This document shows, piece after piece, positions 1-64,000 of a DNA stretch of 64,000 bases. The DNA is taken from the NCBI GenBank assembly GCA_046052125.1, contig JBJOMY010000004.1, forward strand, positions 224,001-288,000, written 5' to 3'. A model generated the notes under the pieces. It searched no databases. It was not told the DNA's origin and saw only the letters and a list, made by a program, of their open reading frames with translations. The position numbers and the translations under genes are program-made. This DNA comes from Cyanobacteriota bacterium. Lineage in GTDB: Bacteria > Cyanobacteriota > Cyanobacteriia > PCC-6307 > Cyanobiaceae. Each line of letters opens with the position of its first letter. The stretch's first letter is position 1.

Positions 1-660
1 CTGCCCCAGGAGGCGGAGGGCCTGCAGCTGCAGGTGTCGCTTGGGGTGCTCTTCCTAGTGGTGGCGGGAACGCAAACGCTGCTGCCAGAAGCGGGTTTCC
101 CTGCGGCGGTGATGGCCGGGGTGGTGGTGGGGCTGCGCCTGGACCAGCAGGCCAGCCAGCTCGATGAGCTGATCGCCCAGCTGGCGCAGCTGGCGATCAC
201 GGTGTTGTTTCCGCTCTTGGCGGCCGACCTCTCCTGGAGTGAGCTCAGCCCGCTGGGCTGGGGCGGTGTGGCTTGCGTGTTTGCCCTGATGCTTTACCGC
301 TGGGTGGTGGTGCAGTTCGCCGGCCTGGGACTGAGCTTTCTGCGCTGGCCGGACAAGTTGATGCTCAGTTGGGTGGCACCGCGCGGCATCGTGACCGCCG
401 CTGTGGCCAGCCTGTTTGCCCTCGAGCTGGAGGCGGCCGGGGTGCAGGGAGCAGGGGCCCTCAAGGGCCTGGTCTTCCTCACGATCCTGCTCACCGTTGT
501 GGTGCAGGGCTTCAGTGCCCCGCTGCTGGCCCAGAAACTCGGCTTGGTGGAGCCGGAAGCGCCGTTAGAGACTGCGCTCGATGCGGCCGCGAGCCTCGCC
601 GCTGGGTTGGAGCAGCAGCCAGGTGGTGAGCAGGTCGGGACCTTGAAGGCTGCCGAGTAG
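1..660 (+). CDS. CPA1-family Na+/H+ antiporter, 5'-truncated by window edge
   Basis: Frame open from base 1; multiple TM segments; [15 protein letters not shown] and [10 protein letters not shown] motifs typical of NhaP-type antiporters. Confidence 0.85.
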
Positions 661-2007
661 GGCCGCCCGCAGCGTTTTCATCAACACGCCCTTCTTCACA
701 CCGGCGGCAGCCACGGCTTCGCCCAGTAAGGCTTGGGCCGCATCAGCCGTGAGTGCACCTTTAGGCAGCCGTTCCAGCAGGGCTTGCAGCGCAGGCCGGG
801 CTCCATCGCTTTCCAACTGCTTCTGCGCGTCGGCGTTGAGTTCGGGGCGCTCAAAGAAGGGATGTGCCTGCTCGATGCCGTCCTGCAGGGTGACCAGCGA
901 GGGACCGATCAGAGTCGACAGCTCTTGCAGCCAGCTGGGCTCGGCGCTCTCCACCGCCCACCCTTGGGAGCTCCAGAGGGGCAGGAGTTGGGCCAGCAAC
1001 TGCTCGGGTCCCTGCTCATGCAGCACCTGGCTGTTGAGCCAGTTGAGCTTGTCCCAGTCGAAGCGGGCCCCTGCCTTGTTGACCCGATCGAAATCAAACG
1101 CCGCTGCGGCCTGCTCGAGGGTGAAGCGCTCGCCCATGCCTTCCGGCGGCGACCAGCCCAGCAGCGTCATGTAGTTGGCCAGCGCTTCGGCGGTGTAGCC
1201 CTGGGAGCGGAAGTCGCTCACCGAGGTGACGCCATCGCGCTTGGAGAGCTTCTTGCCCTCCTTATTGAGGATCAGCGGTGTGTGAGCGAACACCGGTGCC
1301 GGAGCGCCGAGGGCTTCGTAGAGCAGCAGCTGCTTGGCGGTGTTGGCGATGTGGTCTTCGCCGCGGATCACGTGGGTGATGGCCATGGCGGCGTCATCCA
1401 CTACCACCACCAGGTTGTAGAGGGGATCGCCGATCTGATCAGCGGGAGCCCGGCGGGCGATCACCATGTCGCCGCCCAGGTCGGCTCCAGCCCAGCGCAT
1501 CTCACCGCGCACCAGGTCGGTCCAGGTGATCACCGCCTCATCGTCGATTCGGAAGCGGATCGTGGCTTCACGCCCTTCGGCGATGTAGGCCTGCTCCTGC
1601 TCGGGGCTGAGGTTGCGGTGGCGGTTGTCGTAGCGGGGGGCGCGGTTTTCGGCGGCCTGCCGCTCGCGCATCTCGGTGAGCTCGGCTTCGCTGGCGTAGC
1701 AGCGGTAGGCCTTGCCGCTGTCCAATAGCTGCTGGATGGCGGCGCGATGCTCAGCGATGCGCTCGCTCTGCACCACCGGTTCGCCGTCCCAGTTGAGCCC
1801 CAGCCATTGCAGGCCTTCGAGGATGTTGGCGGTGTACTCGGGCTTGCTGCGCTCTTTGTCGGTGTCCTCGATGCGCAGCAGGAACTGCCCGCCTTGGCGC
1901 CGTGCGAACAGCCAATTGAACACAGCAGTGCGGGCTGTGCCGATGTGAAGGGTGCCGGTGGGGCTGGGGGCGAGACGCACACGTACCGCCGCTCCAGTTG
2001 TCACCAC
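565..2007 (-). CDS. gltX: Glutamate--tRNA ligase
   Basis: [14 protein letters not shown] (HIGH), [20 protein letters not shown] (KMSKS) motifs. Confidence 0.98.
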
Positions 2008-2033
2008 TGGTCTTGTCCTCTGATGAGATGGAA

Positions 2034-2107
2034 CGGGACTGACGGGGCTCGAACCCGCAACTTCCGCCGTGACAGGGCGGTGCTCTAACCGATTGAACTA
2101 CAGTCCC
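2034..2107 (-). tRNA. tRNA-Asp (GTC)
   Basis: Reverse complement GGGACTGTAGTTCAATCGGTTAGAGCACCGCCCTGTCACGGCGG...GGTTCGAGCCCCGTCAGTCCCG forms a cloverleaf, anticodon GTC. Confidence 0.98.
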
Positions 2108-2175
2108 TTGAGTGCTCAGAGAGCTCTCCCAGACAGGGCTTTTAGCCTGGCCTGTGCCGCGTCAGCGACCCCAAA

Positions 2176-2205
2176 AGTATCCGTTGTCGACCTGCCCTCC
2201 GTCAA
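2176..2205 (-). promoter_or_regulatory. Putative sigma70-type promoter for tRNA-Asp/gltX
   Basis: TTGACG-18 nt-GATACT on minus strand, just downstream of the terminator at 2233-2260. Confidence 0.5.
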
Positions 2206-2232
2206 CTGGGTGAGCCATGCCAGCGCTCAGCC

Positions 2233-2260
2233 AAACAAAAAGCCCGCCTTGCGGCGGGCT
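2233..2260 (-). terminator. Intrinsic terminator after PSHCP
   Basis: AGCCCGCC-GCAA-GGCGGGCT hairpin followed by TTTTGTTT on minus strand. Confidence 0.85.
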
Positions 2261-2287
2261 GGTCAGAGCTGCAGAGTGCAGCCAATT

Positions 2288-2476
2288 TCAGGGACGAAAG
2301 CCAGCGGGTTCGATCAGGCGAACTTGGTTGCCACGGGCCGTGAATTCACGACCTTGATCGCTTTGCACGACCACGCGACCACCAGATTTAACGCGGATCA
2401 CCCGGGCACGAACCCAGCCGAGAGCGGCTGATTCGAGAACCTTGACGACATCACCGGGCTGTAGATCCAACTCCAT
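2288..2476 (-). CDS. Prochlorococcus/Synechococcus hyper-conserved protein (PSHCP), 62 aa
   Basis: MELDLQPGDVVKVLESAALGWVRARVIRVKSGGRVVVQSDQGREFTARGNQVRLIEPAGFRP, in its known context between tRNA-Trp and tRNA-Asp/gltX. Confidence 0.95.
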   Translation of the reverse strand: MELDLQPGDVVKVLESAALGWVRARVIRVKSGGRVVVQSDQGREFTARGNQVRLIEPAGFRP

Positions 2477-2513
2477 GTCCGGAACGTAGAAACTGCAGGG
2501 AGGGAACACCGAA

Positions 2514-2586
2514 CGCGCCGTGGAGGACTTGAACCCCCGACATCAGGTTTTGGAGACCTGCGTTCTACCAACTGAACTAACGGCGC
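2514..2586 (-). tRNA. tRNA-Trp (CCA)
   Basis: Reverse complement GCGCCGTTAGTTCAGTTGGTAGAACGCAGGTCTCCAAAACCTG...GGTTCAAGTCCTCCACGGCGCG, anticodon CCA. Confidence 0.98.
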
Positions 2587-2684
2587 AGGGCCGATGTTCC
2601 CCCAACCGGATGATCACGGTCGCAACCGAATCATCCGGGAGACCAATCAACGAATGATGGCCAGAGACTGAAGGCGAGAGCCGA

Positions 2685-3188
2685 TCAGCGATCGAAGCGC
2701 TGCTTGACGCGGGTGGCTTTGCCCACTCGGTCGCGCAGATAGAAGAGCTTCGCTCGACGCACCTTACCCCGGCGCTCCACCTTGATGGAAGCCACCTGAG
2801 GGCTGTGAATCAGGAAGACCCGCTCCACACCAACACCCTGGAAGATGCGGCGCACGGTGATGGTCTCGTTGAGGCCACCGTGGCGCTTGGCGATCACCAC
2901 GCCCTCGTAGGGCTGGATGCGCTCCTTGTTGCCCTCGGTGATGCGCACGCCAACGCGCACGGTGTCACCCACGTAGATCTCGGGGTGATCCTTGGCCTGC
3001 TGAGCGATCTGCTCGGCCTCGAAGGCGCGGATCAGCTCGCTGGCGCTGAGCTTGCCCACGCTCACCTTGGCGGCGGGCTTCTCAGCCACGGCCACGGTGG
3101 CGTCAGCTGCGGTTTCAGCGGCTGCCTCGGCCTCGGTGCTGGTGGTCTCTTTGATTTCGTCGGTCATGTCCTTGGATTCCGCTGCCAT
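2685..3188 (-). CDS. rplS: 50S ribosomal protein L19 with acidic/Ala-rich N-terminal extension
   Basis: [43 protein letters not shown]. Confidence 0.98.
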
Positions 3189-3230
3189 CCAGCTCCGAAA
3201 AACGCCTGGCCAAACAACCAGTGTACTGGC

Positions 3231-3536
3231 TCAGGGTGCGAGGGGGCCTGGCGGCTTTCTTTGCTGCCAGCGCTGGGTCAGCAGCAGGGCTCCGCTCCCC
3301 AGCATCCAGAGCAGACCTAGACCATTGCACAACACATAAACAGGTTCTGCCCAAGCTCCGAGCCACTCGCCCTCGTGCAGCACCATCAGCCAGTGCACCT
3401 GATCCCGCGTGAGGCCGCCCCAGTCCTTCAACAGTCGGTAGCTCATGCCGCTCAGCACGGTGACCAACAGCGGTGCCAGCACCAGTGGCGCCACGGCGGC
3501 ATGCCACTGACGCAGGCGAACCAACAGCGGGGACAT
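3231..3536 (-). CDS. PepSY-associated TM domain small membrane protein
   Basis: RLRQWH...PLLVTVLSG and [11 protein letters not shown] motifs, two TM helices. Confidence 0.7.
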
Positions 3537-3601
3537 GGCGATCTGGCGGCCGGGCTGTGGTTTCAGGTTCTAACTTGAAACGAAGGGTCCGTAACGCCGA
3601 G

Positions 3602-4477
3602 ATGAATCTGTTCGCTGAACTGCTCGCCGCGACGCAGAAATCTCAGGACGGCGCCGCAGCGGCTGCTCCCTCGGTGGTGACCCAGACCGGACCGCGCATT
3701 CAGAAAAGCCGGCGCGGCGTGGAAGTGAAGAGCGCCCGTGAGATCGAGACGATGCGCCAGGCCAGCCGGATCGTGGCCACCGTGCTCCGCGAAATCATCG
3801 AGATGGCTGCCCCTGGCATGACCACCGGCGATCTCGATGCCCATGCCGAGAAGCGCATCCGTGAGATGGGTGCGGTGCCCAGCTTCAAGGGCTACCACGG
3901 TTTCCCAGCCAGCATTTGCGCCTCGATCAATAACGAGGTGGTGCATGGCATCCCCAGCAACAAGCGGGTGATCAAGGCCGGTGACCTGATGAAGATCGAC
4001 ACTGGCGCCTACTTCGACGGCTATCACGGTGATAGCTGCGTGACGATCTGCGTGGGAGACGGGGTGCCCGAGCAGGCCCGCACCCTCTCACGCGTGGCCC
4101 AAGAATCCCTCATGAAGGGTCTGGCCACCGTGAAGGCCGGCAGCACTCTGTTTGATCTGGCCGGTGCCGTGCAGGATCACGTGGAAGCCCATGGCTTCGC
4201 GGTGGTGGAGGACTACACCGGTCATGGCGTGGGGCGCAATCTCCACGAGGAGCCCTCGGTGTTCAACTACCGCACCCGCGAGCTGCCGAACATGAAGCTT
4301 CGGCCTGGGATGACGCTTGCGGTGGAGCCGATCCTCAATGCCGGCAGCAAGGCCTGCCGCACCCTCAAGGACCGCTGGACTGTGGTGACCGTGGATGGCA
4401 GCCTCTCGGCCCAGTGGGAACACACCATCGCGGTGACCAGCGATGGCTGCGAGATCCTCACCGACCGCGACTTCTGA
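3602..4477 (+). CDS. map: Type I methionine aminopeptidase
   Basis: [44 protein letters not shown]; start set at ATG 3602. Confidence 0.97.
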
Positions 4478-4488
4478 GCTGGAGCGCC

Positions 4489-5223
4489 CTAGCGCGCGGC
4501 TTTGCTGAAGGCCCTGAAATACAGCCAACGCCCCAGCGTGGCCAGCGGCATTAAGACGTAGGTGAGCGGGTTGGGGGTGACAATCACCAGCCCCAAGTTC
4601 CAATTGATCTGACTCAGGATCGCTCGGGCCACGAAGTCCGCACTCATCACCCCGATCGGGTTGAGCGCCGAACGAAACGGTCCGAGTACAAGCCGCCGCA
4701 GCCGTAGGTGTGGCCCTGCGAGATCGAGGCTGCGCAGGCTGAGCAGTTGCCCCTGAAGGCGTTTGCTCAGCTCATAAAGCGGGCTCACCGCGGCCTGGAT
4801 CTCGGCCTCGGAGGTGTTCATCCACAACTCTCGTGCCGGCCGATCGGCTGGATCCCTGCCGGCGATCTCCGCAAACAGCTCCAGCAATCGCCAACTGCTG
4901 AGGGCGTTCACCTCCAGCGAACGCGCCACGGCGGCGGCGCTGCGGTCGGAGTGACTGTTGAAGCCGTGATTGATCACCAACACATCACAGCGCTGCAGCA
5001 CGGCTGCCAGCGCCTGCTCCTGCCCGCAGCTCCAGCGCACCTGCTCGAGGGGGACGGGGCTGCCGTTGCTGTTTTGGAGATCCAGTGCGGTCTCCCCGCT
5101 GGTGAGGGCCACCAGAGATGCGCCATGGCGATGCAACTCCTGCAGCAACGCCCGGCCCAGGCTGCCGCTGGCTCCGGTGACGGCCACGGTGCGGCCGGCG
5201 AACAGCTGGGGAGACATCGGCAA
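4489..5223 (-). CDS. SDR-family oxidoreductase (cyanobacterial type)
   Basis: TGASGSLG Rossmann motif, NTSEAE, YELSK (YxxxK). Confidence 0.9.
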   Translation of the reverse strand: MPMSPQLFAGRTVAVTGASGSLGRALLQELHRHGASLVALTSGETALDLQNSNGSPVPLEQVRWSCGQEQALAAVLQRCDVLVINHGFNSHSDRSAAAVARSLEVNALSSWRLLELFAEIAGRDPADRPARELWMNTSEAEIQAAVSPLYELSKRLQGQLLSLRSLDLAGPHLRLRRLVLGPFRSALNPIGVMSADFVARAILSQINWNLGLVIVTPNPLTYVLMPLATLGRWLYFRAFSKAAR

Positions 5224-5274
5224 TGGGCGTTGCCGTCAGCTTGCGGCATCCTCAGAACAGATTGAGTGGCGCGG

Positions 5275-5658
5275 ATGTCGGCGGCGCTGGTGGCCCTGTT
5301 TGCTCCTTATTGCCACGGCGCCCCTGGCGCCCCGGTAATCGATGCAGCACTGCAGCTCCTCGCCCTAGGCCAGTTGGAAGGCCAACGCTGCCTGCGTCCG
5401 CAGGGGGAGCGGCCATTCACGCTGCGTTGGCAGCCAGGGGTGGCACCGCTGGAGCTGGCTCAGGTGCAGTTGGAGGTGCGCAGCGCTGAGCCGGCACCCG
5501 CCGTTCAGTACCGCTTCGAGCTGCCCACCCATCAACTCTTGAGCTGGTTGATCGAGTGGCAAGTCGCAGCTCAGGGGGCTGGCGGCTCGGCTGATCTGCC
5601 GGAGAGCTTCTGGCAGTGGTTGATTCTTGGGCTCGATCCAGCGGCTCTGCGGACCTAG
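5275..5658 (+). CDS. ebsA: EbsA-like protein (type IV pilus/secretion associated)
   Basis: LFAPYC...ALQLLALGQLEGQR...PFTLRW pattern resembles cyanobacterial EbsA; position before the DRTGG gene fits. Confidence 0.6.
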   Translation: MSAALVALFAPYCHGAPGAPVIDAALQLLALGQLEGQRCLRPQGERPFTLRWQPGVAPLELAQVQLEVRSAEPAPAVQYRFELPTHQLLSWLIEWQVAAQGAGGSADLPESFWQWLILGLDPAALRT

Positions 5659-5682
5659 ATTCGCCGCACCAGCTTTTGCCTC

Positions 5683-6801
5683 ATGGGTCACGGCAGCGCG
5701 TCTTCCCACGCCCGTTCGTCGGCCCTGTTGATTGGCTCCTGCGAGCCCTTCAGCGGTAAGTCGGCTGTGGTGCTTGGGCTTGCGCGCCAGTGGCTGCAGC
5801 GCGGCGTGCCAGTGCGCATCGGCAAGCCCCTTGCCGATAGCGCCGAGCTCGGAGCCGGTGCGGCTGGGCCCCTGATCGACGACGACGTGCGTTTCGTTGG
5901 TCAGATCCTGGGGCTGAGTGAGCAGCAGCTCGTGCCATCGGTGCATTTGCAAAGCGCCGATGTCGCTCGCGAGCGGCTGCTGGCTGGACGCCTCGACGCC
6001 GGCTCCGGTTTTGCTGAGCTCCAACAGCTACTTGATGCGGCCGGTGAGGGCATCACCCTGCTGGAAGGCGCTGGTGGACTGAGCGATGGGTTGCTCTACG
6101 GCTTGAGCCTCGTGCAGGTGGCCCGAGGCCTTCAGGCTCCCGTGGTGCTGGTGCATAGCTGGAGTGGTTGTCACAGTGCTGAGCCTTTGTTGGCGGCTCG
6201 CGAGCAGCTGGGCGATCTGCTCTGTGGCGTAGTGCTCAACGGTCTGCCGCCGGAGCAGGTGGAGACGGTGCGCGCTGAGGTGGCGCCCGCGCTCGAAAGC
6301 TTGGGGGTGCCCGTGCTGGGTGTGATGCCGCGATCGCCGCTGCTGCGCAGCGTCACGGTGGAAGAGCTGGTGCGTCGCCTCAATGCCCAGGTTTTGTGCT
6401 GCCGCGATCGGTTGGATCTGCTGGTTGAAACGCTCTCGATTGGGGCGATGAACGTGAACTCGGCCATGGAGTTCTTCCGCCGGCGCCGCAATATGGCGGT
6501 GGTCACCGGTGCCGACCGCACGGATATTCAATTGGCGGCCCTGGAAGCCTCCACCCAGTGCCTGATCCTCACCGGTGCCGGTGAACCGCTGCCGCAGTTG
6601 ATTTCTCGCGCTGAAGAACTCGAAGTGCCTTTGCTCAAGGTGGAACACGACACCCTCACCACCGTGGAGGTGATTGAAAGTGCGTTCGGTCATGTGCGGC
6701 TGCACGAATCGGTGAAGGCCACCTATGCCTTCCGCCTGGTGGAGGAACACTGCGATTTCGAGCCGCTGTTGACGCGCTTACGCCTTCCGGTCCCTGCGTG
6801 A
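5683..6801 (+). CDS. Phosphotransacetylase-family protein (BioD-like N-terminus + DRTGG domain)
   Basis: GSCEPFSGKS P-loop, LLEGAG, VTGADRTDIQLAAL...LILTG. Confidence 0.9.
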   Translation: MGHGSASSHARSSALLIGSCEPFSGKSAVVLGLARQWLQRGVPVRIGKPLADSAELGAGAAGPLIDDDVRFVGQILGLSEQQLVPSVHLQSADVARERLLAGRLDAGSGFAELQQLLDAAGEGITLLEGAGGLSDGLLYGLSLVQVARGLQAPVVLVHSWSGCHSAEPLLAAREQLGDLLCGVVLNGLPPEQVETVRAEVAPALESLGVPVLGVMPRSPLLRSVTVEELVRRLNAQVLCCRDRLDLLVETLSIGAMNVNSAMEFFRRRRNMAVVTGADRTDIQLAALEASTQCLILTGAGEPLPQLISRAEELEVPLLKVEHDTLTTVEVIESAFGHVRLHESVKATYAFRLVEEHCDFEPLLTRLRLPVPA

Positions 6802-6838
6802 ACACTGCTAGTTTCGAGTCGTCAGCAGGTGTTGTGCG

Positions 6839-7351
6839 TTGACCCGGTCTCTTGATTTGCCGGCCCTCGACCGGATCGACACCCTGGCCCAGGAGCTGGC
6901 GATGCTTCAGGACCGCAGCAAGCGCCGTATTGCCATCCTCGGAAGCCGCCACGTGCCGGTCGTGTCCGTGCATCTGGTTGAACTCGTGTCGCGTTCCTTG
7001 GCCCAGGAGGGCCACAACCTGATCACATCGGGCGCTCAGGGTGTGAATTCCGCCGTGATCCGCAGTGTGCTGGAGATCGATCCTTCCCGGCTCACGGTGT
7101 TGCTTCCCCAGAGCCTCGATCGCCAGCCCCGCGAATCCCGCGAGCAGCTCGAGCAGGTGCTTCATCTGGTGGAGAAGCCTGAAAACGACGAGCTGCCGTT
7201 GCCCATGGCCAGCAGCCTTTGTAACCAGGAAATCATTCGCCGCTGCGATCAACTGATCTGTTTCGCCTTCCACGACAGCGAAACCCTGCTCGCCAGCTGC
7301 CGTACAGCTGAAGATATGGGCAAAGTGGTGAGCTTGATGTTCTTTGACTGA
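6839..7351 (+). CDS. DprA/Smf-like Rossmann-fold (SLOG) protein, conserved in cyanobacteria
   Basis: IAILGSR, ITSGAQGVN, CNQEII, FAFHDS. Confidence 0.8.
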   Translation: MTRSLDLPALDRIDTLAQELAMLQDRSKRRIAILGSRHVPVVSVHLVELVSRSLAQEGHNLITSGAQGVNSAVIRSVLEIDPSRLTVLLPQSLDRQPRESREQLEQVLHLVEKPENDELPLPMASSLCNQEIIRRCDQLICFAFHDSETLLASCRTAEDMGKVVSLMFFD

Positions 7352-7354
7352 GGG

Positions 7355-7765
7355 CTACGAAACTAGAAACAACTTCAGGCTTTCGATATACATAATCCCT
7401 GTGCACACCATCGCCCCGGCCCAGCAGAGGGAGCGCAAGGGCGGAAAGTTCGCCACATAGGCAGCGATGTACCCCAGGCGCAGGGCGGGGTAGATCCATG
7501 CGGCTCCAATCGCTGTGCCGCTCTGGACGTTTGCGATCAGGCAGAGCAGGGCTGCCGGGGCGAACAGCACAAAGGCCTCGAAGCTATTCAGGTGAGCCCA
7601 GTTGGCGCGTTTGCCCCACTCCGGCAGTCGATCGAACATCGCCCGCGGTGCGGCCAGATCCGCCACGGTGAAATCCGCTTTCGAGCGGGCGGCGCCAAGG
7701 GGCACCAGGCTGGACACCACCACGCCTGCGGCGAGACAGAGCGACCAGGCAAAAGCAGCTTGCAT
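7355..7765 (-). CDS. MAPEG family membrane protein
   Basis: RANWAHLNSFEAF motif, four TM helices. Confidence 0.9.
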   Translation of the reverse strand: MQAAFAWSLCLAAGVVVSSLVPLGAARSKADFTVADLAAPRAMFDRLPEWGKRANWAHLNSFEAFVLFAPAALLCLIANVQSGTAIGAAWIYPALRLGYIAAYVANFPPLRSLCWAGAMVCTGIMYIESLKLFLVS

Positions 7766-7842
7766 CTCGAACGGGGCTCGGGGTTGGCGTTGAAGTCCTT
7801 TTCTAGGCTGGAACCAGCTTGCGCTGATTGCTTCCGCCGCCC

Positions 7843-8334
7843 ATGGCCGACACCTATTCCTTTGACGTGGTTTCCGACTTTGACCGTCAGGAGCTGGTGA
7901 ACGCTCTCGATCAGGTGCGGCGTGACGTGTCGACCCGCTACGACCTCAAGGACTCCAACACGGAGATTGATCTGGAGGAGACCAGCCTCACGATCACCAC
8001 AGCCAGCGATATGACGCTGCAGGCGGTGGAAGATGTGTTGCGTCAAAAGGCCACCAAGCGCAACCTCTCGCTCAAGATCTTCGATTTCCAATCGCCTGAG
8101 CCTGTGGGGGGCAATCGGGTGAAGCAGCTGGTGAAGCTGCGCAAGGGGCTTAGCCAGGAGCTGGCGAAGCAACTGAGCAAGACCGTGCGGGACGAGCTCA
8201 AAAAAGTCACCGTCGCCATCCAGGGCGACACCCTCCGCGTGACCGGCAAGAGCAAGGACGACCTACAGGCCGCCATCAATCTGCTGAAGGCCCAGGACGT
8301 TGAGGTGCCCCTGCAGTTTCAGAACTACCGCTGA
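7843..8334 (+). CDS. yajQ: YajQ family nucleotide-binding protein
   Basis: SFDVVS, RYDLK, IQGDTLRVTGKSKDDLQ, LQFQNYR. Confidence 0.95.
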   Translation: MADTYSFDVVSDFDRQELVNALDQVRRDVSTRYDLKDSNTEIDLEETSLTITTASDMTLQAVEDVLRQKATKRNLSLKIFDFQSPEPVGGNRVKQLVKLRKGLSQELAKQLSKTVRDELKKVTVAIQGDTLRVTGKSKDDLQAAINLLKAQDVEVPLQFQNYR

Positions 8335-8339
8335 GCTCC

Positions 8340-11950
<3,611 letters not shown>

Positions 11951-11972
<22 letters not shown>

Positions 11973-13756
11973 CTGGTTTTGCGGCAGGGCTGTTGGTTTC
12001 CCCAGCCCACGCCAATCTTCTGCAGGAGCAGGCCCAGCGCTTCCATCCGATCGAATCCAGCGGCGGCATGGTGGCGGCCCAGGAGGCTCGGGCCGCGGCG
12101 GTGGGTGCAGCGATCCTGCGCCGCGGGGGCAATGCGGTGGATGCGGCCGTGGCCACCTCCTTTGCCTTGGCGGTCACCCTGCCGCAGGCCGGAAACCTTG
12201 GCGGTGGCGGCTTTCTTGTGCTGTGGTTGCCCCGTAGCGGCCGGATCAGCACCTGCCCAGCGGCCGCTCGCTCAGCGCCCCTGCCGCAGGCCATTGCGCT
12301 CGGCCGCGGTGAGGCGGTTGCGCTCAATTTCCGCGAAACAGCTCCCCTGGCTGCTGGCCGCGACCTCTTTCTCAACCCTGATGGCAGTGTGAACCGTGAT
12401 CGGGCGCTGCGCAGCCTGTTGAGCACGGGTGTGCCCGGCACTGTGGCGGGTCTGACCCAGGTGCAGGCCCGCTATGGCTGTTTGCCGCTTCAGGCGGTGA
12501 TGCAGCCCGCCATCGACTTGGCGGAACGCGGTTTCCCGGTGGGCGCTGAGCTGAGTGACTCTCTGCAAGCGGCAGCACCTTTGCTGAAGAGCGACCCCAC
12601 CAGTGCGCGTCAGTTCTTCAAGGCTGATGGCAGCGTTTTCAAGCCGGGTGAACGTCTACGCCAACCGCAGCTGGCCGCCAGCCTCGGTTGCATCGCGCGT
12701 CAGGGCGCTAGTTGTTTCTACCGCGGATCCCTGGCCCGCCAGATCACGGCGTTGATGCGCCAACGCGGCGGTTTGATCACCTCCGCCGACCTCCAGGCTT
12801 ATCGCGCCCCCTGGGCCCACCCCCTGCAAACCCGATTCCAGGGCTATCCGGTGCTCACGATGCCGCCTCCCAGTGGCGGGGGCGCCACGTTGGTGCAGCT
12901 GCTGAAGGTGCTGGAGCCCCTGAATCTCGCCTCCACTGGCCTGAACAGCGCCTCCACCATTCATTGGCTGGTGGAGGCGTTCAACCTTGCCTATCGGGAT
13001 CGCAATCGTCTGCTTGGGGATCCTGATCAGATCGCCATGCCTCTCGATCGGCTCCTCAGCGATGCCTACGCCACCCAGCAGCGGCAGCGCATCCAGCCGG
13101 AGCGCCACCGTCCGGCAGCTGAGTTGGAAACCGAACCGTCTTCGCTGAGCGGTGGCAGCAACACCACCCATCTCTCTGTTGTGGATCGCGACGGTGGCCT
13201 CGTGGCCACCACCACCACCCTGAACACGGCCTATGGCAACGGCATCACGGTGCCGGGAGCTGGTTTCCTGCTCAACAACGAGATGGACGACTTCACCGCC
13301 AAACCCGGTGCCCCGAATGCCTACGGATTGCGCCAGGGGGAGCAGAACGCCATCGCCCCAGGTCGTCGTCCCCTCAGTTCCATGACGCCCACCCTGGTGT
13401 TCCGTCCCGATGGAAGTCCGTTGCTGGCTACGGGGAGTCCAGGGGGTAGCCGGATCATCACCACGGTGCTGCAGGTGCTGCTCAATCGCCTGGTGCATGG
13501 CCTCAACCTGGCCTCTGCGGTGGCGGCACCTCGTATTCACAGCCAGCTCTGGCCTGATCAGATCAGCATGGAGCAGGGCATCAGTCCCGATACGGTGCGT
13601 CTGTTGGAAGCCCGCGGCCATCGGATGGAGCTGACTGCCGCCATGGGTTCAGCCAATTCCGTGGAGGTGCGCTACGGCGCCGCTGGGATGGCCGGGAGTC
13701 TCGGGGTGGCGGATCCGCGTCGGCTGGATGCTGCCGCTGTTGCCGAGTCGCCCTGA
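11951..13756 (+). CDS. ggt: Gamma-glutamyltransferase with N-terminal signal peptide
   Basis: GGNAVDAAVA, GNLGGGGF, nucleophile NTTHLSVVD, LNNEMDDF, RPLSSMTP, GSPGGSRI. Confidence 0.96.
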
Positions 13757-13757
13757 T

Positions 13758-14486
13758 TCAGCCGCCCAGGTAGGCAGCTCGCAGCTTCGGGTTCTTGAGC
13801 AGGTCGTGCGCAGGCCCCTCCAGCTGGATTCGGCCGGCTTCCAGCACGTAGCCGCGATCGGCAATCTCAAGCGCCGCCTGGGCGTTCTGTTCCACCAGCA
13901 GGATCGTTTGCCCCTGTTGGTGCAAGTCCGCCAGCACGCCCATCACCTCGGCCACCAGCTTGGGTGCCAGGCCAAGGCTGGGTTCATCGAGCATCAGCAG
14001 CTCGGGGCGTCCCATCAGGGCCCGGGCGATGGCCAGCATCTGCTGCTCACCGCCGGAGAGTGAACCCGCCTGTTGCTGGCGCCGTTCTGCCAGGCGTGGG
14101 AAGAGGCTGTAGCAGCGCTCCAGATCACGCGCGATGCCGTCGCGGTCGCGTCGCAGATAGGCACCCAGCTCGAGATTGAAGGCCACGCTTTGGCGATTCA
14201 GCAGGCGGCGACCCTCCGGGCAGTGGCCGATGCCGAGCTTGAGAGTGCGGTGCGCCGGCACGCCGGCTAGATCGGCCCCATGCCAACGAATCCGCCCGCC
14301 GCTGGCGGGAATCAGGCGCGAGATCGCGCGCAGGCTGCTGCTTTTTCCGGCCCCGTTGGAGCCCAGCAGCGTGACCAGTTCACCGCGCCGCACCGCAAAT
14401 GACACACCAGCCAGGGCCTGCACGCTGCCGTAGTGCACTTGCAGCTGCTCAAGTTCCAGCACTGGCGCCGCTTGAGTGTTGTTCAT
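13758..14486 (-). CDS. livF: Branched-chain/HAAT ABC transporter ATP-binding subunit
   Basis: GSNGAGKS, PEGRR, LSGGEQQMLAIARALM, LDEPSLGLAP. Confidence 0.9.
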   Translation of the reverse strand: MNNTQAAPVLELEQLQVHYGSVQALAGVSFAVRRGELVTLLGSNGAGKSSSLRAISRLIPASGGRIRWHGADLAGVPAHRTLKLGIGHCPEGRRLLNRQSVAFNLELGAYLRRDRDGIARDLERCYSLFPRLAERRQQQAGSLSGGEQQMLAIARALMGRPELLMLDEPSLGLAPKLVAEVMGVLADLHQQGQTILLVEQNAQAALEIADRGYVLEAGRIQLEGPAHDLLKNPKLRAAYLGG

Positions 14487-15220
14487 GCGGCGCCTCCGAG
14501 ATAGGCCGCAATCACCCGAGGATCCCGCTGGATCTGCTCCGGGGTGCCCAGAGCAATCAGTTGGCCGAAATCGAGCACCGCCAGGCGATGGCAGAGCTGC
14601 ATCAGCAGTGGCACGTGGTGCTCGATCACGATCAACGTGAGTTGATGGCGCTGGCGCAGCTCAGCCAGCAGCGCGCACAGCTGTTCTTTCTCGCTGGGGT
14701 TCATGCCAGCGGCGGGTTCATCGAGCAGCAACAGGTTTGGGCGGGTGGCGAGGGCCCGGGCGATTTCAAGGCAGCGACGGTTGCCATAGGAGAGGTTGTC
14801 GGCGCGGCGGTCGGCCAGATCGGCCAACCCCAGTTGCTCGAGCAGTTCCATGGCCTGAGCGTTGAGCGCCGCCTGCGCTTGGCGGCGATGCAGGGCCACC
14901 ACCACGTTTTCCAGCACCGTGAGGGCGCCGAAGAGCCGAAGATTCTGGAAGGTGCGGGCGATGCCCAGGCGGTTGAGCTGATCAGGCCGCAAGCCATGGG
15001 TGCTTCGGCCGCGCCAACGGATCGCGCCGGCGGATGCGGGTGTGACCCCTGAGAGCAGGTTGAACAGGGTGGTTTTGCCAGCTCCGTTGGGCCCGATCAG
15101 GCCGAAGATTTCTCCCTCCTGCACGCCGAAGCTCACATCGCTGAGGGCTTGAAGCCCGCCGAAGCGCCGGCCGACTCCATCCAGCGCCAACAGGGGCTCG
15201 CTGCTCTTGTGCGCGTTCAT
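14483..15220 (-). CDS. livG: HAAT ABC transporter ATP-binding subunit
   Basis: GPNGAGKTT, GIARTFQN, LDEPAAGMN, IEHH, VIAAYLG. Confidence 0.9.
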   Translation of the reverse strand: MNAHKSSEPLLALDGVGRRFGGLQALSDVSFGVQEGEIFGLIGPNGAGKTTLFNLLSGVTPASAGAIRWRGRSTHGLRPDQLNRLGIARTFQNLRLFGALTVLENVVVALHRRQAQAALNAQAMELLEQLGLADLADRRADNLSYGNRRCLEIARALATRPNLLLLDEPAAGMNPSEKEQLCALLAELRQRHQLTLIVIEHHVPLLMQLCHRLAVLDFGQLIALGTPEQIQRDPRVIAAYLGGAA

Positions 15221-16080
15221 GGCTTCCACCTGCCGCAACGCTCCAGCAGGGCTGGTGTGATCAGACCCTGAGGAAACAACACCGGTCCCAGCAGGATCAC
15301 CAGGCCGAACAGCACCAGCCGCAGGTCGCCCACCGGCCGGAGCAGTTCCGGGAGGGCGGTGAGTACCAGGCCGCCCAGCACAGGTCCCAGCCAGCTGCGC
15401 GAGCCACCGAGGATCACAAAGGCCAGGGTGGTGACGGCCACATCAAAACTGCCTTGGCGGGCGTTCCAGGTGTTCAGGTAGTGAGCGGCAATCACGCCGG
15501 TCATCCCAGCGAGAGCGGCACTGGCGACGAAGGCGGTGAGCTTGACCCGGGTGGTGTTGATGCCCATGCACCGGCTCGCCAGTTCGTCGTCTCGGATGGC
15601 GGCCATGGAGCGGCCCAACCGGCTCGTTTCGATTCGCTGGCAAGCCCAGCCGCTCAGAGCGAGCAGGGCTCCGCTCAGCAACAGGTAGCCGAGGGGTTCG
15701 CGGAACGGTTGGGGGATGCCGAAGATGCCGGTGGCCCCGCCGGTGAAGGGAAGATTGAGGATCGCCACCCGCACGATCTCCACCAGGGCGATGGTGGCGA
15801 TGGCCAGATAAATCCCCCGCAGGCGCAGCACTGGTAAACCCACCAGCACAGCCAGGGCAGCGGTGAGGCCTGCGGCCAGCAGCATCTCCAGCAGCACGGC
15901 AGCCAGGCTGATGGTGGGCGCCGATGGCCCTTGAGTGGCCATCAGGGCAGCAAGGGTGCCGCCCACCGCATAGAAGGCCGGGGTGGCGAGCGAGAGCTGG
16001 CCAGCAGCCATCGGTAGGTACACCGAGAGCCCCAACAGCGCTCCCAGGATCATTTGCACCAGCAGGCCGTTATCAGGCAT
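15217..16080 (-). CDS. livM: HAAT ABC transporter permease
   Basis: GQLSL, LRLRGIYLAIAT, TGGATG, AIRDDE, LPELLR. Confidence 0.9.
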   Translation of the reverse strand: MPDNGLLVQMILGALLGLSVYLPMAAGQLSLATPAFYAVGGTLAALMATQGPSAPTISLAAVLLEMLLAAGLTAALAVLVGLPVLRLRGIYLAIATIALVEIVRVAILNLPFTGGATGIFGIPQPFREPLGYLLLSGALLALSGWACQRIETSRLGRSMAAIRDDELASRCMGINTTRVKLTAFVASAALAGMTGVIAAHYLNTWNARQGSFDVAVTTLAFVILGGSRSWLGPVLGGLVLTALPELLRPVGDLRLVLFGLVILLGPVLFPQGLITPALLERCGRWKP

Positions 16081-16084
16081 CGGC

Positions 16085-17023
16085 TCAGACCTTCTCCAGC
16101 TGGCGGCGCCCCAGCAGTCCGTTGGGGCGCAGCAGCAGCACGGCAAACAACACGGCAAACGCGAGCGCATCGCGCCACCCGGAGGCCTCCGACGGGATCA
16201 AGGCTTCCGCCAGCCCCATCAGCAGACCTCCCGCGATCGCGCCCGGCACGCTGCCTAGCCCTCCGAGCACAAGCACCGCCAGCCCCTTGAGGCCGTAGCT
16301 GATGCCGAAATAGGGACCCGCCAAGCTCACGCTCATGCCGATCAGCCCGCCGCCGAGTCCGGCGAGCATGCCGCTAATTAGAAACGCGAGCCGCACGATC
16401 GCTTCGCTGTTGATTCCGAGCAAGGTGGCCGTGGTGGGATCCTCCGCCACAGCTCGCATCGCCTTGCCCGTGTGGCTGCGCTCCAGCCAGAGGCTCAGAG
16501 CGGCAACGGCCAGCGCCGAGATCAATAGCAGCAGCACCTGCACCGTGCGGATGCGGGCCCCGCCGATCAGCAGTGCATCCGGTAGTTGTGCCAGGGCCGC
16601 GGCGCCCTGGGGAAAGGCGTAGCCCTCCGCGCCCATGAGGATCTGGAGCAGGTTCACCAGCACCACACCCGCCCCGAGGCTGGTGATCAACGAGAGCAGA
16701 GGTTCTGCGCCACGTCGCCGCAGGGGCGCGAAGGCAATCCGTTCCACCACCAACGAGACCCCTCCAGCGCCGAGGGCCGCCAGCATCAGCGCGAGCCAGA
16801 ACGGCAAGCCCGCTGGCAACCCCCACCCCGGCAGCGCTCCGTTGACGCCGATCTTTCCGCCCATCAGTAGGAAGGTGAGGTAACCGCCGATGCTGAACAG
16901 GGCTCCCTGGGCGAAGTTGATTACCCCCAGCACCGAGAAGATCAAGGTGTAGCCAAGGGCCACCAGGGCGTAGACGCCACCGCTGGCGGCGCCATTCAGC
17001 AGGATCTGAAGCAGCGAGTCCAT
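16085..17023 (-). CDS. livH: HAAT ABC transporter permease
   Basis: YALVALGYTLIFSVLGVINFAQG, GKAMRAVAED, LGGLGS, RPNGLLG. Confidence 0.92.
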   Translation of the reverse strand: MDSLLQILLNGAASGGVYALVALGYTLIFSVLGVINFAQGALFSIGGYLTFLLMGGKIGVNGALPGWGLPAGLPFWLALMLAALGAGGVSLVVERIAFAPLRRRGAEPLLSLITSLGAGVVLVNLLQILMGAEGYAFPQGAAALAQLPDALLIGGARIRTVQVLLLLISALAVAALSLWLERSHTGKAMRAVAEDPTTATLLGINSEAIVRLAFLISGMLAGLGGGLIGMSVSLAGPYFGISYGLKGLAVLVLGGLGSVPGAIAGGLLMGLAEALIPSEASGWRDALAFAVLFAVLLLRPNGLLGRRQLEKV

Positions 17024-18321
17024 CACGGCTTGGCAGCCTCCGGTGAGCTGTCCGTGCTCACCTGGATTTCACGGACCAGGCCGAAACGCCCGTCGCGGCC
17101 GCTGGCGTTCATGCTCACTTCCGCCACATAGAAACGGCCCTGAACCACCTCCCCATCGGGGCGGAAGTGAATCGGCCCCAGCGGCGTGTCGTACCGCCCA
17201 GCCAGCAATTCCTGCATGAGCCTGCGGCGTGCCTCCCCCAGGGTGACCCCTTCGAGGCCCCCGCGCTTTTGCAGCCGTTGGATGGCTTCGAACAGCACTT
17301 GATAGGCGCTCCAGGCCTGGGCGCTGATCTGGCCAGGCGTGCGGTTGCCATTGGCTTCGCGGAACAGGCGCCGGAACGTTGTGTTGATCGGTGTGTTGAG
17401 GTCGGGGCTGTAGGCCTGGGCGATCAGCACGCCATCACACCAGCGCTGACAGATCGGATAGATGTTCGGCGTGTTGAGGCCGTTGCCCACCACAATCTGC
17501 CCGCGATAGCCCAGCTCCCGTAACTGCCGGATCAGGTTCCCGCCATCCACCGCCTGCGCGGAGATCACCACCAGCTCCGGCCGTTGTTGCAGTGCGGCGG
17601 TGATCGGGTTCTGGAAATCGTTGTCGGCCAGTTGGGTGCGCTGCACGCTCACGGGCTTGAGGCCACGCTCTGCCAGTGCTCGCTGGAAAATCGCTGTTTC
17701 TGCGGTGCTGTAGGCGTCGTCCTGGGCGAAGAACACGGCGACGCGGCGGATGCCTGGCTCGCGGCGCAGCGCTTCATCGAGCGAGAGCGGCGCGATCACC
17801 GAGCTCTGGGCTGAGACGCGGCTGATAAAAAAGCCGATCTGCGGGATGCCCTTGGCGGTGTTGGAGGGGGCCACCACCGGTACCCCTTGGCGCTGGCCGA
17901 TCGGATCGGCAGCGAAGGCCTGTTGGGAGAGGGTCGGTCCGATCAGGGCGATCACCCCCCGGCGGATCAGCAGGTTGAAGGCTGCGATGGCGCTGGGCTC
18001 ATCGGAGGCGCCGTCTTCGAGTTGTAGCCGCACGGGTCGTGGGTGCGGCGTGGCGCTGAACCAGCGCTGCGCCAGGTTGATGCCCATGCGTTGGTCTTGG
18101 CCGTAGAGGTTCGCATTGCCCGTCAGGGCGATAGCAGCCCCCAAAGTCAGGGCTCCATGGGCGGAGCTGGCCGGCGGGAGCGTCTTGGTTGCCGGGTCGC
18201 TGCTGCGTCCGAGAGCAGCAAGTGCGGCGATGCCTGCGGCGATCACCACAGCCAGGCGTGTGCTTCCACGCCGCCTGGCTGTGAGTGCGTCGATGCTGCT
18301 CAGGCCACCGCTGCGAAGCAT
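17023..18321 (-). CDS. HAAT ABC transporter substrate-binding protein (start uncertain, may lie downstream of hemL stop)
   Basis: [40 protein letters not shown]: LivJ/K-like fold. Confidence 0.88.
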
Positions 18322-19616
18322 TCGCGGAAGGCGGCGATGGTGGCGTCGATGTCTTCGTCGCTGTGGGCCAGGGAGGTGAAGCCAGCCTCGAAGGCGCTGG
18401 GGGCCAGGTAGATGCCGCGCTCGAGCATGGCGCGGTGCAGCTTGCCGAAGCGCACGGTGTCGGCGGCCTTGGCCTCCTCGAAGTTGCGCACCGGGCCTTC
18501 GCAGAGGAAGAAGCCGAACATGGCGCTGATCGAACCGCCGGTGATCGGCAGGCCGGCGCTCCGAGCCGCATCCATGATGCCGTCGATCAGGCGCTTGGTG
18601 ATCGCCTCGAGCCGCTCGTAGCTGCCGGGCTGCTTGAGCAGCTCCAGAGTTTTGATGCCGGCGGTCATCGCCAGGGGGTTACCGCTCAGGGTGCCGGCCT
18701 GATACATCGGGCCGGCGGGGGCCACCATGCTCATGATGTCGGCGCGGCCGCCGTAGGCGCCCACGGGCAGGCCGCCGCCGATCACCTTGCCCATGGTGGT
18801 GAGGTCGGGGGTGATGCCGAACTTGGCCTGGGCACCGCCGTAGCTGATGCGGAAGCCGGTCATCACTTCGTCGAACACCAGCAGCGCGCCGTTCTCCTTG
18901 GTGAGCTCGCGGATGCCTTCGAGGAAGCCGGGCTCAGGGGTGATGAAACCGGCGTTGCCCACCACGGGCTCCAGGATCACGCCGGCGATTTCACCGGGGT
19001 TCTCGGCGAAGAGCTGCTTCACCGCTTCCAGATCGTTGTAGGGAGCGGTGAGGGTGCTGGCGGCGGTGGTGCGCGGCACACCGGGGGAGTCGGGCAGGCC
19101 GAGGGTGGCCACACCGGAGCCGGCCTTCACTAGGAACATGTCCGCGTGGCCGTGGTAGCAGCCTTCGAACTTGATGATCTTTTCGCGCCCGGTGAAGGCG
19201 CGCATCAGGCGCAGCACCGACATGCAGGCCTCGGTGCCGCTGTTCACGAAGCGCACCATCTCCACCGACGGCACGGCGTCGATCACCATCTCTGCCAGCT
19301 TGTTCTCCAGGGCGCAGGGGGCGCCGAAGCTGGTGCCCTTCTCCAGGGCGTCGTGGAGAGCTGCGATCACCTCGGGGTGAGCGTGGCCGCAGATGGCCGG
19401 GCCCCAGCTGCCGATGTAATCGATGTAGCGGTTGCCGTCCACGTCCCAGGCGTAGGCGCCCTTGACGCGGTCAAACACGATCGGCTGCCCGCCTACGGAG
19501 CGGAAGGCGCGCACCGGCGAGCTCACGCCACCGGGCATCAGCGTCTGGGCGGCACTGAAGAGTTCCTGGGACCGGGTGGTGTTGTGCACGGGAGCCGAAA
19601 CAGGTGCCGAGGTCAA
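18300..19616 (-). CDS. hemL: Glutamate-1-semialdehyde 2,1-aminomutase
   Basis: [59 protein letters not shown] start at 19616 is a best guess. Confidence 0.98.
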
Positions 19617-19724
19617 AACGGAATCCGTAGACGGGAGCTTGAGCGCACCATCCTTACGCAATCACCGGCTTGTGAGTCCAGCGGCGCTGGTCTCGTTAAG
19701 GTCTTGCCACCACTGCCCAAGCCT

Positions 19725-21200
19725 GTGACGCCTGACTGGGCCTTGCTGGAACGCCGCCTGAGGGCTTTGCTGCCTGCCCGCGCTGTCGTGAGCAAGCGTC
19801 AGGAGTTGCTGGCCTACGACTGTGATGGCCTCACCCTGAATCGCCATCAGCCCCCGCTGGTGGTGCTGCCGGAGAGCACCGAGCAGGTGGCTGCCGTGGT
19901 GAGGCTTTGCGCAGAGCTGGAGGTGCCATTCATTGCCCGCGGCAGCGGCACCGGCCTCTCCGGGGGAGCGCTGGCGGAGCAGCCGGCTCTGGTGATCGCC
20001 ACCAGCCGCATGCGCCGGGTGTTGGAAGTGGATCTGGCCAATGAACGGATCACCGTTGAGCCGGGGGTGATCAACAGCTGGGTGACCCGGGCTGTGGTCG
20101 GTGATGGCTTCTATTACGCCCCCGATCCCTCCAGCCAGGTGGCTTGCAGCATCGGCGGCAACGTCGCCGAAAACTCCGGCGGGGTTCATTGCCTCAAATA
20201 CGGCGTAACCAGTAACCACGTTCTCGCAATGGACGTGGTGCTGCCCGATGGCACGGTCACCACGCTCGGCGGTGCTGTGCCGGAGATGCCCGGCCTGGAT
20301 CTGCGGGGTGTGTTTATCGGTAGTGAGGGCACCCTCGGCATCGCCACTGCCATCACCCTGCGGCTGCTGCGCACTCCGCAAACGGTGGCGGTGCTCCTGG
20401 CGGATTTCGCCTCGATGGAGGCGGCCGGCGAGGCGGTGCGGCTGATCACCGGCGCCGGCGTGCTGCCAGCGGGCATGGAAATGATGGATAACCCCTGCAT
20501 CCAGGCCGTGGATGACTTCTTCGGGGTGGATGAATACCCGCGCGAAGCGGCAGCGGTGCTGTTGATCGAGCTCGACGGCCACGCTCTGGAGGTGAAGGAG
20601 TCGGTGGAGATCGCCAGCCGCCTCTGCCTGGATGCCGGCGCTGGTGCGGTGCGGGAGGCTTGGAGTGAAGAGGCGCGGGCGCGGCTCTGGAAAGGACGCA
20701 AGAGTGCGATTTCAGCGCTCGGTCGCCAGTTCCCCAGCTATTACCTCCAGGACGGTGTGGTGCCTCGCACCGCCCTGCCAGGGGTGCTTGCCGCCATCGA
20801 TCGGCTCAGCGCGGAGCATGGCCTTGCCGTTGCCAATGTCTTTCACGCCGGCGACGGCAATCTTCACCCCCTGATCCTTTACCGGGCCGGTGAAGAGGGA
20901 GTGAATGAACGGGTGAAGGCCCTCGGCGCTGAGATCCTCCGGCTGTGCATCGAGGCGGGCGGCAGCATCAGCGGCGAGCACGGTGTGGGCAGCGATAAAC
21001 GCTGCTACATGGATTGGATGTTCAGCGCCGATGACCAGGCCACGATGCAATTGGTGCGTCACGCCTTTGATCCGGAGGGTCTGGCCAATCCGGGCAAGAT
21101 TTTTCCCACGCCCCGCAGCTGCGGCGAGTCGCACCGGCGCTGGCAGGAGCTCAAGGCTGGTCAGCCAGCGTCTCCGCTTGCGGCCCTTGAGGTGGTGTGA
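19725..21200 (+). CDS. glcD: Glycolate oxidase subunit GlcD-like FAD-linked oxidase
   Basis: RGSGTGLSGG, PDPSSQ, GGVHCLKYG, GSEGTLG, FHAGDGNLHP, SGEHGVG, NPGK. Confidence 0.9.
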   Translation: MTPDWALLERRLRALLPARAVVSKRQELLAYDCDGLTLNRHQPPLVVLPESTEQVAAVVRLCAELEVPFIARGSGTGLSGGALAEQPALVIATSRMRRVLEVDLANERITVEPGVINSWVTRAVVGDGFYYAPDPSSQVACSIGGNVAENSGGVHCLKYGVTSNHVLAMDVVLPDGTVTTLGGAVPEMPGLDLRGVFIGSEGTLGIATAITLRLLRTPQTVAVLLADFASMEAAGEAVRLITGAGVLPAGMEMMDNPCIQAVDDFFGVDEYPREAAAVLLIELDGHALEVKESVEIASRLCLDAGAGAVREAWSEEARARLWKGRKSAISALGRQFPSYYLQDGVVPRTALPGVLAAIDRLSAEHGLAVANVFHAGDGNLHPLILYRAGEEGVNERVKALGAEILRLCIEAGGSISGEHGVGSDKRCYMDWMFSADDQATMQLVRHAFDPEGLANPGKIFPTPRSCGESHRRWQELKAGQPASPLAALEVV

Positions 21201-21256
21201 AGCTGCCCTGCCAGAAACCTCTGAGTTGAAGGGCGATTCCAATCGCTGCGGGGTGT

Positions 21257-22075
21257 TTATTCATCCTCTTCGTCTTCAAGATCCCATTCCAGGTTCACCA
21301 TCACCGGCGCGTGATCGCTGGGTTGGGTGTTCCCCCTAGGTGTCCGGTCGATCACGCAGCCTGTGGCGCAATCCACCAGCTCAGGGCTGAGATAAATGTG
21401 GTCAATCCGCCATCCCTGGTCTCGGTCCCAGGCGCCACTGCGATAGTCCCACCAGCTCCAGTGGCCTGCGGCTGGTTCAAAGAGGCGGAAGGCATCGCTG
21501 AGTCGATCGCCGATCACCACCTGCAAAGCCTCGCGCTCAGGCGCACTTGCCATGATTCCTCCCGTAAGGCGCTGAGGATCATGCAGGTCGCGATCCTCCG
21601 GCCCGATGTTGAAGTCACCCACCATGCAGAGCGGATCGCCCTGTTCTTCCTGGATCTGGAGATAGCGCTTGAGGCAGTTCAGCCACTCGAGCTTGTAGCC
21701 GTATTTCTCACTGCTCAGCGAGCTGCCATTGGGAACGTAGAGATTGAGCACCCGGATGCCATCAATCAACGCGCTGATCACCCGCTTCTGTTCGCTCAGC
21801 CGTGGCGCCTCAGGATCGCTGGGCAGTAGAGCGTCGAAGCCGATCTGCACGTCCTCCATTGGCAAACGGCTGATCAAGCCGACGCCGTTGTAGGCCTTTT
21901 GGCCACTGATGGCGCAGTGGTATCCCAGTTGTTCAAAGGCGGCATGGGGGAAGAGTTCATCGGCCACCTTCGTTTCCTGCAGGCAGAGCACATCGGGTTG
22001 TGCCTGCTCCAGCCAGGCCACCACCTGATCCAGCCGGGTGCGCACCGAGTTCACATTCCAACTGGCAATGCGCAT
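21257..22075 (-). CDS. xth: Exodeoxyribonuclease III
   Basis: WNVNS, LQETK, YNGV, YVPNG, GDFN, WWDYR, RIDH, SDHAP. Confidence 0.96.
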   Translation of the reverse strand: MRIASWNVNSVRTRLDQVVAWLEQAQPDVLCLQETKVADELFPHAAFEQLGYHCAISGQKAYNGVGLISRLPMEDVQIGFDALLPSDPEAPRLSEQKRVISALIDGIRVLNLYVPNGSSLSSEKYGYKLEWLNCLKRYLQIQEEQGDPLCMVGDFNIGPEDRDLHDPQRLTGGIMASAPEREALQVVIGDRLSDAFRLFEPAAGHWSWWDYRSGAWDRDQGWRIDHIYLSPELVDCATGCVIDRTPRGNTQPSDHAPVMVNLEWDLEDEEDE

Positions 22076-22158
22076 GGGTCGTGGAGGCGTGCAGCCGTGC
22101 TCTCGGAGGCCCAAGCTTCTCGCAGGGCCCGTAGATTCGATCCAACCGCTTTGCTCTC

Positions 22159-22482
22159 TTGGGTCGCAACGTTCGGCGCTTGAGCGGCCTCCTCGCCATC
22201 CTGGCGGCCGGGGTCTATGGCCAGCCGGTCTGGGCCGACTTCAATTCCTGGGGCGTCTCCACCCAGGAAAAACAGATTTACGACTACGGCCCAGCAGGCA
22301 CCAACGGCACGTCGAAGCAGGGCTCCATTCTCGACAGCACCAACCCGATCGATCTGATGAACAAGATCCGTCGCGGCACGGCGATGGACGACGCCACCTC
22401 CCCCGGCGATGCGGTGGATGCAGCGCTTAAGGATTTGGATGCTCAGTCGTCGGGGCCTTCGTCTCAGGTGAAGGCGCCGTAG
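22159..22482 (+). CDS. Conserved hypothetical exported protein
   Basis: Signal-like N-terminus; NPIDLMNKIRRGTAMDDATSPGDAVDAAL resembles a picocyanobacterial family. Confidence 0.65.
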   Translation: MGRNVRRLSGLLAILAAGVYGQPVWADFNSWGVSTQEKQIYDYGPAGTNGTSKQGSILDSTNPIDLMNKIRRGTAMDDATSPGDAVDAALKDLDAQSSGPSSQVKAP

Positions 22483-23272
22483 CAGTTGGCTTCTTTCTCA
22501 GGTTGCTCAGCCCCCAGCTGGCGGCCACCTGATCCAGTCGTGTGTCCTTGTTACCCGGTTGCCGCTGGCGTGCCAGTGCCAGGGCATCCTGGGCCCCTTT
22601 GTCATCGCCCAGTTCCTGGCGCAAGAGCGCCAGGGCCAGCAGCGGTCTTGGGTCGCGCGGAAAGGCTGCAGCCAGCTTCGTGTAGGTGGCGGTGGCTTCC
22701 GCCGTCTGACCCATCCGCTGCTGCAGATCGCCGAGCAGCAGGCTGAGAGGCAGCACCTGCGGTTGCAGCGCTGGTTTGCTGGCTTTCTCAATCAGCCCCT
22801 TCAGCTGCGCCTGAGCTTGGCCGCCGCGACCCTGCTCCAGTTGCAGCAAGGTCATTAGCTGCAGAGCCTCGATGCGGTTGGGACTGAGGTTGAGCAGTTG
22901 TCGCAGCTCTCGTTCTGCAGCAGCACGATCGTTGTTGTTGCGATGCAGTTCTGCGAGCAGCAGGCGCAGCTGCCAGCGTTGCGGTTGCTGGTCGGCCAAC
23001 TGCTCCAGCAAAACGCTGGCTTCCTGGGGTTGGTTCAGCACCAGCAGCAGTTGCACTAGGCGTTGTTGTTCGGCATCGCTGGCGTTTCCCTGGTTGAGCC
23101 GTTGCCGCAGCTGATCGGCCTGGCGCTGTAGCGCGGCTGTTGAACGTTGGCTTTCAGCTCCACGGCTGTGCTGTCCCAGCCACCAACCCCCGGCTAAGGA
23201 GCCGCCCACCACAACAAACGCACCCAGGCTGAGCAGCAACCCACGGACATTGGTGCTGGCGCGTGGCGGCAT
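22427..23272 (-). CDS. Membrane-anchored tetratricopeptide-repeat protein
   Basis: N-terminal TM helix then helical repeats with TPR-like A/L/P spacing. Confidence 0.75.
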   Translation of the reverse strand: MPPRASTNVRGLLLSLGAFVVVGGSLAGGWWLGQHSRGAESQRSTAALQRQADQLRQRLNQGNASDAEQQRLVQLLLVLNQPQEASVLLEQLADQQPQRWQLRLLLAELHRNNNDRAAAERELRQLLNLSPNRIEALQLMTLLQLEQGRGGQAQAQLKGLIEKASKPALQPQVLPLSLLLGDLQQRMGQTAEATATYTKLAAAFPRDPRPLLALALLRQELGDDKGAQDALALARQRQPGNKDTRLDQVAASWGLSNLRKKPTATAPSPETKAPTTEHPNP

Positions 23273-23375
23273 GGTTCAGCGCGTTGATGCCCTTCAGTCT
23301 GGGGCCATGGCAAGGGCTGGTTACATTGGCGGCCGGGCCATGGACAACACGAGCGCCCAGAGGGTTCCAGCCACG

Positions 23376-24035
23376 ATGCGTCAACACCCCATTTCCCCGG
23401 TCACCGAACCGATGCAGTACCGGGCCATCGGTGTTGTGCGTGGGACTTATGTGCCCGAGGACTCGGAGCAGCTCACCCGTGGTGTTCTACAGGCTGAGGA
23501 CGGCACGGAGATCGAGGCTGTGGTGCTCGGCCGCGTGCTCACGCTGATGCGGCGCCACCTCGATCTGAGCAAGCCTCATCTGTGGGTGGCCTACCCGCGT
23601 TTCCGCGATCCCGACAAGCTGCACTTACAGCTGGTGGGCGTGTGGGAGCCCAGCACCCTGGCGGCCACGGCCATTGCTACCCAGAGTCCAGCCGAGGCTG
23701 AAGGTGATGCCACCCCGAGCGACGATCTGCCGGAGGGCGATGGCTATTTCTCCGTCCGCGGCGAACTGATCTACACCCGCCCTGAAGAGGGCGATCTGGT
23801 GGTGAAGATCCGCCAGCAACCCCGAGCCGATGGCTCCCGCCCCACCCCCTTCAAGCTGCAGCTCCGCGGAGAAATCGCTCCAGAGCACCTGCGCCACTTT
23901 GTTTCGCTCGATCTGCGCCGCCAGGGCCAGCAGCTGCAAGTGGAGCAACACGAGGTGATCGCCCCGGTGCCCCAACGCGCTGGCAAGGGCCGTGGCCCCG
24001 GCCGAGGTGGTCGTCCCGGCGGCGGTCGGCGCTAA
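23376..24035 (+). CDS. Conserved cyanobacterial hypothetical protein
   Basis: HPISPVTEPMQYRAIG, HLWVAYPR, HLQLVGVWEP, FSVRGE. Confidence 0.8.
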   Translation: MRQHPISPVTEPMQYRAIGVVRGTYVPEDSEQLTRGVLQAEDGTEIEAVVLGRVLTLMRRHLDLSKPHLWVAYPRFRDPDKLHLQLVGVWEPSTLAATAIATQSPAEAEGDATPSDDLPEGDGYFSVRGELIYTRPEEGDLVVKIRQQPRADGSRPTPFKLQLRGEIAPEHLRHFVSLDLRRQGQQLQVEQHEVIAPVPQRAGKGRGPGRGGRPGGGRR

Positions 24036-24037
24036 CG

Positions 24038-24697
24038 ATGACGGCCCCGGAGCGATTCCCCAGCTCCGATCAAGGCTCCACAGCGGCCTTGTCCGCCGGT
24101 GCGGCCGTTGCCGGAATCACTGTTTTGGCGGTGGTCGGCCCACCGCTGGGCCTCTCTCCGTGGTTGATCGCCCTTGCTGCCGGAGGCGGCCTGGTGGCTC
24201 TCACGGTGGATGCGGCCCGCTTCGGTGGCTTGGGGGGGCACCTGCTGGCGGAGTCGTTGCCGGTTGGGATCGGCATGGCGCGCTTGCGCCGGATTGCGAT
24301 TCATGAGGCAGGGCATGTGCTTGTGGCGGCTGACAATCAGCTGCCTGTGAAACAAGTGCTGGTGGGCAGCCGCGCCTGCCTGCGCGAGGGGCTAAGCGCC
24401 AACGGCAGCACGCAGCTCGAACCTCCCGCCCACGCCAAATTGCCGCTGGAGGATCTGCGTCGCTGGAGCCGGGTGCTGCAGGCCGGGATGTTGGCTGAGC
24501 AGTTGGTGTACGGAGGCTCCCGCGGTGGAGCGGATGATCGGGCTCTGCTCGGCAGGCTCTGGGGCCTGTCCGGGTACGACGTGTCTACCGCCCAGCAGGA
24601 GCAGCGCCGCGCTCGCCGCGAGGTGGAGCAGTGGTTGCGGCAGCGCCGCTCCGAACTGGAGCAGCGCGCCGATCTGTTGCTGGTCGAAGCGCGATGA
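24038..24697 (+). CDS. Membrane protein with peptidase M41-like HExxH domain
   Basis: RRIAIHEAGH, AGMLAE, GGADD after two TM helices. Confidence 0.75.
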   Translation: MTAPERFPSSDQGSTAALSAGAAVAGITVLAVVGPPLGLSPWLIALAAGGGLVALTVDAARFGGLGGHLLAESLPVGIGMARLRRIAIHEAGHVLVAADNQLPVKQVLVGSRACLREGLSANGSTQLEPPAHAKLPLEDLRRWSRVLQAGMLAEQLVYGGSRGGADDRALLGRLWGLSGYDVSTAQQEQRRARREVEQWLRQRRSELEQRADLLLVEAR

Positions 24698-25920
24698 CGG
24701 GCCAGGGCGCCACAACAGCCATCGCGCCGATGGCGCTGGTGGACTGCCCCACCGGCCTGGCGGGCGACATGCTGCTGGCCGCCCTGTTCGATCTGGGTCT
24801 GCCTGAAGAGGCGGTGGATGGGCCACTGGCGGCACTGGGCCTAGGCCAGGCCTACCGCCTGCAGCGCGTTGAGGCCTTGAGCTGCGGCTTGCGTGGTGTG
24901 CGCTTGCGGGTTGAGCTCACCGAGCCATCGCCGCCGCATCGCCACTGGGGCGATCTGCGCACGCAGATTGCTGCTGCGCCGCTCGAGCCGGCTCTTCAGC
25001 AGCGGGTGCTCGAGGTGTTCACGCTGCTGGCCGAAGCTGAAGCGGCCGTGCATGGCTGCTCGCCGGAGGCGGTGCATTTCCATGAGGTGGGTGCGGTGGA
25101 TGCGTTGGTGGATGTGGTGGGTGTTTGCGCCGGGCTGCAGCACTTCGGCGTGACGCAGCTGGTCTGCACGCCACCTCCGCCTGGCCATGGCCGTGTCCGC
25201 ACCGCCCATGGACTGTTGCCGCTGCCGGCGCCTGCGGTGCTTGAGCTGGCCAGGTGCCGCGGGATTCCCTTGGCGAGCTCCGAAGGCTTTCCCGCCGCTG
25301 AGCTCACCACCCCGACGGGGTTAGCCCTGATGGCTGTTCTGGCCGATCGGTTTGCCCAGGCCCCAGCGCTGCAGCCCAGAGCCGTTGGTGTTGGCCTGGG
25401 GACCAGAGAGCTGGATCGCCCCAACCTGTTGCGGCTCGTGCTGGCGAATCCACTCCAGGACGCAACGGGAGAGCTCGAGGAAACACTGCTCCAGCAGCAG
25501 GCCCAGGTGGACGACGCCACGGGTGAGGATCTCGCCCTCTTGATGGAGGCGTTGCGCGGGGCCGGGGCACTGGAGGTGTTTGCGCAACCGGTGCTCATGA
25601 AAAAAGGGCGTCCGGCGCAGCTGATCACGGTGCTGGCCAGGCCGGAACAAGGCCCGGCGCTGCGGGCGATCTGGTGGAGGCAGGGCAGCAGCATCGGCGT
25701 GCGCGAGCAACTGCAGCGGCGCCGCTCGCTGCCCAGGCAGTCGCTGGAACTCGATACGCCCTGGGGGACGGTGCGGGCCAAGCGCTCCCAGCGCCCCGAT
25801 GGCAGCTGGTTGTGCAAGCCAGAAGCCGACGACCTGGCGCGCCTGGCGGAGCGCCATCAGCTGCCCGTCGACAGACTGCGGCGCGCTGTGTTGGCTCTAT
25901 TTGAGGATCCGTTGCCATGA
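24694..25920 (+). CDS. larC: LarC-family nickel insertion protein
   Basis: DCPTGLAGDMLL, FHEVGAVDALVD, AHGLLPLPAPA, ELTTPTG, QVDD, MKKGRP, KPEADD. Confidence 0.92.
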   Translation: MTGQGATTAIAPMALVDCPTGLAGDMLLAALFDLGLPEEAVDGPLAALGLGQAYRLQRVEALSCGLRGVRLRVELTEPSPPHRHWGDLRTQIAAAPLEPALQQRVLEVFTLLAEAEAAVHGCSPEAVHFHEVGAVDALVDVVGVCAGLQHFGVTQLVCTPPPPGHGRVRTAHGLLPLPAPAVLELARCRGIPLASSEGFPAAELTTPTGLALMAVLADRFAQAPALQPRAVGVGLGTRELDRPNLLRLVLANPLQDATGELEETLLQQQAQVDDATGEDLALLMEALRGAGALEVFAQPVLMKKGRPAQLITVLARPEQGPALRAIWWRQGSSIGVREQLQRRRSLPRQSLELDTPWGTVRAKRSQRPDGSWLCKPEADDLARLAERHQLPVDRLRRAVLALFEDPLP

Positions 25921-26885
25921 AATGGCCATCCCTGCCGCCACTGCCCGGTGGCGCCCGCCTGTGGGTCACGATGGCCAGCGGCGGTTTCCTCCTGGCAGCC
26001 CTGCTTGGCCATGGCCGCCAGCTGCTGCAGCTGAGCCTGGATGCGCAGGGTTGGTGCTGGCTGCTGCTGGGGGTGGGCCTCAGCCTGTTGAGCCTGGTGG
26101 CCAACGCCATGGCCTGGGGGATGTGCCTGCGCTGGTTGGGCCAGCGGCCGCGATGGCTGCCGGTGATCGCGCTCTACCTCAGCTCCAACCTGCGCAAATA
26201 CCTGCCTGGGGGCGTGTGGCATCTGTTGGCCCGGTTGCAGGCCCTCAAGGCGGAGTCTGAGCCCGAATCACCTGTGCTGGAGCAGCCCCTCTGCACCCCC
26301 CAGGCGCTGGTGGCGGTGTTGCTCGATCCGTTGCTGGCCGCCGTGGCGGCCCTGGCGCTGGTCTGGTTGGGTGGCTGGCAAACGGGCCTGGGGCTGGTGT
26401 GCTTGTTGCCCTTGCTGCTGCTCATCCCGCGCTGGCTCAATCCGTTGATGCAGCGTCTGGAGCAGCGACGGGCCCGCCAGTTGGTGGATCGAGGCCTACT
26501 TGAGGGCGCAACGGATGCTTTACCCAATGCGTTGCCCAGCTATCCATGGCAGCCGCTGCTGGCGGAGCTGGGCTTCGTGCTGCTGCGGTTCTCAGGCTTC
26601 GCCTGCTGCGTGCAGGCGTTTGATCTTTCCTTCGCCCTGGGCTGGGGCGGTTGGCTAGCCGGTTTTGCCCTGGCGTGGACGGCAGGGTTGGTGGTTCCAG
26701 GGGCGCCGGGTGGATTGGGTGTGTTTGAAGCGGTGCTGCTGCTGCGCCTGGCGGCTGTGGTTCCAGAAGCGCCACTGCTGGCGGTGGTGATCAGCTACCG
26801 GTTGGTGAGCGCCCTGGCGGATCTGATCGGTGCCCTCACGGCCCGCGCCGATCTGGCGGCTCTTCGCAACAGGCGTTACTGTTGA
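25917..26885 (+). CDS. Lysylphosphatidylglycerol synthase TM-domain / flippase-like protein (UPF0104)
   Basis: SNLRKYLPGGVWH, VPGAPGGLGVFEA, YRLVS. Confidence 0.85.
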   Translation: MKWPSLPPLPGGARLWVTMASGGFLLAALLGHGRQLLQLSLDAQGWCWLLLGVGLSLLSLVANAMAWGMCLRWLGQRPRWLPVIALYLSSNLRKYLPGGVWHLLARLQALKAESEPESPVLEQPLCTPQALVAVLLDPLLAAVAALALVWLGGWQTGLGLVCLLPLLLLIPRWLNPLMQRLEQRRARQLVDRGLLEGATDALPNALPSYPWQPLLAELGFVLLRFSGFACCVQAFDLSFALGWGGWLAGFALAWTAGLVVPGAPGGLGVFEAVLLLRLAAVVPEAPLLAVVISYRLVSALADLIGALTARADLAALRNRRYC

Positions 26886-26907
26886 GAACAGCGCCCTCTG
26901 CTCGCTG

Positions 26908-27390
26908 ATGCCTGCCGTACCGGCGCCTGATCTGCCAGCTGAGGCACTGCGCAGCAGCCTCCATGGCCGCGGTCAACGGCTCACGCCCCAGCGTCAGCGG
27001 GTGTTGGCCTTGTTTGAGCGGCTAGGGGAGGGGATGCACCTCAGTGCCGAGGAAGTGCATCAGCGGCTGCTGCGCGCCGAGGAGCGGGTGTCGCTGGCGA
27101 CGGTGTATCGCACCCTGAGGCTGCTCAGCTCCATGGAGCTGCTGCGGGAGCTTGAGCTTCCGGAGGGAGGCCGCCGTTTTGAGCTAGCCAGCGACGACGA
27201 CCATCGCGATCACCACCATTTGGTGTGTGTGCGCTGTGGCCAAACGGAAGAATTTGAAAGCGAAGCCGTGCTCTCAGCTGGCGAACAAGCCGCTGGTGTG
27301 CATGGTTTTCGACTGTTGGAGTGTGTGTTGAACGTGAGGGCCTTGTGCCCCCGCTGCGCTCAGGCTGAATCAGCCCCGCTGCCGAGTTGA
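26908..27390 (+). CDS. fur: Fur-family transcriptional regulator
   Basis: RLTPQR, HLSAEE, SLATVYRTL, HHHLVCVRC, CPRC. Confidence 0.85.
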   Translation: MPAVPAPDLPAEALRSSLHGRGQRLTPQRQRVLALFERLGEGMHLSAEEVHQRLLRAEERVSLATVYRTLRLLSSMELLRELELPEGGRRFELASDDDHRDHHHLVCVRCGQTEEFESEAVLSAGEQAAGVHGFRLLECVLNVRALCPRCAQAESAPLPS

Positions 27391-27516
27391 ACGCACAGGG
27401 ATCAGGGCCGGCTGCATCAGACCGCCGCCACCGTTGTCGTCGTCTGAATCAGCGGCCAGCCAGGCAATCACTCCCACCAGCGTCAGAACGGCGGTGAGAA
27501 GCAGGAGATCGGCCAA
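27370..27516 (-). CDS. 48-aa single-TM peptide with DDD-GGG-xxP tail (not in ORF track)
   Basis: TTG start gives MADLLLLTAVLTLVGVIAWLAADSDDDNGGGGLMQPALIPVRSTRQRG; GC-rich third codon positions. Confidence 0.7.
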   Translation of the reverse strand: MADLLLLTAVLTLVGVIAWLAADSDDDNGGGGLMQPALIPVRSTRQRG

Positions 27517-27580
27517 GGCGCTGACGCGATTGGGGGAACCCTAGCCGGATCTCTCGATTGTGGTGTTGCAACCGCTGCCG

Positions 27581-28156
27581 TTAGAGCGGGGCCAGGGCCA
27601 GAGCACCACCCAGTAGGGCAAGCGCCAGGGCGGCCAGCTGGCTTTGGCGTTGGTTGAACTGGCGGCCGGCCGCGTAGCTGATAGCAATCGTGATGGCTGA
27701 TGCCAACAGGGCTCCCAGCCACCAACCAGCGGTGCCACTGGCTTCCTGGCCGTGGAGCATGGCGTGAATGGCGACAGCCGCGCTGATCACCCCTCCGAGG
27801 AGTGGCAGAGGGCGCACCAGCTTGTTGCTCAGCAGCATCGCCATCCCTACGGCGCTCACAGCCAGAGCGGCCAGCAGCTCAGCGCCGGGGAGTTGGCCGC
27901 CAATGCTGCCGAACAAGCTGCCCAGGGCAGCTCCGCCGATGGCGAATCCCAGCAGCAACGGGCCGAATTGTGCGGCCGTCAGGCCCACGCCCACCAGCAG
28001 CACGAGATGGTCGATGCCCAACAGCGTGTGCAGTGCACCACCGATCAGGCCTGCATCAGCGCCGCCATGGGCGTTGGCCGGCAGGGCTGAGAGCAGGCTC
28101 AAGCCGAAGCCAGCGGCGCTGCTCAGCAGCAGGGAACGGGAGAGGTTGGAGGTCAT
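27581..28156 (-). CDS. hupE: HupE/UreJ-family Co/Ni transporter
   Basis: Signal peptide-AH, GALHTLLGIDHLV, IHAMLHGQE; preceded by cobalamin riboswitch. Confidence 0.9.
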   Translation of the reverse strand: MTSNLSRSLLLSSAAGFGLSLLSALPANAHGGADAGLIGGALHTLLGIDHLVLLVGVGLTAAQFGPLLLGFAIGGAALGSLFGSIGGQLPGAELLAALAVSAVGMAMLLSNKLVRPLPLLGGVISAAVAIHAMLHGQEASGTAGWWLGALLASAITIAISYAAGRQFNQRQSQLAALALALLGGALALAPL

Positions 28157-28199
28157 GGGCAGTGCCGGTCCGCGCCGGTGCTGATGGGGGTGGTGGTGG

Positions 28200-28350
28200 G
28201 AAGAGGCGGCGAGCGTTCTGACTAAGGGGTCAGGCTCAAGGACAGACCCCATCACAGCTGCGGGACAGTGCCGGACTGGCAGCCAAAGCTGCGCACCGGA
28301 CTTTCCTCGTTGCCTTCCCGAGCTGAATCCGGGAAACCGCTCTCTGCAGT
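28200..28350 (-). ncRNA. Cobalamin riboswitch (short form)
   Basis: Minus strand: GGT-P2-AACGAGGAAAGTCCGGTG...TCCGGCACTGTCCCGCAGCTGTGA-short stem-AGTCAGAACGCTCGCC (B12 box). Confidence 0.9.
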
Positions 28351-28356
28351 ATCGCT

Positions 28357-29544
28357 TCAGGCGAAGCCTTTGCCTGCATCCTTGGCCACGCAGGCCTGCA
28401 ACTGCTTGCGCAGCAGCGCATGGTCGAGGTTTTTGCCGATCAGCACCAGCTGGTTCTTGCGATCTGATGCCGAGCTCCACTCGCTGTCGTCGATGGAGAA
28501 GCGTTTGCCGGCTAGATGGAACACGTGGCGCTTGGCGCTTTCGTTGAACCAGAGAATGCCCTTGGCGCGGAACACGCCGGCTGGAAGCTGGTTGTCAAGG
28601 AAGTTCTGGAACTTGCGCAGGGCGAAAGGACCTTCGCTGCTGAACGACAACGATGTGAACCCTTCGATTGCCAAGTGATCGGGGTGGCTGTGATCGTGGG
28701 AATGGCCATGGCTATGGGAGTGGTCATGGGAGTGGCCGTGCCCGTGATCGTGCTCACAGTGCCCGTGGTCGTGATCGCAGTTGCTGTGATCGTGCTGCTC
28801 GTGGCCGTGTGAATGGCCATGGTCGTGATCGTGCTCATGCACGCAGTGGCCGTGATCGTGGTCGCAGTCGTCGTGGTTCTGCTCTGCAGCCACCTTGTCG
28901 CTTTCGAACAGCCCCACACTGAGCAGCAGCGGCAGGCTCACATCCCCTTTCACCGAACGCAGGATGCGGGCGTCAGCCTTGATCTCCCGCAGGCGGTGTT
29001 CCACATCCGCCAGGCGTTCTTCCTCCACCAAATCGCATTTGTTCAGCAACAGGATGTCGCCGTACACCACCTGGGCCCGGGCGACCTCGCCATCAAGAAT
29101 CTCGTCGCTGAAGTTCTCAGCATCAATTAGGGTGATGATCGAATCCAGTCGCGTGTCATCACGTAAATCACTGCCGAGAAAGGTCATCGCCACCGGCAGT
29201 GGATCCGCCAGACCTGTGGTTTCAACCACCAGGTAATCCACCGGATCGGGCCGATCGAGAATGCGATAGACGGCTTCCAGCAGTTCACCGTTGATCGAGC
29301 AACAGATGCAACCGTTGCTGAGTTCCACCATGTCTTCGCCGGTGGCGATGATCAGGTCGTTGTCGATGCCGATCTCGCCGAATTCATTCACCAGCACCGC
29401 CGTCTTCACGCCCTGCTGATTGGAGAGGATGTGATTGAGGAGTGTGGTTTTCCCGGCCCCTAGAAAGCCGGTGAGAATGGTCACCGGCAGCGGAGCGGAG
29501 CTGTCGACGGGGTCGATCACAGGGGCTGTCACGCTGGCGGTCAC
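28357..29544 (-). CDS. COG0523/CobW-family G3E GTPase metallochaperone with His-rich insert
   Basis: TGFLGAGKTT, VNEFG, NGCICC, ETTGLADP, LNKCD, FRAKG, LVLIG. Confidence 0.95.
   Translation of the reverse strand: MTASVTAPVIDPVDSSAPLPVTILTGFLGAGKTTLLNHILSNQQGVKTAVLVNEFGEIGIDNDLIIATGEDMVELSNGCICCSINGELLEAVYRILDRPDPVDYLVVETTGLADPLPVAMTFLGSDLRDDTRLDSIITLIDAENFSDEILDGEVARAQVVYGDILLLNKCDLVEEERLADVEHRLREIKADARILRSVKGDVSLPLLLSVGLFESDKVAAEQNHDDCDHDHGHCVHEHDHDHGHSHGHEQHDHSNCDHDHGHCEHDHGHGHSHDHSHSHGHSHDHSHPDHLAIEGFTSLSFSSEGPFALRKFQNFLDNQLPAGVFRAKGILWFNESAKRHVFHLAGKRFSIDDSEWSSASDRKNQLVLIGKNLDHALLRKQLQACVAKDAGKGFA
28675..28877 (-). repeat. Low-complexity HX repeat region with duplicated CDHDHGHC unit
   Basis: About 29 His in about 67 codons; CDHDHGHC occurs twice. 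Confidence 0.9.
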
Positions 29545-29594
29545 GTGGGGCAGGTTCGACGGCTGCGGTCAGTCTGATCCCTGAGGCGACTGGC

Positions 29595-30004
29595 CTGGTG
29601 GGGTCCAGCTCACCCAACTTGGCCTCCAGGTCATCCACGCGTCCTTTGAGCAAGGCGAGTTTCTGTTCGAACTCTCCCATCAGGCCCTTGAGCTCCTCGC
29701 TCACTTCAGTGATCCGATCCAGACAAGCGTTCAGCAGGGCGGCCGCTTCGTAGCGGGTCATCACCCGTCCACTGCGCGTGGTGTCGTTGGCATAGCTGGC
29801 TGGCGAAGCAGCCCTAGCGTTCGAGCAGGTTGCCCAGGGCCTGGTCAGCCCAATCGGTGGGCCTGAGGTCTGAAAACTCAGCGATGGACGTCACTTGATT
29901 CGCACTGCGCCATGCGAGAGGAGCGACATGGGGCCATGAGCTGGCACGGACTGCGACTTGAGCGGCCAGACAGAGGGCGACGGGTGCCCGAAGAGGCCTT
30001 TCAT
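29595..30004 (-). pseudogene. Decayed Som/OprB-type (SLH-domain) porin, N-terminal fragment only
   Basis: QVTSIAEFSDLRPTDWADQALGNLLER*GC then frameshift to MTRYEAAALLNACLDRITEV...KGRVDDLEAKLGEL; stop at 29814-29816, 4-nt duplication near 29796-29804, no beta-barrel follows. Confidence 0.88.
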
Positions 30005-30062
30005 GGTCAGCGGGTCGCAGAAAGGGGTGACGGACGCATGTCACATCCACGTCGCGGCTGAG

Positions 30063-30077
30063 TGATAACCATTCTCG
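30063..30077. promoter_or_regulatory. Putative Zur/Fur box between porin relic and dps
   Basis: TGATAACCATTCTCG, an imperfect 7-1-7 palindrome like TGATAATnATTATCA. Confidence 0.6.
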
Positions 30078-30144
30078 TGTTGACTTGGCTGTCGTTTTTC
30101 GTTGGGCTTCCTAGCGTTCCTCTGAACGATCGGTGCACGTCGTC

Positions 30145-30627
30145 ATGCCTGCTGCTTCCGCCATCGACATCGGAATCCCCGACCAGCAACGCGCCCAGAT
30201 CGCGGAAGGCCTGGGGCGTGTGCTGGCTGACAGCACGGTGTTGTACGCCAAAACCCATGGATTTCACTGGAATGTGACCGGGCCGATGTTCAACACGCTC
30301 CATCTGATGTTCATGGGGCAGTACACCGAGCTGTGGACCGCCCTGGATGAGATCGCAGAGCGCATCCGTGCGCTGGGGTATCAGGCTCCCTTTGGCGGCT
30401 CGATCTATCGGACGTTGTCGTCCATTCCGGAAAGCGAGGGGGTTCCCGCCGCCATGGACATGGTGCGCGAGCTGGTCGCTGGTCACGAGGCTGTAGCCCG
30501 CACCATCCGCTCGGTGTTTGCTGTTGCGGATGAGGCCAACGATCAGCCCACGGCTGATCTGCTCACCCAGCGACTCCAGATTCACGAGAAAACCGCCTGG
30601 ATGCTGCGCAGCCTGTTGGAAGGCTGA
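30145..30627 (+). CDS. dps: Dps family mini-ferritin
   Basis: [35 protein letters not shown]. Confidence 0.96.
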
Positions 30628-30632
30628 TGCGA

Positions 30633-31571
30633 TCAGCGGATCTGGCTCCAGTCGCGGATGAGGGCGGCCTGCCCGGTTCGATCGCAGCGCCCCCCCAGGG
30701 CCTCGACGATCAGGCAGGTGTTGGCGGTGAGGGTGCTCATCAGGTTCGCGCCTCCGCTATCGGCCCGTAGGGCTTGAGGTGCGATCGGTACGCCGCTGAG
30801 GCTGCTGATTCGCGCCAGGCTTTTGGGGGCTGGTGTCTGCTCGGTGAACAGGCTGCGTGCGCCCTTTGCTTGAAGATTGCTCACTGTTTGGGCTAAGGCT
30901 TGGGGCCTGAGTGCATCGCTGCTGCTCATCGCGTCAATCACCGGCAGTTCCTGGAGCCCGTAGGCGCGGGCGAGGCTGGCGAAGGCCCGGTGGCCGCTGG
31001 CCAGGATGCGCGGTTGCTTGAGGCTGGTGAATTGCCTGAGATTCCACTGATGCAGGCTGAGCAAGCTGGCTTGCATCGCCTTGGCGCGGGATTGGATCTG
31101 AGCCGCTTCCTCTGGCGTCAGGCGTTGCAGTCGCTCGCTCACCAGGGCTGTCATGGCGGCAGCCTGGCGAGGGTCGTGCCACACATGCGGATCCCGATCT
31201 CCGTGGGTGTGCCCGTGAGCTTCGTGGTCGGCTGAAAGGTCAGGGCTGTTTGGAACAGCACTTTCGGCCACCTTCAGCGCTCCCGGCAGCCGCTGCAGTG
31301 CTGGGGTGAGCTCATAACCATTGATGAGCACCAGCTTGGCTTGGCGCAGGTGGCGCGTTTGTGCCGGTGTGAGCTGCAATTGGTGCGGGTCGTCTTGCGG
31401 GCCCAGAAGGCAGGCCACGCGCAGGCTGGTGGCGGCGAGGCGCTGCGTGAGATCGCAAAGGGCTCCATCCGCTGCAATCACATCGACCTGGGGCTCAGAG
31501 CGGCAGGCCTGACTGGCCAGTAGGGCCATCAGCGCGATCGAACCAGTAACGAACCGGCGCACGCTCAGCAA
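30633..31571 (-). CDS. znuA: Zn/Mn ABC transporter substrate-binding lipoprotein
   Basis: Lipobox-like QAC, DPH, short His loop HEAHGHTH, DPHVW, GHRAF. Confidence 0.85.
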   Translation of the reverse strand: MLSVRRFVTGSIALMALLASQACRSEPQVDVIAADGALCDLTQRLAATSLRVACLLGPQDDPHQLQLTPAQTRHLRQAKLVLINGYELTPALQRLPGALKVAESAVPNSPDLSADHEAHGHTHGDRDPHVWHDPRQAAAMTALVSERLQRLTPEEAAQIQSRAKAMQASLLSLHQWNLRQFTSLKQPRILASGHRAFASLARAYGLQELPVIDAMSSSDALRPQALAQTVSNLQAKGARSLFTEQTPAPKSLARISSLSGVPIAPQALRADSGGANLMSTLTANTCLIVEALGGRCDRTGQAALIRDWSQIR

Positions 31572-31582
31572 GGCTTGGGTTG

Positions 31583-33109
31583 TTAACGATAACCGTTCTT
31601 AAGGTGGTGTCTGGGATGGGGCGCGGTGAAGTAGAGCGTGGTCTTGAGTAGGGCGCCGAGCTGGCGAAAGGTCTCGCCGGCGGGGGTGTCGGCGCCTAGT
31701 GGTCGGTTGAGCAGAAACATCGCCGGAGTGATCGCCAGGTTGTCGCTCAGTTGGATCTTGTACCACCACTCCCACACGGTGTTGCCATCGCGAGGCTGGC
31801 TGCCGCCGTAGAGCGCTGTGGCGAAGATCGGTTGCCCTACCGCCATGCCGAGCGTGTTGCCAATGCTCAGCACATCGCTCCACTGCAGGCCGATGCTCCA
31901 TGACTGGCTCTCGGCCACCAATCCCTGTGTGTTCACAACAGAGTCGTAGTTGGTTCGGTTGAATCCCCAGCCCGCACTGATCGAGGGCAGCCAGCCGGAT
32001 TGCAGCGGCTGCCAGTACGCGCTGAGCCCCAAGGCGGTGGTGAGCCCCGGGTTGTTGAAGCTATTGAGCGTGAAGTTGGTGGCGTAATCAATCACTCCGC
32101 CCAGGTTCTGCACCGCGCTCACCACCGCGGCTGCTCCCCATTGAGCTGTTTTGAAGCCCAACTGCACGCTGCCGGTGCTGGCGGAAGCGGCGTTGCCGAT
32201 GCCCCCCTCCCCCGGATCGCCTTCGGCGCCATGGCCAGCCACGTAGTTGGCGCTGATGCTGAAGCCCCGGCTGGATTGCCACCACAGCCCTGCTCCTGCG
32301 CCCAATTGGTAGTTGTAGGCAGCGGGTGCGCCTTTGAGCGTGAACCAATCGAGGATGGTTTCTTCCGGATAAACGCTCGGGCGCAAGGCAAACAGATCCA
32401 GTTGGCCGACGCGCGGCCCAAGGCTTGCGGTGAATCCTTTGCCGAGGGGAAACTGGTAATAGAGGCGGTTGATCGCTACACGATCAGGGCCTGATTGTTC
32501 CTGGAACGCTGTTTCGAGTGTGGAGAGTTTGCTCGGGCCAGCTCCGTGGAATGTGTTGTTGGTGGTGTTGAAGTTGCCGCCTCGCAGGCGTGCACGCAGG
32601 AGGTCTTGGCCCGTGAAGCTGGTGTCAAGGATGAGCTTCAGGTCGTAGTTGAACAGCGTGGCTCCGTAATCACTCCGGCTGCGTTGAACTTCGCTGGTGT
32701 CAGTGCCTTCAAAGCGGTTGCTGCCCACCACGAAGCTGGCCAACCCCCTCAGCTTCGTGGTGGCGGAGAAGCGGGTGGCTTCCAGCTCATCAAGGGTGCT
32801 TTTGAGACGGTTCAGCTCCGGGCGCAGGTGCTCCATCAGAGCGGTGAGTCCCGGATCCTTGTTCCCGCTCTGCTGCACACAGCTGTTGAGTAGCTCCGCA
32901 GCGCTGAAGCGGCTGATCGCTTCCCCGCCGTTTAGCACTGGTTCCGTGGCGGTTGTGGCACAGCCATGCCGGAGCCGTAAGGAGTTCAGGGTCTGGTAGG
33001 CCCAGTCGTCCGGTTGAAGCTGAGACGCGCCCACCGTTCCCTGGGCCTGGGCCGCAGCGAGCCACAGCCAGGTGGCGCTTCCGGCAAGTGCGGCGGTCCG
33101 GCGGCGCAT
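31583..33109 (-). CDS. Cyanobacterial Som/OprB-type porin with SLH-like N-terminus
   Basis: PDDWAYQ, EATRFSATTKLRG, TSFTGQDLLRARL, RLYYQFP, WLPSISAGWG, WEWWY, ITPA. Confidence 0.9.
   Translation of the reverse strand: MRRRTAALAGSATWLWLAAAQAQGTVGASQLQPDDWAYQTLNSLRLRHGCATTATEPVLNGGEAISRFSAAELLNSCVQQSGNKDPGLTALMEHLRPELNRLKSTLDELEATRFSATTKLRGLASFVVGSNRFEGTDTSEVQRSRSDYGATLFNYDLKLILDTSFTGQDLLRARLRGGNFNTTNNTFHGAGPSKLSTLETAFQEQSGPDRVAINRLYYQFPLGKGFTASLGPRVGQLDLFALRPSVYPEETILDWFTLKGAPAAYNYQLGAGAGLWWQSSRGFSISANYVAGHGAEGDPGEGGIGNAASASTGSVQLGFKTAQWGAAAVVSAVQNLGGVIDYATNFTLNSFNNPGLTTALGLSAYWQPLQSGWLPSISAGWGFNRTNYDSVVNTQGLVAESQSWSIGLQWSDVLSIGNTLGMAVGQPIFATALYGGSQPRDGNTVWEWWYKIQLSDNLAITPAMFLLNRPLGADTPAGETFRQLGALLKTTLYFTAPHPRHHLKNGYR
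31587..31601. promoter_or_regulatory. Putative Zur box upstream of znuA
   Basis: CGATAACCGTTCTTA, 11/15 identical to the 30063 site, 15 nt before znuA start. Confidence 0.55.
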
Positions 33110-33181
33110 TGGCGGAGCACTTGCAGTCGGCTGATTCAAGCGCGCAGCCTCATTAACGTGATTGCAGTGAGATGCGCAGCG

Positions 33182-33874
33182 GTGCTCAGCGTTCAGCAGC
33201 TGTGTGTGCACCGTGGGTCTGACCTGGTGCTGGATCGGGTGTCGTTCGCGCTGCGGCCGGGCAGTCTGACGGCGCTGGTGGGCCCCAATGGGGCTGGGAA
33301 AAGCACCCTGCTCCAAGCCTTGGAGGGGCAGCTCAAGCTCGCCTCCGGCGTCGTCGAATGGGATGGGGCACCACTGACCCGCTCCAGGGCGCGCCAGTTG
33401 CTGGCGCTGATGCCTCAGCGAGGTGAGATCGCCTGGAGTTTTCCCATCACCGTGCGGGAGCTGGTGGCCTTGGGGCGTGTGGCGGCCCAGCGCCCTGGTT
33501 GCTGCGATGTGGAAGCGGCCTTGCAGCGGGTTGGTCTGGCGGGTCTGGCGCGCCGCCGCCTCGATCAGCTCTCGGGCGGCCAGCAGCAGCGGGCTCTACT
33601 GGCCCGCACGCTGGTGCAACCGGCCCAGCTCTTGCTGCTGGATGAACCCTGCGCGGCGATCGATCCGCCCTCGCGCACGGAGCTGCTGCGGGTGATGCGT
33701 CAGCTCAGTGATGCAGGCCTCACGCTCTTGGTGAGCAGCCATGACTGGGGCCACGATCTTGATGCCTATGACCGGGTGCTGGTGCTCGATCGCCAGCTGC
33801 TGGCCGATGGCAGCCCTCAAGAGGTGCGGCAGGCCCTTGGCGACTTGCGGGTGGGCAACCACTGCTGCGGTTAG
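33182..33874 (+). CDS. znuC: Zn/Mn ABC transporter ATP-binding subunit
   Basis: GPNGAGKST, MPQR...FPITV, LSGGQQQRALLAR, LDEP, SHD. Confidence 0.85.
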   Translation: MLSVQQLCVHRGSDLVLDRVSFALRPGSLTALVGPNGAGKSTLLQALEGQLKLASGVVEWDGAPLTRSRARQLLALMPQRGEIAWSFPITVRELVALGRVAAQRPGCCDVEAALQRVGLAGLARRRLDQLSGGQQQRALLARTLVQPAQLLLLDEPCAAIDPPSRTELLRVMRQLSDAGLTLLVSSHDWGHDLDAYDRVLVLDRQLLADGSPQEVRQALGDLRVGNHCCG

Positions 33875-34272
33875 CTGCTTTGACGCTGCTGGCAGGCGTT
33901 GCACAACCCGAAGAACTCGAGGGTGTGAAAGAGCATCTGAAACCCATCGGCTTGTTCGCCGTGGAGTTCCACGTTGTGCATGGGGCAGTGCTCCAGCACC
34001 AGGGTGGTGCCGCAGTCCACACAGGTGAGGTGGTGCTCATCGCGCTCCACCGGGGCAAACAGGGCTTCACCGCTGGGTAGATGGCGGCAGCGGATCAATC
34101 CGCGCTGCTGTAGCTGCCGCAGGTGGCGATACACCGTGGCCAAACCCATCGGCTGCGGCCCCTGGCGCAGCAGGGCGTGGAGGTCCTGGCCGGAGAGTTC
34201 ACGATCGGCCAGCTTCAGTTGCTCCAGCAGCAGCTGCTGGCGATCGCTTGAGGCGGCAACCTGGGGTGGCAT
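33871..34272 (-). CDS. zur: Fur-family regulator, probably Zur
   Basis: LSGQDLH, GLATVYR, DEHHLTCVDCG...CP, FHTLEFFGLC; lies inside the znu locus. Confidence 0.8.
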   Translation of the reverse strand: MPPQVAASSDRQQLLLEQLKLADRELSGQDLHALLRQGPQPMGLATVYRHLRQLQQRGLIRCRHLPSGEALFAPVERDEHHLTCVDCGTTLVLEHCPMHNVELHGEQADGFQMLFHTLEFFGLCNACQQRQSS

Positions 34273-34304
34273 GGCCGATCCAGCAAGGCAGGGGCCCCGA
34301 TCTT

Positions 34305-35096
34305 ATGGAGAGTGTGTGGTGGCTGCTGCCTCTGCTGGTGGCCCTTGTGGTCGGCGCCTTATGCCCCTTGGCCGGCAGTCTGCTGTTGGTGCAGCGCCGC
34401 CTGTTTCTGGCCAACTTGGTGTCGCACGCGGTGTTGCCCGGCCTGGCCCTGGCCCTCGCCTTGCGTATTGATGCCGGTGTGGGCGGTGTGATCAGCGGGG
34501 TGGCTGGGGCCCTGCTCGCTGAGCGTTTCAGCAATGCCTCCCGACCTGGTCAGCCCGGTGATGAGGCCGTGCTGAACACCGTTCTGGCCGGTTTTCTTGG
34601 CTTGGGTGTGCTGCTGATTCCCTTATTGGGGATCCGGGTGAACCTGGAGGCGGTGCTGTTCGGGGATCTGCTGGCCGCAGGGCCGGTGGATCTGCTGCGC
34701 AGCCTGCTGGCCCTGGCGGCCATGGTGCTGCTGCTGGGGTTTCGCTATCGCCATTACGTGTACCTGGGGGTTGATCCTCTTGGAGCCGCCAGCGCCGGCT
34801 TGCCAGTGCAGCGCTTGCGGCTGCTGCTCACCTTGGTCACCGCCTTCACGGTGGTGAGTGCGATGACCGCCGTTGGGGTGGTGTTGGTGATCGGGTTGAT
34901 GGGTGCCCCGGCTCTGCTGGCCCTGCCGGGTGCCCAGAGTCTCAGGCGGGCGCTCTGGCGCTCTGCCGCTCTGGGAACACTTCTCAGTGGCGGAGGTTTT
35001 GTGTTGGCGATTCAGCCTTGGCTGAACCTGCCTCCGGGGCCCATGATCGGTGTGTTGTGCCTGGTGCTGCTGCCGTTGCAGCTCTTTCGGCGCTAG
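34305..35096 (+). CDS. znuB: Zn/Mn ABC transporter permease
   Basis: SHAVLPG, LFGDLL, DP..A...GLP, AVGVVLV. Confidence 0.85.
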   Translation: MESVWWLLPLLVALVVGALCPLAGSLLLVQRRLFLANLVSHAVLPGLALALALRIDAGVGGVISGVAGALLAERFSNASRPGQPGDEAVLNTVLAGFLGLGVLLIPLLGIRVNLEAVLFGDLLAAGPVDLLRSLLALAAMVLLLGFRYRHYVYLGVDPLGAASAGLPVQRLRLLLTLVTAFTVVSAMTAVGVVLVIGLMGAPALLALPGAQSLRRALWRSAALGTLLSGGGFVLAIQPWLNLPPGPMIGVLCLVLLPLQLFRR

Positions 35097-35526
35097 CCAA
35101 TGCGCTGGGCGAGCCGCCAATGGCTACCGGCAGCTTGGGGAGGGCATTAGCAGGGAGCTCGTTGCGGATTAGGGATCCGAGCAGCTCGGGACGGTTGGAT
35201 GCGAAATGCAGATGGGGGCCACTGCTCCAAATGCCGGTGCTACCGCAGGTGCCGATCAGGTCGCCCCGCTTGTAGTTTCCGGAAGGCATCGCGGTATTGA
35301 GGTGGCTGTAGCTGGTGATCAGCCCATCAGCACCCTGTAGCTCAAAGGTGATGCCGTGGGTGTAGCTGCGCCGAACTTGCCCCTGGCCGTCATGGGCAGC
35401 GCGCACCGGGGTGCCAACGAAGCAGGCGATATCGATCGCGGGATGGCCCTCTCTCACTCCCTGGGTGATCACCCCGGGCATGGGGTTCAGCAGCTGCAGG
35501 GCAGGGAGGAAGAGGGCAATGGGCAA
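34984..35526 (-). CDS. M23-family Zn metallo-endopeptidase (stand-alone catalytic domain)
   Basis: HPAID (HxxxD), GTPVRA, YSHL, GSTG.SSGPHLHF (HxH). Confidence 0.85.
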   Translation of the reverse strand: MPIALFLPALQLLNPMPGVITQGVREGHPAIDIACFVGTPVRAAHDGQGQVRRSYTHGITFELQGADGLITSYSHLNTAMPSGNYKRGDLIGTCGSTGIWSSGPHLHFASNRPELLGSLIRNELPANALPKLPVAIGGSPSALASAERAATAAAPGTTHRSWAPEAGSAKAESPTQNLRH

Positions 35527-35640
35527 CAGGCTCCCGCGGCAACGAACTTCCGCGACGAAAATCTGAAGCGAATCTTAAGTTGCGACCCGCTGGACCCTTC
35601 TGTTGCTTATGCGACTGATGGCTCTCCTGGTCTGGCTGTT

Positions 35641-35937
35641 TCAGTGGTGCTGGTGAGCGGGAGCCGTTGGGTGTTCTGAGCAGGGCATCCACTGGCTCCC
35701 CATCCGGGGGGCGCCGCTGCAGTGGAAGTGCTGCTTGGCGGCTGCCTCTGCCTCGGCCTGGGTGGCGTACATCGCTGGTACCCCGCCTGCTGCAGGCTTG
35801 GTGTTGGCCAGGGTGTTCGAAGCGGTTTGCCCTGCGGCCAGAAGAAGGGCCGCGCTTTGAATCACTGCACGACCAAAGCGCCATTGGCGGAAAGGGATCA
35901 GCACGGATGCGATGGGGCTTGGACGTGGCGGCGCCAT
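35641..35937 (-). CDS. DUF3721-like small protein (start uncertain)
   Basis: YATQAEAEAAA...CSGA..MG..WMPC motif. Confidence 0.65.
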   Translation of the reverse strand: MAPPRPSPIASVLIPFRQWRFGRAVIQSAALLLAAGQTASNTLANTKPAAGGVPAMYATQAEAEAAAKQHFHCSGAPRMGSQWMPCSEHPTAPAHQHH

Positions 35938-36000
35938 CCAAGGCCATCAGACGTTTGTGATCACCCCCGCCGTTAGGAATCCGACATCGCTCGGCAGGCT

Positions 36001-36468
36001 TTAGGGCGTGGCTCGAAACCAGTCAGGCGTTTGCTCAAAGCAAGCGGCGTTCTTCTCGTTTTCGCGGGCTTCCACCTTCCAGCAGCAGCTGCGTCCGGCG
36101 TCGCGGGTCTGCAGCAGTTGATTGGCCCACTCCCAGACCAGCTGAGCGCTGGCCTCCATGCCCACATTGGTCATCACGCGCAGATCCAGGGCCCCTTGCT
36201 CGTGCAGGCTCTGCCACTGCTTCAGCAGGGGGTCGTCGGCGTTCACCAGGAAGGTGTGATCGAACTGCTCGGTGAGCTGCTGCTCCAGTTGCTTGAGGCT
36301 GGAGAAATCCACCACAAAGCCGTGCTCATCAAGCTCCGTGGCCCGAAACCAAAAGGTGAAGCTGCGGCTGTAGCCGTGCACGAAGCGGCAATGACCGCTG
36401 TGGCGCCACTGGCGATGGCAGCAGGGGTAGCCGCTGAAGGTTTTGCTGCAGGTAAACGCGGCGGTCAT
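36001..36468 (-). CDS. queD: 6-carboxytetrahydropterin synthase / PTPS family
   Basis: CCHRQWRHSGHCRFVHGY, VDF, FDHT, ENEKN. Confidence 0.85.
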   Translation of the reverse strand: MTAAFTCSKTFSGYPCCHRQWRHSGHCRFVHGYSRSFTFWFRATELDEHGFVVDFSSLKQLEQQLTEQFDHTFLVNADDPLLKQWQSLHEQGALDLRVMTNVGMEASAQLVWEWANQLLQTRDAGRSCCWKVEARENEKNAACFEQTPDWFRATP

Positions 36469-36528
36469 GCCAGGGGATGTCGGGCGGGCTGGGCTTGCGG
36501 GAGGATCGGTAGAGATGGATGAAGGCCC

Positions 36529-37209
36529 TTGCAGGCATCATTTCAGCCGCTCGATCCGGGCTTGATTCAGGCGCTGCGTTTCAACGAAGCCGGTCTGATT
36601 CCCGCGGTGGCGCAGGACTGGCTGGATGGCGCCGTGTTGATGGTGGCCTGGATGAACCGGCAGGCCATCGAGCACACCCTTTCCACCTGCGAGGTGCACT
36701 ACTGGAGTCGCTCACGCCAGGAGCTTTGGCATAAAGGGGCCACCAGCGGTCACACCCAGCGTCTGCGGGGTCTCCGCTACGACTGTGATGCCGACGTGCT
36801 GCTGCTCACAATCGAGCAGAGCGGCGATGTGGCCTGTCACACCGGGGCCCGCAGTTGTTTCTACGACCAAGGCCCGACCCCAAGCTCTGGCGGTCCATCG
36901 GCCATGGCACCCCCCGCCGATGTGTGTACCGAAGTGATGCGTGTGATCGAAGGTCGGCGCGACCAGCCTGAACCCGGGAGTTACACCAACAAGCTGCTTG
37001 AGGGCGGCGACAACCGCATCCTCAAAAAGATCGGTGAGGAGAGCGCTGAATTCGTGATGGCCTGCAAAGACGGCAATGCCGCCGAGATCGCCGGTGAGGC
37101 GGCCGACATCGTCTTCCATCTGCAGGTGGCGCTGGCCCATCACGGTGTGAGCTGGCGTGATGTGCAACGCGTGCTGTCGGATCGCCGCGGGGCGCCGCGT
37201 CGCGAGTGA
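36529..37209 (+). CDS. hisIE: Bifunctional phosphoribosyl-AMP cyclohydrolase / phosphoribosyl-ATP diphosphatase
   Basis: YWSRSRQELWHKGATSG, DCDAD, ACHTGARSCF, SYT, KKIGEE, EAAD. Confidence 0.97.
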   Translation: MQASFQPLDPGLIQALRFNEAGLIPAVAQDWLDGAVLMVAWMNRQAIEHTLSTCEVHYWSRSRQELWHKGATSGHTQRLRGLRYDCDADVLLLTIEQSGDVACHTGARSCFYDQGPTPSSGGPSAMAPPADVCTEVMRVIEGRRDQPEPGSYTNKLLEGGDNRILKKIGEESAEFVMACKDGNAAEIAGEAADIVFHLQVALAHHGVSWRDVQRVLSDRRGAPRRE

Positions 37210-37234
37210 TCCTTCGGATCACAGTCGCGAATGA

Positions 37235-38341
37235 TCAGCGTTTGAGCAGGATCGGGCTTCCATGGCGGAGGCCCGCGCTGCCGTTCTGGATCACCCGATC
37301 GCTGGGCTTGATCCCCGACAGCACGGGATACACATCACCCTGGAGTGCTCCCAGGCTGACGGGCTGCTGCAGGGCAACGAGGGTTCCCTTCGGCAGCCGC
37401 CGGATGGCCTGCAGGTCGGCTTTGCCGGGGTCGCGCTCAAGGTCGGCCACGCTGCCCACCACGAACACGAAGCTTTGGCCAAAGCTGCGGGTCACCGCTG
37501 AAAACGGAACCGCCAGTTGCCGCTTCGAGCCGAGGATCACGCGGGTGCGAAGGCGCTGGCCATTGCGGAGCAGCCCCTTGGGATTGCTGATCGTGGCCTT
37601 AGCCAGCAGCGTCTGACTGGCGGCATTGACTCCTGGGTCAATCAGATTGATTCGCCCTTCTGCCAGGGGACGTGGGTTGATGCCATCCAGTAGTTCAACC
37701 CGTTGTCCAATGCTGATGCTGCTGCCCTGGTTGGCAGGAACATCAATACGTGCCTGGAGCTGGTTGTTTCGGATGATGCGGCTGAAGGGTGTGCCCGCTT
37801 GGATCACGTCTCCCGGTTTGATGCTCACGTCCCCCATCACTCCGCCGATGGGGGCTCTCACATCCTTGTAGGAGAGGTCGGCTTGCTTGGCTCGCAGCGC
37901 TTCCTTGGATCCAATCGCTTTGGCCCGCAGCTCGTCGCGCTGTAGGCCGGTGGCTGCGCCCTGGTTCACCAGGCTTTCAAAGCGCTGATAGGCGATGGCA
38001 TAGGTCTGGGCGGCTGCTCGCAGCGCCGCTACATCAGCCCGTAGCTGGGTTTGATCGAGCACCACCAGCAGCTGGCCAGCGCTGACGCTGTCGCCTCCCT
38101 GCACCAGCACCTGCTGCACCCTTCCTCCCGCTTGAGCGGCCAGTTCAATCTCTTTCGTGGCCTCCAGGCTGCTTACGGTTTCCAAGGTGCTCTGGAAGGA
38201 GGCCAAGCGTGGCGGTTCCGCTTGCACCGTTGGGATCGGCCTGCGCCCAGCGCTGCTGCATCCCACAAGAGCCAAGGCGATCGCGCTGCTGATCGCCAGC
38301 TTCGAAGTGGTGAACATCGCAGCGGAATGGGATCTATCCAT
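37235..38341 (-). CDS. RND efflux periplasmic adaptor (MFP) lipoprotein
   Basis: LVGC lipobox, [30 protein letters not shown]. Confidence 0.9.
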
Positions 38342-41300
38342 GCTGGCGCGCTCCAGTCCGGGACTGAGGCCGTGCCAGCTCCCAGCCCTTGATGATCCGG
38401 TAGACCCCCGGCACCACGAACAGGCTGAGCACGGTGGCCACCAGTAGGCCTGAGAACACCACCGTGCCGATGCTGATGCGACTACTGGCGCTGGCCCCGC
38501 TGGCGAGCAGCAGCGGTAGGAAGCCGGCCAGGGAGGAGATGGCAGTGAGCAGGATTGGCCGCAGGCGGCTGATCGAGGCCTCTCGGATCGCCTTATCCAA
38601 AGGCAGGCCTTCCCGTAGACGCTGGTTGGCGAATTCCACGATCAAGATTCCGTTCTTGGCCGCTAGAGCCACCAGCACCAGCAAGCCCATCTGGCCGTAG
38701 ACGTCGAGCGGTAGTCCCCTGAGAATCAGCCCCACCACAGCGCCTAAGAGGGCCAGGGGCACGGTGATCAGGATGATCAGTGGATCCAGCAGGTTTTCGT
38801 AGAGGGCTCCCAACACCAGGCCCATCACCACCACCGCCAGCACAAACGCTCGAACGCTGCCGCCACTGGCCTGACGCTCTTCGCGGGCGAGGCCGGTCCA
38901 TTCCAGGGCCACGTTGCTGCCGCCCTGGTCCCGTTCGATCTGCTCCAGGGTGTCCATGGCTTGACCTGTGCTCACCCCCGGCGCGGGTAGGGCCCGAATC
39001 GCGATGGATCGCACCAGACGGGTGTGGTTGATCGCACTGGGCCCCGTGGATGGCACCACCTGCACCAGCTGAGCAACGGGGATCAACTGCCCGCTGCTGT
39101 TGCGCACCTGCAGCGCCAGCACATCCTGCACATCGCGCCGCCCCTGGCCCTCGAGCTGCACGATCACTCGCCTCACCTGGTCGCCTTCAAAGCTGTCATT
39201 CACATAGGTGCTGCCGAAGCTGGCCTGCAGCGTGGAGACGAGCTCGTTGAGCTCCACCCCCAGGGAGGCCATCTGCAGGCGGTCGGGCTGCAGGCGCAGC
39301 AGCGGAGCATCGGCCGTGAAGCGGGTGGACACACGGCTGAAGCGGCCGCTGGCATTCGCCGCCTGGATGAACCGCTGCGCCTCCTGGGCGAACTGCTGAA
39401 TGCTGAGCTGGCCGTTGCTGGTGTCGAGCAGTTCCACCTCGAGGCCGCTTTCGCTGCTGAAGCCGCGCACGGTGGGGGCCTCGCTCAGCACCACCACGGC
39501 GTCCTGAATGCGTTGCGAAAGTTGGCGGTTCAGCCGCTCGGCGATCGCTGCGGTGGAGGGATTGCCGGGTCCCCGTTCGCCGATGCGGTGCAGCCGCACA
39601 AACACCGTGCCCTTGTTGGGGCTGCTGTCTCCGAACGAGCGTCCGGCGTAGAGGTTGGCGCTGCGCAGGGCCGGCTCGGAGGCAATGGTGCTGCGCACCT
39701 GCTCCATCACGGCCTGGGTGCGCTGCAGGGAGGAGCCTTCTGGCAATACCACCACCCCGCGCAGTTGCCCGTTGTCCTCCTGGGGAATGAAGGCAGTGGG
39801 GCGAAGGCTGAGGGCAACGGCCGTGAGCAGCAGTCCCAGGACGAGGGTGATCACCAGGCGGCCGCGGTGCTGCAGGCTGCGATCGAGCCAACGGCCGTAA
39901 GGCCCCTCCAGCCCTTCCAGCCAGCGTCGGGGCGGATCGATCCAGCGCAGCAGCCAGGCCGGTTCCCGCTGCTCGGCGTGCAGGATCCGACTGGCGGCCA
40001 CCGGCGTGAAGCTGATGGCATTGATCGTGGACACCACGATGGCCGCGCCGATGCTGATGGCGATCGGCGCGTAGAGCCTGCCCACGCTCCCTTCCAGTCC
40101 GAGCACGGGCAAGAACACCACCACCAGCACCAGGGAGGTGGCCACCACCGCCCCGCCCAGCTCAGCCATGGCTCCGCGGGCTGCGGCCAGGGGTGAATCG
40201 CCTCGTTCGAGGCGCCGTCCGATGTCTTCGCTCACCACGATCGCGTCGTCGACCACCAGGCCGGAGGCCAGCACCATCCCGAACAGGCTGAGGGTGTTGA
40301 TCGAGGTGCCGCTCAGGTTGAGCAGGGTGATCGAGCCAAGCAGCGAGACCGGCACCGCCAGGGCGCTGATCAGAGCCAGGCGGCTGTTGCCCAGACCCAG
40401 GAGCAGCGTGAGAAACACGAGCAGCACGGCATCGCGGAGGCTGCCCGCCGCCTCACCGATGCTCTCGCGCACCGTGTCGGCCTCATTCACGATGATCTGG
40501 AGGTCAATGCCCGGCGGCAGAGACGGCTCGAGTTCCGCCAGGGCCAGTTCCAGGCCTTCATTCACCTGCAGGGCGTTGCTGCCATCGCGCTGATACACCC
40601 CCAGGGCCACGGTGGGATCGCCCTTGAGGTTGGTGGCGATGCTGCCGTAGCTCTCACTGCCCAAGCTCACGCGGCCGATTTCGCGCAGCAGCACCACGCC
40701 GCCATCCGGCCCTTTGCCCACCACCAGCTGTTCCAGTTCTTCGGGGCTGCGAAGCCGCCCCTCCATCTGCAACGGCAGGGTGGTGGCCTGTCCCGCGGGC
40801 ACCGGTTCATCCCCCACCTGGCCCAGGGCCGCCAACACGTTTTGCGCCTCAAGGGCACTGCGCACATCGCTGATGGTGAGCTGCCGCTCCAGCAAGGCCG
40901 CTGGATTCAGCCAGAGGCGGAAGGCCAGAGGGCTGCCGCCAAACAACGTCACGGTCGCCACGCCCTCCACGCGTTCCAGCCGCTCCTTCGCCACCTGGTT
41001 CACCCAGCCGCTCAGAAACACCTCGCTGTAGCGGCCCCGCTCAGCGCTGAAACTCAGCACCATCAGCAGATCGTCGGAGCTGCGGCGCACCTGAACCCCC
41101 AGGCGCGCCACCTGAGCCGGAAGTGAGCGCAACACCTGGCTCACTTCGTTCTGGGCATTCACCTGATTGAGCTCAGGGGCGCCGCCCCGGAAACTCAGGC
41201 TGATGGTGCTGCCATTGGACGTGCTGGTGGAGCGGATGCTGTCGAGCCGCTCCAGTCCGTTGAGCTGGCGCTCCAGCAGGGCGGTGACCCCTTGCTCCAC

Positions 41301-41489
41301 CACCTCCGGACTGCCGCCTGGGTAGGTGCTGCTCACGCTCACCCGCCCCGGAGCGATCGGTGGCAGGTTTTCCACCTGCAGCTGCACCAGGCTCAGGCCG
41401 CCCAACAGCAGGAGCAGCACACTGAGCACCAGGCTCAGCACGGGCCGGCGCAGAAACAGATCTGAGATCGTGCGTCGGTGTTGCGTCAT
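38334..41489 (-). CDS. AcrB/HAE1-family RND efflux permease
   Basis: [35 protein letters not shown]; proton-relay residues present. Confidence 0.95.
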
Positions 41490-42139
41490 GGCGTGGCCAC
41501 AGGGCGTAGCCCGGGCTGCTGCTGGAGCCACTGCAGGCTGCGGCGATCCCGTTCACTCAGCTGCAGGACCGGCTGGGCGCCGGGCTGTACCGCCATCACA
41601 TCGCCAGGCTGATCGCTATGGCCCCAGAGGCCGAAGGCATGACCCAGCTCATGGAGCGCGTTGGCTTGGATCGCAGCCGGGCTCTGCCCGGGACTGATCA
41701 GCACGGCAACCTTTGGCTCGAGCTGCCAGCGTCCCTCGCGCTTCACCTCAAGCAGCTGCAGAGTGGCCCTGCCGTGGCTGGCTCTGTTGTGGAGGATCGG
41801 CGGGCGGCGACGCTCCACCAACACCTGCGCTTGTTCGGGTTGGTCCACCAGCGTGATCGCTAAATCCCGCTGCCAAGTGGTGATCGCCTGAATCACGGCC
41901 TGATGCCAGCGCTGTTCCCAGATGCCAGTGGGGCCAGCCTCACGAACCGGTTCAACCCAGACACACCAATGCGGGCGATGCGGCCATCCCGCAGGCGTGG
42001 GTTTGAGCCGATGGCGGTAGTCGCTCAGGCTGCTGGCTGCAGCCGCAACCGGCGCTGAATCAGGGGTCTGAGGAGCCACCCAGGGGCGGGTTTCCGTGGC
42101 GATCGCGCACGGAACAGAGCTGGGGGGTGGCAGTTCCAC
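41486..42139 (-). CDS. Metzincin (matrixin/M10-like) Zn peptidase
   Basis: [13 protein letters not shown] and downstream DVM Met-turn. Confidence 0.85.
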
Positions 42140-42146
42140 CGCCGCT

Positions 42147-42659
42147 TCAGGCGCCGACGCCGCCCGGCAGGCCCACGCCCCGGGCCATCAGGGTGGCGAG
42201 CAGGGGGATCAGGGCAAAGCCCACCAGTTCGATGTTGAGGATCCAGGCCAGGCGTTTGGCCAGGGCCTCACTCACCTGGGGCAGTTCGCCTTTGCGCAGG
42301 GGAATCGCCCAGAGGATGTAGGTGATGGTGGGATAGAGCGACAAGCCGCCCACGCTCAGGTAGAGGCCCACCTTCCACCAGAACAGAGGGTTTTCGGTGT
42401 AGAAGCTGCCGCCCTGCCCGAAATACATCACCCGCAGGATGCCGCTCACCAGCAGGGCCAGGGCGGCCATGCCGTACACCACGTCGGTGATCACCATCAA
42501 GGTGGCGTCCTGCTTGCTCGGGTTGGGGCGGATCAGCCTGCGCTCCAGCACCAGAGCCCCGAAACAGAGCATGAAGCTCAGGTAGTGCACATAAGCAACG
42601 CCGGCCCGCGGCAACACGTCGTTGGAAAGGTCGTTGAGCAAAGCCGCGAAGGCGGGCAT
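42147..42659 (-). CDS. DUF2214-family membrane protein
   Basis: AYVHYL, DVVYG, GILRV.YFG....FY..NPLFW.K, LMARGVG. Confidence 0.85.
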   Translation of the reverse strand: MPAFAALLNDLSNDVLPRAGVAYVHYLSFMLCFGALVLERRLIRPNPSKQDATLMVITDVVYGMAALALLVSGILRVMYFGQGGSFYTENPLFWWKVGLYLSVGGLSLYPTITYILWAIPLRKGELPQVSEALAKRLAWILNIELVGFALIPLLATLMARGVGLPGGVGA

Positions 42660-42900
42660 GGCCGGGTGCGTGCACGAATCCCTGACCGTAGCGGCCCTCT
42701 TCGCGCCATTGCCGTGAAGTGTGATGCGCATCCCATCGAGGCCAGGGCACTGCACCAGAAAACTTTCGCTTTTGATGTGGATTTGTGCGTCTGGCGTTGT
42801 GGTGAATTTGGGAAGCAAAGTTGAAACCTGGAAGTCTTTTGGATGCTTTTTTCTTTGAGCGAAAAAGCTTCTAGGTTCAATTCAGTGGATTGGATCCTGC

Positions 42901-43824
42901 ATGGCCAGCTCGTTGAGTGCCTTCCTGGGTGAAATCGGCCGCCATCAGCTACTCACGCCGGAGCAGGAGCTGATGTTGGGGCGCAAAGTGCAGGCCATGG
43001 TGGCTCTGCATGAACGCTGCGCTACTGCTGGTGGTGTGGGCGATGCCTGCGACTACAACGACATCGAAAAGCGCACGATGCGCGTTGGTGAGCGTGCCAA
43101 AGATCAGATGATCACCGCCAATCTGCGCCTGGTGGTGAACCTGGCCAAGCGCTATCAGGGCAAGGGGCTGGACCTGCTGGATCTGATCCAGGAAGGAACC
43201 CTGGGGCTCACCAGGGCTGTCGAGAAGTACGACCCCACCCGCGGCCATCGCTTCAGTACCTATGCCTATTGGTGGATTCGTCAGGGTTTGAACCGCGCTC
43301 TCTCCACCCAGAGCCGCACCATTCGCATTCCAGTGAATGTGAACGAAAAACTCACCCGTTTGCGGGCAGCAAAAGCGCGGCTGCTGCAGCGCAATGGCAT
43401 TCAGGCCACAGCGCAGCAGCTGTCCACGGCGATGGATCTACCGCTGGACGAGGTGGAAGATCTACTCGGCTGTGAACTCCGCAGTGTCACGGTCAGCCTG
43501 CAGGGAGTGGTGAAGTCGAAATCTGATCCCACGGAGCTGGTGGATGTTCTGCCCAGTGAGGATCTGCCACCGATGGAGCGCTGTGAATTGGCCGAGCGCA
43601 ATGCAGCCGTTTGGAAATTGCTGGATCAGTCCAATCTCACGCCCAAGGAGCGCACGGTGGTGATGCTGCGTTTCGGCCTGGATGGCAGCCATGAATGGCG
43701 CACCCTGGCTGAAGTGGCCCGTCTGCTCGGCTGCAGCCGCGAATACTGCCGCCAGGTGGTGCAACGGGCTCTGCGCAAATTGCGCAAGGCCGGCATTCAG
43801 ACTGGGCTGGTGGAAGTGGAGTGA
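42901..43824 (+). CDS. Group 2 sigma70-family RNA polymerase sigma factor
   Basis: ANLRLVV, DLIQEG, RAVEKYDP...RFSTYAYWWIRQ, IRIPV, region 4 HTH; no region 1.1. Confidence 0.95.
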   Translation: MASSLSAFLGEIGRHQLLTPEQELMLGRKVQAMVALHERCATAGGVGDACDYNDIEKRTMRVGERAKDQMITANLRLVVNLAKRYQGKGLDLLDLIQEGTLGLTRAVEKYDPTRGHRFSTYAYWWIRQGLNRALSTQSRTIRIPVNVNEKLTRLRAAKARLLQRNGIQATAQQLSTAMDLPLDEVEDLLGCELRSVTVSLQGVVKSKSDPTELVDVLPSEDLPPMERCELAERNAAVWKLLDQSNLTPKERTVVMLRFGLDGSHEWRTLAEVARLLGCSREYCRQVVQRALRKLRKAGIQTGLVEVE

Positions 43825-43884
43825 GCTTTCGCCGCCAGCTCGGGCGGCCCATGATGGGGGAATCGCGTTTGGAAGGCACGGTTC

Positions 43885-44262
43885 ATGGCCAGCGATTCCT
43901 CCGCCCGGATGGATGCTGACTGCGTGGATGCCGAGGTGCTGGGCAGCTCGGAGGTGGATGAAGGAGCCCTGCGCCGTTTGCTGCGCCGCTCCGGTCGCAG
44001 CTTGGCCCGTCCGGCTCTGGAATGCCTGGAGCTGATGCTTGATGCCAACACCCCGCCGCAGGTGCGGCTCACGATGCTGGCGGCCCTCACCTATTTACTG
44101 GTGCCCACGGATCTGATCCCGGATTTCATCCCCGCGGCAGGATTCAGTGATGATCTGGTGGCGCTCACCGCTCTGTTGGGGCTGTGCACCACCCACATCA
44201 GTGATGACATCCGCTTGCGGGCACAGCGCAAACTGGATCGCTGGTTTCCCCTGGGGCGCTGA
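43885..44262 (+). CDS. YkvA/DUF1232-family protein
   Basis: ALTYLLVPTDLIPDFIPAAGFSDD. Confidence 0.9.
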   Translation: MASDSSARMDADCVDAEVLGSSEVDEGALRRLLRRSGRSLARPALECLELMLDANTPPQVRLTMLAALTYLLVPTDLIPDFIPAAGFSDDLVALTALLGLCTTHISDDIRLRAQRKLDRWFPLGR

Positions 44263-44591
44263 TGGCCGCACTCACCGCCGAGCAGCTGGATGATCTGCAG
44301 TCCTTCCTGAAGGACTGGTTGCGCCATTGCGGCCGCACCCAGGCGGATCTGCGCCGTGCCCTGCATGCCAGTTCGATTCGCATGCCCGTGCTGCTCGATG
44401 CCTTGGCCCGTGTTTACAGCCACGACGGCCTCACCGGCCTGGCCCAGCGCTTGTGCGAGATCGAATCGCTCTGGCAGGGAGAGGATCAGGGCTTGGAAGG
44501 CGACGCTCAAGTGCCGATCTCTCTCGACGACTCGCTGGGACAGCTGGATCTCCTACTGCAGGAGATCCGCCTCGATGTCGGCGACGCCTGA
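44262..44591 (+). CDS. Hypothetical protein with possible HTH-like N-terminus
   Basis: TGATG overlap with DUF1232 gene; DWLRHCGRTQADLRRAL. Confidence 0.7.
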   Translation: MAALTAEQLDDLQSFLKDWLRHCGRTQADLRRALHASSIRMPVLLDALARVYSHDGLTGLAQRLCEIESLWQGEDQGLEGDAQVPISLDDSLGQLDLLLQEIRLDVGDA

Positions 44592-44638
44592 CGCATCCTC
44601 CTGGACGCGTCAGAGTGGGGAGACGCTCCGCTGCCGTC

Positions 44639-44911
44639 ATGCCGCTGCCTCGCCTGTTGTTGTCCGCCTCGGTCGTGGGCCTCGGCCTCAGCTTGTCCAC
44701 GGGCACCGTGGTGGCTGGCCTGTCGTTGCCCGCCCGCGCTCAGGTGGAGAGCTTCCTCTGGGGCCCCGGCAGCAATGTGGGCCCGGAAACCAAGATCGAG
44801 CCCAGCAACTGCATCACCGCCGCCGATGGCAGCATCACCTGCGACACCAAGGTGGTGAATCCTCCCGGCGATACGCCTGCCAAGCCGCAGTACCGGCCGT
44901 TCAATAACTGA
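44639..44911 (+). CDS. Small exported hypothetical protein
   Basis: Signal peptide (ARA cleavage), paired Cys CITAADGSITC. Confidence 0.65.
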   Translation: MPLPRLLLSASVVGLGLSLSTGTVVAGLSLPARAQVESFLWGPGSNVGPETKIEPSNCITAADGSITCDTKVVNPPGDTPAKPQYRPFNN

Positions 44912-44925
44912 TTGCCCTGAAGCGG

Positions 44926-45408
44926 ATGCAGTGGTTCAGCGACCGCGCTTATTTACAGGCGATCACCTCATTTGAGCGCGCCCTGGCCAAGGTGCTCTCC
45001 CTGGTGCTCAGCGGTGTACTCGTGGTGGCCGGCCTTCAATTGCTGCTGTTTCTCGGCAACGATCTGCTGGATCTCAGCGTGAACTGGACCGGCGAGGGCT
45101 TGATCCGCTTGCTGGATGAAGTGCTGGTGATTCTGATCGCCTTGGAGGTGCTCCAGAACCTCACCGCCTATCTCCGTGAGCATGCGGTGCAGATCGAGCT
45201 GGTGCTGGTTACCGCGCTCACCGCCGTTGCCCGCAAAGTGATCGTGATGCCGCCCGGCGTTCAGAAGAACCCCGCCGATCTGATTGGTCTTGGCTTCGCG
45301 GTGCTATCGCTGGCGGCCGCCTATTGGCTGGTGCGTCAGTCGCACATCACGCGGTTGCCGTCCAGAAGAGAGCCAGCCACAGCGTTCCAGGATCGGGATC
45401 GGTTGTGA
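44926..45408 (+). CDS. PsiE-family membrane protein
   Basis: LIALEVLQNLTAYL, LVTALTAVARKVI. Confidence 0.85.
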   Translation: MQWFSDRAYLQAITSFERALAKVLSLVLSGVLVVAGLQLLLFLGNDLLDLSVNWTGEGLIRLLDEVLVILIALEVLQNLTAYLREHAVQIELVLVTALTAVARKVIVMPPGVQKNPADLIGLGFAVLSLAAAYWLVRQSHITRLPSRREPATAFQDRDRL

Positions 45409-45892
45409 TCAGCCGGTGGCGGCGATGGGGGGTGATCAGCAGGGTGTCTCCCACACACAAATCCCGCGGCTGAGCTTCATCTTCAAACTGCAGTTGCGCA
45501 CTGCCCCTCAACAGCAGCACCCATTCCGATTCGCTCTGGTCGTACCAGAACCCCTCGGGGCTGCTGGCCAGGCAGGAGTGGATTCTCTCTAAGCGCCACC
45601 GCTCACCGGCCATCAGTTGCTCCACCCGTTCTTCACCAGCTGGCGGGCAGGCACTGGAGAAGAGGTTGGTTTGATCACGGGCGATCGCTGTTGAAGATCC
45701 AGCTGTGCTGGAGCGATCTCCCCAACGGCGACCGATGTCGAAGCCGAATTGTGAGGCGAGGGCCACCACCTCGTGGTGTTGATCGCACGCCCGCAGGGCT
45801 TCCCGCAGCTCAGGCTGGGCTTCGCTCAAGGCCACGAAGGCGTTGAGCTGGCGCACTTTCTCTAGAAATTGCTGCAGCTGGGCTTCGGCCAT
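45347..45892 (-). CDS. Nif11 domain / cupin domain fusion protein
   Basis: MAEAQLQQFLEKV...VVALASQFGF Nif11-like start; ERIHS...WYDQSESEWVLLLRGSA...H.RHR cupin. Confidence 0.85.
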   Translation of the reverse strand: MAEAQLQQFLEKVRQLNAFVALSEAQPELREALRACDQHHEVVALASQFGFDIGRRWGDRSSTAGSSTAIARDQTNLFSSACPPAGEERVEQLMAGERWRLERIHSCLASSPEGFWYDQSESEWVLLLRGSAQLQFEDEAQPRDLCVGDTLLITPHRRHRLITTDPDPGTLWLALFWTATA

Positions 45893-45896
45893 CCGC

Positions 45897-46370
45897 TCAG
45901 TATCCCGGGCGGAGGGGCTTGTGCATGCGAAATCGCAGGAAGTGCACGCCGCCGATCCGCAGCTCCTCACGCCAGCTCACCTGCCAGCCCATCGCTTCAA
46001 ACAGTGGCTTGGAGATCAGGCTGGCTTCGGTGCGCAACATGCTGATGCCATCGCTGCGGGCCTCCTGTTCCGTCGCTTGCAACAGTGCTTTGGCGCAACC
46101 TTGGCGTTGCACGCTCGGGTGGCTGTAAAGCAGGGCAACACGATCGTTCGGGTGTCGCAGGCAGAAGGCTTCTGCCTGATCCTGAGGATTACAGCTCACC
46201 CAACCCTGGCCTTGGCTGAGTAAAGGCCTGAGCGCTTCGCTCTGGTTGGCCCAGGCCCATTGCTGCTGCTTGCTGTAGAGCGCGGCGGTGGAACAGTGCA
46301 CGGCCTGCCGATAAACCTCTAGGAGTGCATCGTGATCCCTGGTTTCAAGCCGCCGCACCTGATCACGCAT
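45897..46370 (-). CDS. GNAT-family N-acetyltransferase
   Basis: LLYSHPSVQRQGCA (QxxGxA), EASLISKPLFEAMGW. Confidence 0.9.
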   Translation of the reverse strand: MRDQVRRLETRDHDALLEVYRQAVHCSTAALYSKQQQWAWANQSEALRPLLSQGQGWVSCNPQDQAEAFCLRHPNDRVALLYSHPSVQRQGCAKALLQATEQEARSDGISMLRTEASLISKPLFEAMGWQVSWREELRIGGVHFLRFRMHKPLRPGY

Positions 46371-46497
46371 GTTCACTGCCACACAGTGTTGCTCCATTCT
46401 CGATCAGTCGGTGCTGGATCTTCGCTTTGGGAGGGATGGCAATGATCAACTTGATGTTGTAGGTTCAGATTGTCTTGTTAATCAACCCACTCCAACA

Positions 46498-46863
46498 ATG
46501 CTCATCGGATCGGAACTACTGGCCAAGGTCAAAGAGCTGGGCGATGTGGGTAAATCGGAGATCGTCCGGGCCTGTGGCTACGTCTCCACCAAGAAAGATG
46601 GCGGCGAGCGGCTGAATTTCACGGCCTTCTACGAAGCCCTTCTCGAGGCCAAGGGTGTGGAGCTTGGCGGCACCAGCAAGGTGGGCAAGGGCGGCCGCAA
46701 GCTCAGCTATGTGGCCACCGTGCAAGGCAATGGGAATCTGCTGATCGGTAAGGCCTACACCGCCATGCTGGATCTTCAGCCCGGCGATGAGTTTGAAATC
46801 AAGCTGGGCCGCAAGCAGATCCGTTTGATTCCTGTGGGCGGCAGCGACGAAGACGAAGAGTGA
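46498..46863 (+). CDS. Cyanobacterial AbrB-like regulator (cyAbrB)
   Basis: L.GSELLAKVK, CGY, FYEALLEAKG, VQGNGNLLIGKAYT, PGDEFEIKLGRKQIRL. Confidence 0.95.
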   Translation: MLIGSELLAKVKELGDVGKSEIVRACGYVSTKKDGGERLNFTAFYEALLEAKGVELGGTSKVGKGGRKLSYVATVQGNGNLLIGKAYTAMLDLQPGDEFEIKLGRKQIRLIPVGGSDEDEE

Positions 46864-46877
46864 TCGCAGCCCGCTGA

Positions 46878-49568
46878 TCAGCTCAGCGTCACGAGCATCC
46901 GCTCCATCCCCCCGACCACCTCGGGGGGATTTTTGTTGGCATCGTTCAGTAGCGACAGGTAGTCGTCCGAGTGGCAGGTGAGCAGCACGATCTGGATGCC
47001 CTGATCCATGCCTCGCAGGAGCATCTGCTTCAAGCCGCCCTGCCGCTCGCGGTCGCTGTTGGTGAAGGCGTCATCGAACACCAGGGGCAGCACATCTCCG
47101 TAGGCGGGCTTCAGCAGTTCAGCCATGGCCAGGCGTACGGCGGCGGCGAGCTGTTCGCGCATGCCACCACTCAAACGTTCAAACGCGAAGGCTTCTTCAC
47201 CCTGGTGCAGTTGCAGGTCGTGGAAGCCCTGTTGGGGATCAAAGGCCAGTAGGGGTTGTTGAGCCGCACGGGCTCCCTCCGCGGCCAATGCGCTCAGATA
47301 GGGGCTGATCGCTGCCTGCAGCGGTTCGCTGTAGCGCGCGGCCAGGCTGCTCTGGGCGCGATGAAACCGCTCCAGCAACAGCTGCAAGGCTTGAGCGCGC
47401 CGCTCGAGGTTTTGGCGCTCCGCCTCAGCGTCTTCCCAGGCCGCCTGTCGATGCTCCAATTCGGCGATCGGGTTGTTGGCCCCCAGGCTCTGGCAGCGCT
47501 GTTCGGTTTGACCGCGTTGGCTGAGCAGCTGATCTTTCTCCTGCTCCAGAGCCTGCAGCTGCTCAGCAGCGTTAACAGCGCTGCGGCGCGCGGCCTGAAG
47601 GGTTTGCAGTTCAACTTGCCAGCGCTGCAGCTGTTGTTGCTGGCTCTTCAGGGCCTGGTCTTCAGGCTGCTGTTTGCCCAGGGTTTGCAGCCGCTGCCCC
47701 ACCACCTTCAGGGATCCATCGAGTTCGCTTTTGCGGTTGCGCAGTTGCACCTGGCTGGTTTGTTGTCGCTGCAGCCCCTGCTCAAGCTCCTGCAGGTTTC
47801 GCTCGCAGCTGCTCAACTCCTCGCTGCGCTCGCGCTTGAGGCGGCGCAGCTGTTCCTGCAGGTTGTGCAGCCTGTCTGGATCCAGATGGCCGGGCTCACG
47901 GCCTCCCAGTTGCTCGGCCATGGACTTGAGCAATGGCTGCTGGGTATCGAGGGCCTGCAGCAGGCTCTGGCGCCTGGGTTCCAGTTGATCCAGGCGCTGT
48001 TGGAGCCCCGACCAGGGAATGCTCTTGGCGGCCTGGCGCAGGTTGTTCAGGTCGCGCTCCAGGCGTTGACGTTCCCGCTCGGTCGTCTCGGCCTGCTCGC
48101 TGTTGTTGAGATGGAGCGCCTGCTGCAGCTGCTCGAGTTGTTGCCGGCAGTGTTGCTGCTGGGCAAGAGCCTGGGGCAACGCCTCGCCGCCGCCCGGGCT
48201 GATCTCAATCAATACGCCACTGCCCACCTGCAGCTGGGCCGAAGCCTCGAGGCGTCGCCGTTCACCGGCGTTGAGCATCTCCCCGTTGAGCAGGATGCTC
48301 TGATCGCTGCTCAGTACTTCGAGGCTGGCGGCCATTGCTTCACAGCGGGCGGTGGCCTGCGCCAGGCCCTGTTCAGCCTGGCGCAGCTGCCGCACCTGAT
48401 CGGCTGTGATCTCCGGTAGAGCGGCGAGCTGTTGTTTGAGCAGCTCAGCCTCGGCCTGCAACTGCTGCAATCTGCGCTGGTGTTCGCGCGATTGCTCGGC
48501 TTCGGCCTCCAACTGCTGCAGATCCAGCAGCAGTTGGAGCAGTTCCTGGCGCTGCGTGAGTTGCTGCAGTTGCTCAGCGAGCTCCTGCCGCTGGCCCACC
48601 CTTTGATCCCGCTGCTGGATCTGGTCGTTGTGCTGTTTGATCAGGCCTGCCAGCTGGTCCTCCAGGCGCTGGTGCTCTTGCTGCCCCTGCTCCTGTTGGC
48701 GTAGGAGCTGATCGCGTTCCTGCTCCTGTTGCAGCAGTGGTTGCAGTTGGGCCTGCAGCAGGTTGATCGAGCGTTGGAGTTCCAGCTCCCGCTGCAGGGC
48801 AGGGCGCAGATCTTGCTCGATCGTCTCCAGGCGTTCGTTGAGCTGGCGCCATTGCTCCATCGCCGCCTCGAGATCGGCGAGCTGTTGTTGGGCGATGGCG
48901 AGAGCTTGTGTGGCGTCGTTGCTGCGGCGCTGGGCTTCCGCCAGGGGCGATCCCGCTTTCACGCGTCCCGTGGCGGTGTAGAGCTCTGCCACCTGCTGTT
49001 GGATCTGCTCGAGCACCAACTGATCCACGCCTGATTCCAGTGCGGTGCTGGTGCCCTGGAGCTGCAATTGCTCCACCAGTCGGTTGTGGTCGTAGCGCTC
49101 CTGGCTGCCGCTGAGGGGATTGAGGCCGGCGTCGCCCTGGCGCACCCAGAGGTGGGCCCAGCGCTCCGGCAGCTGTGCGATCCGCCGGCCCTCCACCGGC
49201 GCCTCGAATCCCAGCAGCGCAGCCAGGCGGTCTTCCGCTGCGGGGCCGCTCAAGGCCTCGCCACTGGCATTGCTCAGCTGGCAGGTGCCTCCTGCCCCTG
49301 CGAAGCGCTTGCGCAGCCGCCAGGTGTCAGCCTCAGCCTCAAAGCTGATCTCCACCTCGGGCAGGCCGGCATGCAGGCGCGAGCGCAGCTCATCCACGCC
49401 GCGACCGGTGGCCGTTGCTCGCAGAAAGAGGCCTTTGTGCAAGGCCTCCACCAGGGTGCTCTTGCCGCTTTCATTGGCGCCGGCGATCAGGGTGAGCTCT
49501 CGCCCGAAGCTCAGCTCCAGCACGCGGTGTCGCCGCACGTTTTGCAGCCGGCAGGCGATCAGCCGCAT
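46878..49568 (-). CDS. SbcC/Rad50-like (YhaN-type) SMC-family ATPase
   Basis: GANESGKST Walker A, WVRQG Q-loop, long Gln/Leu coiled coil, LSGGMREQL signature, VFDDAF Walker B, TCH. Confidence 0.9.
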   Translation of the reverse strand: MRLIACRLQNVRRHRVLELSFGRELTLIAGANESGKSTLVEALHKGLFLRATATGRGVDELRSRLHAGLPEVEISFEAEADTWRLRKRFAGAGGTCQLSNASGEALSGPAAEDRLAALLGFEAPVEGRRIAQLPERWAHLWVRQGDAGLNPLSGSQERYDHNRLVEQLQLQGTSTALESGVDQLVLEQIQQQVAELYTATGRVKAGSPLAEAQRRSNDATQALAIAQQQLADLEAAMEQWRQLNERLETIEQDLRPALQRELELQRSINLLQAQLQPLLQQEQERDQLLRQQEQGQQEHQRLEDQLAGLIKQHNDQIQQRDQRVGQRQELAEQLQQLTQRQELLQLLLDLQQLEAEAEQSREHQRRLQQLQAEAELLKQQLAALPEITADQVRQLRQAEQGLAQATARCEAMAASLEVLSSDQSILLNGEMLNAGERRRLEASAQLQVGSGVLIEISPGGGEALPQALAQQQHCRQQLEQLQQALHLNNSEQAETTERERQRLERDLNNLRQAAKSIPWSGLQQRLDQLEPRRQSLLQALDTQQPLLKSMAEQLGGREPGHLDPDRLHNLQEQLRRLKRERSEELSSCERNLQELEQGLQRQQTSQVQLRNRKSELDGSLKVVGQRLQTLGKQQPEDQALKSQQQQLQRWQVELQTLQAARRSAVNAAEQLQALEQEKDQLLSQRGQTEQRCQSLGANNPIAELEHRQAAWEDAEAERQNLERRAQALQLLLERFHRAQSSLAARYSEPLQAAISPYLSALAAEGARAAQQPLLAFDPQQGFHDLQLHQGEEAFAFERLSGGMREQLAAAVRLAMAELLKPAYGDVLPLVFDDAFTNSDRERQGGLKQMLLRGMDQGIQIVLLTCHSDDYLSLLNDANKNPPEVVGGMERMLVTLS
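46906..46934 (+). terminator. Intrinsic terminator for cyAbrB, inside the 3' end of the opposite gene
   Basis: ATCCCCCCGA-CCACC-TCGGGGGGAT followed by TTTTGTT. Confidence 0.8.
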
Positions 49569-50755
49569 GTCACGGCTCCTGCTGCGCGATGCAGCTCCGC
49601 CAGGGCCAGCTGCAGGAGTTGCCGTTGTTGGGGATCGGCGGACTCTTCAGCCTGCTGCAGTTCGGCCTGAAGGCCGGCGGCCACGCGGGCGATCAGCGGA
49701 TCATCGGCGCGGTTGATCAGCTCCTGCAGCTCGCTGGGGTCAGGGCTCTGCTCGATCACGCCCCGGCGTTTCAGCCGCAGCAGCTGGGCCTCCAGCCTCT
49801 CCAGGAGCTCTGCATAGCGCTGATGCTCCTCCAGGCTGAGGCTGCCGTTCTGCTCCAGCAGCAGCAGCTGCTGGCCCGGCTCAGCCTGGAGCAGGGGCTC
49901 GAGTTGTTGTTCGAGTCGCTCAAGGTCGCCAGGGCTTTGAAGCCTCACCTGCAGCTGCTGCCACTCCAGGGCAGCGGTGGCGTGGGCTTCAACCCGGGGC
50001 GCATCCCCACGACGCACGCTCACAGCCAACACCTGTCCGCCTTGGTAGTCGTTGGTGCGGGGAAAGCGATCGGGTTCCGGCGTGCCGCTGTACCAGGTGC
50101 GCGGGTTGATCTGCTTGAGCCCATGCCAGTCGCCGAGGGCGATGTAATCGAGTTGCTCGAGCAGGGAGGCATCCAGTTGCAGGCGGTTGTTGCTGCTCGC
50201 CTGTTGATCGTCGTCGGCGTCGAAATCGCTGGCTTCGAAGCCGTGCACCGATCCATGGGCCAGCAGGATGCGGGGCTTATCGGGAGGCAGCTCAGCCCAC
50301 TGGAGTTGGCGCACCCAGGCGGTGGGGTCGCTGTTGTCGCTGCGGCGCAGCAGGGGGCAGGGCAGCACCACAGCCGAATCGAGCTCCAGCACCTGGCGCT
50401 CCAGCAGCACAATCAGGTTTGGCGCCCGCCGCTGCTGCTCAGCCTGGAAGAACGCGCTGTGCCACACGCTGCCTGGAGCCCCATGGTCATGGTTGCCAGG
50501 GATCACGAGCACGGGGATCTCAAGCTTGCCGATCGCCTGGCACACCGCGCTCACGTCACTGCTGCTCGGGGTGGGGGAGTCGAACAGGTCGCCAGCCACC
50601 AGCAGGAAGCTGGGGTTGCACCGGGGGATCAGGGCGCCGATGCGGCCGATCGCTTCGATGCGTGCCTGCCGCAGCCGAGCCCGTTTATCGGGATCCTGAA
50701 CGCGGGCGTAGGGCTTGCCGATCTGCCAGTCGGCGCTGTGCAGAAAGGTGAGCAT
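49559..50755 (-). CDS. SbcD/Mre11-like metallophosphoesterase nuclease
   Basis: HSADWQIG, AGDLFD, PGNHD, AHG, YIALGDWH, YSGTPEP. Confidence 0.93.
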   Translation of the reverse strand: MLTFLHSADWQIGKPYARVQDPDKRARLRQARIEAIGRIGALIPRCNPSFLLVAGDLFDSPTPSSSDVSAVCQAIGKLEIPVLVIPGNHDHGAPGSVWHSAFFQAEQQRRAPNLIVLLERQVLELDSAVVLPCPLLRRSDNSDPTAWVRQLQWAELPPDKPRILLAHGSVHGFEASDFDADDDQQASSNNRLQLDASLLEQLDYIALGDWHGLKQINPRTWYSGTPEPDRFPRTNDYQGGQVLAVSVRRGDAPRVEAHATAALEWQQLQVRLQSPGDLERLEQQLEPLLQAEPGQQLLLLEQNGSLSLEEHQRYAELLERLEAQLLRLKRRGVIEQSPDPSELQELINRADDPLIARVAAGLQAELQQAEESADPQQRQLLQLALAELHRAAGAVTCG

Positions 50756-50831
50756 GCAGGCGTGTTTGAGCGCTTCTATTTCAGCGTGCCTGGGCAGGTC
50801 TGCAGACTGATGGCGAACCTGCCACTCACCT

Positions 50832-51191
50832 GTGACTGTGCTGTTGCCCCTTTGGCGCCGCTGCGTTGCATCGGTTCTGGTGGTCCTGACGCTGGTGGTG
50901 CTGGCTTGTCCAGGCCAGGCCCAAGCCGATGGGGGGCAGCTGTTTGAGCAGCACTGCGCCGGTTGTCATGTGAATGGCGGCAACATCATTCGCCGCGGCA
51001 AAACCCTGAAGCTGGCCGCCCTCGAGCGCCAAGGCCTGGCCTCCGAGCAGGCGATTGCCACGATCGCCGCTCAAGGCCTGGGGCAGATGAGCGGCTACGG
51101 CTCAGTGCTGGGGGAACAGGGAACCCAGGAGGTGGCGGCGTGGGTGTGGCAGCAAGCTCTGGCGGATTGGCCCAAAAATCAGAAGGCCTGA
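50832..51191 (+). CDS. Cytochrome c6-like protein (c6B/c6C type)
   Basis: Signal peptide, CAGCH heme motif, GGNIIRRGKTLK, GQMSGYG axial Met. Confidence 0.9.
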   Translation: MTVLLPLWRRCVASVLVVLTLVVLACPGQAQADGGQLFEQHCAGCHVNGGNIIRRGKTLKLAALERQGLASEQAIATIAAQGLGQMSGYGSVLGEQGTQEVAAWVWQQALADWPKNQKA

Positions 51192-51445
51192 ATCCAGGGG
51201 TACACCTTCAGCTCGGTCCAGATGCCGTTGCGCCAATACACGTCGTTGTGGAGCAGCTGCTCCACCTCGGCTTGGCTGGCTGCTTCGTAGATGCCGAACA
51301 CATGGGTGCTGCCCTCGGTGGGGCCGAGGGTGATCAGCACGCCCGATTCCTTCTGCTGTTGCAGACCAGCGAGGTGCTCCTCCCGGTAGGGGGTGCGCTT
51401 CTCCAGTGCATTGGCGCAGTAGGTGCCCCAGAGAACAAAACGCAT
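51179..51445 (-). CDS. YciI-family protein
   Basis: KRTPYREEHL, LGPT, DVYWRNGIW. Confidence 0.9.
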   Translation of the reverse strand: MRFVLWGTYCANALEKRTPYREEHLAGLQQQKESGVLITLGPTEGSTHVFGIYEAASQAEVEQLLHNDVYWRNGIWTELKVYPWIQAF

Positions 51446-51472
51446 GCTGAACGCGCGGCCGAGGGCCGCAAC

Positions 51473-51793
51473 TTACAGCCAGCCAGCGGCGAAGATCGGC
51501 TGACGAATGCGCGAGGGGAACAGGATCGGGCGGTTGCTGGCCTTGGCACCGGCCTTGTCGCTCCAGCGCACCTTGCAGCGGAACTGATTGCCGCTCTTGT
51601 TTGTTGAGGTGCTGGTGCGGAACTCCTGCACCACTGCCTGCTCAGGCATCAGATACTGCGCCTGGTTACAGGCATCCACCTCGGAGATGCTGGAGGTGTA
51701 ATGGCTCCAACCAGCCTCTGCCGCCTGGGGTGCCAGCGCGATGCTGCCGAGCATTAGGCCGGAGGCAAGCAGGACTCGACGAACCATGGCCAT
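51473..51793 (-). CDS. Small exported hypothetical protein
   Basis: Signal peptide ending AEA, two Cys; fills the gap between trpA and yciI on the same strand. Confidence 0.6.
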   Translation of the reverse strand: MAMVRRVLLASGLMLGSIALAPQAAEAGWSHYTSSISEVDACNQAQYLMPEQAVVQEFRTSTSTNKSGNQFRCKVRWSDKAGAKASNRPILFPSRIRQPIFAAGWL

Positions 51794-51854
51794 GGGCGCG
51801 GATAAAGCTGGCCAGATTCTGACGGCTTCAGCAACAACCAGCCGGTGCAGCTGT

Positions 51855-52667
51855 TCAGGCGTCGAGGGCTGAACGCAACTGGCTGCAGAACTCCTCTGCC
51901 GCTCCGGCGATATCGCTCTGCTGACTGTGGGCCTGGGCCATCACTTTCACCAGAGCGCTTCCCACGATCGCTCCATCGGCGCCCCAGTCGCGCACTTGCC
52001 GGGCTTGCTCGGGCCCCGAGATCCCAAAGCCAACGGCCACTGGCGTCGGACCCATCGCTTTGAGTTGCTGCACCAGATCGGCCACGCGGCTTTCGAGGCT
52101 GGTGCGTACACCCGTCACGCCGGTCACGCTCACCAGGTAGGTGAAACCGCGGCTGGCCGCGGCGATGCGGCCCATGCGATCGGCGGGTGTGGTGGGAGCC
52201 ACCAGCAACACCAGGTCGAGCCCGTGGTCGCTGGCGATGCTGGAGAGTTTCTCCGCTTCCTCAAGCGGCAGATCGGGCACAACGAGCCCTGCGGCGCCAG
52301 CGGCGGCAGCATCGCGGCAGAACGCCTCCATGCCGCGGTTGAGTAGCGGGTTGCTGTAGGTGAACAGGATCACCGGAATCTGCAGCTCGCCCTTGAGGCT
52401 GGTGAGCATCTCGAGCACGCGCCCAGGGGTGGTGCCCGAGCCCAGCGCACGACTGGCGGCGGCCTGGATCACAGGACCATCGGCCAGAGGATCGCTGTAG
52501 GGGATGCCGAGTTCAATCAGGTCGGCACCGGCGGCCTGCAGCGACAGCAGGGTGGAGCGGGTACTGGAGAGATCCGGGTCCCCCGCCATGAGAAATGGCA
52601 TCAGGGCGCATCGGCCCTGTTGCTGAAGCTGGCTGAAACGCTGCTGGATGGGGGTGCTCTGGCTCAC
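51855..52667 (-). CDS. trpA: Tryptophan synthase alpha chain
   Basis: [44 protein letters not shown]. Confidence 0.98.
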
Positions 52668-52717
52668 GGCAGCGCAGGATCTGACCGTGAGCCTATGGGG
52701 TCGCAGACAGGGGCGAT

Positions 52718-53065
52718 CTACTGCTCGCTGCTGTCCTGCAGCTGGCCCAGCTCCTTGAGCAGCTTGGCTTGCTCTTCAGGTGGCAGAGCGTCGAAGCGCT
52801 GCTGCAGTTCCTCGTCGGTGGCGGCTTCGTAGGCGGAGCGGTAGCGGCGCCGCTGCTCCATGTAGGTCATGTTTCCGGTCACCACCCGAAACAGGTAGGA
52901 GCTCGTCCAGATCAACACCACCGCCACAAGCACGGCCTGGGCAGCGATGCCGGCGGAGAACCCCTCCAGGCCAGCAGCCTGAAATCCCCAATACCCCAGC
53001 CCCCCCAGGCCAAAGATCGCCAGCCCTGCAATCAGGGCCTTGCCTCGGGTCATGCCAGCGCTCAT
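52718..53065 (-). CDS. DUF3007-family membrane protein
   Basis: [22 protein letters not shown]; usual position between ndhL and trpA. Confidence 0.9.
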
Positions 53066-53316
53066 CCCACTTGCCCCTGACCCTGCAGGCGCAGATTCAC
53101 GAAGGGAGCAAACACGATCAGGCCCGGGAAGAACAGGAACACCAGCCCGTAGATCGCTGTCCGCTCGATCTTGCCCATCACCGTCCAGCGTTTTGCCATC
53201 CAGGCCATCAGGGCTAGGGGCACCACCACCAGGTAGGCACCGCCGAGTGCGATGTAAGCCGCAATCACCAGCAGCGTTTCGCTCGACAGAGAGCTCAGGA
53301 ACCCAGGCAGCGGCAC
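53062..53316 (-). CDS. ndhL: NDH-1 subunit L
   Basis: [27 protein letters not shown]...APFVNLR; start uncertain. Confidence 0.93.
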
Positions 53317-53383
53317 GGTGACGAGGCGGTTGCAGAACGAATCTAGGATGGGTAACAGGAAGCGTTGGGTCGTTTCCGGCGCC

Positions 53384-53467
53384 GGGAGCATGGCGGAATT
53401 GGTAGACGCAGCGGACTTAAAATCCGCAGACGGCAACGTTGTGGGGGTTCAAGTCCCCCTGCTCCCA
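53384..53467 (+). tRNA. tRNA-Leu (TAA), intron-less
   Basis: GGGAGCATGGCGGAATTGGTAGACGCAGCGGACTTAAAATCCGC-long variable arm-GGTTCAAGTCCCCCTGCTCCCA. Confidence 0.97.
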
Positions 53468-53485
53468 TCTCTGCCTGGCGATTGA

Positions 53486-53995
53486 TCACTCCGGGGAGCG
53501 CAAGTGCATCAGGGCCTGCAGGATCGCTTCGATGCTGCTGGCGTGGGCGGGCTTGTTGTTGTTCGCGATCAGCTGCCTGCCCACCACATGGGCGCCCAGG
53601 TGGGCTAGCTGGATTCTTAGGGCGGTGAGCACCTCATAACCACCGCTGCCCGAGTGGCTGGCCATGGCGATGGGACGGCCGTTGAACAGGGCTCTGAAGT
53701 CGTCTCCCAGCACGGACAGCCAGGCGAAGGCACTGGTGAGCACCGGTGGGATGGAGCCGTTGTATTCGGGTGCGCAGATGATCCAGCGCTGCCCCTGTTG
53801 CAGTCGAGCCTGCAGCGCCAGCAAGCCCTCAGGTTGACCGGCATCCCGGCGTCTCGGGGTGAATAGGGGTAGGTCCAGCTCGGTGAGATCGATCAGATCG
53901 ATGCTCAACCCCTGGGCTTTGGCTGCATCAGCGAACCGGTTGGCGAGGTTGAGGTTCTCCCCGTTGCTCGCCGCCACGATCAGGATGTCGTTCAT
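53486..53995 (-). CDS. NADPH-dependent FMN reductase
   Basis: DLPLF, APEYNGSIPPVL, FNGRP, SHSGSGG. Confidence 0.92.
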   Translation of the reverse strand: MNDILIVAASNGENLNLANRFADAAKAQGLSIDLIDLTELDLPLFTPRRRDAGQPEGLLALQARLQQGQRWIICAPEYNGSIPPVLTSAFAWLSVLGDDFRALFNGRPIAMASHSGSGGYEVLTALRIQLAHLGAHVVGRQLIANNNKPAHASSIEAILQALMHLRSPE

Positions 53996-54707
53996 GGGTG
54001 TGGATGGCAGGCCTCACCACGATCAAGCAACTCCTAGAGCTCTGCAAGCTGATTGACCTCAGAGGCATCTGCTCTCCGCCGATCGCGGTAGTCGCTGTGG
54101 ACGATGCAGTGGCTGTTTGATCCTGGAGAGCACATCACCAAGCGTTGCTCAACGCTAAGTAGTTTTGGTTGAAAACCAAGCACATTCGAGCGTTGTTGTT
54201 GATCGGCATTCTCTGGGTCGTTAGTCCATTGTTTTAGCCGTTGCGTTGTCCCCATGGACCTCTTTGTGTTCAGGGATTGCGGCTTGGTTGCTCTTTGTTC
54301 GCTTCCGTGGTCTATCGCAAGAGCTTTGGATGGGTATCCAAGCGTTGGGCGTTCAGTCATCGCTGGCCTGAGCAGGGGCTCTGCGCGGCTTTGGAGCTCC
54401 CGGCTCGGGGATTGTTTAAACGCTTTGGAGCTGGCTGCCGGGCCTGGCCATTGGGCCTTCTGAATATTTTCTTTATGAATCCGGCCTCGCGCTGCTCTTT
54501 GTCGGACATTTGTTTGTTGGTGCTAACCAGGTTCTGGTCAGTGTCGGCCTGTTTTGGCGAACACACCTGGCAGGTCTGCCGGGTGGCTTAGGCGTAAGTC
54601 GTCGATTGCTGTTTGCGGCTCTCTCGGTAGTTGGCAATTCATCACAGCTCCATGCGCATCCGAGCCGAGCTGGTCAAGCTGTGACAAGTGTTGTCTGGCC
54701 CATCCCC

Positions 54708-55205
54708 ATGCTTGAGCTGCTGCCGCCGCTCAACGACCACAACCTGCCTTGGATGGACACGATCCATCCCATCGTCGTTCACTTCGTGATCTCGATGGCG
54801 TTGATCGGCTTCGTCTTTGACGCGATCGGCGTTGTCTGGCGCAAGCCAGCCCTGTTCGAGGTGAGTTTCTGGAACCTGCTCTTCGCCACTGGCGCCATCT
54901 TTGTGGCGATCATCTTTGGTCAGGTTGAGGCTGGCTTGGCCGCCCCCTACGGAGCTGCCCGCAACATCCTCGACATTCACACCACGATCGGCTGGTCGCT
55001 AGCTGGGGTCCTATCCCTCCTCTCCGGTTGGCGTTACGTGCTGAGGAGCCGTGATCCTCAGATCCTGCCGGTCTCCTTCCTAGGGGCCGGGTCCGTGGTT
55101 AGCGCCTTGATCGTGGTTCAGGTGATCTTGGGCGACAAGCTCATTTGGACCTATGGCCTGCACACCGTGAAGGTGGTGGCTGCGATGCGGGAGGGCCTGA
55201 TCTGA
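54708..55205 (+). CDS. DUF2231-family membrane protein (copy 1)
   Basis: IHPIVVHFVI, four TM helices, further His in DIHT and YGLHT. Confidence 0.85.
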   Translation: MLELLPPLNDHNLPWMDTIHPIVVHFVISMALIGFVFDAIGVVWRKPALFEVSFWNLLFATGAIFVAIIFGQVEAGLAAPYGAARNILDIHTTIGWSLAGVLSLLSGWRYVLRSRDPQILPVSFLGAGSVVSALIVVQVILGDKLIWTYGLHTVKVVAAMREGLI

Positions 55206-55834
55206 TGCTTTTTGCCCTTGCTTACACGCCTGAAAAGGCGCCCATCGACCAGATCGCAGCTGGTCTTGGACCCAATGGCTTGCCCTACAGCCTGCCGATC
55301 CACCCCAACCTGGTGCACCTCACGATCGGCTTATTCGTGATTGCCATTGCCTTTGATGTGGTTGGAGCCCTCTATCCGTTGGAAAAGCGGGTGTTCCGCT
55401 TTTTGGCGCTCCCCATTACCCGCGGCGGTTTTCACGATGTGGGCTGGTACAACCTCCTGGCCTGTTGTCTGGTTTCCTTTTTCACCGTCGCGGCCGGTTT
55501 CTACGAAATGCTCACGGCCGTGCCCCTCCCTGGGGTGAAGAGCACGTTTGGTCTCGGTGGCATGACCACCATGCTTTGGCACGGCGTTGGCGGCGTGTTG
55601 GTGCTGGCGGTGATTGTCGGCATGACGGTTTGGCGTGGCTTCCAGCGCTTCTTTTGGAGGCGTGACATGGGTCGTCAGGTGCAGTGGCTGTATCTCGGTG
55701 TTGGGATCGTGATGTTTGCGGTCATTGGCCTGCACGGAACGCTTGGTGCCCAGCTCGCCGCTGAATTTGGTGTGCACATTGCTGCCGATCAGCTGCTTCA
55801 GGCCGGCGCTGACTTGCATACGGCTCTGCCCTGA
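55205..55834 (+). CDS. DUF2231-family membrane protein (copy 2)
   Basis: IHPNLVHLTIG, LWHG, GLHGTLGAQL, FGVH; TGATG overlap with copy 1. Confidence 0.85.
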   Translation: MLFALAYTPEKAPIDQIAAGLGPNGLPYSLPIHPNLVHLTIGLFVIAIAFDVVGALYPLEKRVFRFLALPITRGGFHDVGWYNLLACCLVSFFTVAAGFYEMLTAVPLPGVKSTFGLGGMTTMLWHGVGGVLVLAVIVGMTVWRGFQRFFWRRDMGRQVQWLYLGVGIVMFAVIGLHGTLGAQLAAEFGVHIAADQLLQAGADLHTALP

Positions 55835-55846
55835 GGAGATATCCCG

Positions 55847-56785
55847 ATGACGAGTTCCTCATCCCGTTCGATCAATGCGCCTGCGGTGGCAGGTGTCAGC
55901 CTCTGGGTCGGCCTAACTGTGGTGTTCAGCCACTGGATGGGCCAACAGGCTCACCGCTGGCTGCCGGTTCAAGCGTCAACCGCAGCCCCGTTGGTTGACG
56001 ACCTCTTCAGCTTTGAGACGTCCATCGGCACCTTTGTGTTTGTCGGTGTGGTGTCGGTGATGCTGTGGGTGATGTTGTTTAACCGCGCTGAGAAATACGA
56101 CGACAGCGACGCCGTGCCGATCGAGGGCAACACGCGCCTGGAGATCATCTGGACAGCGGTTCCCTTCGTGTTGGTGATGGCGATCGCCTTCTACACCATT
56201 CGAGCGACCAGCGAGCTCGGTGTCTTAGGCCCGATGGAGCACATCCACCCTCGCAACCAACAGGAGGAGCTAGGCGGCTACCCCGGCGATCGTCTGCCTG
56301 CTGAGCAGGTGGAAGTGATTGCACGCCAATGGTCCTGGGAGTTTCGCTATCCCGATGGCAACGTCTCCTCCACGGAGCTCCATCTGGCGGTTGATCAACC
56401 AGTGACGTTCCGTCTGGTTTCAGAGGACGTGTTGCACGGCTTCTACATTCCGGCCTTCCGAATCAAGCAGGATGTGATTCCTGGTCGCGCGATCGATCTC
56501 AACATCACCCCCACACGCGAGGGTGTCTATCGCTTGCGTGACTCCCAGTTCAGCGGCACCTGGTTTGCTGCCAACCAGGCCGATGTGGTGGTGGAGAGCG
56601 ATGAGGTGCATCGTGCCTGGCTTGAGCAGGCTGCGCGAGCTCCCCTGCAGCCAGGGTTGACGCTCGCTGTCTCTGAATACGCCACCCGTCAGGCCCGGCC
56701 AAATCCAGGTTGGGCGACTGTGCCGCCTGCTCCGCCCCCTCAGGTGAATGTGCCTGGTTCCCCCGATCAACCCCACGACGCCTGA
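55847..56785 (+). CDS. ctaC: Heme-copper oxidase subunit II, ARTO type (no CuA)
   Basis: GNTRLEIIWT, QWSWEFRY, DVLHGFYIP, DVIPG; CxExCGxxHxxM replaced by DSQFSGTWFAAN; GAGGAG RBS. Confidence 0.93.
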   Translation: MTSSSSRSINAPAVAGVSLWVGLTVVFSHWMGQQAHRWLPVQASTAAPLVDDLFSFETSIGTFVFVGVVSVMLWVMLFNRAEKYDDSDAVPIEGNTRLEIIWTAVPFVLVMAIAFYTIRATSELGVLGPMEHIHPRNQQEELGGYPGDRLPAEQVEVIARQWSWEFRYPDGNVSSTELHLAVDQPVTFRLVSEDVLHGFYIPAFRIKQDVIPGRAIDLNITPTREGVYRLRDSQFSGTWFAANQADVVVESDEVHRAWLEQAARAPLQPGLTLAVSEYATRQARPNPGWATVPPAPPPQVNVPGSPDQPHDA

Positions 56786-58461
56786 TGACCATCGCCACCT
56801 TCCCACCTGATCCCAAGCCGGAACCCGGCTGGAGCCGTTACTTCGGCTTCTGCACCGATGCCAAGGTGATTGGCATTCAGTACATCGTGACCGCCTTTTT
56901 CTTCTTTTTGATTGGCGGCTTGCTGGCGATGGTGATCCGCGGAGAGCTGATCACGCCGGAATCAGATCTGGTTGACCGTGCTGTGTACAACGGCATCTAC
57001 ACGATGCACGGAACAATCATGTTGTTCCTGTTCATCTTCCCGGTGCTCAATGGGCTCAACAATCTGTTGATTCCCACCATGATCGGTGCGCCCGACATGG
57101 CTTTCCCCCGCCTAAACGCGGTGGCTTTCTGGCTGGTTCCCATCTTCGGCTTCCTGTTGATGGCCAGTTTTCTCGTGCCAGGTGGACCGGCGTATTCAGG
57201 ATGGTGGAGCTATCCGCCCGTGAGTATCCAGAACCCTGTGGGCCATCTCCTCAACGGTCAGGGTTTGTGGATTACGGCCGTCGCTCTATCGGGCGTGTCG
57301 TCGATCATGGGTGCGATCAATTTCGTCACCACGATCCTGCGGATGCGGGCTCCGGGGATGACGATCACCCGCATGCCTGTCTACTGCTGGACTGCTCTTG
57401 CGGCCCAGTCGTTGCAGCTGATCGGCCTGCCAGCTCTCACGGGTGGAGCGATCATGCTCCTGATGGACTTGAGCTTTGGCACCAGCTTCTATCGACCTGA
57501 AGGTGGTGGTGATCCAGTCCTTTATCAGCACTTCTTCTGGTTCTATTCGCATCCGGCGGTCTATGTGATCATCCTGCCGGTCTTTGGAATCTTCTCTGAG
57601 CTTTTTCCGGTCTATTCCCGTAAGCCCCTCTTTGGCTACCTGTATGTGGCTCTGGCCTCGTTCATCATCGTTGGCCTGGGCTTGATCGTGTGGGTTCACC
57701 ACATGTTCCCCAGTGGTGTTGCTCAGTGGATGCGCAATTTGTTCATGGTCACCACCATGCTGATCGCCGTTCCCACTGGCGTGAAGGTGTTTGCCTGGCT
57801 TGGCACGCTCTGGGGAGGCAAGATCCGGCTCACCACGCCGATGTTGTTCAGTCTTGGTGGGCTGTTCAACTTCGTTTTTGCTGGCATCACCGGTGTGATG
57901 CTGGCAACTGTCCCGGTCGACATTCACGTGTCGAACACCTACTTCGTGGTTGGTCACTTCCACTACGTGATCTACGGCGCCGCTGTGATGGGGATCTTCG
58001 CTGCGATTTACCACTGGTTCCCCAAGTTCACTGGTCGGATGCCCTACGAGGGCCTGGGCAAGCTCCACTGCCTGCTCACCTTTGTGGGTGCAAACCTCAA
58101 CTTCCTGCCCATGCACCCTTTGGGGCTGATGGGCATGCCTAGGCGAGTCTCCAGCTACGACCCTGAGTTCACCTTCTGGAATGTGATCGCCAGCCTGGGA
58201 GCGTTCCTGCTTGGGGTTTCGATCATTCCTTTCCTGCTCAATATGGTGAGTTCCTGGATCCGTGGTCCTAAAGCCACCCACAACCCGTGGAATGCCATCG
58301 GTCTTGAATGGCTGTTGCCGTCACCGCCGCCGGAAGACAACTTCGGTGAGGAGGTGCCCACGGTGATTAGTCGCCCCTATGGCTACGGCACCGGTGAGCC
58401 TTTGGTGGAACACCAGGCCGAGATTGAGCGTCGCCTTGAACTGCAGGAGGCTGCGGCATGA
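56785..58461 (+). CDS. ctaD: Heme-copper oxidase subunit I (ARTO)
   Basis: TMHGTIM, DMAFPRLN, FWFYSHPAVY, WVHHMF, HFHYV, GMPRR; all six His ligands present. Confidence 0.97.
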   Translation: MTIATFPPDPKPEPGWSRYFGFCTDAKVIGIQYIVTAFFFFLIGGLLAMVIRGELITPESDLVDRAVYNGIYTMHGTIMLFLFIFPVLNGLNNLLIPTMIGAPDMAFPRLNAVAFWLVPIFGFLLMASFLVPGGPAYSGWWSYPPVSIQNPVGHLLNGQGLWITAVALSGVSSIMGAINFVTTILRMRAPGMTITRMPVYCWTALAAQSLQLIGLPALTGGAIMLLMDLSFGTSFYRPEGGGDPVLYQHFFWFYSHPAVYVIILPVFGIFSELFPVYSRKPLFGYLYVALASFIIVGLGLIVWVHHMFPSGVAQWMRNLFMVTTMLIAVPTGVKVFAWLGTLWGGKIRLTTPMLFSLGGLFNFVFAGITGVMLATVPVDIHVSNTYFVVGHFHYVIYGAAVMGIFAAIYHWFPKFTGRMPYEGLGKLHCLLTFVGANLNFLPMHPLGLMGMPRRVSSYDPEFTFWNVIASLGAFLLGVSIIPFLLNMVSSWIRGPKATHNPWNAIGLEWLLPSPPPEDNFGEEVPTVISRPYGYGTGEPLVEHQAEIERRLELQEAAA

Positions 58462-59042
58462 CCAGCACCACACTCTCGCAAGAAGGCCAGCATGAGGCCC
58501 ATCTCAAGCACAACCTCACAGGGTTCATCATCTTCCTGTGCTCGGAAAGTGTGATTTTTCTGGCCTTCTTCAGTGGCTATGCCCTGTTGAAGACCAGTGC
58601 TCTTAATTGGTTGCCCGCCGGTGTGGATGGTCTGGAGTGGCGCACCCCGCTGGTGAACACCGTGGTGTTGGTGTCGAGTTCAGGCACCATTGCGCTGGCG
58701 GAGCACTTCAAGGGCCGGGAGAACATGGCCTTGTTCCGCGGCTTCTGGCTGCTCAGCATGGCGATGGGCGCTTACTTCCTCTATGGCCAGGCCGTGGAGT
58801 GGAGCGGGCTGAAGTTCGGCTTCACCTCGGGCACCTTCGGCGGCACCTTCTATCTCCTCACAGGATTCCACGGATTGCACGTTGCCACCGGCATCCTGTT
58901 GATGGGTTTGATGTTGATCAAATCCTTCATCCCTGGCAATTACAGCGGCGGTGAACAGGGTGTTCAGGCCACATCTTTGTTCTGGCACTTCGTGGATGTG
59001 ATTTGGATCATCCTCTTCTTGCTGATTTACGTGTGGCAGTAA
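58458..59042 (+). CDS. ctaE: Heme-copper oxidase subunit III (ARTO)
   Basis: FLCSE, NTVVLVSSS, TGFHGLHV, FWHFVDVIW. Confidence 0.96.
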   Translation: MTSTTLSQEGQHEAHLKHNLTGFIIFLCSESVIFLAFFSGYALLKTSALNWLPAGVDGLEWRTPLVNTVVLVSSSGTIALAEHFKGRENMALFRGFWLLSMAMGAYFLYGQAVEWSGLKFGFTSGTFGGTFYLLTGFHGLHVATGILLMGLMLIKSFIPGNYSGGEQGVQATSLFWHFVDVIWIILFLLIYVWQ

Positions 59043-59055
59043 ACGGAGCTGAATC

Positions 59056-60570
59056 ATGATTATCGACGACAACCATTACAACGTGATCGTGATCGGCAGT
59101 GGTGCCGGTGGAGGAACCCTCGCCGGTCAACTGGCCCGCTCCGGCAAAACCGTTCTGCTGTTGGAGCGTGGTGGCCAACTGCCCCTCGTTGATCAGAACG
59201 TTGCTGATGTGGATCTGTTTCGCAAAGACCGCTATCACCCCGGTGAGCAATGGTTTGGGACAGACGGCGATCCCTTCTCTCCTCAGACGGTGTATGCCCT
59301 AGGCGGCAACACCAAGATCTGGGGCGGTGTGCTCGAGCGGATGCGCGAGCGTGAGTTCAGCGGTCTGCCTCTGCAGGACGGACCTTCTCCCGGTTGGGAA
59401 ATCAGCTATGGCGATCTAGCGCCTTACTACGAGCGGGCCGAAACGCTTTACCGCGTGCATGGCAAGGCCGGTCTGGATCCCACCGAGCCCGCCCGCACCG
59501 CTGGCTATGCCCATGGCCCGAAGCCAATCGAGCCGTTCATGCAGGAACTGCGCAGCAGCCTGCAGCGGCAAGGACTCCATCCCTACGACCTGCCGATCAG
59601 TTGGTCGGACTCCCAGGTGGATCCCAGTGGAGATGCCGAGCTTTTTGGTGTTGAGTTGGCCCGGCAGGACTCCAACATTTGTGTGCGCGAACGTGCTCGA
59701 GTGCGTCGGCTGCATGTGAATCCGAGCGGCACGGAAGTGCGTGGTGTGGAGGCCGAAATCGATGGCAACCAGTGGTTGTTCACCGGTGATGTTGTTGTGC
59801 TGGCAGCCGGCGCGATCAACACCGCTGAACTTCTACTGCGTTCCGCCACTGAACATCACAGCCGCGGTTTGTCGAATGGATCGGATCAGGTGGGCCGCAA
59901 CCTGATGAAGCCGCAGCTCACCTCCGTGATTCAGCTGGCCGCCGAACCCAATTCCGGCCGCTACGGCCGAAGCCTCGGTATCACCGATTTCTACTGGGGC
60001 GATCAGAACGTGAATTTCCCGCTGGGTTCGGTGGCCACAGGTGGTGGCGTGCTGCAGGACGCTCTCTTTGCCGAGTCGCCGCCGGTGTTGTCACTGGTGA
60101 CCAAGCTGATGCCCAGTTTTGGTCTTGAGCAACTGGCCGCACGCTCGGTGGCCTGGTGGGCCATGAGTGCGGTGCGGCCTGACCCCCACAACCGCGTGAC
60201 CCTGCGAGGTAACCACCTGCAGATCCACTACCTGCCGAACAACCGTGAGGCCCACGACCGCTTGGTGTACCGCTGGATCGACACCCTGAAGCAGGTGGAG
60301 AACGATCCCGAGTGCCATGTGGTGAAGCCTGCTCCCACCCACCCGCGGGGAGAAGCACCGCTCACGGTGATGGGCAGCGTTTGCGGGACCTGCCGGATGG
60401 GCTCCAATCCGGCCACATCGGTTGTTGATCTTCAGGGTCGCAGTCACGAGCTCAGCAATCTGTTCATCGCCGATGCGAGCATCTTTCCGAGTTGTCCTGC
60501 CGTTGGTTTTGGGCTCACGGTGATCGCCAATGCCCTTCGCATTGCTGATCGCGTGTTGGAGGTTCTGTGA
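59056..60570 (+). CDS. GMC-family flavoprotein, atypical (catalytic His and Cys motif not seen)
   Basis: IGSGAGGG, LERG, GGNTK, LAAGA, GTCRMG, DASIFP. Confidence 0.9.
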   Translation: MIIDDNHYNVIVIGSGAGGGTLAGQLARSGKTVLLLERGGQLPLVDQNVADVDLFRKDRYHPGEQWFGTDGDPFSPQTVYALGGNTKIWGGVLERMREREFSGLPLQDGPSPGWEISYGDLAPYYERAETLYRVHGKAGLDPTEPARTAGYAHGPKPIEPFMQELRSSLQRQGLHPYDLPISWSDSQVDPSGDAELFGVELARQDSNICVRERARVRRLHVNPSGTEVRGVEAEIDGNQWLFTGDVVVLAAGAINTAELLLRSATEHHSRGLSNGSDQVGRNLMKPQLTSVIQLAAEPNSGRYGRSLGITDFYWGDQNVNFPLGSVATGGGVLQDALFAESPPVLSLVTKLMPSFGLEQLAARSVAWWAMSAVRPDPHNRVTLRGNHLQIHYLPNNREAHDRLVYRWIDTLKQVENDPECHVVKPAPTHPRGEAPLTVMGSVCGTCRMGSNPATSVVDLQGRSHELSNLFIADASIFPSCPAVGFGLTVIANALRIADRVLEVL

Positions 60571-63257
60571 TGGTTCTCTCCAGCTCCCTCCCGGGTGGTT
60601 CGGAACATCGCCGCATGGCGGAGCGGGATCACGAGCACGTTCCTTGGAATCGTTGGGGGAGTTACCTGCCTGAACGCCAGTGGGGAACGGTCCGCGAGGA
60701 CTACTCCGCCGATGGCAACGCCTGGGCCTCATTTCCCCACGACCATGCCCGCTCGCGTGTGTACCGCTGGGGTGAGGACGGATTGCTCGGCATCTGTGAT
60801 GACCAGTGCCGCTTGTGTTTTTCCGTTGCTCTCTGGAACGGTGAGGACGCCATCCTCAAGGAGCGACCGTTCGGCCTTGCCAACGAAGAGGGCAACCACG
60901 GCGAAGACATCAAGGACTACTACTTCCACCTCGCCAATACGCCCACCCATAGCTTTATGCGGGGCTTGTACAAGTACCCGCAGCAGCGCTTCCCCTACCA
61001 GGAGCTGATCGACGAGAACCGGCGCCGGGGACGCGAGCAGCCCGAGTACGAGCTGGTGGATACGGGCATCTTTAACCAGAGCCGCTACTTCGATGTGTTC
61101 ATCGAATATGCCAAGGCTTCTCCTGATGACATCGCCATCCGGGTCCGGGCGATTAATCGCGGCCCCGACCCTGCGCCGCTCACCCTGCTGCCCACCCTAT
61201 GGCTGCGGAACACCTGGAGCTGGGGCTATCCCGATGAGCACGCACAACCGATGCGCCTCGATGGCGACAGCGTGCTGGCTTCAGTGGGCGGAGGTTTAGG
61301 TGACTACCGCTTGCATGCGGCAGGTGGCGGTGAGTGGATCTTCACCGATAACGAAACCAATACGGAGCGTCTTTACCAGGAGCCCAACCAGAAATCCTTC
61401 CAGAAAGACGGCTTTCACCGCTATCTCTGTGACGGCGAATCAACAGCGATTAACCCGGCCCAGCAGGGCACCAAAGTGGCTCGCCTGTTGCAACGCACCC
61501 TGCAACCCGGCGAGGAATGGCAGGTGGAGCTGCGGCTCGTGGGGCCGGAGAGTTCCCCTCCGCCACAACCTTTCGGTGCTGAGTTTGAAGCGCTCTTTCG
61601 AGAAAGGGAACAGGAATGGCACGACTTTTTTGAAACCATCGTCCCCAACCTCTCTGAGGACGACCGTCTGATCCACACCACTGGGTTAGCCGGTTTGCTC
61701 TGGTGCAAGAAGTATTACGGCTGGAGTGTGCTGCGCTGGCTCGATGGCGATCCCAACGCACCCACACCACCGAGCCAGCGCTGGCATACCCAGAACGCGG
61801 CCTGGCAGCGCTTGCATGCCCATGATGTGATTTCCATGCCCGATGCATGGGAGTACCCCTATTTCTGCCAGTGGGACCTGATGTTCCATGCGGTGGCGTT
61901 CGCGATTGTTGATCCCGCCACGGCTAAGGAGCAATGCATGTTGCTGCGTTCGCCGCATTACACCGCACCGAATGCGCAGACGCCTGCCTATGAGTGGGCC
62001 CTCTCCGATCCCAATCCACCCATCGGTGCCTGGGCAGCGATGCGTGTGTTTCAGATTGAGCGAAAAGCCACCGAAGAGCCTGATCTCGGCTTCCTTCGCG
62101 CCGCCTTGCGCAAGCTGATCCTTGAATACGGCTGGTGGGCCAACCGCAATGACCGCTCCGGCGACAATGTGTTTGAGGGTGGCTTCCTCGGGCTCGACAA
62201 TATTGCTGTCTTCGATCGGCGTTTCCCTCTTGCTGACGGCAGTCGGATTGAGCAGTGCGATGGCACGGCCTGGATGGCATCGCTCAGCCTCAACCTGCTC
62301 AATATCAGTGTTGAGCTGAGCCGGGAGGAGCCTGAGTATGCCGATATTTGTGAACGCTTCGTTTACGACTTTGTTCAACTCGCTCTCACGCTGAATACGG
62401 CGGGGAATCGCGGCTATGTGAACTGGGACGAGGAGGACGGCTTCTATTACGACGTGATCAAGCGTCCCGACGGCAGCAGCACTTACTTGCGCTCGCGTTC
62501 GGTGTCGGGCTTGGTGCCGTTGCTTGCGGTGGCCAGTTTTGATGTGGATACGGTGAAACGGTTGCCGGTGTTGAATGTCTCCGAGAGCTTGAAGTGGTTC
62601 CTGCACGAGCGCACAAAGCCTGCCTGGCTGATCCACAACTTTGGTCAATGGCGCAACGACCGGCTGCTGTTCTCCCTGGTTCCTGAGGATCGCCTGCGCC
62701 GCATCTGTGAGCGCTTGTTTGATGAGGATGAGTTCCTCTCACCCTATGGCATTCGTGCACTCTCCAAGGTGTACGCCGACCACCCCTACACCTTTACCGA
62801 GGGGAGTGATAGTCAGACCCTGGCCTATAGCCCAGCCGATAGCCCGGTGCCGATGTTCGGTGGTAATTCCAACTGGCGAGGACCGGTGTGGATGCCGATC
62901 AATCACCTGTTGATCGAAGCGCTGCAGAAATTCGGCCACTACTACGGCGATACCTTCCAGGTGGAGTTCCCGACCCGTTCCGGGAACTGGGTGAACCTCT
63001 GGGATGCCTCACTGCTGCTTGAACATCGGCTGGCCAACATCTTCCGCCGCGATGAACAGGGTCGTCGCCCGTTCAACGGTGAGGTTGAACTGTTCCAGAA
63101 CGATCCCCATTGGCGTGATCTGATTCTGTTCAATGAGTATTTCCACGGTGATAACGGATCCGGTGTGGGTGCTAGTCATCAAACCGGTTGGACCGCCATG
63201 GTTTGCAAGATGATCAATCAGTTGAGCCGCTATTCCACTCCGTCCCAAGGCTCATGA
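60567..63257 (+). CDS. MGH1-like / GH63-type glycoside hydrolase (glucosidase), start uncertain
   Basis: ERQWGTVREDYS, GNHGED, MPDAWEYP, YEW, GFLGLDN, NSNWRGPVW, FNEYFHGD, ASHQTGWT. Confidence 0.9.
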   Translation: MMVLSSSLPGGSEHRRMAERDHEHVPWNRWGSYLPERQWGTVREDYSADGNAWASFPHDHARSRVYRWGEDGLLGICDDQCRLCFSVALWNGEDAILKERPFGLANEEGNHGEDIKDYYFHLANTPTHSFMRGLYKYPQQRFPYQELIDENRRRGREQPEYELVDTGIFNQSRYFDVFIEYAKASPDDIAIRVRAINRGPDPAPLTLLPTLWLRNTWSWGYPDEHAQPMRLDGDSVLASVGGGLGDYRLHAAGGGEWIFTDNETNTERLYQEPNQKSFQKDGFHRYLCDGESTAINPAQQGTKVARLLQRTLQPGEEWQVELRLVGPESSPPPQPFGAEFEALFREREQEWHDFFETIVPNLSEDDRLIHTTGLAGLLWCKKYYGWSVLRWLDGDPNAPTPPSQRWHTQNAAWQRLHAHDVISMPDAWEYPYFCQWDLMFHAVAFAIVDPATAKEQCMLLRSPHYTAPNAQTPAYEWALSDPNPPIGAWAAMRVFQIERKATEEPDLGFLRAALRKLILEYGWWANRNDRSGDNVFEGGFLGLDNIAVFDRRFPLADGSRIEQCDGTAWMASLSLNLLNISVELSREEPEYADICERFVYDFVQLALTLNTAGNRGYVNWDEEDGFYYDVIKRPDGSSTYLRSRSVSGLVPLLAVASFDVDTVKRLPVLNVSESLKWFLHERTKPAWLIHNFGQWRNDRLLFSLVPEDRLRRICERLFDEDEFLSPYGIRALSKVYADHPYTFTEGSDSQTLAYSPADSPVPMFGGNSNWRGPVWMPINHLLIEALQKFGHYYGDTFQVEFPTRSGNWVNLWDASLLLEHRLANIFRRDEQGRRPFNGEVELFQNDPHWRDLILFNEYFHGDNGSGVGASHQTGWTAMVCKMINQLSRYSTPSQGS

Positions 63258-63288
63258 CAATTGGGCGACAACCGCCTTAATTGTTTCT
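63258..63288 (+). terminator. Possible weak terminator/processing hairpin between glucosidase and second GMC
   Basis: CAATTGGGCG-ACAAC-CGCCTTAATTG then TTTCT. Confidence 0.35.
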
Positions 63289-63314
63289 AGCTTGCGGGTA
63301 CTGACGGTATCCCT

Positions 63315-64000
63315 GTGGACCTACTCCAGTCTCTCGGTCAGCTGCAGAAGCCCGAGGCCACCCATTTCGATGTGTTGATCATCGGCAGTGGTGCGGGCGG
63401 TGGAACGTTGGCCCGTGTGCTGGCACCAACTGGGTTGAGAATCCTCATCCTGGAGCGCGGCGACTGGCTCCCACAGGAAGCGCAGAACTGGGATGCGGAT
63501 GCCGTGTTCCAGAAGGGCCGTTATCTCTCCAAGGACATCTGGTACGACGGCAAGGGGAATCCATTTCAGCCCGGCACCCACTACTTCGTTGGTGGTGCCA
63601 CAAAGATGTATGGCGCCCACCACTTCCGCCTCAGGCAGCGCGATTTTGAGGAGCTGGAGCACCACGATGGTGTTTCGCCGGCTTGGCCTCTGCGCTACAG
63701 CGATTTTGAGCCTTGGTATCAACAAGCCGAAGCCATGTATCACGTGCATGGCCTGCGTGGCGAGGACCCAACAGATCCGCCCAGCTCATCGCCTTATCCC
63801 CACCCGCCGATCTCTCACGAGCCTCGGATTCAGAAGCTGGCTGATGATCTGCGCAGTGCCGGGTTGCACCCGTTCCATGCACCCAGTGGGGTGATGCTCG
63901 ATGAAAGCAACATGCCCTACAGCCGTTGCCGGCGTTGTAACAACTGCGATGGATTCCCTTGTCTGGTGCACGCCAAGGGGGATGCGGAGGTGTGCGGCGT
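63315..64000 (+). CDS. Second GMC-family oxidoreductase, 3'-truncated by window edge (not in ORF track)
   Basis: GTG start; HFDVLIIGSGAGGG, LERG, VGGATKMYG, CRRCNNCDGFPC; frame open to 64000. Confidence 0.92.
   Translation, partial: MDLLQSLGQLQKPEATHFDVLIIGSGAGGGTLARVLAPTGLRILILERGDWLPQEAQNWDADAVFQKGRYLSKDIWYDGKGNPFQPGTHYFVGGATKMYGAHHFRLRQRDFEELEHHDGVSPAWPLRYSDFEPWYQQAEAMYHVHGLRGEDPTDPPSSSPYPHPPISHEPRIQKLADDLRSAGLHPFHAPSGVMLDESNMPYSRCRRCNNCDGFPCLVHAKGDAEVCG

Follow-up and report, generated by a model that had tools for sequence, protein, structure and literature searches.

The window analysed here, a stretch of 64,000 nucleotides from a cyanobacterium of the family Cyanobiaceae, carries an array of eight nearly touching genes on the + strand, which begins at position 54708 and extends 913 bases beyond the end of the window. 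The operon's first gene, duf1 (54708..55205; 165 aa), and the following duf2 (55205..55834; 209 aa) encode DUF2231 membrane proteins 1 and 2 (Pfam PF09990, E 4e-32 and 7e-36, respectively). Behind them lie ctaC (55847..56785; Pfam COX2 and COX2_TM), ctaD (56785..58461; COX1, E 1e-152), and ctaE (58458..59042; COX3, E 4.5e-30), which encode subunit II without a CuA site (CtaCII), the heme-copper oxidase subunit I (CtaDII), and subunit III (CtaEII) of ARTO (alternative respiratory terminal oxidase). The array continues with gmc1 (59056..60570; GMC_oxred_N and GMC_oxred_C), encoding a GMC-fold protein with an FAD motif; gh63 (60567..63257; MGH1-like_GH and Glyco_hydro_63), encoding a GH63-like glycoside hydrolase of 896 aa; and gmc2 (532 aa; Pfam GMC). 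The last gene occupies 63315..64913 in window-equivalent numbering (L001:11315-12913), of which 63315..64000 falls within the window.

An earlier note on this DNA had described the same eight-gene, same-strand array, and all eight genes proved to be real, on the + strand, and members of the families it named. Its junctions were equally accurate: TGATG at 55203, where the duf2 start overlaps the duf1 stop, TGATG again at 56783, and ATGA at 58458, where ctaE overlaps ctaD, with gaps of 12 nt between duf2 and ctaC, 13 nt between ctaE and gmc1, and 57 nt before gmc2. To these we add a 4-nt overlap, absent from that note, between the gmc1 stop and the GTG start of gh63 (60567-60570). The note had also recognized that the array runs off the window; reading past 64000 revealed gmc2 to be the last gene, after which the strand flips. 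The minus-strand genes downstream of gmc2 encode a DoxX protein, a VOC/glyoxalase protein, and an HbpS-like protein. Antisense ORFs within the genes (up to 331 aa) gave no Pfam match. A promoter scan returned no sigma-70-like sites, terminator-like sites were all located inside genes, and the NtcA site GTAN8TAC had no match within the window. The cluster is covered by contigs from four freshwater RNA libraries, belonging to four studies, which span both the gmc1/gh63 and the gh63/gmc2 junctions, though such libraries may carry DNA and the contigs cannot prove a single transcript.

At its core, the locus holds the ARTO operon of cyanobacteria. This heme-copper oxidase has no CuA and is taken to oxidise plastoquinol. 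A canonical ctaCDE set is also present in the genome, on contig C5, and its CtaD is 54% identical to the ARTO CtaD; across 101 genomes of the family, CtaD identities split in two groups, at least 75% versus at most 57%. The canonical CtaC on contig C5 carries the CuA motif H...CAELCGPYHGGM. The aligned place in the ARTO CtaC reads DSQFSGTWFAAN, with the Cys, Cys, His, and Met ligands all replaced, and CxExCxxxHxxM occurs in none of 102 ARTO CtaC orthologues. The oxidase is thus CuA-less, as claimed earlier.

The DUF2231 pair had been said to accompany ARTO, and it does so in every fetched ARTO locus with upstream DNA present. Each protein holds four invariant histidines among its orthologues, namely H20, H25, H91, and H152 in duf1 (30 orthologues) and H33, H38, H126, and H191 in duf2. 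By the positive-inside rule, this His cluster would face the outer side of the membrane. An AlphaFold2 model of duf2 consists of four long helices (mean pLDDT 74); Foldseek returned nothing against the PDB at E ≤ 0.001, and a wide VIA-align search returned generic four-helix bundles only, with a top Z of 13.1 that lies in the common range for helical bundles. A complex prediction for duf1, duf2, and GMC1 scored 0.02 against a mark of 0.32, a result that weighs neither for nor against an assembly. Our literature search on DUF2231 found nothing relevant.

The two GMC proteins differ in what they retain. GMC1 keeps the FAD motif GxGxxG at residues 14-19, where G14, G16, and G19 are invariant, together with E37 (at least 95% conserved), and 131 of its residues are conserved at 95% or more. 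The Cys loop is deleted in all 107 GMC1 sequences. At the position of the catalytic Asn, these sequences most often carry Gly (60) or Ser (43) and never Asn; at that of the catalytic His, the commonest residues are Tyr (38), His (18), and Asn (17), with Ser in the genome under study. A CGTC motif adjoins the former His site. The solved relatives closest to GMC1 are the large subunits of FAD-GDH and FDH. GMC1 lacks both the Cys loop and the catalytic Asn and has mostly lost the His, so that conventional sugar dehydrogenase activity is unlikely; a role in ARTO as a flavin-binding accessory protein or a subunit for electron transfer is more probable. Some ARTO-adjacent GMC proteins are intermediate, keeping the Cys loop and lacking the His/Asn pair. 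The GMC tree has an outgroup branch of 9.9 changes per column, and therefore its root is not usable. A protein atlas placed GMC1 in generic GMC clusters only, and in our literature search no paper connected GMC genes with ARTO.

In GMC2, the FAD motif (GxGxxG at 24-29), a CxxCxxCxxxxC loop, and the His/Asn pair are all invariant in 42 of 42 sequences. The earlier description of both proteins as Cys-motif GMC flavoproteins therefore holds for GMC2 (CRRCNNCDGFPC) but not for GMC1, where the loop is deleted. An Fe-S-type flavoprotein had been proposed, and the best alignments of GMC2 are indeed with the catalytic subunits of Fe-S-bearing FAD glucose/fructose dehydrogenases (E 3.6e-30 with that of FAD-GDH). 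Four invariant Cys lie at the aligned place, with a spacing unlike that of the solved 3Fe-4S loop; two of them align exactly. The 20 kb surrounding the locus contain no gene for a small Tat-signal subunit or a cytochrome c subunit. The absence of an export signal on either GMC, stated previously, also stands: in both proteins the start codon used is the first one possible, and GxGxxG follows at 14-19 in GMC1 and 24-29 in GMC2, so no signal peptide is possible. NCBIfam assigned no specific family to DoxX, VOC, or their neighbours. Judging from co-location, we guess that the DoxX membrane protein is a more direct candidate acceptor for GMC2 than the DUF2231 proteins.

GH63 matches PF22422 (MGH1-like_GH) with 68.7 bits (cut-off 27; E 8.7e-19) and PF03200 (Glyco_hydro_63) with 32.2 bits (cut-off 22.4; E 6.6e-8), and its N-terminal part of about 400 residues has no Pfam match. 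The motifs WRGPxWxxINYL and E-x-Y...TGWT are conserved in a profile aligned to ER glucosidase I (4j5t). D565 and E857, which we take to be the putative catalytic acidic residues, are invariant in 32 sequences and lie within motifs aligned to that structure. The protein begins at the first possible start codon, which leaves no room for a signal peptide, and it is predicted to be cytoplasmic. The gap between gmc1 and gh63 has a median of -4 nt and a maximum of 47 nt over 39 of 39 loci. Neighbourhoods of GH63 genes in five further families were heterogeneous and showed no common theme. One GH63 locus elsewhere adjoins genes for glucokinase, G6P dehydrogenase, and a glucose-dehydrogenase-like protein, and another adjoins a MIP channel gene. 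A literature search on GH63, cyanobacteria, and glucosylglycerate found nothing on this protein.

Comparison across genomes divides the locus into module A (DUF2231-DUF2231-ctaC without CuA-ctaD-ctaE-GMC1) and module B (GH63-GMC2, usually with the convergent DoxX and VOC genes). Module A is complete, in the order duf1-duf2-ctaC-ctaD-ctaE-gmc1, at all 54 sampled ARTO loci of the family. In other families, gmc1 lies directly 3′ of ctaE in 62 of 79 ARTO genomes, and 37 of 40 gmc1 loci show the full co-linear core, one more being co-linear and cut by a contig end; no GMC lies nearby in 9 of the 79, 8 of them in one family. Linkage to ARTO, which the earlier note had envisaged for both GMC and GH63 and whose rarity it would have counted against its idea, is strong and wide for GMC, whereas GH63 is linked only within the source family, ARTO genes being found at none of the eight GH63 loci from other families. 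Even there, gh63-gmc2 is present at 26 of 54 ARTO loci and absent at 28. The 101 family genomes comprise 57 with ARTO and 44 without, and the GMC2 orthologues, present in 35, are confined to the former. In 29 of these 35 genomes, module B has been fused to the operon. It is unfused in the other six, lying away from the operon in five and about 8 kb upstream in one; in all six, gh63 and gmc2 are still together, and DoxX and VOC accompany them in all five with the sequence present. These co-occurrence counts are drawn from kin that are not independent and include small streamlined genomes with neither module; a single fusion in an ancestor probably accounts for the linkage seen in the family. 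Furthermore, oxidase clusters of a second CuA-less class exist in other families; at 6 of 11 such loci, a His/Asn-intact GMC occurs within 8 kb, in varied arrangements. DUF2231 genes match at 9 of those 11 loci, and DoxX is also present at four of the six GMC-bearing ones. Synechococcus sp. RCC307 is a named strain carrying the cluster under study.

One new respiratory module, as had been proposed for this array, is not what we find; the locus comprises a known oxidase operon and a relocatable add-on. From the identities of the genes, the state of their motifs, their synteny, and their co-occurrence as given above, we infer substrates, cofactors, an electron path, and physical associations as follows. 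GH63 would cleave a cytoplasmic alpha-glucoside, possibly a compatible solute, and GMC2 would oxidise the sugar or the aglycone. A putative Fe-S cluster in GMC2 could then pass electrons on to the quinone pool of the membrane, perhaps with DoxX in between, and ARTO, presumably made from the same transcript, would reoxidise the quinol with O2. A route of this kind, leading from a glycoside by way of sugar oxidation and quinone to ARTO, is a plausible proposal. Our preferred reading, an ARTO operon with a GMC1 partner to which GH63-GMC2 has been fused at the 3′ side and may feed sugar electrons to O2, is accordingly put forward tentatively, at a little under an even chance.

A somewhat unlikely alternative is that two autonomous units are merely co-transcribed, GH63-GMC2-DoxX-VOC being a self-contained catabolic or detoxifying module that shares regulation with ARTO at most. 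Such a module would reduce the general quinone pool or another acceptor and have no special relation to ARTO. Module B does remain intact in the six genomes where it is unfused (five with it away from the operon, one with it about 8 kb upstream), GMC2-like and VOC pairs exist in other families with no ARTO nearby (loci L019 and L020), and 28 of the 54 family ARTO loci do without the module. However, GMC2 orthologues occur in none of the 44 ARTO-less family genomes versus 35 of the 57 with ARTO, the fusion in 29 of 35 genomes goes as far as overlapping stop and start codons, and in other families GMC and DoxX genes are again found next to the second oxidase class, variously arranged.

Alternatively, GMC1 and the DUF2231 pair might be integral ARTO subunits that form the site of electron entry, the GMC fold serving as a flavin-based or CxxC-based redox relay, with GMC2 docking there and bypassing free quinone. 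That GMC1 and the DUF2231 pair are co-linear with ctaCDE almost everywhere points this way, as do the 131 GMC1 residues conserved at 95% or more despite the loss of catalytic residues, the CGTC motif at the former active site, the four invariant His in each DUF2231 protein, and the ARTO-adjacent intermediates that have the Cys loop but not the His/Asn pair. Against it, GMC1 is predicted to be cytoplasmic while the DUF2231 His cluster probably lies on the outer side, a nearby GMC is lacking in 9 of 79 ARTO genomes, and no structural relative suggests a cofactor for DUF2231; we consider this arrangement improbable. The bolder form of it, in which ARTO goes beyond a three-subunit quinol oxidase to a larger complex with the DUF2231 pair and the GMC-fold flavoprotein as a hitherto unrecognised unit of electron entry, and in which GH63, GMC2, and DoxX plug in, in picocyanobacteria, as a short chain of its own that carries electrons from a cytoplasmic glycoside such as a compatible solute directly to O2, appears to us no less doubtful. 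It is very improbable that GMC1 serves assembly or stability without redox activity, or is a pseudo-enzyme in decay, and that the add-on acts on a non-sugar substrate outside respiration. The losses in GMC1 (the catalytic Asn in 107 of 107 sequences, the His in 89), a VOC-fold partner without assigned chemistry, and the heterogeneous neighbours of GH63 elsewhere would fit such a scenario, but GMC1 is under strong purifying conservation across the class, FAD motif included, GMC2 keeps every catalytic hallmark, and GH63 has retained its signature motifs.

ARTO is the least understood of the cyanobacterial terminal oxidases, and the ARTO literature, as far as the texts available to us go, presents it as a presumed quinol oxidase of three subunits and names no dedicated partners or substrate pathway. 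The present analysis provides candidate partners, namely a flavoprotein whose gene follows ctaE in most cyanobacteria sampled, and two His-rich membrane proteins whose genes stand ahead of ctaC in every locus with upstream DNA. We found no printed description of the GMC1 partner gene in the ARTO operon. Besides, freshwater and marine picocyanobacteria hold a hydrolase-dehydrogenase pair that occurs, within the family sampled, only in genomes carrying ARTO. If the link is functional, abundant aquatic phototrophs would have a cytoplasm-to-oxygen route for sugar or osmolyte disposal, and the question of what feeds ARTO could be put to the test in named strains with the cluster.

In FAD-GDH and FDH, the catalytic subunit is joined by a small subunit with a Tat signal and by a multi-heme subunit of the cytochrome c type. 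The Burkholderia cepacia FAD glucose dehydrogenase (6a2u, 8hdd) and the Gluconobacter FDH (7w2j) are the best solved relatives of both GMC proteins (E 3.6e-30 and 1.1e-23). GMC2 resembles them in its Cys-rich loop at the aligned place and its His and Asn, with a Cys spacing of CxxCxxCxxxxC versus their CCxxxxCxxxC; in contrast to these systems, GMC1 has neither loop nor catalytic pair and the locus has no genes for the small or cytochrome c subunits. The GH63 protein shares the MGH1-like and GH63 C-terminal Pfam domains with its relatives, which are ER glucosidase I (4j5t), Thermus TTHA0978 (2z07/4wva), and the glucosylglycerate and mannosylglycerate hydrolases. Unlike the solved members, it has a length of about 900 aa, and its similarity to them is weak (E 2.5e-7 with a profile).

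In Synechocystis sp. PCC 6803, the ARTO genes are split over two loci, one with ctaCII (sll0813) and one with ctaDII-ctaEII. The sections of the reports consulted describe this ARTO as a plasma-membrane alternative oxidase without CuA (PMC7796093, PMC13331136). A closer match is the cox3/Qox (type-1 ARTO) operon of Anabaena sp. PCC 7120, given in the consulted part of its description as alr2729-alr2730-coxB3-coxA3-coxC3 (PMC6616624), where two small genes are likewise followed by a CuA-less subunit II and then, in matching order, by subunits I and III. This five-gene order also heads every ARTO locus compared with upstream DNA present. In contrast to the locus studied here, the Anabaena operon, as described in that part of the source, ends at coxC3 and no flavoprotein is named (PMC6616624). 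Escherichia coli cytochrome bo3 is also a heme-copper oxidase with a subunit II that has no CuA. The NCBIfam models CyoA/B/C match our subunits at sub-threshold scores, and cytochrome c oxidase models give these subunits higher scores than the Cyo or Qox models do. Unlike bo3, the present operon has no CyoD-like gene and instead offers its oxidase DUF2231 and GMC partners.

The first six genes of the cluster constitute the operon of ARTO (alternative respiratory terminal oxidase), which occurs cyanobacteria-wide. In the window, which spans 224001-288000 of contig C4, they are duf1 (54708-55205) and duf2 (55205-55834), both encoding DUF2231 proteins, ctaC (55847-56785), ctaD (56785-58461), ctaE (58458-59042), and gmc1 (59056-60570), all on the plus strand; gh63 (60567-63257) and gmc2 (63315 to 913 bases past the window end; L001:11315-12913 in the longer locus stretch) follow on the same strand. 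The earlier note was right in its observation of eight same-strand genes from 54708 on, and its junctions (two TGATG, one ATGA, and gaps of 12, 13, and 57 nt) were confirmed; in addition, gmc1 and gh63 overlap by 4 nt, a junction absent from its list. The canonical ctaCDE set of this 2.64-Mb genome (G+C about 65%) lies separately on contig C5, and its ctaD is 54% identical to the window ctaD. The contig C5 CtaC carries the CuA motif, whereas every CuA ligand is replaced in the window CtaC; the ligands are likewise replaced in 102 of 102 ARTO CtaC orthologues.

Among 101 Cyanobiaceae genomes, each at least 90% complete, ctaD matches fell into two groups: 56 genomes hold a copy of at least 75% identity, and the remaining matches reach at most 57%. 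In one further genome, a contig ends within the ARTO copy. The order duf1-duf2-ctaC-ctaD-ctaE-gmc1 was kept in all 54 ARTO loci fetched from the family. In other families, an ARTO-type ctaD (at least 66% identity) occurred in 79 of 184 genomes; fetched loci and coordinates, taken together, placed a GMC1 orthologue directly after ctaE in 62 of the 79 (37 in loci, 25 by coordinates). Four have a GMC protein with its Cys loop kept after ctaE, one has gmc1 about 5 kb off on the opposite strand, one has it on a separate contig, two are blocked by contig breaks, and nine have no GMC gene nearby (eight of these from one family). The DUF2231 pair precedes ctaC in 38/40 loci retrieved by way of gmc1 (in the other two, gmc1 stands alone or the contig is cut) and in 13/13 retrieved by way of ctaD. 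In Synechococcus sp. RCC307 (L075), which carries the whole eight-gene set, the ARTO ctaD match is split in two, as it also is in another locus, L093. A single in-frame TGA was seen in the ARTO ctaD of three genomes (G031, G211, and G071) and in the gmc2 of two from one genus (G123 and G106). Either pattern may reflect a broken gene, a sequencing error, or recoding.

The predicted hydrolase and the predicted competent Fe-S-type dehydrogenase encoded by gh63 and gmc2 form an add-on particular to this family, and its presence in a genome depends on ARTO. GMC2 orthologues were present in 35 of the 101 family genomes, all among the 57 with ARTO; none was found in the 44 without it. In the ctaD-side sample, gh63-gmc2 follows gmc1 in 26 of 54 family loci and is absent there in 28. 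The gmc1/gh63 junction is tight in 39/39 loci (median -4 nt, maximum 47 nt), and within the genus 12/12 GH63 orthologues lie in the cluster, with three loci cut by contig ends. Of the 35 GMC2 genes, 29 are in the ARTO locus, five elsewhere in the genome, and one about 8 kb upstream of duf1. In these six relocated cases gh63 still precedes gmc2, and DoxX and VOC genes follow in 5/5 with sequence there; therefore, the mobile unit is GH63-GMC2 with DoxX and VOC. Among the fused loci, 18 of 26 also have DoxX. The fusion probably happened once, long ago, and was followed by losses and relocations; related genomes are not independent cases. A second GH63 paralogue, 45% identical, lies outside the window (contig C4, 3528-6167), and a second GH63 copy directly follows gmc2 in some related genomes (L048, L050-L052, and L073).

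Past gmc2 the strand switches, and two convergent minus-strand genes (L001:12941-14508) encode a membrane protein of the DoxX family and a VOC/glyoxalase-fold protein of 334 aa with two domains. Next, also on the minus strand (L001:14512-15439), come a gene resembling the haem-degrading HbpS and an ORF whose leader domain is of the Nif11-type RiPP kind. The HbpS-like gene recurs in 12 of 66 family loci, and DoxX and VOC turn up again close to GMC genes at other oxidase clusters. Upstream of the operon lie minus-strand FMN reductase and NdhL genes; at 53486-54360, this FMN reductase gene, of the NADPH-dependent type, and an ORF of 108 aa with no family match diverge from it, leaving about 350 nt for a promoter, in which neither a sigma-70-like nor an NtcA site was found. 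A Pfam search of antisense ORFs within the eight genes gave no match. Parts of the stretch appear in 24 public runs, 18 on record as RNA, and every habitat listed for them is freshwater, lake, or river. Contigs of four RNA libraries from four studies cover the cluster, DNA carry-over being possible; they bridge duf2-ctaC-ctaD, ctaD/ctaE, gmc1/gh63, and gh63/gmc2 but show no strand, ends, or single transcript, and one extends beyond gmc2 into the DoxX gene that converges on it.

GMC1 and GMC2 are 38% identical, and the nearest solved structures for both are catalytic subunits of FAD glucose dehydrogenase and fructose dehydrogenase. In 42 GMC2 sequences the CxxCxxCxxxxC loop, the catalytic His, and the catalytic Asn are invariant, whereas in 107 GMC1 sequences the loop is always deleted, the His is most commonly Tyr (38), His (18), or Asn (17), and the Asn is mostly Gly (60) or Ser (43) and never Asn. 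The GxGxxG FAD motif is kept in both, and 131 GMC1 residues are at least 95% conserved; thus, GMC1 is, as judged from residue conservation, under strong constraint despite its lost catalytic residues. These residues include a CGTC (CxxC) motif, at 443-446, which adjoins the former His site and might form a redox-active dithiol beside the flavin; HQCGTC is seen in several Cys-loop relatives. Four ARTO-adjacent GMC proteins (L116-L119) retain the Cys loop with His changed to Asn and Asn to Ser, and are by sequence intermediates. A maximum-likelihood tree groups the Cys-loop proteins in a single clade (support 100/100), with these four at its base, next to GMC1. A putative series in which a competent enzyme lost first His/Asn and then the loop fits this tree, the root of which is unreliable because the outgroup branch measures 9.9 changes per column.

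Each DUF2231 protein has four invariant His, and the duf2 model shows four long helices. By the positive-inside rule, the His cluster would face the membrane's outer side, where CtaC has its CuA-less domain. A search of solved structures for a DUF2231 relative gave none that was specific. GH63 has both GH63-type Pfam domains and signature motifs, which align to ER glucosidase I, and keeps D565 and E857 invariant.

Outside the family, many cyanobacteria have GH63 homologues of about 50% identity, but ARTO genes were near none of eight such loci. In three of the eight, the 20-kb stretch also holds a GMC2-like gene. GMC2-like and VOC genes form a pair in two loci. One GH63 locus adjoins genes for glucokinase and glucose-6-phosphate dehydrogenase as well as a glucose-dehydrogenase-like gene, another a MIP channel, and five further GH63 loci have mixed neighbours. 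CuA-less oxidase clusters of a second class (11 loci; L126, L217-L226), with ctaD 60-66% identical to the window ctaD, have DUF2231 matches in 9/11 and a His/Asn-intact GMC within 8 kb, upstream or downstream, in 6/11; DoxX is also present in four of the six, and four of the six GMC proteins have no Cys cluster at all. Hence, GMC proteins of this clade are recurrent neighbours of CuA-less oxidase clusters in several arrangements, and among the comparative findings this recurrence best supports a functional tie. The second class occurs in several families, at times in the same genome as the first; L126 includes a UbiA-type prenyltransferase, an NDH-2-like gene, and MIP and MscS channels.

The earlier note, partly right in its interpretation, had proposed that the operon hydrolyses a glycoside, oxidises the sugar, and passes electrons to oxygen. 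Such a chain is still the best reading, held with moderate confidence, in which electrons from the released sugar would pass to quinone and from there to oxygen via ARTO, every biochemical step being inferred. What changes is the proposed novelty: the core is a known oxidase operon, to which the family has added GH63-GMC2. The lack of an export signal that the note reported for the GMC proteins was borne out, as a signal peptide is impossible from the gene starts of GH63, GMC1, and GMC2; therefore, the chemistry would be cytoplasmic unless a partner carries these proteins out.

Literature searches for a GMC gene linked to ARTO found no such paper, and those on DUF2231 by name returned nothing related. 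The Anabaena operon, in the portions of the reports available, is given as alr2729-alr2730-coxB3-coxA3-coxC3 (PMC6616624; also PMC3898017), so two genes ahead of coxB3 were already known. In contrast, the flavoprotein that follows ctaE here is not part of that operon's description in the available portion of PMC6616624. The oxidase operon at the core is already known, and its flavoprotein partner is under-described.
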